Below the pieces are notes generated by a model that saw only the letters and a program-made list of their open reading frames with translations, did no database searches and had not been told where the DNA came from. DNA of 63,071 bases, filler included, from Platydemus manokwari (lineage: Eukaryota), in NCBI GenBank assembly GCA_037951405.1. It is 6 parts of 6 records of this genome, joined end to end, with 100 filler letters (N's around TTAATTAATTAA, not from the genome) between each part and the next. Parts side by side here need not be neighbours in the genome. Positions count along the whole stretch, not along the records: positions 53,220 to 63,071 come from JBBMOY011196876.1; 5 more parts are not named here. The stretch is one strand, 5' to 3'. The translations under genes and the position numbers were made by a program. Of this stretch, positions 1 through 63,071 are shown piece after piece (position 1 is the first letter of the stretch; the number at the start of each line of letters is the position of its first letter).

Positions 1-11666: not shown

Positions 11667-13802
11667 TATATCTGTTTGCTACAAGCCACACTTATTTCAA
11701 TAAAATTGTTTACAATCGATTTTAATTTCTGAACTCACGAATGATAAAATGTTTTTTGCTATTTCTCCTATCGCTTTTTATAAGGAATATTGCTGCGAAA
11801 TAGCTACTTCCCATAAAAAAATTATAAAGGAATTTGATATCCTGGAAATATTTTATTTTTTTCATTTAATATATGGATTGTGAGTTCTCTGATAAATCGA
11901 TTAAAAATAGGCTGAATGCTGGAGTATCAATGACAAATAATTCATTGAATATTTTCTTTATCCAGAGAAATACAAAAAAATCAATAACTAAATAAAAAAT
12001 TTGTTATCGGAAATAATTTTTCACCAAAGAAGATTATTATTTGTGTTGAATAAGAATTAAAACATGTCGAAATTCAGTGTATTGAATTAAAATTTGTGAT
12101 TTTTAACAAAAATAAATCTCTAATTAGTTCTTGAAATTTGTTTTCCTCATCGCTACGAAATTCTGTTATTGAAACTATTTTTAAATCATGTCACAACGGA
12201 TTACTTTGACACATGAAATTGTGACTAGAATTTTGGTTTCATTATCATACTCGGAGAGTTAATTTAATTTAGTTCAGTTTTCCAAAATTAATTTTTTTTC
12301 CTAGCTTGTTTTAATGGGTGTAACTTGTGATTATTCGAATTTTAATTTCTAATATTTTTTACTGTTTTTAATTAGAAATTCTCTTAAACAAATTACTTCA
12401 TGCTTCTCGATGAATAGCAAAATTATTTCATTGTTATTTTGATTCTTTATTATATGATGATATGTGGTTTAAATCATGTGAGATATTTCAAATTAATTAA
12501 AATTTTAATTCTAATTTAATTCTTATTTTATATAAAATCATATTTGTATAAAATTAAATTTATTTGTTTCAATATTTGTATTAAAATAGATTTGTGGTGC
12601 CTTGACTTTTCAGCTCATTTTTAATGTGTGATTTTTTAAATAGTAGTGGCTAACAAATCAAATGAATAACCACTAAATGTATTTAGTATACACAGGGTCA
12701 CCCACAGGCACATCAGCGATTTAGAAAAAACTAATTTAATGTATTTAAAAACATAATAAATAATAATCTTCTGAGGTTTAAAAACTCTCATCAAAATCCT
12801 ATTTTGGTCCTGCGTAGACATCAACAATGGCTGGGTTGTTCTGCAATATAGCTGCTGAAAACAAATTTGATTAATAAGGGCGGCTCAGTGAGATAACATC
12901 AACACTTTTTATTCATAATATATAATTAATTATAATTAATATATTAATTTCTTATATAAATTATATAGGTGCTAGTATAAACAGTATTAAAATATTGTAC
13001 CTATTTAAACGAAAAATGTTATATTTATAGCCAAAATTGCATCATTAGAAATAGATATAATTTTTCTCCATACATTTTATTTGATTTTGATTGATCAAAT
13101 CACATACATAAAATCTAATTTAACTAGCAACCCAATAATAGAACCAAAGACTCCAAAACATATATTAGCAAACAAAAAGCCCTGTAGAATTGCGTCTTGA
13201 TGATGTAAATAAAAATATCGGTATAAATGCCACAAGCATTTGGTTCATCTTCATAACAAGGATTAAAGAAAAATGATCGTCGCACACTTAACAACAGAAT
13301 CCTAGTACCAGTTGCCAATATTATTATTGTTATTTGTAATAACCTTGTTGGTTTGATTATTTTTAATATTATTATTGGTTATTGATTTTTAATATTAGAA
13401 ATCATCAATTTCAGAATTCACAAATTGTATTTTTATAGATAGAATTTAAAGATTTTTGAGAACTTTATTTTGGTTTACAATCAAAAACATTATTATTAAA
13501 TTATAAATATTATTAAATTATTAATAAAAATATATTATTAAAAATTTTTTTAAATTCAATAAAATTTTTAACCTTTAAACTTTTAAAACCAATTGTAAAT
13601 ATTCTCACAAACTTTATGATAAGGATGATTTCAGAAAAAAGCAGGCGTCATTGAGTGATGATATGAACTGTTGGATATGGGGGTGTTTCAGTAACAAATG
13701 TTACAAATACGATTTAAGTTTATTGTAAAACCACATCTCTCAATAAAGGATTGCATAATTTTTTATTAACCTAATAAATACATCATATTTTTGGTAAATA
13801 TT

Positions 13803-14389
13803 TTGGCTAAAATTAACAAAAGGGGGTCCTAAAATAAAATTTTGAAATTGTTGAGTGTATTGCAATAATCTATATAGTTTATTTAATCAAATTCTTTAAA
13901 AACATTTCGAATTTTTTGTTTAAGCATTTAAGAAGAATTTTAGTTGTTTGAAATCAAATATTAAATAAACTGGAACATCAAAACCTAATAAAATTCGATC
14001 ATTTGAAAAAGGAACCAAAATAGGACGAATTGTTAAAAATTAGTGAGGACCATTTTAGCATTAGAAGCAAATCGTGAGATACTTTCAAATTTTACGATTA
14101 TTTTATAAAAATAAGCAATGATATTATTAAACATGTCTGTGCTTATTAACTCGATTTATAATTAAAAAGTTTAAATCTTAAAACTCAAATAATCATTTAC
14201 AAGTTTTGTTATTAGAAAAGGAACTTAGTTTTCAACATTCAACATATGTTCATATTCAACATTCTAAAAAGTGAGATATTAACCGAATTATATTAATAAA
14301 TCAAACATCGCAATTATATATAAAATTAAGTTATAAAATTATCTCATGCGCGAAAATTCCTTATGATCCCTTTTCTTAACTTAAGCCAA
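13803..14389 (+). mobile_element. MITE-like element with TTGGCT(A/T)AA-type terminal inverted repeats
   Basis: Left end TTGGCTAAAATTAACAAAAGG; right end CCTTTTCTTAACTTAAGCCAA. A second, inverted partial copy lies at 15450-15779. Confidence 0.65.
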
Positions 14390-15449
14390 TTATTCTAACC
14401 TTTTATTCAAATGGTTTTTCTGAAATATCAAGGACATTCGTATTTTATATCAAGCAATACAAACATTTTGTTATGGTATATTTAAAAAATCTAATCGATC
14501 TATATTAATCAATTTACAAATAATAATGCTGCTAATTAATTATCAAGGCCGAAATAAAAATATTTCAATACGAATACCGCTACATGATATATGACAATAA
14601 TTTAATAAATTATAAGCTTAAACTCCCATAATTTTATGGCCCTAATGTCGTGAATGTCGTGACATGTTAATAAATTCACAAACATGCAATAACTCAATAA
14701 CAGAATATCGTCAAATTATATTATAAATTCAATCTGAAAAATATCTGAGATAATTTCTTCCATCGTAAATTAATTTTAGCTGATATTAAATATTTAATTG
14801 GACCTAATGAATAGACCTCTATTCAATTTAATTTATAATATCTATAAAATTTATGTTGCATATATTTGTTAATTAATTTTCTGCAGAAAATATTTGAATT
14901 TAAAGATAAGATAATTAATTTAACGGATGACAGATTTTAATAATTATAATCAAATTAAAACTATATCTATGTTAGAAAATCGAAAAAATATCAATGAGTA
15001 TTAATATTCTGAGATTAATATTCTCTCTGATATTTGAAAATTTTGATTTTTTATTTTTATATGATTTTCAGCGTCAACCAAACACTTTCATTATACGGAA
15101 GAAGATTTTTCTCGTTTATTGTCCTTCGAATGCTCATTTAATTGATTGACAAGCATAAATGGCTAAATTCAAATTAAACAATGATGAGAGATGGAAAGCT
15201 AACATACTTTTTTTCTATGAAAACCGGAATATTAATATTTTAATGCATAAATTCTTTGTTATGCTTTAGCATTCATAACAATGTTAATACCTGCTTGGTC
15301 ATCGGTTTCAATGCATTTTAACCCAATTAATGTCATCTTATCCGTTCCAGAAAAAATTTTGATATTACTCGAAGACTTTTTTATTATTTATTTATTTATT
15401 TTGATTTTCATTTGAATTTATTTAATTATAATTTAACACAGGAACCCAT

Positions 15450-15779
15450 GACATGTTTCAAAGTCTAAAATTATTTATTTTTTGTCAAATAATTGTAAAA
15501 ATTTTAAGTACGTATCAATTTGCTTTTTATTTCCTAGGCTAATTTTCATTAAATTGCATTTTGACCTACTTTGATTCCTTTTTCAAATAATCAAATTTTA
15601 GGAGATTTTTAAGCTCTAATTTATCTAATGTTTTAGTTCAAACAACTAAAACTCTTCTTAAATACTTGAAAAATTGAAAATGTTTTAAATCATATAATTT
15701 AATAAACTATATAGATTTTTGCAATGCACTCAAAAATTTAAAATCTTATTTTAGGACCAATTTTCTTAACTTTAGCCAA
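15450..15779 (-). mobile_element. Inverted partial copy of the 13803-14389 MITE
   Basis: The reverse complement aligns by eye over ~330 bp with 13803-14137. Shared blocks include GGTCCTAAAATAA, ATCTATATAGTTT, TTTTAGTTGTTTGAA, ATTTGAAAAAGGAA and AAACATGTC. Confidence 0.75.
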
Positions 15780-18700
15780 TTTTTCATTTTAATTTTAAAT
15801 GTAGACGAATTTCTTTTCAAATATCTAAATATGAGTCATTAAAAGAAATTTAAGATTCATTTTTATTTAAGTAATATTTAAGTGATCCTAACGTTACAGT
15901 CTATTTCAAACTTGTAAAAAGCTAAAAATGTTTTACTAGTAATTGTAAATAACGTAGTCAATAATCATTTCATGCTAGACAGTATCAAATATATTTCAAT
16001 ATTTTTATTTTCAGAAATAATTAAATAAAAGTGGTAATTTTCCTTCAATATTTATTAATGAAATGTTACTACTAGGCCAGGTAAATTAAAAGAATTAGAA
16101 TTTAATATGATCAAAAGTTAAATTTATGTGAAGTGTGTTGAACTCAGTTGGGCTGACTTTATTTTGGTTCATCAATTTTACGTTTTAACAATGTGACGAT
16201 ATTTCATTGAGCTTGTTTTCAAGGTATTGTTTCTGATATTTAATGTGGTTGTATTAATTGATTATTTTAATTTTTCCTTCAATATTTGCGATCTATGTGT
16301 TTGATGTATTTACCATACAATAATAAATTATGAATTCTGTCGATATATCACTTGTAACCATCTTGACTGGGTCAAATTAATCTTTGTAGAATATTCACAT
16401 TACACTTGTACCTTTTATTTTCATTCATTGGGTAACTATTTTAAAATCATCATGTTAAGACAAATACTATGACAACAATGTGAATTCACAGATATGTGAT
16501 CAATTCTACAAAACCATATTTTGGGGATATAATTTCAGATTAGTCATATATGAATATGAAAATAATCATTGATATATTTTTCATTATTCCGAAAATTCTA
16601 GCTTTTATAATTTAATTTATTGTTAAATTTTTGTCAAATCTCTCGGGCAATGGAAGAGCTTCAGGTTCACTTTGAAATTGGAAATAAAATCATCGTGTCA
16701 CACGAATATTTTAAAATAAAGAACTTAATTCAAAAATTAGACTATAAATTAGAGAAATCTATAACGAGAAAGTAATGAGTTCCAAAATAAAATAGTCGAT
16801 GACAATATGAATAATCTAATTACCATATTTGTCGAATAATATAAGATTATTTATTTTGCTTTGTTTCGCAAATTCATTTCTGGTTTCATTACCATTATTA
16901 ATATCTATAGAAATTAAACAATTGATGATAAATGCTCGGTTATCATGTTTGCATGACAGTATAGGTATGTGTGTAGGTGAATTATCGAAACGGATGTTTC
17001 AGTCATTATTTCACTTGATCCATGTGATGTGTGAATTTCATACATCATTACTTTTGCATGTTGCGAAACATATATTAAATAAAAGAACGCTTTTATATGT
17101 TGACTGTGTCTTTGTCGAGTATTTTTCTATCTTTTTCTATAAGCAAACTATGTAATTTGTGATCTAATAATATTAATAATTGATTGTGTTGATTTCAGTA
17201 AACTAATCTATAAGTTCAGGAATTGCGAAAAAATGAACACAGCTGATTGGTTTTATCTTCCATTCTGTGACAATGATTGAGTGAGTAGTATAAAGGAACC
17301 CAACAATTTATGTATAGTATTGTTGTGCCCAGAATAATAGAAAGTTAGAATTTATATTTCACTCAATTGTTCTAATCAGTACGTGCATAAACAACTCCAA
17401 GACTTATCGAAATACTTCACAAATCAAATAAGCAATGTCATAATACACGGCTTCCAACTAGCAATTGGCAATCTTTACATCAATTTTGATACTTGAAATT
17501 TGTGTGTAATTTGGTTATCACGTTTTGATTTGGTATTTTTTCTCAAGTTTCAATTGGATTTATTGATCTTTGGATGATCTGGATTGGTCAACCCCTATAT
17601 CTGTGTCACTGTGTAATTACGTCAAAATTTCGAATTACAATCGTCCATTTAAATCCTCTCTTACTGAGTTTTTGCTACGGCTGTATGGTTGTGTAGGCAT
17701 GAAAATCTTTAAAGTACTAAAATAAGGATTCCAAAGTAAAAAATCATTTCATCTTTACCCAACAATATTTTAATACTGTTGTTCAAAATGAATCCCAGTC
17801 AATATCGCACAACCCCAAATCCAATTTTAGCTTTCAGCAAGATCAACATCATTTTAATAGAAATCATAAACTCGACAATCTTTAATTCAATCAAATATCA
17901 GTATTCAAGATCTAATATTCTCAGCAGATGCAGTTCCTACAGTCAAGTGAATAAGGTTTTGATAAGTATTAAAAATTTATTGACAATCTAGTTTTTGATC
18001 TTTAATAATTAATTTTATGATATTTAATTTTAATTTTTTGATTTTCTTGATATATATAAGCATTAAATAAATGTAGTTGTCATTGAAAAGTTGTATTGTT
18101 TGTGATCCAAGCCTCGTAACTTTGATAATCTTGTAGAATTGAAAATATAATTAATGACTACAAAACAATTAAATAAAATTAATAATGTAAAATTAAAGGA
18201 ACAAATGTCCAATGTATAAAATAATTTCAAAAATAAAATTGAAATAATGAATTCGATAAATAAAAATTAAAAGATAAGAGAGAAAGATACAGAATAATCA
18301 TAACATAACAAAAATAATAATTAAAGAAAGAAAAAAGAAAAATAAGTAATTTAAGCTAGTTAGGAAGAATGTAAGTCAGGCATAAGGAATGTCATCGGAC
18401 TCAAATTAATCGAGTTTACTAAGAAACATAATAAATGCCAGGTGATAAAGAATGTAATATGATGCATTCTTTAAGGAAATATAATATCAATAAATATGGC
18501 AGAGATATATCACAAATGCTAAAAACACTAGCATATAAACAGAGCACAAATTACTTTGACCACTCATCGAAACAATGACGGCAAGAACACAAATACTCAC
18601 TTCAAGAAAAGTTATCAATGTAAGAATGCTATCGAAAACTATATCGTGCAAAGATTCTGTTATCACAAGCGATTATAAATGTTCGTTTGAAAATAAATTT

Positions 18701-19819
18701 GGAATTTTGTTATTGGAAAAACGTTATAATTGTGAGCATCATTTTATTCGACTATTTCATTGCACGACTAAATTACCAGTCGAGTAATTATATGAACAAA
18801 ATTAACTAAAGTTTCAGTCACCTTCATTTGGTTTTCCTGATATGTGTCGAGTGGACATGTTGTGGTTATCTGCTAAAATATTTTTTTCTATTGTTCATCT
18901 TTCATATTTCTTAAATTATTATTAACTTTATTATTAACTGTAAATTATTATTATAAATTTTTATTGGAACTTTGATTTAGGATCAGTATAATAAAGTTAT
19001 TAGTGTACCTTTTAGTCGATAGCATTAAATATTCCAATTAATTCAGTATTCACACAAATTGCTGCAGCAAAACAAAATATCCTCATTGCAACATTCGAAA
19101 TAAATTTAATCAAAAACCAATCCAACAGACTAAAAAGATGAAACACAAGGACCATTCTTGATGAAAAATTGAACAACATTTGATTGCCAAGATTAACAAC
19201 ATTTAGATTTTATTTAGAGTTTAATAATAAATTCTTCATAAAATAAAAGCAAGTGACTACGAAATGACAACATTAATAGATTTAATATTACAAATTATCG
19301 ATAAATGAAGGATTAAAACAAATTAATTATTTCATGAAATATTGAAAAAGGACATGCTGTTAATTGTAAAGGAACAGAAAATAGTTCTTGCGGAAAAATT
19401 TCGATTCAAAATACAAATAGTAGAGACATATTGTCCATACGACGAATTCTGAAAAGATATTTTGTCACAAATGAAAGAAGTCTTGTTTGGTCTAGTAACA
19501 GGAAATTTGATTAAAGTAAAAAGAAAAATCTGTATAATGCGTATGTAAATTGAACGGGAATACCCATGATATTATTTTTGTAAAAACAGGTTTCAAAGAT
19601 CTATGATATCCAATCTAAGCCAAGGAAGCGCCGAAAAATTTAACTTTTAGGAACAAATTGCTTATCAGTATGATTTGGGGAGATCTGAAATTCTAAAGCA
19701 TGCTGAACATTACTTTCATGAAAAAAGGAAATTATACCATACTTGTAAGCCACTTTTATTTTATATAGAACTCATTGAAAACAACTCGATGTCACGATGC
19801 CAAAAACAATTATTCAAAC

Positions 19820-20528
19820 CAGTGGCTTTCAACCTTTTTGTTGCAGAAGAATCCCGCAGAAACATTCTTCTGGTCTGAAGAAGTACTGTGCAATAATTTC
19901 ATTGATTTATGCAGAAAACAGCATTTATCTTTTAAAATGAAATAAAAGTATTTATGTTCAGAGTATTGCTCATGTATGGTGATGAAATGAAAACAAAATT
20001 ATCCGTGTTTGAATAGACTAAATTTATTCTTATCAAAAACTCAGTGGGAAATTTGAGCCTGGTGTTTCTTGCACAACTCTTTAAGATTCGTTCCTGTTTT
20101 TGACAGACACACACACGAAGTTCATCTTCAACAGACAGCAATGGTGCTCGCTTCTGGTGTTTAATGGTTGTCAGAGCTGAAAATCCAAATTCATCCAAAT
20201 ATGATGTTGAAAATAGCACAAGAAGTCGTAGCGCTTTCTGGGCAATTGCAGGATAATCCTTTTCAACCGGCAACCAAAATATATAAAAGCAAACCTAATA
20301 GTGGTAGGACAAAGTAATTTTTCAAATGTAGCGAGTTTAATTATGTTAAATTTTGTATATTTAAACAAGAAATAATAATAAAATTATAAAAATAATAATA
20401 ATAATAATAAAATAGATTTTCGAATTTGAATTTAACATGTTATTTATTTGTTCGTTGTTATAATTTAGAAATTTAGAAATTGCAGAACTCCAGGAGTGTA
20501 CTGGTGGAACCCAGGTTGAAAACCACTG
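19820..20528 (-). mobile_element. Non-autonomous hAT (Buster/Charlie-type) DNA transposon, 709 bp
   Basis: TIRs CAGTGGCTTTCAACC / GGTTGAAAACCACTG. 8-bp TSD ATTCAAAC / ATTTAAAC (1 mismatch, nnnTAnnn). Internal remnant FWLPVEKDYPAIAQKALRLLVLFSTSYLDEFGFSALTTIK...KKHQAQISH* is a Buster C-terminal dimerisation domain. Confidence 0.92.
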
Positions 20529-21394
20529 ATTTAAACAAATTAATATCTTTTGATATTATTGTATAAAACTTTTTCAAATTTAGATACTTTTTGTCATTAA
20601 CTTATTTTCTAAGACAAACACGCTTCCATTGTCTAACTCCAATTCTTTTCATACAAAAGATTACATTATTGTAAGTCTGAACATTTAACGATCTATGAAT
20701 ACATTCGAATTGGCCTTTTCCATAAATTGACGTTTGTTAATTTTTTAAAAATATTTAAACAAATGGTTGTTTATCATGGGATTATTGGCATAAATTTATA
20801 ATAAAATCCGATCAGGTATTTTAGCCCCCCATAGGCCTAGCATACTTTTGTAATAAGATTGGCTCATGTCATTTGAATAATCCCAAACGAATTTTGCTTA
20901 GCTGAAAGCATTGCCAAATCAATAGTTAGCATAAAACTTAGAAGATTATATATCCGAATGAATAGCAGCTTGCAGTGTGATCATGATAATCTTTACCTTG
21001 TTGAATTTTAATTTAAGAAAATTATCGCACTCTATTGATTCTGTTCGATAATAAATAAAGAATCTCTTTTTTAAATTGTAAAAATTGATGAGGTATATAA
21101 AAGAGTAAGATGGTTCGTGAAGGGTTTGAACTTCAAAGCTTGTTTTTTACTGAAAAACTTCCACAACATGTTAACGAATATTTGCTCATCTAGAAATTAC
21201 CAAAGTCCATTTTTAATTGCAAATGTTCGATCTCTCCAGCTTTAATCTCTGAAATTTCAAATTCATAGAGCTTAGATCAAACTTAATAGAAAAACCGTTC
21301 TATTCCATCAGCACACATACCAGGTTGAGTCAAAAGTTATTCATCTTTTTATGCAGGTATTTTATTAACACAAATTGTTATAACGCTGAACATA

Positions 21395-21494
21395 NNNNNN
21401 NNNNNNNNNNNNNNNNNNNNNNNNNNNNNNNNNNNNNNTTAATTAATTAANNNNNNNNNNNNNNNNNNNNNNNNNNNNNNNNNNNNNNNNNNNN
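21395..21494. other. Assembly linker (100 nt, six-frame stop spacer)
   Basis: N-run/TTAATTAATTAA/N-run. Confidence 0.98.
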
Positions 21495-22250
21495 CCAGTA
21501 ATAAAATTATTCGTTGAATAAGATATATTCAGGATATCTTCTTTATTTCAAACCTAATGAATTTATGATTCAGCATTAAGTTTATCCTTGAATAGTTAAT
21601 CAATAATAAGTTTGTCTACTTTATTGTTCAAGGATATAGAATAATAAACACATCACTATGTGTTAAAAGTCTATTTGGCAAATGTAGTATACAGTTCTGC
21701 AATATTACATCCTTTATACAAACATAAGAATAATAAAATCGATGCAACTTCGAGCGGTTTGCTTATCTTCTAATAAAACAATGGAACGCATATCGATCCA
21801 TAGGAAAAGAAAAAAATTCTAATCAATGAATAAGCCGAATTTATTGCCAATAAGTAATTGTACCAGTAACCGGAGAAAATCAATAGATTATCTTATCAAA
21901 ATTCATTCATTTATTTCAGGAAGGATAGAATTAATATTTCGTTAAACATCACTTGTCAAAAAATTCAATTATCATATTCATATTTCTACCATGTATGAAA
22001 ACCAAACTAAACAGAAAATGAAAGAGATACATGTAGAAATAATTGCATACATGAGAGTAAGAATACACATTGATGATAAACTTGACATGCAAAACTACTT
22101 ACAACAAATGTCTATTTGCATATATAAGTGAAATCCTTAATAAAGATGCAAAGAAAAAGTAAAGACATCGTTTATTTGCATAAATACTTATTGTTTCAAA
22201 AGTCACAAGCGTTTTTCGAATATTTAAACAAATCTAAGATTTATCTAACT

Positions 22251-22773
22251 TCCTTCTCTCTTTGTTTTGAGATCTTTGATTTTGGAGCCCATCCCTATAG
22301 ATCCAATTATCGATGATGGGCTTGAAAATAAGTGATCTCGTCTTGTCTAAAAGTGGCACCAAACATACTAATTTACTGAATCTATCAACAATAACCAATA
22401 GATATTTGGTTTTAGTCTTAAATTCCCCAAAGTGCGCAACATCAACAAAAATCTGTTTTAAAGGACTAAACTTATCCCTTGGAATCATAATTTCTTCAGT
22501 CCGTCCAGTGTATACTTTCTTCTTAACACAAATATCAAAATTATGTACTCCGTGTTCGATGCTTCATGACATATTTGACCAGACTTATTTTGTATGTAAT
22601 CGATCAATTTCTTACTACCGATAGGGCATGATACACCACCATATTTTGAAATAACTCTATTTTTCTAAACTGTTAAAATATTTACTTTTCTTGACTACTG
22701 ATTTGACTCATGTTTCGGTTTTTTGTAACCAATTTAGAATGGATCCAACGACAGTATTTTCTTGTTTTGAATC
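22251..22773 (-). mobile_element. Ty3/gypsy integrase fragment (zinc-finger region and start of the rve core), decayed
   Basis: PLKQIFVDVAHFGEFKTKTKYLLVIVDRFSKLVCLVPL...IIDNWIYRDG matches the integrase consensus P...I.+D......YLLV+VD.FSK....PL....WI.RFG. Confidence 0.85.
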
Positions 22774-23987
22774 TTCAAAAGCCACACGCATTTTTTTCGA
22801 ATATTTAAACAAGTCTAAGATTTATCTAACTGGAAAGAACATATCTTGAACAAATCGTGTAAATTCTGTAAACATTTCAATAAAAACACAAAAACCTCAA
22901 ATAAATGATGAATGCTGGGAATTTTGAAAGAAATTAAAAATAAAGTTAAGTTTTTGTAATTGTTGATTATTGTTTTTATTATGTTCCACTGATTATGTTG
23001 TCCTACTTCTTGTACAGTATGAAACTTGTTACCAGGAATTTAAAGATGTAGTGGCTGTAATTAAGTGTCTACCATCAAAATATCCACTACGAGTCTCAAT
23101 GATAATCCCCAATATAACTTCAAATAATATTTATTACCGATTTGGAACGTCTGCTAACCTAAATTAATTTTTATTAAAAACTTGTATCTTATATGGAGAA
23201 CATTCAAACGAATCAAGGTAAGAATAAAGCATTAGGGTGAAAATCGATTTCGATTACTTAAAATAAGGTAACTATCAACGCGTGGTTGATTAACACGTTA
23301 ATGAGACAGAGTTTCATATTAATGATTTCGGCTTTTTCAGTTCTCACATTTTCAGATCTCACATATTCAAACAATTCGCATTTTAGTTAGGCTATATTTA
23401 TGGCCAAGAAATTTTAAATTTTCTATGAAATAAGATCTGAGTGACTCATCTACTCAAGCTTGATTATTACAAAATCCAAGCCATTTTGAGATACATTCTA
23501 GTTGCTAAAGAACCCTTGACATTAAAGGACAGAATTATGATAATAAAACAATTACGAATTTCAAGAAAATCTAAATGACAAAATCAAAAAAACGAAATCA
23601 TTGAAATGTTAGTTCTTCCACTGGCCATTTATTGAAGACAATAATCCAAAACACTCACTGACAATGGTTGCTGCTTAGCAACTCAATTAAATACATTCAA
23701 TAAAAGATAAATAAAAGTAGTCCTAAAACTGTATTATTAATAAAAACAATTCAGTAAAAATAAATACTATATAATCACGTCAAATCATCATTAGATTTTT
23801 GTCGGAAAAAATATCCAATAATCATCAACCTGAGCAAATTTAATTGAAATAGTCTAATGGAATAAAACAGAATCGTTACGAATTGAAAAATTGAAATTAT
23901 CAACCAATCATTAAGCATATTCTTCAATCATATGAATTGCACTTTCTTTGTGATAAGCTTTTGTTAATTAGACCGAATGTAAATTGA

Positions 23988-26900
23988 TCAAAATTTCTTG
24001 TCATTGGTCTTGTTAGGAAAACTGCTTTGAGTTCCTGGTTTTTGCACGCTTAATGAAGCCAAACTAATTGATCTGCTGATTTTTTCACGTATCGAATAAT
24101 CGGAATGATTTGCAAAAAAATAAGCCAAACTGCCTGCAAAACAATCTCCAGCTCCCTAATGAAAAAATAATTAATTATTGACGTTTGTATTTACATCCGG
24201 TGCGAAAGGAAATTCATTTCTTAAACCGATTCCGGCCTAAGAATGGGAAACAATTATTTTCGGTTTGATATTGAGATTCATAGAAGAGAATTCAACAAAA
24301 TTTATCGGCCAGCTCAATATGCATTCCGAGACTCTTTATGAGTTTAAAATTATTCATCATTTGATTATTTTAAATGAAATTCTTGAAACAAAACGATCGT
24401 TTAATTACAAAATATAAAATAAATACTCGTTTCAATCAATTTTAATTGAAGCTATCAGTTTATAGATATTCGATTTTATCTTATTGTGAGATTGTTGAGT
24501 TAATAAGAAGCAACAAAACCGCTGTATAAGTGATCACTATGAGAGTAAACGTCTTTATATTACTAAAGTTCAGATGATAAAATCGACACTTGCAGTACCA
24601 TAATTGTTAGTAGCGGCTACTTCACTTGCAATTGATGTTTCAACAAAAGAAGTTATTATTAAGATTTTCTTAAATTTTGTATTTATTACAACACTTAATA
24701 CAATTTTTTAAACAAATTATAATTCCATTTCTAGAGAGTTTCAATATCAGTCTTAATCAGGCATATATAAAAATATTTAAATAATTTTCTAATTATTTTA
24801 TTTTAAACAATAAATGTTAAAACACTATTTGTTATTTTACAAATTTATTATCTTATTTATTATTTAAAATAATTTTCTTTAAAGCCATTATTTAAAATTA
24901 TTATTTAAAATAATAATTTTAAAATTTTAAAATTATTAACAATTAATTTAAATTAATCCTCACAATAATAATATCTTAGCAATAATAGGCACTTTTTGTT
25001 AACGAATATATGGTAAGATACTACAGAGTGGACAAATGCATATTACACGTTAAAGATGTATTTTGACTTAACTATAAAAAGACTTGAAACATTGTAGTCC
25101 GCTGAAAGAAAATAAATTTATAGATAAAATGCATCAAATTAAAAATTCCTTTAACTGTTTAGATTTTGGAAAATTTTAAAAACCTACACATTTTTTCAAG
25201 AAAAATGATAGCAATATTTCATCAAGAAGTATATTTATCATTGAAATTATTATATGATAGGGAATAAAACCGCTGCATGGCATGTTAACCACTTCTTAGA
25301 ATGATAACCATAAAAAATTTGATGTTCAAATTAGTAATTTAGATCGAGATTTATATGGAGATACTTAAATAAAATTCCTCAAATAATATTGACAAAAAAT
25401 ATCTAGAAAGGTTCTGTCATAGAAAAGTTTCCGCTGATTATCAACATTATAATAGCTTTTTCAATCAATCAATAGTTGGTTATTTAATTGACATATCATT
25501 ATTGGAAAATATTGTTCTTAATATTGTTCTAATACCTTTATGTTCCTTTAGAATTTCAATTGGCCTAAGTAATTATAATCTTTTAATCCATATTTTAATT
25601 GTAAAAAGGATTATAATCACATTTGGAATAATGTCTTCGTTTTTTTCTAGAAAACCAATCAAATTGTCATGCTCTTATATAGAATTTAGATTTAAAACAA
25701 TTTATACTATTATGAAACTCATAAAGTTCTTCGGTTAATCTATAAATGAGTCTCAATTCGTTATAATTTTAAAAGATTGAAAATTTAAACAAATATAATA
25801 AATTCAATTTGCAGAATTAACATAAAGTGCGTCACCACAGAAATAAAGAGAAATAGGAAAGGAGAAATCCAACAAATAGAAAGAAATAACGTTCAAACAT
25901 ATATCAAATTTCATTTTATACGTATGATGATTCGGAAAGAAATGAAAAACCCATAACTACTCAGGTGGTAATTAAATTGAGTAAAGCGGCTGAGACCATG
26001 AATCCACGAGTGATTTAATTATAAAATTATGAATTAATAATATTATTCGATATCCATGAGTGGAAATGATTTCAAAATCGGCCAATTGGTTACTTGCCTG
26101 TTGGAATAAACAATGACTCCAAGAATCAGCAACCCCCCAAACCATTACACATACAACGGTATTTTAAATTTAACAATATAAGAAAAATTCAACTTATAGA
26201 CCGAAGGAATATTTTGACGTAATCAAATGTTTATTTATATAAAAAGTGTAAATGGTATCTAGATAAACAACACATGTATATTACACAAAATGATTTGCGA
26301 TCAACTTATTTTTATAAATGTTTGATTTTCATTGCATTGATTTTAACAAGATTGTAAAAAATATAAACATACTTTTTCGAAAATGAAAGAATGTTCTCAA
26401 CTTTATCTCCGGGAAACTATTTTGAAATAGATAAACCGGCTACTATACTATAAGAATAATAAATGACGAATGCTAATAGAAAAATGAGAGTTTCAGAGAT
26501 AGAAAAGTATGGTATTTGAGAAGCATTTTAAAAGAAAGTTAAAATGCTGCTAATTAGAATAGAATGAAATTCAGAAAATAATTCCCATAAACGATAAAAA
26601 TTTAAACATGTGCTTCGACGTATCAGAAGCTGAATATTTATAGTATGTTTTTCTAATTAGAGTTCTCAGCTAATACACAACGATGGCTAACTGTGTCTCC
26701 TAAGCGGAATGCAACCCAAAACGTTAAGTAAGCCATAAAATTGAATAAGTAGATCGAAAGAAAGATAAATACTTCAAAGAAATTACGAAAAATTATTGAA
26801 TAAGGTTGCTTGAACGAAATCTTTATTGTCGATGAGAATTGACTATTTTCGAAAATAAACTCCTACTAAAACCTGTAATGATTTAAGTCAAAAAAATTTC

Positions 26901-28424
26901 AAGTGGTTTCTAAACACCAAATACAAACTTTCTTATTCTGCAGTAAATATATCAAAATCAACTTCGTATAATACATATCATGTTTTAGTTGAAAGTTACT
27001 GTTTCAAAAATACAACTACAGTGAACTCTTGTTATCCCGAATCCATTAATTAACGAAAACCAACAATTGCCGCTTTTAAAGCTCCCAGTCACATTGCAGA
27101 TATATTAAAGAAAACTGTATTGAAAAAGCTACACCAAAAGAATACGGATTATTTCGGTGATTAAAAACCATAATGCATCTCTTTAAACAAAATGCTCATA
27201 TGTTTATTTTGTTGTACATTTATCATGGTAGAAATGGTATTCTTTGATCATCTTTAATGTAAAAAAAATGATTGAATGTCTAATTCAAATCATCTTTGTG
27301 AGGATTTTAAAAAGAATTAAAATTAAAAAATATATTTTCAGAATCTATATTAAAAATATAAAATATCAATTTTATTTACTTAAATAATACACTTTTATGT
27401 GTTCTGACTTTTCAATATGTTTACAATTCGTACTTTATGAAATAGCAAAGGCTTACACGAATATATCAGAGGCTTTAACAAAACTTGCTCAACGTGGTTT
27501 CAACACTATAAGTAAAGCAACTGATAAGTTTTGCTTTATAAAAAGTTGGTAACCTGCCTCAAATGTTTTAACTTGCCTTATCAAATTATTCCACAGACAT
27601 AATTTGATTGAATCGAATCGCCAATTAAAATATTAATTAAGAACAACAAATATTTGCCGGACATTCTATAACTATCATAACTGTAGTAATTTCCATAATT
27701 ATCGTATTTATTAGTATAAATTCCATCCTCGGATAAATACCGCACTTAGAAATTTGTAAATCGAAATAACACCCCGGCAGTTATACGAAGAAATGTTGTA
27801 ATTAAAAATAACTAAACAAGAAAACTTTATCAAAAACCGGTTTTTCATATATCAAATATTGTTATCTAAAATAAAATTTTATACAAACCTGATCGAAAAG
27901 AATTCGATAGTTTAATTTAAGCTTTTCCTTTAAATTTTTATTCTTAAAAAATTATAATTGCAAAGATAGGAAATTTAGAATAAAAATATTCGAATAAAAA
28001 ACTCCAATTGTAATGGAAGAAATATTGCGACATTAATCACTGAAAATTAGCCTCTAAAGCAAAAAAATTATATTCATACCGTAGAATCGATAGCATTGAC
28101 CGCTGGTGCTGGTATGTGACTAATTTCTTCTGTTTCACTGTCGCCATAAACTACCCCCAAATGACCAAGAGTGACTATAGGCCATCGTATCTTATCGGAA
28201 TATTTTTTAAAAAAATATTTAATAGCCTCAAAAGCGTCCGCGATGCTTTTAATTGGCATATGAATTAGCAAAGAGGCCTCTGTTTCATTGGGACAAAACA
28301 CATCAACACAAGGCATATTTGATAAATCCAATCCAGAATCGGGAATAGGAGCAGGGTTGAATATCGTAATTACATTATTTTGTCCTGCTATCTTCAAAGC
28401 GTGATATGTAGATTCGATTGGAAT
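23988..28424 (-). CDS. RBKS: Ribokinase (PfkB family), last two exons; 5' exons not in this contig
   Basis: Exon 28424-28080 (IPIESTYHALKIA...IFNPAP...VFCPNETEA...IVTLGHLG...AVNAIDST) splices in phase 0 to exon 24155-23988 (GAGDCFAGSLAY...ASLSVQKPGTQSSFP...KF*). This gives the PfkB signature DSTGAGD and the ribokinase motifs NPAP, PNETEA and GTQSSFP. Confidence 0.93.
27017..27800. mobile_element. Possible degenerate pogo/Tigger-like MITE in the ribokinase last intron
   Basis: Left end TACAGTGAACTCTTGTTATCCCG resembles Tigger-type termini. CTCGGATAA and a TTGTA end near 27730-27800 are the eroded inverse. Confidence 0.3.
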
Positions 28425-30293
28425 CTGATTGATGAAGATTGATCAAATTTAAATTTTCATTAACAAAAAATCTACTCAAAACATAAATATATTAATCGTG
28501 TGAGTAATGATTAGATTTGGGATGGAAATTTTCCTACATTTGAAGGTTCATTAAAAATATATTAATTAAATTTTTGCTTTTATAAGAGCTCCATGTTGTC
28601 ATTAGAATTGAAAATGAAAATTTCTGACAATTTTATAAAGAACCAAAAGAAATAAAATATGCATAAATATTATATCTGAAATAGTGAAGCTGAAAATTTC
28701 CTAGATATTAATAGATAATTTTAATATTTTCGTAATTCGTTTCGTGATAGATATGATGTTAGAAATCAAACTACACTTAAAAATAGATGTCCATAGTCAT
28801 GAGATAAGTGATATTGATTGCTATGGAAATTATCATGAGTTCGAAATCACAAATAAGCGAAATATTAAATACTAATAAGTCAAAAGAAATAAATACTGCT
28901 ACGCAGATGGATTTCCTACAGGTGCTAGCAGTGTTTTAATCACCAAACTCATAAATGTAAATTTCAAGTTATAAAAGAATTAACTTTGGATGATATTTGA
29001 AGAAAGAAAATCGGCAATATTTTATAACTTGATAAAATGTGATAACCGTCTTATATTTGTCTTTTAAAACTAATTTTTCCGAATGATTACAATGATATGT
29101 AATACACCTATCGATTGAGCAAACGGGAAAAATTACTGAAAAAATAGAAAGATTTTTGAAAATTACAATTCAAATAAGTAGCAGAATTAGAGAAATAGTA
29201 ACTGTTGTGAATATTTGAAAGTTTTGATAAATAATTATATAAAGAGTACGTGCCTTGAGGAATTAATTCTAGATTTATCAACATTGTAACATTTTTCGAA
29301 CGACAACAAATAAGTACTGGTAAATCCAACACCCCTCTTATATATGGTCTATTGGAAAGGTAGGTCTTGAGAAGTTCACGATAGTCGCAAAAATGTAGAT
29401 TATTTGTTTGTCTAAAATGTGAATAAAGCAAGTAACATGTGAGATGTCCAATGCGACTCAAAAGTTTCTTAACAATATTGAAAGGTACTCCTAGAATTAC
29501 GGATCATCTGAAGATCGCATAAAATCAATTTCAAGAATGAAGGGTTCCAAAGACACTATTACCGCATTTATTTGAAAGACAAGATTTACTTCACTTGAAA
29601 AGAACAGAGTTCTTTGCAAATCATGAAAATAACTCAATGACTATGATGTTATTAAAGATAAGTTATTATTATTTTTCTCCATGGCGTGATAAATCATTAT
29701 TATAAACATTGTTAGTATCAGCACTAGCCACATCATTTAAATTTTGACAATTATTAGAATCACTCATTAAGAAGTTTAATATTTATAAAAAAATAGATTT
29801 TTAATTAAATTAAAATATTGCCAAGAGAATGTTAAATAATGTACTTCGTGATCAGAAATATAAATTTTAATATAAATAAATAGTATGTTTAAATAATTTA
29901 AAAATTATTCCATTTTAAAATTTTTAGTTATTTAGTATTCCCCACAATAGATGTTTGCTGATGTGTGATCAAAATGCAATCAAAAATTCTCATTACCGGT
30001 GACAAATGATAATAAAGTTGATTGAATTGAATAAATGTCAGGATCGAAAATTATCGAATTATGGAGTAGTCAAATGCTACCCATTATCAAGTAAAATTAT
30101 ATGTTGAAATTGTCAATGATTACATTACATTTTTATATGGTCTTTTTATCAAATCTTTGTAATTCCTACATAATATTCTTTAGGGAGTCTCAGGAAAACA
30201 TAATAGAAAGCATTTTAGATTCGAATTAAATAATCTTTGCCAAATTTTATAATAGGTTCTTTAATCTACCTTTATTGTGTTAATTAATTAATT

Positions 30294-30393
30294 NNNNNNN
30301 NNNNNNNNNNNNNNNNNNNNNNNNNNNNNNNNNNNNNTTAATTAATTAANNNNNNNNNNNNNNNNNNNNNNNNNNNNNNNNNNNNNNNNNNNN
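30294..30393. other. Assembly linker (100 nt, six-frame stop spacer)
   Basis: N-run/TTAATTAATTAA/N-run. Confidence 0.98.
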
Positions 30394-31540
30394 GTGTTAT
30401 TGAGATTATAAATCAAATAAATCTGGTGATTTTCATTAATTTATTCACAATCTAATTTGCCATATATTCATTATTGATTATCCAATCATGTCACGTATTT
30501 ATCTATTGAATCTGATGATGATGTGTGTGTGTGTGTGTGTTGACCCAATAGTGATTGAAATGGAAAACAAATAGTCAGTGTTTCGTTCAGAGGAAAATAT
30601 TTCATCATTATTTTTATAAAGAATTTATAATTTATTAGCATTTCTCTGATTCTTATATTTAACATTCTTGAATAAAACATTCAATGTCGATAAAATTTTG
30701 AAATAAATCAATTATTAATAACTTGTATCCGAATTTCGGTGTTAAAGACTTAATATTTCTATGAAAAATAATATTAATTCGAAAAAGGAACTTCTTTACA
30801 AAGAATTCTCAATAAGACATTGATATTTTAATTGTAAAATAATCTCGAAAGACAAGCAAAGCTTAATTTATTGTTGGAAAAAATGAAAATTAATAAGTAT
30901 TACAATTAAATTGCAATTGTTTGTTGGTCTCAAATAAAATTGAATTGAATATATAATGTGATTATTAAATTCACAAATATATGTATCAAGAAATTAAAAA
31001 AAAATATTTGCAATCCAACTTTGCTCCGGATGTCACACTTGGCTGAGTCGCGCATTTTTCTTTTTCAATATTCATGATTTGATGATTAATCTAACCTTAT
31101 TCTTTGAATTTCACAATGTTTTTTTTGTTTTGACGAAAACACATTCGTTATTTATTGAAATCACAGAGACATATAAATAAATCATTGAAACTAGTGAATG
31201 ACAAATGAATTATGTCAGTAAAATTTGGATAACAAATATTTTTTCTTTTTATATTTCTGTTTTTCAGCTTGTAATTGATAGCTAGACATCGATATGAGAA
31301 TTTTACATGGAATACAAATATTTTGAAGAAAAATGGTTTTGTTCTAATATTAATATAATGCTACCTTATTATTTTCAACAATAAATATAATAATTAAATA
31401 AAAAAAATTATTTTAAATATATTAATAAGATAAAATTTTTAGTATAATTTGGTTGATTTTATAAGCAGAGATTATTTTTATATCGAAACAAAAAATCTGT
31501 GTAAATGTTGAGCATATTTATACAATGAAATGTTTTATAG

Positions 31541-34500
31541 ATCAAAAATCATTGTCACCCATACAATGCGGTTGTTCACATTATAATAATAATCACCTGT
31601 GCGAAGTTTGTGATACTTGTGAAAAAATGTCCACACTGGATAATGGTCCCCCCAAATTTGAAGAGTACCGTGTGAATGCTGTTGATTTAATCAGATATGT
31701 TTTGAGTCGACCGGAAGAATGGTTCGTGGAGATTTTCATTTGTCTCGATTGTCGACTGAGATTTAAATTGTGGGCAGATTCCATTCAAATACATAACAAA
31801 TATGATTTGGAATCCAATCTATGTAAACAGAAAACCCAACTGCCCCATGATGTTGAATCAGCTTGTGTTACGATCATTGAAACACCGATTGCTCCCGAAA
31901 TTGTTTGGGATTTGTTTCAGAAATTAGATCCAACGACAGTTTCTAATAAATGTTTGGAGAAATATTTAATTCTAAAATCTGATCCGACTTTGTTGGCTGA
32001 ATCTCAAAATCTTTTGCGTTGTGTGGCTATGTTTGAACGGGAATGTTTGCGTCAATCTATTTGCTGGTGTTGTATACAGCATATTCATAATTGGGTTTTA
32101 CAACATGAAGACTTTCCTTTGTTCCTTTATCAATCAATGGTCCAGGTTCGACAAATGGTAATCGAAAGAGTACAAGATTATGACAATGTAAGTCGATTTT
32201 TACGAAAATTTATAACTTGTCTTGTTATAATAATAATTTAACAATAATAATAATAAATGTTAGAAAATATAAATTAATATTTGTTATAAAATATAATTGC
32301 CTACTTAACACTAATAAATAACTTCGAGCCTCTGTCACTTTTAATAAATTACTTTTTAATAAATCATTTCTCTCTTAGCCTTGTTGAATCGAAAGAAAAA
32401 GTTAAATTTCCCAACCATCACTAATTAGCTTGAATGGTATTTTAATGGGTAATATTTTCCTACGATAATTGATATTTGACTGAATGAAAGCAATGTCGAC
32501 ATCAACGATGAATCATAGTGCTTGAAATTTAAGCGTTTTTTGTTTGATGTTAAATCACTGAGATAAATAATTATTCACTACTGATAACAAGCAATACCAG
32601 TAGTGTTTGCAAATAAGCCAATATATATCCCATCAAATTATTACTATGACATTGATTGTCATTAACTGAGTTAATACCATTAAAAGCTAATATTAATTTT
32701 TTCATTTTGTTATCCACTATGGCAACTAAGTCAATATTTTTCATTGGACAATTCATTGATAAACAGAAAAAAAGCATCAATTTATGCAAAATTGTTCAAC
32801 TGTCTCGTTATTTTTTTGTTAACATAGATGAATAATATTGAGTCTGTCTCTAACTTCGTCGTTATGAAGCCCGTTTTGTTTCTTATGAGACACACAATCA
32901 GTCTTTCTCTTCCTTCGCAAATACAGTTTAAACTGATACGCTCACATTGAAGCCACATAACTCTTTTAATGCGATTACGTAATAAATGGTCACAATTATT
33001 GTCAGGTCAATAAGTGTCATGTGATTACTGAAGTTACTAACTGTGTTTAAAAGGCACTGAGTAAAAAATATGTGTTGTCAGTTCATTGCCCGAGAAGGAT
33101 TATTGATATCAAATTGATTTTGTTCCGATTAATCGTGATTTTCTATTACCAATTGTTCTTTTCACGATTATACTGTCTCGAATATTTTCATTTTATCGTG
33201 CCTTGAAATATCGAATGATTCAATATATGATAATTAGATTGGTTAAAATGATGTCAACACATATTTAGGGACGTTATTATCAAATGACTAATTTGTGCGC
33301 TCTATTAAGTGAATTAATCAAAAAATAATATTTGAAAATATAAATTATCACAAATAAATTTCTTTTCTACAACGCTATTTTTATAAAAAAAATTTCGCAA
33401 TTTTAATGATTTGATATTTTTATTGACTATCTTGCATGTCTAAAATAATTTTAAAAATTCCTTAAAATATTGATTAAATAAATAAAATGTTCTTTGGTAA
33501 AAATGGTAAAAATTTTACATTGATATGCTTAATAATTATGATATGACTGCGAGATATTGACGAGATTCGGTTTGGTTTCTCTTAGCAACCAGAATTGTAA
33601 TATTTTTGGTTCTCAATGCTTTTCCAGTGATCAAATGTGGAGTTCTTTTAAAAATATAATATTATGAATTTGTAGCTATTTTTTGTCATTGAATTATTTA
33701 AATATTATTTTACAATTTATTACTTAATTATTATTAGATTAATTAATTAATTAAATTTATTAATTTTTAGAACATGTTTAAAGTCGACTGTAAAGACAAT
33801 GAGAAGCCAGACAAAGTTAGATTTGATTGATGAAATTCTTTAATTGTTTATTCAATATTTTGACAATATGATATAAATATTTAATTAACATTTCATGAAT
33901 TCTGATTAGTTTTAATATATCAAAGATTTACTGGATTTATCTATGAAAACGAAAGGAAATCAGTGAATGTGACTATTTGATGTTGGTTTAATTTTTACTT
34001 GGTTTTCGAAGAAATTGATTGTAAATATCTTAACGGAGGGGAGATTATTTTTATAAAAATTACAAAGATTTTTTTACAGCCGAGTGAATTTTGTTGCACT
34101 CTACTAGATTAAAGGCATGCCAATTATAGATTAAATTAGAATGGGTGTGCCATTGAATGATTCCCAATCAGATTATTAGTAATAATAACAAAAAATGACA
34201 CATTTATAAACAAATCATGAAAATAATATCATTTTGATTGAAATATTTCCATTAGGAACTCGTAAAGATTAAAACCGAGGATAATATTGAACCTGTGCTT
34301 GAATCTCATACCAAAGATAAATCGTCAGATGAGAATAATGTTTATCAGCAGATTTCAAATATTAATGAAACCAGTGAATCAATAATGATGGAACATTGTA
34401 TGGTTTCAAATACCTCAAGTCACTGTTTCAAACAATTGGAGTCTGCCGACTTGCCTTTTATTATATCAGATTTCTATCCGTCGCTTTTAGATGGAAGTAA

Positions 34501-37500
34501 AAATAATTTTCAAAATGGTAATTAATATTAACTTTTGTATGTGCTATTATTGATTTTATCTTTTTAATAAAAAACAAATCGCAATTGATTAAATAGACGT
34601 GTATCAAATTCACCAATCATTATATAATTATCAAAATAATATAATATAATTATTTAAATTTATATAACGTTATCATTATCAATTATCCATCCACAGTTCG
34701 AATTTCATTTCTAATATCAATCCACAAGGGTGCTCTCAAAAATTTTATTTGCCTCTTAATCTGCTGGTACACAACATATTAATCAGTGATGACTAACTCC
34801 ATTCTAATATGAATATAATTTATCAAATTTTAAATTCACAGCGCGCATATTTATCAGTAGTAGTTGATTATGAAAAATGTAGAAGCGACTTTCAACAGTG
34901 TAGGCGTATACAGTTTCAGTTGATTCAGATAAAAATTGTTTTATTATTAGTTCTCTACAAAATTATTCCATCATATTTTATTAATCAATAATAATTTGTT
35001 AGATAAATTCATAGCTCAATTTTTCTAATTGATATCAAATAATTTGAAAATAATTAATGGGAAATTAAAAGTTTTATTATATTTTATTACAAATTTTTAT
35101 TAACGTCAAATGATTAATGTTGCCTAACTGTAAATATTCACCCGAGATAGTTGTTTTAATACTAACCCATCAAATAATTCCCATCCAGTCTGATGTGAAG
35201 ATAAAATATTAAAATTAAAATTTTGTGATTTCTATAGTTGAGATAGATGTCATATTTGGTATGTTAAATATGATGGAGAGCTTGTTGATTTTTGGATTAT
35301 TATAATAAATAATACCATAAATATTTGTTTGTCACATATTGAAATCATTAAGATATCACTGAAAAATCAAGAAAATTATTTGAAATTTAATGCTTGTCAA
35401 GTCGTTATTTTTTGTGTTTTTATACTGCTACGTAAAGAAAATGAAAATAATTACACTTGAAGTCAATATTTACATCTTATTTGATGTTTTATTTATTGCA
35501 AATTTAATTATGTTTATTAAGTTTAAAATAAATAAAGATTAAGATTTCATGTAGATTAGGATTCTCTCTCTCATATATATAGTAAATTGTATGAGGGAAA
35601 GTGTATATAAACTATAAGGTAAGCATGAAACTCTAAATACGATATTAATCTCTAGGACAACGAACACATTTAAAATCTATTATAGTAAAATTTTTAGTTT
35701 CTATAATTCTTACTTACGATTGAATGGAATAAGATTTGACGTCATAAATGACATTTTCTATTGAACCATAATAATTTTTAGATTCCACAAGACGATTGAC
35801 ATATCTCCATTTAACTTTGAAATTTCTTCAGTTCTATGTATCTGAACCTTCAAGATTGGGTGATTTAGTCAATATATTCATGGCAAATAATTTACAACAA
35901 TCTGGTATGGTTTTTGGGCCATCAATAAACCATTCTAAAGTTAGTTTATTAGACTTTTTTGATATTAAAATTAATTAAGTTGATATATTTGATAACAAAT
36001 TTTGTAATGTCAACTGTATGACAATGAAATAAAATTAACAAGTTTAAATATTTTTTTCTTCATAAAAATACATTTAGGCGGGTTTTTGATTTCTTTGGAA
36101 ATTTATTGCAATAGATTGGACAGCATTTTAACCACCCATTGATATAATTCTTAAGGGTAAAAAATAAAATGTTTTGCAAATGTTACTGTGAATTTTAAAT
36201 TGTGTTGGTTTATATTATATATTATAAAATTATATTAGTTGACTACCCACTATGTGTAGCAGATTTGAAGAATATTTCAAGTATTTATATTTAACATAAT
36301 TACGTTTATACCGCGTTATTTATTGTTGCGAATGATCCGAATGCCTTCATTTAACATTGCAGCATTCATCCAGTCTCTCATAATACTCAGTGAAAATATT
36401 CATATTATATTTTGCGATTTTTAAATAGACCAAGTAGTATTAGATCATTTGATTTTGCCTACGTTGTGTAAAAGACTTTGAAAAGGTAGTTTCTTATTGC
36501 TTAAGCAAAACATTTAATCGCCTATCATGTTGCAAAACCATTCACCAAAGTTAGGTATAGTTTTAAATTACAATTTTATTCTTAGCAAAGGGTTCTCGAC
36601 ATTGATGGTTCATGAACGATCATTTCATCTTATTCACTCGTAGATATCCTGCTATGATTTATTAAACCAAGTACCAATCTATTCAAATTTATGTTTTTTC
36701 TCAGCCAAAGCAGTGGAGAAATATTTTCTTTTCGCACATGCTTGGAATTTAAGGCTAGAGTTATGACCAGAACTGCTTTTGAATTTTATTTTTTGATCTT
36801 AACACTATTTACCGTAAACAAACCAGGGCAAATGTATTTTTTTTAATATCATTTAAACAATATAGAACTTAAGGAATTTTTCGATGTTGAAGCAAGGCAT
36901 TTTGAGCATTTACGAGATTAGTTTAATTATAGCAAAAAACATTAAATAATATTTTTTTATTCTTGAATTGTACTTTAAGGTCACTTTATGAAGATTAAAA
37001 TAAAAAAAGTTCTTCAAAGATCTTCTTTTATTAAAATACCTTTAACTATTAAGAATATAATCTCTTTAAGAGATTAGTTGGACGAGAGGAATTACATATA
37101 ACTGGTCAAGTGGACCACTGGTTTAAGATTTTTAAGAGAAAAGGTGTATATACTTCTGTGATCAAGTATGACCGGTAATTTTCGATTTAAAAGTAATTTA
37201 AGTACAACCAATTTTTAGGTTGACAGATTTGTCTTGACATCAGTGTCAATGTCTTCACTTAAATTGCTACTCTAATCATTATCAAAAAGTTTTTTCTCGA
37301 TTTTTACAATGCGTGATCTTATTGAGGAAAGATTTCGTTTGCGGAATGAAACTCTGTGCGTGTTTTAAGTCCTTTGGTGATCAAATATAAGAATATAAAT
37401 GATAGAAAATTATTCAAAGAGGATCAAAAAAGTATTGAACGAATCATATCGGAGACAGTCCCAAGATGAGCTGATGCATAGCACGTCTGGAAAACCATAG

Positions 37501-40500
37501 ATCTGATACTCGAAAGTCATCATTTGACAATTAGTGACTTTGCTGACACTGTAAATATTTCATTTGATCAGTCCAGATCATTTTCAGAATTGTATCGTGT
37601 CTTACGTAAGACATCATTACGGGAGATGAGCACTGCATCTACGTCTTCGACTCGGAAATAACTGACTAATGATCCGAATATAGTGCTAAAAGTTATCCAA
37701 ACCTGAAAAAATCTCGTCTTTAATCGTCTAAAAATCAAGTTCATGTTAACAGTTTTCGACAATTGAGGTGTTGTGCACTATGATTTCCTTCTGCTCGTAG
37801 AAACTCTTAATAAGAAATATTACGTCTGAGTTATGCGTTTTTTACGTTTGGCCATGCACCTGACCAGAATTATGGGCATACAGCTCTTGCTTTTTGCACT
37901 GATTTGGTTCTTCGAGAATTTTTAATCCAAAACCCAATTCATATAGTTCCATAATCATTCTATTTTTTGATTTAGCATTGTGCTTCTTCTAATTTTGATA
38001 AACTACCGAGGCATCATTTTGGATAAGTAGATAAAAGCCAAATCGTAGAAAGTATTGAAGTTAATTCCAGAAATGGACTTTAACAAGTGTTTAGAGAATC
38101 GGAAAAAATATTGCTATCAATGTAATATGTTAGATGAACATTTCTTTGTAGGCGATGAAATTGATTTATAAGAATAAATAAAGATTTTTCTTTGCATTAC
38201 AAAATTCCCGTTCATATATGATCACAATAGTTATTTATATATTTATTTGTTTTATGGAATATATTGTAATATAAGAATAATTTCAAAAATGTTTTCTATT
38301 GCTCCATAAACTTTTAATTGAAATTGTTCTATTTTTGATTGATTTTTAGAATATTCAAATTAAAAGTATATACATGTATATAGTTATGTGATAAGATAAT
38401 GATTAAATGTAGTTTAATTTTTTCAATAGATTGATTCTTATTCCGTCCGAAAATGGCATTTACAGCCACTCGGTACTACATTGCAGAAAATATCGCCTCG
38501 TAACAATTTCACTGAATCGCATCTCGTAGTTCCTTGTCTCACATTATCTGGTACCGGTCTGACTGAATCTAGCATCCGTTTGTCAAAATGTGGTCGCACA
38601 ATCGCAGTGTTTGTTCCTCGAATTTCATTTATGCGTCTTCATTCAAAAGAAATCGTTAAAAATAATACATCTTCGAGGAAAAGGCAGTATTCTAAGGCTT
38701 TCAGTGGATGCTTGAGCTCAGACGAATCATTACTTCTTTCAAACAATTCTGTTGTGGCCATTTATGCTTCTGAACCTGAATCATCTTGTGGTCAATTATT
38801 ATACTATTTTGAAATGCCTTACAATCCAATTTCGTTGGATTTCTCTCCCCTAGGTGATCACCTTATTATAGGCTTGCCAGGATCTCAAAATCAGTCTCAT
38901 TTGTTTTGGATAAATTCTGAATTCACACCTCAGTCAAAGAACTCGTTTACCATTGGGCCTCCCTCTGATAATCACTGTAATATTGGTAAGTGATAAATTT
39001 TTGATCTATTTTTGATTAATTTATAATTGTAAAAATCAATTCAATTAAAGCAAATAACTTCACTATATAATTTGATCACTTTACCAATATAAGTTTCTTG
39101 ACCTTATTTCTTAATCCCTACACTGTCCTCAAATAAAAAGTTCAAATGTTTTTGATTAAATTTCGTTTGATTTATAAAAAATCTGATTCATTTCTTAATA
39201 GTTTTTTTAATTGTCAAAATCAAATCAAGATCTTTAATGACTGAATGTGTAAAGCCAATGATCAAATTAGTTGATTTATTATTATTATTGATCAGCATTA
39301 TTACACGGTAATAATTTATAAAACACGCTTCGAAAACGAACTGAAAAGACATGACAATAAACAATGTATTCAAATACAATTATCTAAAACAGTATTTCCA
39401 AAAGTGGGTGATACCGGTCCCTGGTGGGCGCTGCAAGGATCCAGGGGTTGGTGGTGAATCCAAGCTCATTTGGGGGCGATAATACTATAAGAATGTAAGA
39501 AAATAATTATTAAAAACTTTGATGAGCCCATGTTACAAAATTGGTAGCACCACAACAGCTTCATTCTTCTCATTAACATAATTTCCAGTTTTTGTATTAA
39601 AATCTATTCTAAGTGCAATAAATATGTTCTTACTTTCAAAATGTATTGTTTCTAACTAATTTATATTTTTTTAATATATTTAATGAAAAAGGTAGTAACA
39701 TTAAGATTTTCAAATAATTTGTTACTAAAATTTTTAAAAAATTGGTGTGGGTTAGTTTGGGGGCGCTAAGTAATATTTATTTTGAAATGGGGACGGTACA
39801 CCCGAAAAGTTTGGGAATCACTAATCTAAAATATTAATATCATTTTAAATAAAATTAAATTCTATATAAATTTAAATTTTACACAAGATCAAATCTGTAA
39901 AAATTTAATTCAATTTTAATGTGCTCACAAGTATAATGAAATTGTTCACTATTACGGTTTAAATCGTAAATTTCAGGCACGATCTAATTGATTTTCTTGA
40001 AACTGCTCCTATGTGTGCGATTACTTATATTTGAAATATATAATTGATTTACAATTGATTTTATCGTTATTTGTAAGGGTTTGTGCAATTTAATTAAAAA
40101 TGTAATAATAATTCATGCATATCCATGAATATCTAATATTTTTATCCTTGAAAGATCAGTCCATTCTTTTTAATACTTTGATCTTGTAGATTAAATATAT
40201 TTCTTGGCTGTTGAAATTTCTTTAAAGTCATTCAAAACATTTCGTCAAGAAAATATTTATTGTTAAATCTTGTTGTAAAATCACAACAATTCAATGGATT
40301 TAATTGAATGAATTATATTTCAAGAAAATAATGATAATATTATAATGAGATAGCTATTGTTCTGAATTTTTACATTTGAAAATTTAGAGTTAGATGTTTG
40401 TCTTTTATTTTGGTTCTTTGTCGAATTGTAGGTCTCATTTTGAATATTAACTCAACGGAAAATGACATGGATACCGGGCATAATTCAACACTACCGAAAT

Positions 40501-40688
40501 ATCCTAAACCAATGCAACTGATGCAAATCATTAATCATCACAAAAGTGTCATTCATAACGATTTCAATGATCAAATCGGATGGAATGGTCCCATTAATTG
40601 TGTAATTTGGAACACAGCAGGTGGCCTTTTGTATTCTAATGAACCTGGTACATTATTTTCGTTGAGTTATGTCGGATGCAAAAGTTAA
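31541..40688 (+). CDS. AMBRA1: AMBRA1 (DCAF3)-like WD40 protein, six 3' exons; N-terminal WD40 exons missing from the contig
   Basis: Exons 31541-32187, 33771-33815, 34256-34517, 35782-35939, 38430-38985 and 40432-40688, all GT-AG with compatible phases. The C-terminal part aligns with recalled AMBRA1 sequence: SYSVRKW~TYRLQWW; ESSIRLSKCGRTIAVFVP~DASCDISADGQLLAAFIP; VAIYASEPESSCGQLLYYFEMPYNPISLDFSPLGDHLIIGL~[61 protein letters not shown]~[23 protein letters not shown]. Confidence 0.85.
37153..38230 (+). mobile_element. Decayed mariner element (~1.08 kb) in an AMBRA1 intron
   Basis: Imperfect ~30-bp TIRs (CTTCTGTGATCAAGTATGACCGGTAATTTT / AAAATTCCCGTTCATATATGATCACAATAG) in a TA context. Transposase remnant KIKFMLTVFDN*GVVHYDFL...TLNKKYYV*VMRFLRLAM with stops. 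Confidence 0.85.
39390..39823 (+). mobile_element. hAT (Buster-type) MITE, 434 bp, in the AMBRA1 last intron
   Basis: TIR-like ends CAGTATTTCCAAAAGT / AGTTTGGGAATCACTA. Perfect 8-bp TSD ATCTAAAA at 39382-39389 and 39824-39831. Internal KLVAPQQLHSSH* is a Buster transposase C-terminus. Confidence 0.88.
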
Positions 40689-41000
40689 TCGTTTGATTCA
40701 GCCTCTCTCTTCCATTTATTCTTAAAATACCTCTTTTATTTTTGATTATTATTTTTATACATTTTTCTATTCGTCACGATTCATGCCAATATATATGGAA
40801 TGCCTTTTTGTAAATGAGTTCATTTGTTTCACATTTTAGTTTTGCATGGTTTGCATATAGAGTCTTTGGTGGTGTGGTCCCGGTGTTATCAATATTTATA
40901 GTGTACATATTTTTATGTTACTTTGTAGTTTTTTTTTCTATGACAAGAAATTTAGTGGGATTTATATAAAATTTATTTGTTTATCTTTGATGTTTTTATA

Positions 41001-41006
41001 AATAAA
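41001..41006 (+). promoter_or_regulatory. Probable polyadenylation signal of the AMBRA1-like gene
   Basis: AATAAA ~310 nt after the stop, followed by T-rich sequence. Confidence 0.4.
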
Positions 41007-41330
41007 GAGATTGAATTTTTATTGAAATTTTATTGTTATTTTATTTATATGAAACCGATTGTTAATTTATAATAAATAAATATATTTATGTTTCATTGTG
41101 TTTGTTTTGAATAATTATAGTTTTTTCTTGTTTATTAATGATTTAGAATCAAATCTCATTATTGATATTAAAAACGGATAAAAAAACTAATTAATATAAC
41201 AAAAATAAATTTGAGCTGAATAAATATTGATGTAATTTTATATTGTTAACATCTGCATCTTTAATGTCATTAAAAATATAAACAGTTTCATTTTCCTTTT
41301 ATAGTAATAACTTATATATATATATATATA

Positions 41331-41404
41331 TACCAGGTGTACCGGTATGAAATGAGCGTTTTTTGTTAAAATGAAACACTAATTTTGAATGGAAAAGTAA
41401 AAAA
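41331..41404 (+). mobile_element. Probable left terminus of a Tc1/mariner element inserted in a (TA)n run, cut by the contig end
   Basis: (TA)n is followed by TA|CCAGGTGTACCGGTATGAAATGAGCG, an abrupt TIR-like start at a TA site. Confidence 0.4.
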
Positions 41405-41504
41405 NNNNNNNNNNNNNNNNNNNNNNNNNNNNNNNNNNNNNNNNNNNNTTAATTAATTAANNNNNNNNNNNNNNNNNNNNNNNNNNNNNNNNNNNNNNNN
41501 NNNN
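41405..41504. other. Assembly linker (100 nt, six-frame stop spacer)
   Basis: N-run/TTAATTAATTAA/N-run. Confidence 0.98.
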
Positions 41505-41699
41505 ATAATCTTTTATAAATATTCATTGTTAGTGATAATAATAAAAATAGCTAAAAAGATAATAGTAAAAATATTATTATCTTGATGCATACAAGTATAT
41601 CTATAACAATCTTTCTTGATTTAATTTACTTTGACAGTTTAAATAAATAAAAGTATTTATTTTAGAATTTTTTTTTTATATTACATCGTTGATATGCTA

Positions 41700-43010
41700 C
41701 CTTCCGCACAAATATCCACTAAAGTATCAAGACGTTGTCAACAGTGACTGAAAGAAGAATTCCCGGGTAATACAAGTCAATAAGTTCTTGTCCTATTAGT
41801 CAAGAAAGCTTACATGTGGTAGGATGGATTGCTAGGTCAATCGACAACGATTGTGAAAGATGACTACCGATTATACTGTTTGTAGATCTTCAAAACCAAA
41901 TTTACATTTTACCATTCCTTTATAATTCATACCATGCTTGATGAAATGTATGATGAGAAGCTGAAGGAAATTAAAAAGGAAATAGAAAATATCCAGATTA
42001 CTGGTCTCACGATTAACTCTTAGACCACTAACAACGAACCATTTTGTTATATAACAGGACACTATATTGATTAAGAAAACTAAGATCGGCATTTTTAGTT
42101 GTATACTTGATGATTGACGCTTGTAAAAATTTTGCTGGTCTCTAAAATTTGTTGCAATATGGAATATCACTGATACAATATGAGCATAGGTACAGAAAAT
42201 GCACGAAACAAGGTTGCTACAATCAGGCTGACGAATTAAAGTCATATATTTTACACTTCCTCCAGCTTAACATATGAAGGATTTTAAGGAAGCTGGCTCA
42301 TCACTTTTTATTTTAAAATATGGACACTTAGTTGAACATTCTGAGCATTTTTCGGTCTGTACATCAGCAATGAAAAACAGCCAAGCCAGAAAATGCAGCA
42401 AGGTATGGCATATCGATCATTCTAAAAACTATAGCGAATATAAACTAATAGTCGGAATTGGATATATGATGATTAATGACGAGGATCCAGGATAGATTTC
42501 ACTATTCAAAATTACAACATTGAACGATCCCAATTTGAAAATTGAAGAGATTATAGTATTGCCAATTTGCAAATAACTGTGACCTTGGATTGTCGTCAAA
42601 AGAAACTCACTACCTTAAAACACTAACAAGTGCAGAAAAAAATAATGCAGAAGGACATCTAACAGGTTTAGTAAGAAGCGCGGATGAAAAATACTGCCCA
42701 TATCGAAGAAACAAAAATTGACTTGTAGTAAGCAATTCTGAATCCGTTCCAATACACGATGCACAAGTTGAGCAGATGCGGTATCAAGAAGAAGCTTCCA
42801 TTCCAGAAAGTAAAAATCTTCTCATATTGTAGGAACTGAGCAGGTATCATTACCCTGGACAAAGCAATTTTGTTCAGATCGTTCTCTGCGAACCAACGTC
42901 ATCGATTCCACGTGAAAGACTTTTCAGCTTACCATGATATATTGTTTAACAAAATGAGATTGTACTTGCTGCTGAAAAAGGAAATGCGTAGTGTCTTCGA
43001 GACTAGAATA
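41700..43010 (+). mobile_element. Decayed Ac/ZBED1-type hAT transposase remnant
   Basis: From 42881 it reads VLCEPTSSIPRERLFSLP*YIV/NKMR, matching the hAT dimerisation motif LC.PATS+P.ERLFS.AG.IV.K.R. The upstream sequence is GC-richer and coding-like but broken; the 5' boundary is approximate. Confidence 0.65.
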
Positions 43011-43545
43011 AAGTCACCGAAAATCAGTATACCGAATAAGTTTAATAAATTTCTGTTGACTAACTAAAATCATTTTACACATTTTTGTGAACTGCAAAGT
43101 TAATTCTTGTATTGTTTTAACTAATTAATATCGGGTTGTTGTGTACATTAACCATTGTTAGCTTTTGTAAAGGGTTATAATATAATATATATTCACACTT
43201 AAAAGTTAGAAAAATATACCGCTCTTTAAATAAAAAATTTAGACCAGTTATTACTTTGATGAATTAGAAGCATAAACCTTAGAAAAAAGAGAATTTATTT
43301 ACTCGAAATTTCGACTAATCTATTTAATTACAAAATTCTAGATATTTATTAATTTGAAATCGGACATTCGCAGATTTACTAAATATATATTTGATTCTTT
43401 CCTTTAAGAGATTAAGTTATTTTTCTTTCGAGTTATTATAATAATTTTATTGTATCGAAAGAACTCATTTTAATTTCGTGCTATTATTCAATAACTTAGG
43501 TTAACTATTTGATTTTAATCGCCTTGACATAAATATTTCTTCAAG

Positions 43546-46500
43546 GACGAAGATGCTTCAAACGAGAACTGTAAGCAACAATCGCCTGATTGGTCTTTAA
43601 ATAGCACGGTTTTAGTAAGATAAATTCATAACCCGTTACATCTAATATAATATTCAGTATTCAGAAAGCTGAAAAACTGAAAACTAGCATTCGATTCTAT
43701 ATTAATGAAAATGTCCATATTCAGGTATTTATTTTTTTAGAGTTAATATTAAAAAATATCTTGATAAAAAATAATTAAAATAAATAATAATAAAACTGAA
43801 TATATATTGATTGATAAACAAAAATTAAATACACCAAAAAATAAAATAAAATATGTTTAAAATAATAAATTAAATGATAATAGAAATTTGAAATAAAGAA
43901 AAAAATAGTTCAGCTAATCATTGAATACATTTTTTGTAGGGTACAAATAATAAGTCTGTACCGAAAATATACATAAATAAATACCTAAGCAAACCAGCGG
44001 TCTTTGCCATTTCAAAAACTAACCAATAAAGAGAATATCAAATAGTATATTAAAGGTTACCTTTAAGTGAAAGTATTGTGCTAATAGAATCACTGTTAAA
44101 GATAAGGTAGAGCTATTAACTCCATTGTTTAAAAGAAACAAATAGAAGACTCTAGAACAAGATTTTATGCAGGGATCACATCCTCGTTTTGACTAATTAA
44201 TATTTGGGGTTTGGCCTATTAAAATTTTTTATTGTGTTTTATAAATATATTTATCATTAGTCATTTATCATTGATGGACCTTATAAAGAAATGGAATCAC
44301 ATATAATAATTGATTTAGTTGTTAGTAGCAAGCTTAACATTTTTAATTTAACCCAATTGAACAGGAAAATTAGTACTGTTAGATATAATCCCTGTGGCAT
44401 AAAAATAGCATGGTCACAAAATGTAATAAATAATGGAAAAATAATAACCAAAAAATATATAACCTTAAAATTAGAGTAAGCTGAAATGTATATATGAAAT
44501 GTACAGAAAATGCATCCACCGTACAATCAGCCAACATTTAAAGCAAATACTAAAGTAGATCGTTTATACGTAAGATATAAACGAAGAAAGCAGGTTAAAA
44601 AATACCCAAAATTTTTCAACCAATCGTCGCATAACGATAATCAAATTTCAGATTATAGACACAGAGCGATTATATTAGATCATGCATTTAATCGGACTAT
44701 ATTCATGTTTCAAGTAAAATAGCAACACTGAATTATTGTCATTACATCATCGTTCGAATTATATTAATCTCCGATAGGAGGTTCATTGTAATTCAGTAAA
44801 TTTATTTCTCAAAGCCAAAAGCATTTGTATAAATTTAAAATCATTTCTATTTCTTTTGATTGTAGAAAGAATAGCCCTCTAGAGTTTCTTATAGTTTTTC
44901 AAGGCATCACACTTGTGTCTTTTAATTTGAGCACTATATATTTGTTATTTATGTATTATAATTCGTCTTAGTAATTGTTATTATTACTACATTAATACAC
45001 GCAACATATTAATCTGTTAACTGTGACATCTCTGATGGAATCATCTTACACATCCTTCTAACCAGAGAACCTCACTGCTGAGAATACTGAGCAATTTTCA
45101 ATAATAAATTATCAAGGAAATATTTCTCAAATAAACACACATTAATAAATAATGATTAACAAATATTAATAACGAGTTACGAAATTAGTAATCAAAAATG
45201 TAACATTATAATAAAATTATTAAATAAAACATTTATAGTAATAAATTATTTAATATGAAGTATTTATTTATGATTATAGTTATACATTATTGAAAGTAAA
45301 ATAGTCACATAAATTATAAATATTATTGAAATTATTAGTAACTTCAGAAAAAGGTAGAAACCCAAACTTAATAATAAACATTGAGCAAGACACCCCAAAT
45401 TTACAAGGCAATGTAACCAAACATTTAGGTATTGTGTCATATACCACTAACAGTATCATTATTAAAGCCTTACTACGTATAGGCTAAAAGATAATATTGT
45501 ATTGACAGTCCAAGATTGTATCGAGACGCAGTACTCATTTTGTCTTATTATTATATAAATAAATAGATTTTAAATAGAGGCTATTCTTAATGTATTAACT
45601 TAATTGGGAACCTAAAATAGAAGTGGAGTCAGATTAATAGATTGAGTCATATTAGTAATTGAGGAGAATCATATTTAAGAAATATTCTTGTATGTATAGA
45701 ATGCCCAAAATAGCCATGGAATTATTACTAGATAAACAGAATGTGTAATTGAATTAATGGCGAAAAATATGTAGCAAAATAATAAATATGGTGACAGAAA
45801 TAAATAAAAAGAAATAAATAATAAAATTAAGGTAAAATTTAAAGGCCGAAAATTCAACAAAGCAAATTCGGAATCTAGGAAAAATACTAACCGAAAAATA
45901 ATAAAAGTTCATTTGCTAAAACCAACGACTAAAGGTACAAGTGTTTGAAATAAAATAAAATTTTAAGGATTTTAATATATTATAAATATATTTAGCAACA
46001 AATAATGTAGATGTGGTGAAAATTATGAACCTGACAAATATTTGCTATTTAAGATTAAAAATTTCAGAGGTATGTAAGCATGCATAGAAAAATTATATTT
46101 AAAGAGTAGCTAAACTTTGAAAAATTCCATTTCAACAGAAGAATTATCAAGTAAGAAACTAGACATATTTATATTAATTTCCTTTGTAACTAGTGCAGTT
46201 GTAAAGTTGTTTTTTGTACAGTAGAGTAGTTTATTTTATGCTGATATTGAAACTATAGATCTAACGTTAGAATCCATATCTGTTACAGAGAGTTAGAAAG
46301 ACAGTCATGATTTTCTGAGATAATAATTCCAGATGAAATACTGGGATTAAGTCCTCGTTTATTGACATATCATTAAACAGGTTGTACTTTTGAATAAACA
46401 TATTTATAAATAAATTCAAATTTTAACGACAAAGGAAAGTAAAGAGATTGGCGGTCCGATTTAGAATTGGATCTGAATGACAAATTTATTAACAAATATA

Positions 46501-46876
46501 ATAAAATTTCACAAAATTGAAAAAAATTGTTCTAGTAATTGACTTTGTTTTAATGTATCAAAGTCAATCAGAACAGAAATTATAAATAATTATTAAACTA
46601 AATTTCTTTAAAAACCGTTTAAATTTTTTTTCGAATTTAAATAATTTAATGTTTTAGAAAAGAATTATTGATCTCCGTAAATGCCTAGACAATAAAGATG
46701 TATATTCCTTCCGACCTGGTATAGATGATGATAATTTGGTCTTCATGAAATTAGAATCAGAAAAGAAAAACAAACGAAGGCTTTCTCAAAAATATGTACT
46801 AGGGACATTGATTTTAGTTGTAACTGCTTCAATTGCTGGAGTATATTCCGGTCGATTTTATTGGTCTCATGCTTGA
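43546..46876 (+). CDS. 3' exons of an unidentified C-terminally (tail-)anchored membrane protein
   Basis: Exons 43546-43614, 43665-43724 and 46658-46876 (all phase 0, GT-AG, first intron 50 nt) give DEDASNENCKQQSPDWSLNSTVL-KAEKLKTSIRFYINENVHIQ-KRIIDLRKCLDNKDVYSFRPGIDDDNLVFMKLESEKKNKRRLSQKYVLGTLILVVTASIAGVYSGRFYWSHA*. A basic patch precedes a ~20-aa hydrophobic segment and a short tail. Confidence 0.65.
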
Positions 46877-49800
46877 TATTGGTATCAATTCTTGAAAAAT
46901 AAAATAGATTAGTTTGTTAAAATGTACGAAATAAGGACAGTAAAGATTTTAACATAGATTATTTTACTTATTTTGTAACTTTCTATCATTTAAATCTTTA
47001 CGCACATGTGTAATTATGGATTATTATGAATGAAAAATATTCTTACTGTTTATAATTATTGATTTAAATTTTTTTCAAAATATTAGATTCTAGGTTTTAT
47101 TGAAAAAACAAGAATTAAATATTTATATTACTTGAATTATCGTGTGGATGTTGATATTGTTATAATGTGATAAACACTCGATTACTCAAGATGATCATGC
47201 AGAGAATATTTCAAATTATTATTAAATGTATTATGGTAACCCGTTATATTTAGTGTCTCGAGATTTATGCATTTAATATGGATACTAAATCAGAAATGTT
47301 TCTATTAAAGATTAAATGATAATTGTTTATAAAGTGAATGAGATAGCTCTGTGAATTATGTTCTTTTATTCGCTGGTATTGCTTATAGTATCAATCATGT
47401 GAACAATAAAGGATTTTGATGAATATAAAACCAGTATTGGATAAGGTTAAATGAGATAAAAATCATGTTTGACACAAGTATGCTCCAACATATGATGCAT
47501 GCAAAACAGAATAAGAAAAGCGAAATAGAGGAAGTATTAATTATGAAATTAAATCCTACATTTATCTTCACAATGTAGATGCTTCAGTATAACAAAATAG
47601 ATTGGTCATCTCAATGAATCAGTAGTCCCATATACCATATACCATATATGCATATATACCAATATGCAAAGTCAAAGCATCTAATGCAAAATTCGAATAT
47701 CTAGAAAGGGATGCAAAAACTCGTTATCCAGTTGGGTTTATGAGAGTTAGCCTAACCAAAAATGAACAATCAGTCTCACAAACCCGCTATGAAATATGCA
47801 ATATTCTATATAATGTCCCCAAGTTGCGAGACAAGAAACAAATTAATAGAAAATCAATTTAGAAATTAGTCAATCAAACTTTTATTAATTCGATCTGATC
47901 CTAAATCTAACTTAAAGATACTGAATTCAATAACAACCTATCCACGTGAATAGGATTTGTACAGTACTAGTAAATCAGTTACGTAGTATTAAAATAATTC
48001 AAAACAATATGTAAAAATAAGTAAATTAAAAAATTTAAAGTAAAGAATTTTCATGAACATTAAAACATTAAGCAAACAAAGTCAGTCCCAAAATACAAAA
48101 ACAAATCAATTAATTGATTAAAAATCTAAGCCAACAGTGACAGCGGAATTAAGAAACATAGTAAATAAAAATTTAAAACTAGTAAATGAAGCATCAATAG
48201 GAAATTTTAAAACAAATAAAACAAGAAATATTGACGCGAATTTCATTATGAATAAACAAAAAATAAGGCTAAGCCTTATTTAAAAATTTAAAAAAATAAA
48301 CCCCATATGGGAATAAATTTGTTATCCCTAAAACCATTAACAAATATGAAAAATAGTAAATAAAAATAAAACCTATGTAAAACCACAGTATAAAAATAGA
48401 GGTTGGTCATAATTTTAAACGAAAATTTCCGATGGAAACTCAGCTACTTAATCCTTATCATACATTACTTGTCAGAGACAATTTATTGAACAATTATCCT
48501 CAATTTTTGCGTACTATTATTCTAACCAAGCATTATAGTTGACAATATTATTGAAAAACCTCAGAGAATATCCGCAAAGAATTTAAACTATTTTACTTTG
48601 ACCAGACAAACATAATTTAATGATTTTGCATTATTCTTTGATATTCTACAAATTCTCAGTTACTTTATTTCAGCGAGTAGACAGGTCATTTGTCTATCAT
48701 TATTATTTTGCCATGAGAACAAATATTAAAATATTGAGTGTAAACTATTTTAATTAAATGTTTCAAAAGGTTTTAATATATTTTATAATCTATATTATGT
48801 TTACTTTTATAATTCTATATTTATAATTCAATGTTTAATTTATATTTATGCGTACATTATCAATACAAGGTTTGGATCTAGATAAAAGCATAATTAAAGT
48901 TCCATATAAGGGATACAATACTTCATTCAAACCCAAATCGGATAACAGACTTAAGCTAAAGTCACATTATAGAGTAGTTTCACGAAGGAAGCTTGGAATA
49001 TTAACTAAATCCAATTCGTCGTAAATAGTTTTAATTTATTAATTTAATGAATTTAATTTATTGTGTATAAAGTTTATTTACTTAAATTAAATTGATTTTA
49101 TATAATGAAGTGCAGTAATTGACTAAATCCAATAGTTTTATTTAAATAAATTTATTAAATATTTTAAGATTGTAGAATTTTGCTTACAATTACGATTGAA
49201 GGATATTAGTTATTATATAACAATAATACAGAATGTTAAGTAGTAGTAAGTTAACAAAACCAAAAATAAAATAAAGTCAATTAAAAGAGAAAACTTTTGA
49301 ATTAAAATCCAGAACATTTTCACTAAAATAAAATCAATTGATAGGCTAATTCCAAAATTATTTACAACTGAAATTTATAACGTTCTCGCTAAAAAAATAT
49401 TATTAACTTATTCAATCTCGGTAAATTTAGTGGAATTTTAGCAGATAACCCAAATGGTACTCTAATGATTGTACCACAGAAAATAATATATAAAAAATAA
49501 CGAAACGATGAAATTTGCCATTTCAACTAACGACCAGAACAATAAATAATTATGATTTTTAAAATATTTAGTATATTTTGAGTTCAGAGGAATCCAGAAC
49601 TGATGTATACTAAAATAGTGTAGTTTACATAAGTAATAATGTAAAGTACTTATCGTACCTGTTGCTGAGCAAAGTATTAGTACTAACAGGAGAAAGCTCT
49701 ATGACGGTACTACAAGATTGTATTAAATATCAGTATTATAATGATAAAGTATTTGATTGATTTATTGTATATAAAGTTTTAAATAGACATACTCATTTGA

Positions 49801-52800
49801 AAGACACTTGCATCCTCCTTTAGTATATAATATCAAAAATTAGAAATAGAAATCAGATTTAAAGTAGACTGTAGAACACATACAGTTCATTATCGTTGCT
49901 CATCACAATCTTCATATTGTGCTGAAAATCCCATAAGGACGAATTACAGGTCATTAAATAGTAAATGTAGGAGTCATTACCAAAAATGAAACAAAAGCAT
50001 AATAGTTAAATTATATTACGACCTTAAAATCCATAGAACCAAGAATTTCAGAATTCAGTGCTGAAAAAATACATTCTTGAATAACAAAATGGCCTTTGAA
50101 TATAGTAAATAATATATTATATAGTAATTTTCAGAACTAAATCTTTAGTTATACGTCTATTTATTATAACTGCGTTTATTTATCTGATTATTTATTAATG
50201 TGGTCACTGAGAAATGACAATATAAAAATTATATATTGGGTTTACATTTAATATTCAGCTAATATTTGCGAATTAATGGGCTTCAATAATTATTGATTAC
50301 ATTCCTGATGTTTTCTAACTTCTATCTATATTAATAATTCACATTTGGAGCTCAATTGTTAATTTTATTTACTTTGGTTGTCCAGCTTAATAATAATTTT
50401 GTAAATTATGCCATCATGATATTCATGTCAACGGACATAGCTGATCACCGATGACCACTTGTTATTAAATAACATAAATTCTCTTCACTCATTAGTGCAT
50501 ATTATGGATTATTTTATTCGTGTAATACATGATTCGATCAATTATATTTTACTGATTTCTCTCCGAATGATTTATTATCGTAACAAACAAAATAAAGCAA
50601 TTCACTAGTTTTAAAAAGTTAAAAATTTTCACAAATCTATATTTAATCCAAACTAAATCAAACTCATTAGCAAAAATTTCAATGCATCAAAAACCAATCT
50701 CTAAATTCTTAACAAATAGCAAGGGCTCAATCAAAATATATAAACCTATTTTATATATTAGCAAATGTGATAATTACCACTCAAAGAGTTACATAGTAAT
50801 CGATAGTTATCAAATAATTAGAACTGTTGAATATCAGAAATTAACAAAAATATGTCTATACAATAAACAAAATAGTATGACAATTATAAATGGCAAAAGA
50901 ATACCGTCCAATAGGAACATGAATAAGTAAAGATTGAAATGTGATACAAACATGGCACAAAAATTACACAGGCATCTGGAATATAAATATCGATTTAAAT
51001 ATGGCCAACTGCCAGTTGGAAGCCAAGTTTGTTTATGTTCTTGAGAAGTATCAGCATTAGTTTGAATATATTTATAAGTCGTAGTGACTAGTACGCAGTT
51101 TGAAAATAAAGTTATATCCTTCTAGTTTTTTATGTCAGTAGTTATTCAATTGTTAAGAAGTAACCCCAACAGATCTTCAATGATCGATATTTGTCAATTC
51201 CTGTGCTTGTGTAATTGTTTGATCATGTGTTTACTAGAAATGAAAATGTTAATTAATTTTGATTTTGATTTATCAGTACAAATACACGTACAAATGTATC
51301 TGTATATGTAAAACAAGGGTTTCAAGTTGTCAAGTGTGTTTATTTTTACCAGATTGTTTTACACTCAACATATCTAACCTCACTTCAAAATTTATTTCCT
51401 CAAAAATTTTAAATTTATAATTTCCGTTCTAATTTCGAGTTTATTCGAAAACAATGACTAATTTCAACTTTAAAATGTATAATTTTACCTGACACATTTA
51501 AATATATTGAAAAATATGACGCGGATAGTCAATACAACAGATATTTTTAATTTATTTCAATTTTTAATATTGCTAAAAATTTTCAATCGATTTAGAAAAT
51601 ACGTTAATTAGATTTCGAATGAAAAAAGGTCGATTTGTATTTCGTCTAATCAAGAGCAATTATTCAAGTTAACTATAATGAAAAATGAAAGAAAGGAAAC
51701 GTCAATGAAATTCGTAAACTTCATTTTCAATCTATTTTCACAAAGTAAACCTACTTAGCAATTTGAAATATAATATTGTCTATATTTGAATGATAAACAT
51801 AACAGAGTACATCACACAGATTCCAAACTAGATCTATATAACAATATGCAATGTTGTATTGGAACATTCTGATTCAGGTAGGTCGGTATATAAATTAGAG
51901 CAAAACATGAACCTGAGATTGGACATATTAAACAAAAGAAGGAAAAATCAGCCCAAAAATTCATTAAATTCAATTTGAGATTTCAATCAAAATTATTGTT
52001 ATAGATTTGATAAATGGTTTAATAACAAGCAAAATGATATTTTAATGTTTTAATTATAATCAAAGTTTAACACAAGACAAAACCTTATCATCTTGTAAGC
52101 TTAGTCTTCTCTACAGATCTTTCTATACATTAGATATGTTGGTATATTAACAAAAATTTGAATCTGAAAATCTATATCAACTAAAATAATACACTCAAAA
52201 TCGCAATAATAAATATTTATGCAATTCCCAAAGAAAAACACTCAAAAAGACTGATTACTGAAATCACAGGTAAGCTAAAAACTAAAGTTACCCTCAAAAA
52301 AGAATCCATGGAATTCAGCCTCTTTTACAGATAAAATTATATCCCATGTCTAAACTTATAAAAAAGAAGGGCAACCGGAATTCAAGATGAAAAATCTGAT
52401 GGTGATCTTGGTAATTTTCATGTTCAGAGGCTGAGCGACAGCACGAACAATACCGAACTTCAAAAGAAATACTTGGTCCCAAACTAGCAAGAAACATATT
52501 CTAGAAGCTATTGAGTGCCATCTATTACCCGAGTTGGAAAAGCTCAAAATCAGAATGAAGATTGTCGAAGAAAAAATCAAGGACTTGACGAAAAAATTAC
52601 AAGCAAAACCCGCAAACGTGTCTAAGTAAAAATATTAATAAAATCATTTTGGTTGGACGTTTGCAGTAGTTGGTAATGTAGCTTCTTGATAATTTAAGAC
52701 AGTGATCTGAAAACTTGATGTATTTTATTTTGACAATGATTAATTTTACACAAAATTTTTACTATTTTATTTTATGTAAATACAGAAAGAGTTATGACAG

Positions 52801-53119
52801 AGTTTATCGATACTAGATTTCAGACAAATGAAAAAGAAGTACGAAGCGACACAAATATGAGTATAATAATGAAATCTGACTTACGTTCAAAACATCTCCA
52901 GTTAAAGTGGCATCGCTAAATAATAACATATAAGTATATGATGTACGAATGTTGATTATCATCATTATTATCATCAGTATCGTTATAATGTATGACATGT
53001 AAATAGCAGTTATTATCATCATAATTAGTATCAGTATCACTATAATTATTTATTATCATAATTATTGTTATTATTTACATTATTTCATTAATAATATTGT
53101 TTACTATTATTGTTTTTTA

Positions 53120-53219
53120 NNNNNNNNNNNNNNNNNNNNNNNNNNNNNNNNNNNNNNNNNNNNTTAATTAATTAANNNNNNNNNNNNNNNNNNNNNNNNN
53201 NNNNNNNNNNNNNNNNNNN
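53120..53219. other. Assembly linker (100 nt, six-frame stop spacer)
   Basis: N-run/TTAATTAATTAA/N-run. Confidence 0.98.
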
Positions 53220-53330
53220 CATGTTTCCAAACGTTACGTATAATTACCACAGACCAACACACAGGCCGCGTGGTCAAATCTGGATAAAAGTTGGCCGGAG
53301 CATAGTTGGTAGATAAGGTTACACACGGAC

Positions 53331-53390
53331 ACTGACCGACTCTGTCAATCCTGAGATAGTACGCATACTCAGGGCTTTCATTAGCGGCTG
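53331..53390 (-). ncRNA. Degenerate minimal type I hammerhead-ribozyme-like motif (Penelope/retrozyme-like remnant)
   Basis: Minus strand reads CTAATGA-AAGCCCTGAG...CTCAGGATT-GACA-GA-GTC. This has a CUGAUGA-like box (1 mismatch), a CCTGAG/CTCAGG stem, a GAAA-like box (1 mismatch) and a GUC triplet, all in a GC-rich island with internal repeats. Confidence 0.35.
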
Positions 53391-56300
53391 GTAATTGTAA
53401 CCTGGATAAGGTTACAACACAGAGCATTGAGAAACAAACAAATGTTCAACCGTTTCAATGAGATATTGTAGTCGGATATTGATTCGAGACTTTGGGGTAT
53501 TTGTAAATTTGTAGTAGCATGGTGATCAAAAGTTCACTGGCCATACATTAAATTGTGCATATTGACTCATTTTACACATATTTTATGTTGACATTCACAG
53601 AATTTGACAGAAATGGTGTTGTTGACGAACTTGTAGCAGATCAAGCATTTATCGGTATTGCTTTCTTTTACCAAAGGTTTTATTGATCAATATGTTCCTC
53701 GATTATTTCTCGTGTATAAAATTATTAATGATATGAAATATTTAAGGTTGCTTCTCAAATATTAAATTAATTTTGACTTAATGGATCGAATAATCTCACA
53801 TATTCAAAGGATAAAGCATTGCCACACTTAATTGGCCGCATCACAGTAATGAACTTTTCAAAATTTGTAAGATGGAAATAAAGCCATGGGACTATATTTT
53901 GAAATTGACTTTGCTGTTCTATTAATCAATTAATTCTATCGATAAATAATTTATTATTATGAAATTGTTTATCTTCTCTTAACAAAACATTTTGATATTC
54001 AATTTTGAAAGCATTTTCATATATATTTTTAATAAATGTTTAAGTTAATTCATGAGCACATTGTACCATATCTAACAATAGAGTTACTCATTCGGTGTAT
54101 TGTTCTAATCTAACAGTGCACAAAATTTCTCGTCAATATTGGTCAAGTAGTTTTCTTTAATTTCTCACGATAATAAACTCGATTGGTAACGTATCAATAG
54201 GGCAATTAGGGCATATAGGGCATGATCAAATATAATTATTTCAAAACATTCTCTACAAAATCTATGATTACGTAATGTGAAGTGTGGGCAGGTATCGCAT
54301 TCAATATTTAAGTTTTCATAACAAATTTGACAATCAATATAATCATTAATTTTGTAATTAGATTATTATTTGTTATTAATTAATCAACTTATTAAATTTA
54401 TTTTTTTAATTTTTAAATAAGTTTTATTTAAATTTCAATATTTTTAAATTTTTAAAAATTTTGACTGATATAACTCAAGTTGCCTGTTAGGCAATTTTTA
54501 AATATTTATTTTAAATTTTTCAATATTTAAAAACAATTTTATTTATAAAATTAGTTATCAAAAATTTTAAAATAGACTTAAGATCTCTTGCATCTTATAA
54601 ATCTTACAGTTCTGATTATTTAGATAGTTAAATTAACATGGTCGTAACCATTGATATTATTTATAACTAAGTTAATTGTTTAATTTTCGTTACAAGTCTT
54701 AGTTTTTACATATTTATTTAGATATAAATAACGATAAGTCAAAATCAATAAATTCTTTTATTCACAAAATAAAACTTATATATACTAATATCAAATGTAA
54801 ATGAAGACAGTTACTAACAATGAAATCGACGGGAACTATGTGATATCCGATTTTATTCAAAATGAACGTGTAAGAATCAAACATATTTGATTTTACTAAA
54901 GAGGATAGATATTCTTCTAGAAAAATGTGCTTCTACAAAGTTATCATTTACCATCGTTATTTAATAAGTTACAAAATTTAACTCATATTGCATGAACAAA
55001 AATAAATTTTTACTGAGGATTAGTTTCATTAATCAATTTCTAGAACAATAATTGGAATAGATCTTTTAGTGATTTGATAAATTATCCAAATGAATGTAGT
55101 CTTTAGAAATGATAGGTTGATTGTGAAACTGAATTTAACAACATATAGGCATTAAGTCTCTTAATCGGATTCTTAACTGAATAGCTAAATTGCTTGCCAA
55201 TGAATATGTTAGAAATTGCATTCAAGTATTTATTTATGATGTTTGATTTCTATTGACTGGGGTTCTTTTGCAGAACTGCAATGCGAAATTAGTTGTTTTT
55301 CATAAAATGTGCATGTTGATGTGACTATATGCATGGTTGCCGTGAGGGTTACTATTTATGTAAATTTATATGCTTACGTAGTACATCATCACCTAAAGTA
55401 TATATTGCTTAAAATGTATAGATTTATTCTCAGCACTGTTGAATCAATATGAAATCATTTTGCACTATTCTTGATTTTTTGTAACTTTTTATTAATTACA
55501 TTGAAATTTTGGCATTATATAAATTTCATTTGAAATTTGTTGGGTATAATGTTGGATTTTCTTTTGTGTTTAGTATTGATAAAGCTTAATCTTATTCGTA
55601 ATTAGATTGGTGAAAGGTGTTAACAATAAAGATAAACAAAAATCTGACTATACTTTTCCGACCAAGTTGAATATAAGTTAATATAAATAATGTTGTATTC
55701 AAGTCTTGTAGTGAACACCTAGGTGAACACTGGTTTTTTATATTAATTAAGTACTCAATCTTTTTCTTAATTTGATTAACCTTTTAAGCATTTTATTTGC
55801 TTAATTAATTTTGCAATCGAATTTGTTATTTATTTTAATTTTATCTTTAACTATTTTATTTGCTATTTATTATTACTTATTATCGAAGAATAACAGAAAC
55901 AATAACGTATTGCATACATTTTTCATTGTACTAACAAAAAAATGTATACAGAAATAAAATTAAAAATCTACCACTATAAATCATCAATTATCCATTTAGC
56001 ACCCATTTGTGAAAAATAGCTCGAAGGTGGAATCAGACTTGGGATTTTATTTGTTGATGGTTATATGATTTATGTAATACTGCAGGATATGAGTTAAGTA
56101 TAAAGATGATATTTGAAGTATTGAGTTCTATTCTATTTATTGTTTCTAGGATCCAAAAACTGCTTTGCACCTTTTATTGTATTTGTTGGGATTTATGTGG
56201 ATTGGTAATAATCAATGTCTATATGTACTAGTGAATTTGGGATTTAAATAAAGAAAATTCTATGCAGATTTCTAAATTATTCTAATCCTAAACAATTTAT

Positions 56301-59145
56301 AATTAACGGTGTAGTCAGATGGGATAATATTACTTAATAAGAAAATTCAAATGAAATCAACAATAATAAAAAATTCCTGACAAATAACCTGAGAAATATA
56401 TGGAATAATAATTATGCTAAGTTTGTTAGTCTTGAACTTAACGTGTTCTACTGAATCTGATTCCTATTCTGTTTAAAGATTCGCAATAAAGGAAAATATT
56501 TGTTAAAAGTAGTGAATACAATTTAGGCACAAGGGGTATACAGTCATTTTAAAGTAAATTTGATAAGAGGGATTTAATCTCAGATACTTCTCTTGGTGAT
56601 ACCAGCATGTAATTTTCTCGATGCTACTACAAATCGTTTTATACTAAATCATCAATTAACATCTTGTTAATACACTACCTTTACATCTTTTCTCCTATCT
56701 GGGCAGAAATTTTCTTGTGATTGATTTGTTATGGTCAATATTTTCATATTTACATAGCACGAATCCGAATTTCTCCTCAAATAATGAAATTAATCACTAA
56801 CTTTTATACATTATATATAACATTGCTTTTATGAACATGGTGACGATATTTGTGTCTCTATCAGTTTGCGACATCTTTCTATTTTGTTTTGTCTTCTTGC
56901 GTTTCTCGTGTATGTGTCTATTCTTACCAATACATTGAGTATCATCTAACATTATAAATTTGCTCGTGGTTTCTTTTACATCATGGTCTATTATTGAAAT
57001 ATTCGGATAAACAAATAAATTTCACGATATTAAAATTGTTTGAAATGGTGTAGATTAAGTAAAATTACAGTCTTATAAAATTTATGCTTGTGAATATTGT
57101 GCAAATGGCTTTTGTGCGTTTTAATTTATGTGAAATGTGACTTGAGTCCTAATTATGTTTTTTCTATTTGTCATTGTGTTATTGCATTTTATTTTGAATT
57201 ATCTGTTACCATTTCAGCAATATCTGTTAAGATTTTATGTACATGTTTATTTTTGGTAACAAAGTTGCTATTTATTTTTTTATTATTATGTTTGAAGAGT
57301 TAATGCATTAAAAAATCCAACAAAATTATATATATGGAGTTTTCATTTTGGTTTGTTTTTTATATTTCTTTTCTTATTTAACATTTATAGATATGCTTCT
57401 GTTTATTATCATGCTTCTGTTATGTATATTTGGGTTTCTAATTTTGGATTTAACTAATTTTAAATTCTTTTTTCTCCGAAATTAATGTTGCCTGTATTAA
57501 TTTTTAATAAGCCTTTAAATGTAGTTAAAATTACCTTAAATTAAAATTACCTCTTGTCAGTATAAATAATATTATGAAAGTGTCGATTTCTACAATTACC
57601 CAGTATTATTGAGATTGTTTCAATTGTCACAATTATTAGTCTTTGAAATATTAATTTTTTTTATTTTTGAGACCAAGATACAATTATTAAAGCATGCTTT
57701 TGGTAATTTTGCTGTTAAGACGTTTATTAAAGAATGATATAATATATACTATATCCAGGAATGTTTCAAATTTTTATAAATTATCTTTTTGATCTATTTC
57801 TTCAAATTGTTTCAAGAGATTATTATTTTCTATTAATTGCTTTTTATATTAACCACTGACATATGTTTCTTTAAAAAAACTAACGGTGTTTTCATTGTAT
57901 TTTCTTATTTCTATATGCGTCGCAACAATCCCTCTTGTGCCTGGTCATTTGTTTCTCGACAACTAATATAAGTTTTTGTTATTATTCATACTACTCAATT
58001 TGTCTTTATAGTAATTAATAATCAGTTTTCAATATATTTATAAACGACTTCAATTGTTATTATATAAGTATAGTAATAGTTATTATACACTGCACCTTTG
58101 GAGTCAGGTGTTGTAAGATAAACGATAATTCAGGAACATGCATAACTTACCCACAAACTCAAACCAAAACACAGTATAAACCCCAACAATACTATTAGTT
58201 GAATTATAAAAATAAATTTCGTGTTGATATGAAATTTCGATTCCAAACTTTGTCATATAAATTCTTTTGCAAAGTTTTCACTTTGAAATAATTTACTTTC
58301 ATTCCTTATTAGATTTAGATGTCTTGAGTTTAGTTTTATGTAAATACTTTTGTAGATTTTCTATTGTAGTTATTCTATTTTATGATATTCCTTGACTTCA
58401 AGTTTTACATTTTGGTAATATTATTTCTGATGATTTTGAAGTTGATTAAATAAGTAAAAAACTTTATGTTTGTAATTATTTGATTGATCACATGGTATCT
58501 CACAATCTATTTTAAAATAAAATTTCTTTATTAATAATACTCAATAATTACATGAAATTTCATAATAATTTAATTTTTGAAAAATAATTAAGTGCTTATT
58601 ATGCTGATTCTCCATCTTTCTACGAGTTTGATTATTAGAATGGAAAGTAGAATTATCAATTGAAATAAGTTAATAATAAAATTAAATAATGCATTAAAAT
58701 GTAAAATTTAATGTGACTAAATATTATAATTACACAAGTTAATCATAAAGAATCCAAATCTGATTATTTAAATTTTAATATCTTTTGTTCATTTCACCGA
58801 AAAGAATATATAACCGAAATTAATTTTTATATAGTGTTGGGGTTTATTAGTTTCACTAAATTGATTCTTATTAATTAGCTTATCCCTTTATCCCAACTTT
58901 TGCGTGTTCTAATTATAATCCTATTATTTTTTTGTATCACCTAACTCCAAAGGTGCTGTGTATTAACTATGCTAGTGATAATCAAGAGTTAAAACAGATT
59001 TGGTTCATAAGTATATTTTGAGATATAGAATACAATTGAATTATCGAATACACGTAAAATATAGAGTACAATATCGTAAATAAAATTTTAACAATAATAG
59101 TTAACAAGTTTCAAAATAATGACGTTTTAAACAAATAAGCAGGCT

Positions 59146-60332
59146 TGTTGGGGTTTTATTAAGTTTGCGCTTAATTAGAGTAATTACCGACTCTATATAG
59201 ATAGAGCGTATAATTTTTTGGTGTAATCTCTTAGGTTTCCCTGTAAGAGTCCTAAATTTGAAAGATTATTGGAGGTTAGGCCTACTTGGCACCGTAACCT
59301 TTTAAACGGAATTTGTTTTAAGATTTTAGAGTTTAATAGAGTTTTTCTCTAGTTGACTCGGTTCAGGCTAGAGGATGATAATATAGCAAAATTATTAATA
59401 AAGGCTTTAGAGTTTCGATACTTTAAACACCAGTACATCTAGTCTGCGGTTGTTGGCGTTGAATTAAACGAGGTTATTTATGATTAATATATCAAATATA
59501 ATGATTAGTGATAGTTATTATGAGCAATATATCAAATAGAAATTATTATAATTGCTTAAATTAATATGAATTTAAAATACTGCAATGAGTTTCTTACGGT
59601 GTTGTCCGTGAGGATTTCCTTTGTTGAATTGGAATTAAAAGCAATATTAGATAGAAATTCCTACAGAGATCTGTCCGTGAGGATTTCTTTTGGTTTTTTT
59701 TGACTCTCGAGTTCTTTGATTGAAAGGTTCTAATTTTCTAGAAGAGAGAATTTTAAGGCTGCGAATTTTTTTCCCTCTTGGTTACCACGAATTTCGTTTT
59801 TATAGTAAAACAGATTTGTCGTTGAAGTGAAATTATAGTAGATTAAATTTCTTAATCGGAAATAGCAATTATCTAGCAGATTTGTCCTCGAAATTGGAAA
59901 TGACAATTATCCTCTAATTGTCTAGGTAATTTCAACTTAGTCAGGAAACAATAATTTCTCTTTTTGTTGTAATTTCTGAACTAATTTCCAGTTAGTATAT
60001 TGCGTGTCACCCTTCTCCTTTGCTTTCTTTTTATATAACTCTTAGTTTCTTTTATGGTTTTACCATCTATTTTTATAGTTTTTTATTCCTATTTTTGTTT
60101 TAAAATTTCTCCTTTTGCTATTTTTGGATCATTTTTCTATTCCTGGATTTATTTATTACTGTTTTCTATTTTCGGGTTTTTGTGGGGATTTTCATGTTAT
60201 TATTAATTATATCTTGGTATTTTTAGAATGTGATTAATAATTATTATTATTGTTAAAGTATATGATTATTACATATCATGTTATTATTAATTATTATTAT
60301 CCATAATTATCATCATATTTTGGTTCCCAACA
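59146..60332 (-). repeat. 3' long terminal repeat, 1187 bp
   Basis: TG...CA ends with a 7-bp inverted repeat TGTTGGG/CCCAACA, adjacent to the PPT. TATAAAA on the minus strand near 59797-59803. Internal duplicated motifs TGTCCGTGAGGATTTC (x2) and CAGATTTGTC (x2). Flank AGGCT is the predicted 5-bp TSD. An alternative, more distal end exists at 58835. Confidence 0.75.
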
Positions 60333-60366
60333 TATGCCCCCCTTAAAGTTTTCTCGTCCCGAGAAA
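60333..60366 (-). promoter_or_regulatory. Polypurine tract and upstream hairpin motif of the LTR element
   Basis: AAGGGGGG-CATA directly before the LTR TG, preceded by the inverted repeat TTTCTCG-GGA-CGAGAAA. Confidence 0.85.
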
Positions 60367-60523
60367 TAACAATTAGTTTTCCTGGTTTTTTGTTCTCTAA
60401 TAAAACTTTTTTACAGTGCCATTTTTCAGGCATGAAAGATACACATTTATAAAAGATTCAAGATGAGACACACGCATCAGTTTTATAGTAGTAATGTAGT
60501 AACAGTGAAGTTCAGGTTTATTT

Positions 60524-62022
60524 TTATACAAAAGATATTTGATAGTCCTCATATTTCTTTAGCTCCGGGTTGCTGTAACTTTGAAGGAATTGTTCTCCCG
60601 TTTCCGGCTTGCTGAACTGGATGGCTGTGATCAACCATCGTTCCCCATTTAGTAATACCACTGGCGGTATTATTGTTGGCAATGGCAGGATATTTGTTTC
60701 CTGGCTTGGTTCTGCCATTATGTAGTCTTTATTTTCTTCGTCCTCTGTTGCTGAGACGTATTCTCCTTCTGAGGCCTTTGGTTCATCTTCCTCTGGGATT
60801 ACTTCGAAGAATTTGTGGCTTGGCTTGAGTTGTTCTGGTGGATCGGGTGTTACTGTCGGATTCTCGTCGTTTTTCATTTCCACCTGCTCATTTTTATTGA
60901 TTTCTTCAGGAAGTATGAGATAATCCTGCTATCCATATTCCATGATGCGATATATTTCTAGTATATCGTATGCTTTTTGGCAGGTAACTATTCTTTTTAA
61001 GTTAACATAATTGTTTGGAATGAGTTTTTCTTTTAATTTGGTAAGTCGCTGTATTGCTTTGATAGCTCCTCCATTTGGGTCAGTATTTGAGTAACTCATC
61101 CCTTATTCCAAGAGGTCTGTGAGTAGGGTAATTGAGAGCTTCTAGTGTCTCGTTTACGTTGTACCCTATCACAATTCTTTTGTCCGAAACGGATATAATG
61201 TATCTTTTCAGTGCTTGTTCATTCCAAGAATCTATGATGTCTTTTTCTGTCAATTGATCCGTTCCCTGATTCCTCCAGTGTCGAATATAATGTCGAGGTG
61301 TAACAATTGTATTTAGTATAACTTGTCCCTCGTAAGTTAAAACAGTGACTGCAAAGACGGTCTTGTCGGTATCTTTGCTGCCGGTGATTCTAATGGTTTC
61401 CACTATTCGGGTGGCTAGGATTCTAATATTGCTCCTGATCTCATTTGGAGGCAGATTCTTTCTAATGAAGGAATGCCTATTAAGGAATATTTTCTCTGGT
61501 GTCTAGGTAAGTTAAATCAGTCTAGAGGTGGTTATATTTTTCATCGTCTGGAATGTCGTTGCGACCTGATTCCAGGATTAGAGTTACTGGTAGGGCTGAG
61601 AAGGAAACTCTTCCTTTCAGTATCCTTTCCTCACATTGCGTAATTTCTAAAGCGTTATGTCTTGGGAGGAAGATTACTTCCTCAAGACCGGGAATCACGA
61701 TTGATATTTGAGCTACCGTAGTGTGTATGTACACTTTTTCTGCTCCTGTGGCATAGTTGATATCGTTGAATAATTGTGACAAAGAAGTGATTCTTCGATT
61801 ATTAACGAATATGGTTTCTATGGCTCTGTGGCCTCTATTTGGAAATTTCATGTTGTTCGGCAAGTGTGTTTGGTCCTTAAAGATTTGGCTGTAGCAGGTT
61901 TTTTGCTCCATGTACGTATGGAAATTATTACTTATTACCGTATCTACAGCATAATTTTGGAATTGTGGAATATTTGGTTGAGTGTGTCCAAATGAGTTGT
62001 AGATGACGTTGTATTGTTTCAT
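60524..62022 (-). pseudogene. Disrupted ~500-codon accessory ORF: unknown N-terminal domain, DEDDh (REX/ISG20-like) exonuclease fold, acidic linker, conserved C-terminal module
   Basis: ORFs 61522..62022, 61080..61403 and 60524..60883 are collinear pieces. There are breaks at ~61503-61524, a frameshift at 61097 (GIRD/SYSN, cf. paralogue GIKDLS) and a TAG at 60929-60931 opposite a W in the paralogue. The core AVTVLTYEGQVILNTIVTP...RIVIGYNVNETLEALNY.....IRD follows the REX4/ISG20 pattern RVS+V...G.V+.D..VKP...RILVGH....DL..L......IRD. Joining of the N-terminal piece is the least certain part. Confidence 0.75.
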
Positions 62023-62308
62023 TTTCTAAAAATAAAGATTAAACATTTAAGGCTGATAACATATTGTACATCGTATTCGATATAATATGTTATATTGAAT
62101 CTCATAGTTGATTTTATAGTTTTAGACTTTTTGTATTTTATGCTCTGGTTATTTGTCATAGGTGTGATATATTTATTAATTTAGATTATGAATAATAAGA
62201 ATGAAGACATAAGTTATATAATAAGAATGAAGATATACTTTAGATTATACAAGGTCATAAATAATCACAATAGTCAATTGCTTAATCGTTATCAGTATTT
62301 GGCTCTTG

Positions 62309-63071
62309 TTATTGGTCTGGAGGCTTGTTGTCCGGCTTTAATTTGGCTCTTGCTTGTTCCAAATCTGCATTACTGATATCGAGACATAATTCATCTGAGT
62401 CGTCTTCACATGTATATAGGATGGCTGTAATGTGCCATCTCTTATTTTTGACGATTATAGTTCGCAGAGTTGTCGGTGGCAAATAGGGTGCCTTTTCCCC
62501 TCTTAGCTGTGGGATATCAGTGTTGATATCAGTGCTTATTGGTTCGAGTTGAGCTCTTGTAAGTGGGGTTGCCCCATACTTGTTCCTTTTCGACATGGGT
62601 TCTGAATTTCCTACTTCTATTTCAACTTCCACTACTCCGGCGTCCAAATCGATGGATTCGTAGTTTGATATTAGCTGAGTGGTGTTGACTGCTGGTATCC
62701 ATTGTGCTTTTATAATGTTGTGGATCTCCTTTATTTGTTCCACTTGGTTGTTGGTTTCTAACTCGTGGACTTTCTTTAATGGGTTCGTCAGTAGTTTTTG
62801 TGCCACTCTTTTAAGTTTATATGGTCTTTTATCATAGACTTTGTACTTGGTTAATAGTTCCTCCGTTGATAGATCCTTTATTCCCATAATACGGTATGTA
62901 GGAAATGCTAAAGCTTTTATTATATCAGCCACTTGAAAGCCTATTAAGACTTTTTGATCGATTATTTCCGATCTTTTCTGTAGTGTCTGACATAGTTTCT
63001 GGGAGTTATTAATGAATTAATTAATAGTTGCCCGTTTCGATTGAGAATTGATATTGAGCAAATAGTAGTTA
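62309..63071 (-). pseudogene. Upstream paralogous DEDDh exonuclease-like accessory ORF, 5'-truncated by the window and frameshifted
   Basis: From 63069 it reads TTICSISILNRNGQLLINSLITPRNYVRHYRK, then a frameshifting deletion at ~62972, then SEIIDQKVLIGFQVADIIKALAFPTYRIMGIKDLS...PYKLKRVAQKLL...LPPTTLRTIIVKNKRWHITAI. It is collinear with the downstream ORF. Confidence 0.78.

Follow-up and report, generated by a model that had tools for sequence, protein, structure and literature searches.

What kind of proteins are encoded by two related reading frames that were predicted to take the place of env or of the integrase end in an LTR-like element of Platydemus manokwari, and would they still cut RNA? 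The frames lie at the end of the last contig (53,220 to 63,071) of the window, the whole 63,071-nt stretch of DNA that we analysed. The original prediction took them for sense-strand paralogous ORFs derived from a captured and duplicated host exonuclease of the REX/ISG20 type. All six peptide blocks quoted in it are present in the minus-strand translation, where the following features were delineated.

62977..63069, minus strand: first visible piece of ORF1 (frame -3), pseudo-DEDDh domain, strands after Exo I
62309..62965, minus strand: second piece of ORF1 (frame -2), Exo II and Exo III regions without catalytic residues, linker and C-terminal motif
62023..62308, minus strand: AT-rich spacer between the ORFs, ending in the splice-acceptor-like TCTTTATTTTTAG
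61570..62022, minus strand: N-terminal domain of ORF2, predicted double-stranded beta-helix of the 2OG-Fe(II) oxygenase (AlkB/P4H) type
60930..61475, minus strand: pseudo-DEDDh domain of ORF2, from the ISG20L2 match, Atlas and alignment
60524..60928, minus strand: acidic low-complexity linker and C-terminal motif of ORF2, common to ORF1 and relatives

ORF1 continues past the window end (63071), and its Exo I lies outside the window. Its first piece was recovered by tblastn at 38-63% identity over 25-30 aa, seven relative queries being joined to the next piece, and at the break (about 62976-62966) the frame changes and about 25 codons are absent in comparison with relatives. ORF2 runs from the ATG at 62022 to the stop at 60524 through three frames, with a stop at 61524-61522, frame changes near 61502 and 61096, and another stop at 60931-60929, so that this copy is decayed as had been claimed; the ORF1 gap and the N-terminal part of ORF2 (~170 aa) go beyond that description. 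The ORFs have no apparent introns, and the host genes in the window appear as short exon pieces. The acceptor-like TCTTTATTTTTAG stands 4 nt upstream of the ORF2 ATG, and on taking the observed value as threshold a comparable site within 10 nt was found for 23 of the 2296 ATGs in the window; the RNA fold of the spacer is unremarkable (z -0.82). On aligning the two ORFs with X at the breaks we obtained a score of 164 (mean 40 and maximum 65 for 300 shuffles) with 32 of 113 identities in the exonuclease region, which agrees with the old paralogy predicted; the closest relative of ORF1, however, is not ORF2 but a database protein with 44 of 125 identities. The C-terminal motif is identical at 12 of 40 positions (pairwise E 9e-5); its region in ORF2 matches the relative P0004 (z 6.2), and the C-terminal piece of ORF1 matches P0002 (z 10.9).

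The hmmscan-type check of the exonuclease assignment gave a divided result, as Pfam found nothing significant on the window's own pieces (7), while profile and structure matches to RNase_T/ISG20 were obtained. A direct PDB search with ORF2 gave ISG20L2 as the best match at a marginal E of 0.017, and with the window piece RNase_T was found in 25 of 30 Atlas matches (best 0.91). The family profile matched ISG20L2 at 3.7e-25, ISG20 at 4.5e-13 and SDN1 at 5.9e-11. The full DEDDh domain and the full-length fold were modelled for the relative P0003 and not for the window protein; this model has the RNase H-like alpha-beta-alpha exonuclease fold and superposes on ISG20 with Z 18.0 (rmsd 2.9, 161 aligned). 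We regard it as practically certain that both ORFs carry the DEDDh fold of the ISG20/REX type. The best sequence and structure matches, namely ISG20, ISG20L2 and Arabidopsis SDN1 (1wlj, 7yw5 and 5z9x), are active cellular enzymes with D-E-D-H-D in chains that have no AlkB-like domain, whereas ORF2 has A, R, T, I and K at these five positions (0 of 5 catalytic residues). None of the three visible sites is kept in ORF1 (I in Exo II, L and Q in Exo III); an Asp is found one position ahead of its Exo II site. According to the accessible text of PMC10899777, each of the five catalytic residues of ISG20L2 is individually essential. Judging from these residues, the DEDDh domains of both ORFs are very likely catalytically dead.

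The exonuclease domain is only one part of the protein. The model of the N-terminal domain of ORF2 (~150 aa; pLDDT 84.8, pTM 0.80) has a double-stranded beta-helix core preceded by an N-terminal strand and helix, and it retrieved 2OG oxygenases in all the top rows of a structure search at 3-12% identity: ALKBH6 (Z 10.5, rmsd 5.2, 147 aligned), an algal P4H (Z 10.3, rmsd 3.1, 140 aligned), Ofd2 (Z 10.2, rmsd 3.1, 131 aligned) and ALKBH3 (Z 9.9). The P0003 model likewise matches ALKBH6 (Z 11.8, rmsd 3.7, 138 aligned). AlkB and the prolyl hydroxylases tie in Z for the ORF2 domain, and the likeness is one of fold only. A motif scan of the window domain found no HxD/E iron motif, which occurs in 2 of 17 aligned family rows at unrelated positions; two other positions are conserved, a His (13 of 17) and a Glu (14 of 17), both away from the HxD/E site on an inferred strand mapping, and no conserved basic column for the 2OG-binding Arg/Lys is seen in the last strand as judged without residue-level superposition. 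The family profile search gave no AlkB chain at E<=1, and the Atlas search with the N-terminal domain gave no usable match. An AlkB-like fold is nevertheless likely from the modelling. Its fusion to the exonuclease domain is visible in ORF2, the start of ORF1 being outside the window, and the full-length model, having a pTM of 0.68 although 128 residues are at pLDDT <50, suggests that the two domains pack together. No report of an AlkB-like domain fused to an ISG20-like exonuclease was found in the literature searched. Thus the exonuclease fold and the paralogy of the original prediction stand, but its single-domain unit gives way to a three-part protein (AlkB-like fold, DEDDh domain, and acidic tail with C-terminal motif). 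The unit moreover belongs to a larger family in which some branches are intact and others dead, which leaves the capture and duplication account incomplete.

This family comprises at least 22 relatives of the ORFs (26-35% identity) of 420-610 aa, with the exonuclease domain at residues ~150-350 as in ORF2 and the specific motifs SFxR, TPR and GIRDL; P0021 owes its length of 1113 aa to acidic repeats. DEDDh is retained in the 10 relatives of the intact group that cover all five sites, while the Exo II Asp is lost in 9 of 9 nearest-clade relatives and the His in all 7 that cover the site. In a tree rooted on a single long branch, both ORFs fall inside the non-catalytic clade with the intact-DEDDh group beside it (SH 0.966 and UFBoot 92 for the split; 97 for the inner eight). 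Since nine relatives in one clade with the ORFs have the same loss, it is older than the decay of this copy, and the working exonuclease originally envisaged is unsupported. The grouping of ORF1 with P0002 (UFBoot 81) suggests that ORF1 and ORF2 may not be sisters, but the monophyly of the two is not rejected (AU p 0.34, only 2000 replicates). The dead members have G, P, R, G, G, I and D at seven columns that are invariant in 11 of 11, and their keeping of the family motifs argues for selection on the fold. Net charge, compared as a possible sign of RNA binding by the dead domains, did not discriminate, as their values (+1 to +11) overlap those of intact domains (-6 to +11). The curated Pfam cut-off for RNase_T is passed by 10 of 23 database hits and by none in the dead clade, so that standard annotation would not reveal this clade; the only NCBIfam models to match were generic DnaQ/PolC ones, which were found for at most 8 of 20 members. 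No pol fusion was seen among 23 representative hits. A word-index search of longer proteins, with the ORF2 domain as query, gave 0 of 920 candidates, which is weak evidence, and a profile search of 5525 candidates returned P0003 alone. Of the pattern matches in GTDB genomes, 0 of 39 were confirmed in one scan and 0 of 85 in another.

We slightly favour the explanation that an LTR retroelement has left its decayed 3′ end at this locus, with at least two accessory genes from an undescribed family of RNA-binding pseudo-enzymes. In the ancestor, an active 3′-5′ exonuclease for RNA would have had packed against it an AlkB-fold domain that was not catalytic, and in one lineage catalysis would have been lost while the fold and two diverged copies were retained. 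The product of ORF2 may be made from a spliced subgenomic message. The proteins would bind the element RNA at 3′ ends or where it is single-stranded, shield it from host 3′-5′ decay or small-RNA attack and help to assemble the RNP, while partners would be recruited through the acidic tail and the C-terminal motif. Such an RNA-binding accessory role has somewhat better than an even chance. The P0003 model matches Exuperantia (5l80, Z 10.4), which we take to be a DEDD fold without activity. Maelstrom has an inactive DEDD domain that binds ssRNA, as stated in the accessible part of PMC4408791, and EXD1 is named as an inactive DEDD-fold RNA binder in that of PMC5408684. Like the ORFs, these three have the DEDD fold without catalytic residues, but the likeness is a functional analogy and not membership, for they are host genes of separate origins in piRNA or mRNA-localisation pathways. 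Pan2 resembles the present architecture, going by PDB entry titles, in having a dead enzyme domain (pseudo-UCH) ahead of a DEDDh domain, but its partner fold is different and its nuclease is active in a host deadenylase.

Among transposons, the bdelloid rotifer LTR retrotransposons Juno and Vesta are described, in the text available from Rodriguez et al. 2017 (PMC5408684), as carrying a spliced ORF3, a separate gene for a DEDD-superfamily 3′-5′ exonuclease at that position, which makes a DEDD-type extra ORF in an LTR element less unprecedented than had been implied. The ORF3 proteins, however, are there RNase D-like DEDDy enzymes with intact invariant residues (DEED), whereas the present ORFs are ISG20/REX-like DEDDh proteins, dead, in a tandem pair and fused to an AlkB-like fold; the family is of RNase_T/ISG20 type and its intact members have His and not the Tyr of DEDDy. 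The planarian giant Gypsy elements Burro and GYPSM1, compared by description only, are likewise LTR elements of large size, from an animal that is AT-rich; their accessory domains are numerous (MATH, BCL2, BIR, ankyrin, dUTPase and env), and DEDDh or AlkB is not listed in the portion of PMC6431247 available.

It is possible, though rather doubtful, that the dead domains act instead as anti-silencing or anti-restriction decoys, in that they imitate DEDDh nucleases of the host, such as piRNA/miRNA trimmers and ISG20/SDN-like factors, or else AlkB-family enzymes that modify RNA, and sequester the substrates or partners of these; the intact members would degrade small RNAs directly. The closest solved relatives do include the small-RNA nuclease SDN1 and the antiviral ISG20, and the family is highly diverse (17-37% identity to P0003), but strong divergence may simply reflect age. 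The available part of PMC9289625 describes, in a giant Gypsy of Phalaenopsis, an AlkB-like 2-ODD extra ORF, a demethylase for which counter-defence is proposed. Its likeness to ORF2 is the 2OG-oxygenase fold in an LTR element; by that account it is a recent capture near plant demethylases and m6A-active, whereas ORF2 is alike at the level of fold only, without HxD/E and fused to DEDDh. The decoy reading overlaps our favoured one, the main difference being whether the target is a host factor or the element's own RNA.

Whether the ORFs belong to an LTR element at all depends on the features that follow them on the contig.

60333..60344, minus strand: polypurine tract (PPT) AAGGGGGG at 60344-60337 with a 4-nt spacer CATA
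59146..60332, minus strand: candidate 3′ LTR of 1,187 bp, TG...CA, with 7-nt inverted termini TGTTGGG…CCCAACA
59141..59145, plus strand: AGGCT flank, putative half of a target-site duplication, from sequence only
58835..59140, minus strand: probable 3′ terminal part of a related LTR that is older than the element inserted in it, sharing the AAACCCCAACA end
57940..58188, plus strand: third LTR-like end of similar kind in the opposite orientation

The PPT, one of four GGGGGG runs in the window, lies about 180 nt past the ORF2 stop on the same strand, and its spacer adjoins TGTTGGG at 60332 (AAGGGGGG-CATA-TG at 60344-60331). The candidate LTR has TATATAA at 60037 and AATAAA at 59160, and CCCCAACA terminates at 59146 with AGGCT alongside; an alternative end is seen at 58835. 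For a pattern of PPT and termini defined post hoc, with the sequence already seen, 41 of 300 simulated contigs had it anywhere, but when it had to lie on the sense strand, no more than 600 nt downstream, the count fell to 7 of 3000 simulations. The evidence therefore consists in the position beside ORF2, and to that extent the LTR-like 3′ end with PPT is borne out. The last 120 nt of 58835..59140 resemble the 59146 end (score reached by 0 of 300 shuffles), and this region is homologous to 57940-58188 (score 79, maximum 50 in 200 shuffles), so that an earlier LTR of the same kind, of which this is the 3′ end, was probably hit by the insertion; the 59146 and 58188 ends themselves are not significantly alike (22 of 300 shuffles attain the score). 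An LTR reaching 58835, or pairing with an element starting near 56184, was rejected, as a comparison of the LTR with 55500-57950 in five segments showed no similarity. No second copy of the candidate LTR or of the ORFs was found within the window, a lone tblastn match to the ORFs (46673-46813, E 0.016) being read as chance, and the other end of the element, with the partner of AGGCT, would lie outside the window; the Rfam scan of the last contig and the tRNA scan of the whole window gave no match.

These features bear on the alternative that the ORFs come from the host, as genes or pseudogenes, or from another kind of mobile element or a Maverick-like DNA virus, and stand by chance beside a solo LTR. 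In its favour, gag, RT, RNase H and integrase were found in none of the 103 ORF pieces scanned, the window stopping inside ORF1, and with two further LTR-like ends on the contig LTRs are dense here. The contigs of three relatives (P0009, P0023 and P0024; 14,253-15,888 nt) are compatible with unit-length elements but would also suit Mavericks, given as 15-40 kb and expanded in Dugesia in the accessible text of bioRxiv 10.64898/2025.12.11.693146; contig sizes cover 4 of 24 proteins, the fourth being 1,862 nt. Against it, a PPT is present on the strand of the ORFs just before the LTR begins, and a solo LTR would not bring a PPT. Phage records gave no match, and the BFVD matches are generic exonucleases and oxygenases at 6-16% identity. 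We consider this alternative unlikely and the ORFs probably part of an LTR element, whose assignment as Gypsy-like is by prior only. That the ORFs are two working exonucleases processing element RNA or DNA, whose missing residues reflect the decay of this copy, is highly improbable, for despite the ten intact relatives and the unseen Exo I of ORF1 the ORFs lie inside the clade that has lost the Asp and His. It is equally improbable that they are particle or scaffold components without nucleic-acid function or near-neutral passengers, as the long acidic tails and the rotifer ORF3s (no clear tie to copy number or non-neutrality in the available part of PMC5408684) might allow, since neutral passengers would lose the long open frames and motifs kept at about 30% identity.

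That LTR elements can carry extra ORFs is known, but the class is mostly unexplained, and the ORFs described here define a family with a domain fusion; should the LTR link fail, they would still represent a eukaryotic family of pseudo-enzymes that is not annotated. More speculatively, and we think this doubtful, there may be an undescribed LTR lineage of roughly 14-16 kb with arrays of AlkB-fold/DEDDh proteins, active and double-pseudo-enzyme, serving counter-defence, with the AlkB-like domain as a reader of modified RNA, active members as trimmers of host small RNAs and dead ones as caps or decoys for RNA 3′ ends. If true, this would be a case of an animal transposon encoding a protein that suppresses small-RNA silencing or RNA decay. 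Returning to the reading we favour, the ORFs hint at undescribed transposon helper proteins that bind RNA rather than cut it. They pose the question whether animal transposons encode protectors of their RNA against host decay or piRNA control, which the natural occurrence of intact-DEDDh and dead members in one family makes directly testable.

The window consists of six contigs joined by N44-TTAATTAATTAA-N44 linkers (at 11567, 21395, 30294, 41405 and 53120), so that sequences lying across a linker are not genomic neighbours. ORF1 and ORF2 are present at the end of the last contig (53220-63071), with the window boundary falling inside ORF1; G+C composition ranges from 20 to 39% per kb in the window, which together with the caveolin, astacin, ShK-repeat and PfkB pieces found elsewhere in it points to an AT-rich animal. 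The features of the locus are as follows:

63069 to 62309, minus strand: visible part of ORF1, with one break at about 62976-62966
62022 (ATG) to 60524, minus strand: ORF2, about 500 codons, with two stops and two frame changes
60332 to 59146, minus strand: candidate LTR of 1,187 bp with 7-nt inverted termini, starting with TGTTGGG and ending with CCCCAACA
58835-59140, minus strand: further LTR-like end carrying AAACCCCAACA
57940-58188, plus strand: further LTR-like end carrying AAACCCCAACA

All peptide blocks quoted in the original prediction were found in the minus-strand translation. The break in ORF1 combines a frame change with the absence of about 25 codons relative to related database proteins (e.g. 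P0002, 251 to 279). The paralogy claimed for the two ORFs is borne out by an alignment score of 164 (X placed at breaks), where the best of 300 shuffles reached 65; 32 of 113 residues are identical in the exonuclease region. The C-terminal motif common to both (12 of 40 identical) is shared too, and therefore ORF1 and ORF2 are paralogous as whole genes.

Pfam gave no significant match for the ORF1 and ORF2 pieces. For the ORF2 exonuclease domain the best PDB match was ISG20L2 (E 0.017), and an Atlas search placed RNase_T on 25 of 30 matches (best 0.91). When an unbroken 140-aa piece of ORF2 was compared by phmmer with 1.84 billion representatives, 23 matches were obtained, of which 10 passed the RNase_T cut-off; 22 belong, in our reading, to one family, the remaining one (P0022) being an ordinary REX-like protein. 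A profile from 20 of the 23 matched ISG20L2 (3.7e-25), ISG20 (4.5e-13) and SDN1 (5.9e-11). The predicted structure of the relative P0003 (pLDDT 74.7, pTM 0.68) gave Z 18.0 against ISG20 and a target TM of 0.82 against ISG20L2. The DEDDh fold of ISG20/REX kind thus stands, on the PDB, Atlas and profile matches together with this relative's model.

For the catalytic residues we aligned 22 of the 23 phmmer matches with both ORFs, leaving out P0012 (apparently frameshifted) and trimming P0021 to 620 aa. It may be noted that P0021 (1113 aa) has its acidic linker expanded to about 700 aa, with tandem repeats, and keeps only the Exo I Asp. The D-E-D/E-H-D set is retained in 10 family members covering all five sites, two truncated members retain Exo I, and P0024, a relative found later, has the DEDDh motifs by inspection. 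Nine relatives do not have the set: the Exo II Asp is absent in all nine and the His in all 7 that reach Exo III, with P0004 retaining two acids. At the five sites ORF2 reads A, R, T, I and K, and at the three visible ones ORF1 reads I, L and Q; in ISG20L2 all five residues are individually essential (PMC10899777). On the tree, eleven non-catalytic sequences split from the intact ones (SH 0.966, UFBoot 92), the root resting on one long branch, and an inner non-catalytic group of eight includes both ORFs (UFBoot 97). Since the non-catalytic relatives and both ORFs form a separate group, catalytic loss is older than the decay of the window copy. Seven alignment columns are invariant in all 11 dead sequences. 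ORF1 clusters with P0002 (UFBoot 81), their C-terminal tails matching at z 10.9; monophyly of ORF1 and ORF2 is not rejected (AU p 0.34, from few replicates). By our mapping, the Arg aligned to the RNA-binding R226 of ISG20L2 is retained in both ORFs, which is weak evidence because relatives differ at that position.

The first ~150 residues of ORF2 are alignable with the family; any corresponding part of ORF1 would lie beyond the window end. The model of this N-domain (pLDDT 84.8, pTM 0.80) was compared with 48,161 chains, and the top matches were 2OG-Fe(II) oxygenases (Z 10.5 for ALKBH6, 10.3 for an algal prolyl hydroxylase, 10.2 for Ofd2 and 9.9 for ALKBH3), with AlkB and prolyl hydroxylases tied and identity of 3-12% in the top rows. 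Foldseek placed ALKBH8 first (6.7e-5), and an Atlas search with the N-domain gave no usable match. The HxD/E iron motif is absent from the ORF2 N-domain and occurs in 2 of 17 aligned rows, at unrelated positions. We read the N-domain as a probable metal-free pseudo-oxygenase, nuclease-intact members included. Conserved P-N, Arg, His and Glu (ORF2 piece positions 56-57, 67, 101 and 152) lie off the canonical iron triad and may form an atypical binding site.

About 180 nt past the ORF2 stop lies AAGGGGGG-CATA, followed by TGTTGGG starting at 60332. A pattern of PPT and LTR termini, drawn up after the sequence had been seen, was present anywhere in 41 of 300 simulated contigs, and within 600 nt downstream on the correct strand in 7 of 3000 simulations. 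The 11-mer AAACCCCAACA has 3 copies in the last contig and none in the remaining 53 kb or in 200 simulations. The two further LTR-like ends are homologous over about 230 nt and face each other across 646 nt; because this homology extends almost to 59140, the element seems, from sequence, to be nested inside an older related LTR. Within the candidate LTR there is also a 21-nt direct repeat (20/21; 59603-59623 and 59672-59692), possibly a regulatory motif. A Pfam scan of 103 of the 123 selected window ORF pieces, the ORF1/ORF2 pieces (scanned earlier) and other frames overlapping them being set aside, turned up neither gag nor pol domains. The splice-acceptor-like TCTTTATTTTTAG ends 4 nt upstream of the ORF2 ATG; the window has 2296 ATGs, and 23 of them carry an acceptor of this kind when the observed value is taken as threshold. 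Together with rotifer ORF3s, which are described as expressed from spliced messages (PMC5408684), this is at most suggestive of ORF2 expression from a spliced message.

Elsewhere in the window, a ShK-repeat open frame of 1392 aa (2631-6809, minus), with 8416-8706 and 10637-10975 (minus), has 23 stretches passing in Pfam; it lies downstream of astacin exon pieces and is probably an astacin protease whose ShK tail is unusually long. Two inverted repeat arms, each about 200 nt long (13832-14032 and 15557-15752; 79-80% complementary), lie 1.5 kb apart and may represent a MITE or the remnant of a DNA transposon. A 120-aa frame (19932-20294, minus) presumably resembles the C-terminal dimerisation region of hAT transposases, with no Pfam match at 1e-3. 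At 247-474 (plus), 28074-28442 (minus), 31465-32241 (plus) and 38430-38993 (plus) lie exon pieces for caveolin and PfkB/ribokinase, as well as a Cys-rich frame of 258 aa and one of 187 aa without Pfam matches.

The contigs encoding 4 of 24 relatives measure 14,867, 14,253, 15,888 and 1,862 nt. Three of these fall between 14 and 16 kb, a narrow range compatible with unit-length elements that carry several accessory genes and also with Mavericks (bioRxiv 10.64898/2025.12.11.693146); the one locus that points to a retroelement-borne family is that of ORF1 and ORF2. The family was not found in the GTDB genomes and phage records searched. LTR elements with an exonuclease as accessory ORF, and others with an AlkB one, have been described before: the Juno and Vesta ORF3 is DEDDy with intact residues (PMC5408684), whereas the window ORFs are DEDDh-fold with catalytic residues lost, and an AlkB-like ORF occurs in Phalaenopsis Gypsy elements (PMC9289625). 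Burro element domains are treated in PMC6431247, and other prior art in PMC6338049, PMC5718144, PMC11410931 and PMC13524379. Neither a fusion of an AlkB fold with DEDDh nor LTR elements bearing dead DEDDh ORFs turned up in the mostly open-access literature searched, Repbase and Dfam aside; no earlier description is apparent for the fusion, for the double loss of catalysis or for the tandem arrangement of the pair.

By analogy, the ORF1 and ORF2 proteins are most likely putative accessory RNA-binding pseudo-enzymes that would protect the element's RNA or act as its chaperone. The chief alternative is that they would be decoys aimed at the host's machinery for small RNAs or for RNA modification. 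The active nuclease supposed in the original prediction is unlikely for both ORFs, the catalytic residues being gone at all visible sites and the set being lost in nine relatives too; a working nuclease is plausible as a prediction for the family's intact branch. The RNA-binding pseudo-enzymes would most likely have descended from an active exonuclease ancestor, in parallel with Maelstrom, which was derived from such an ancestor (PMC4408791).
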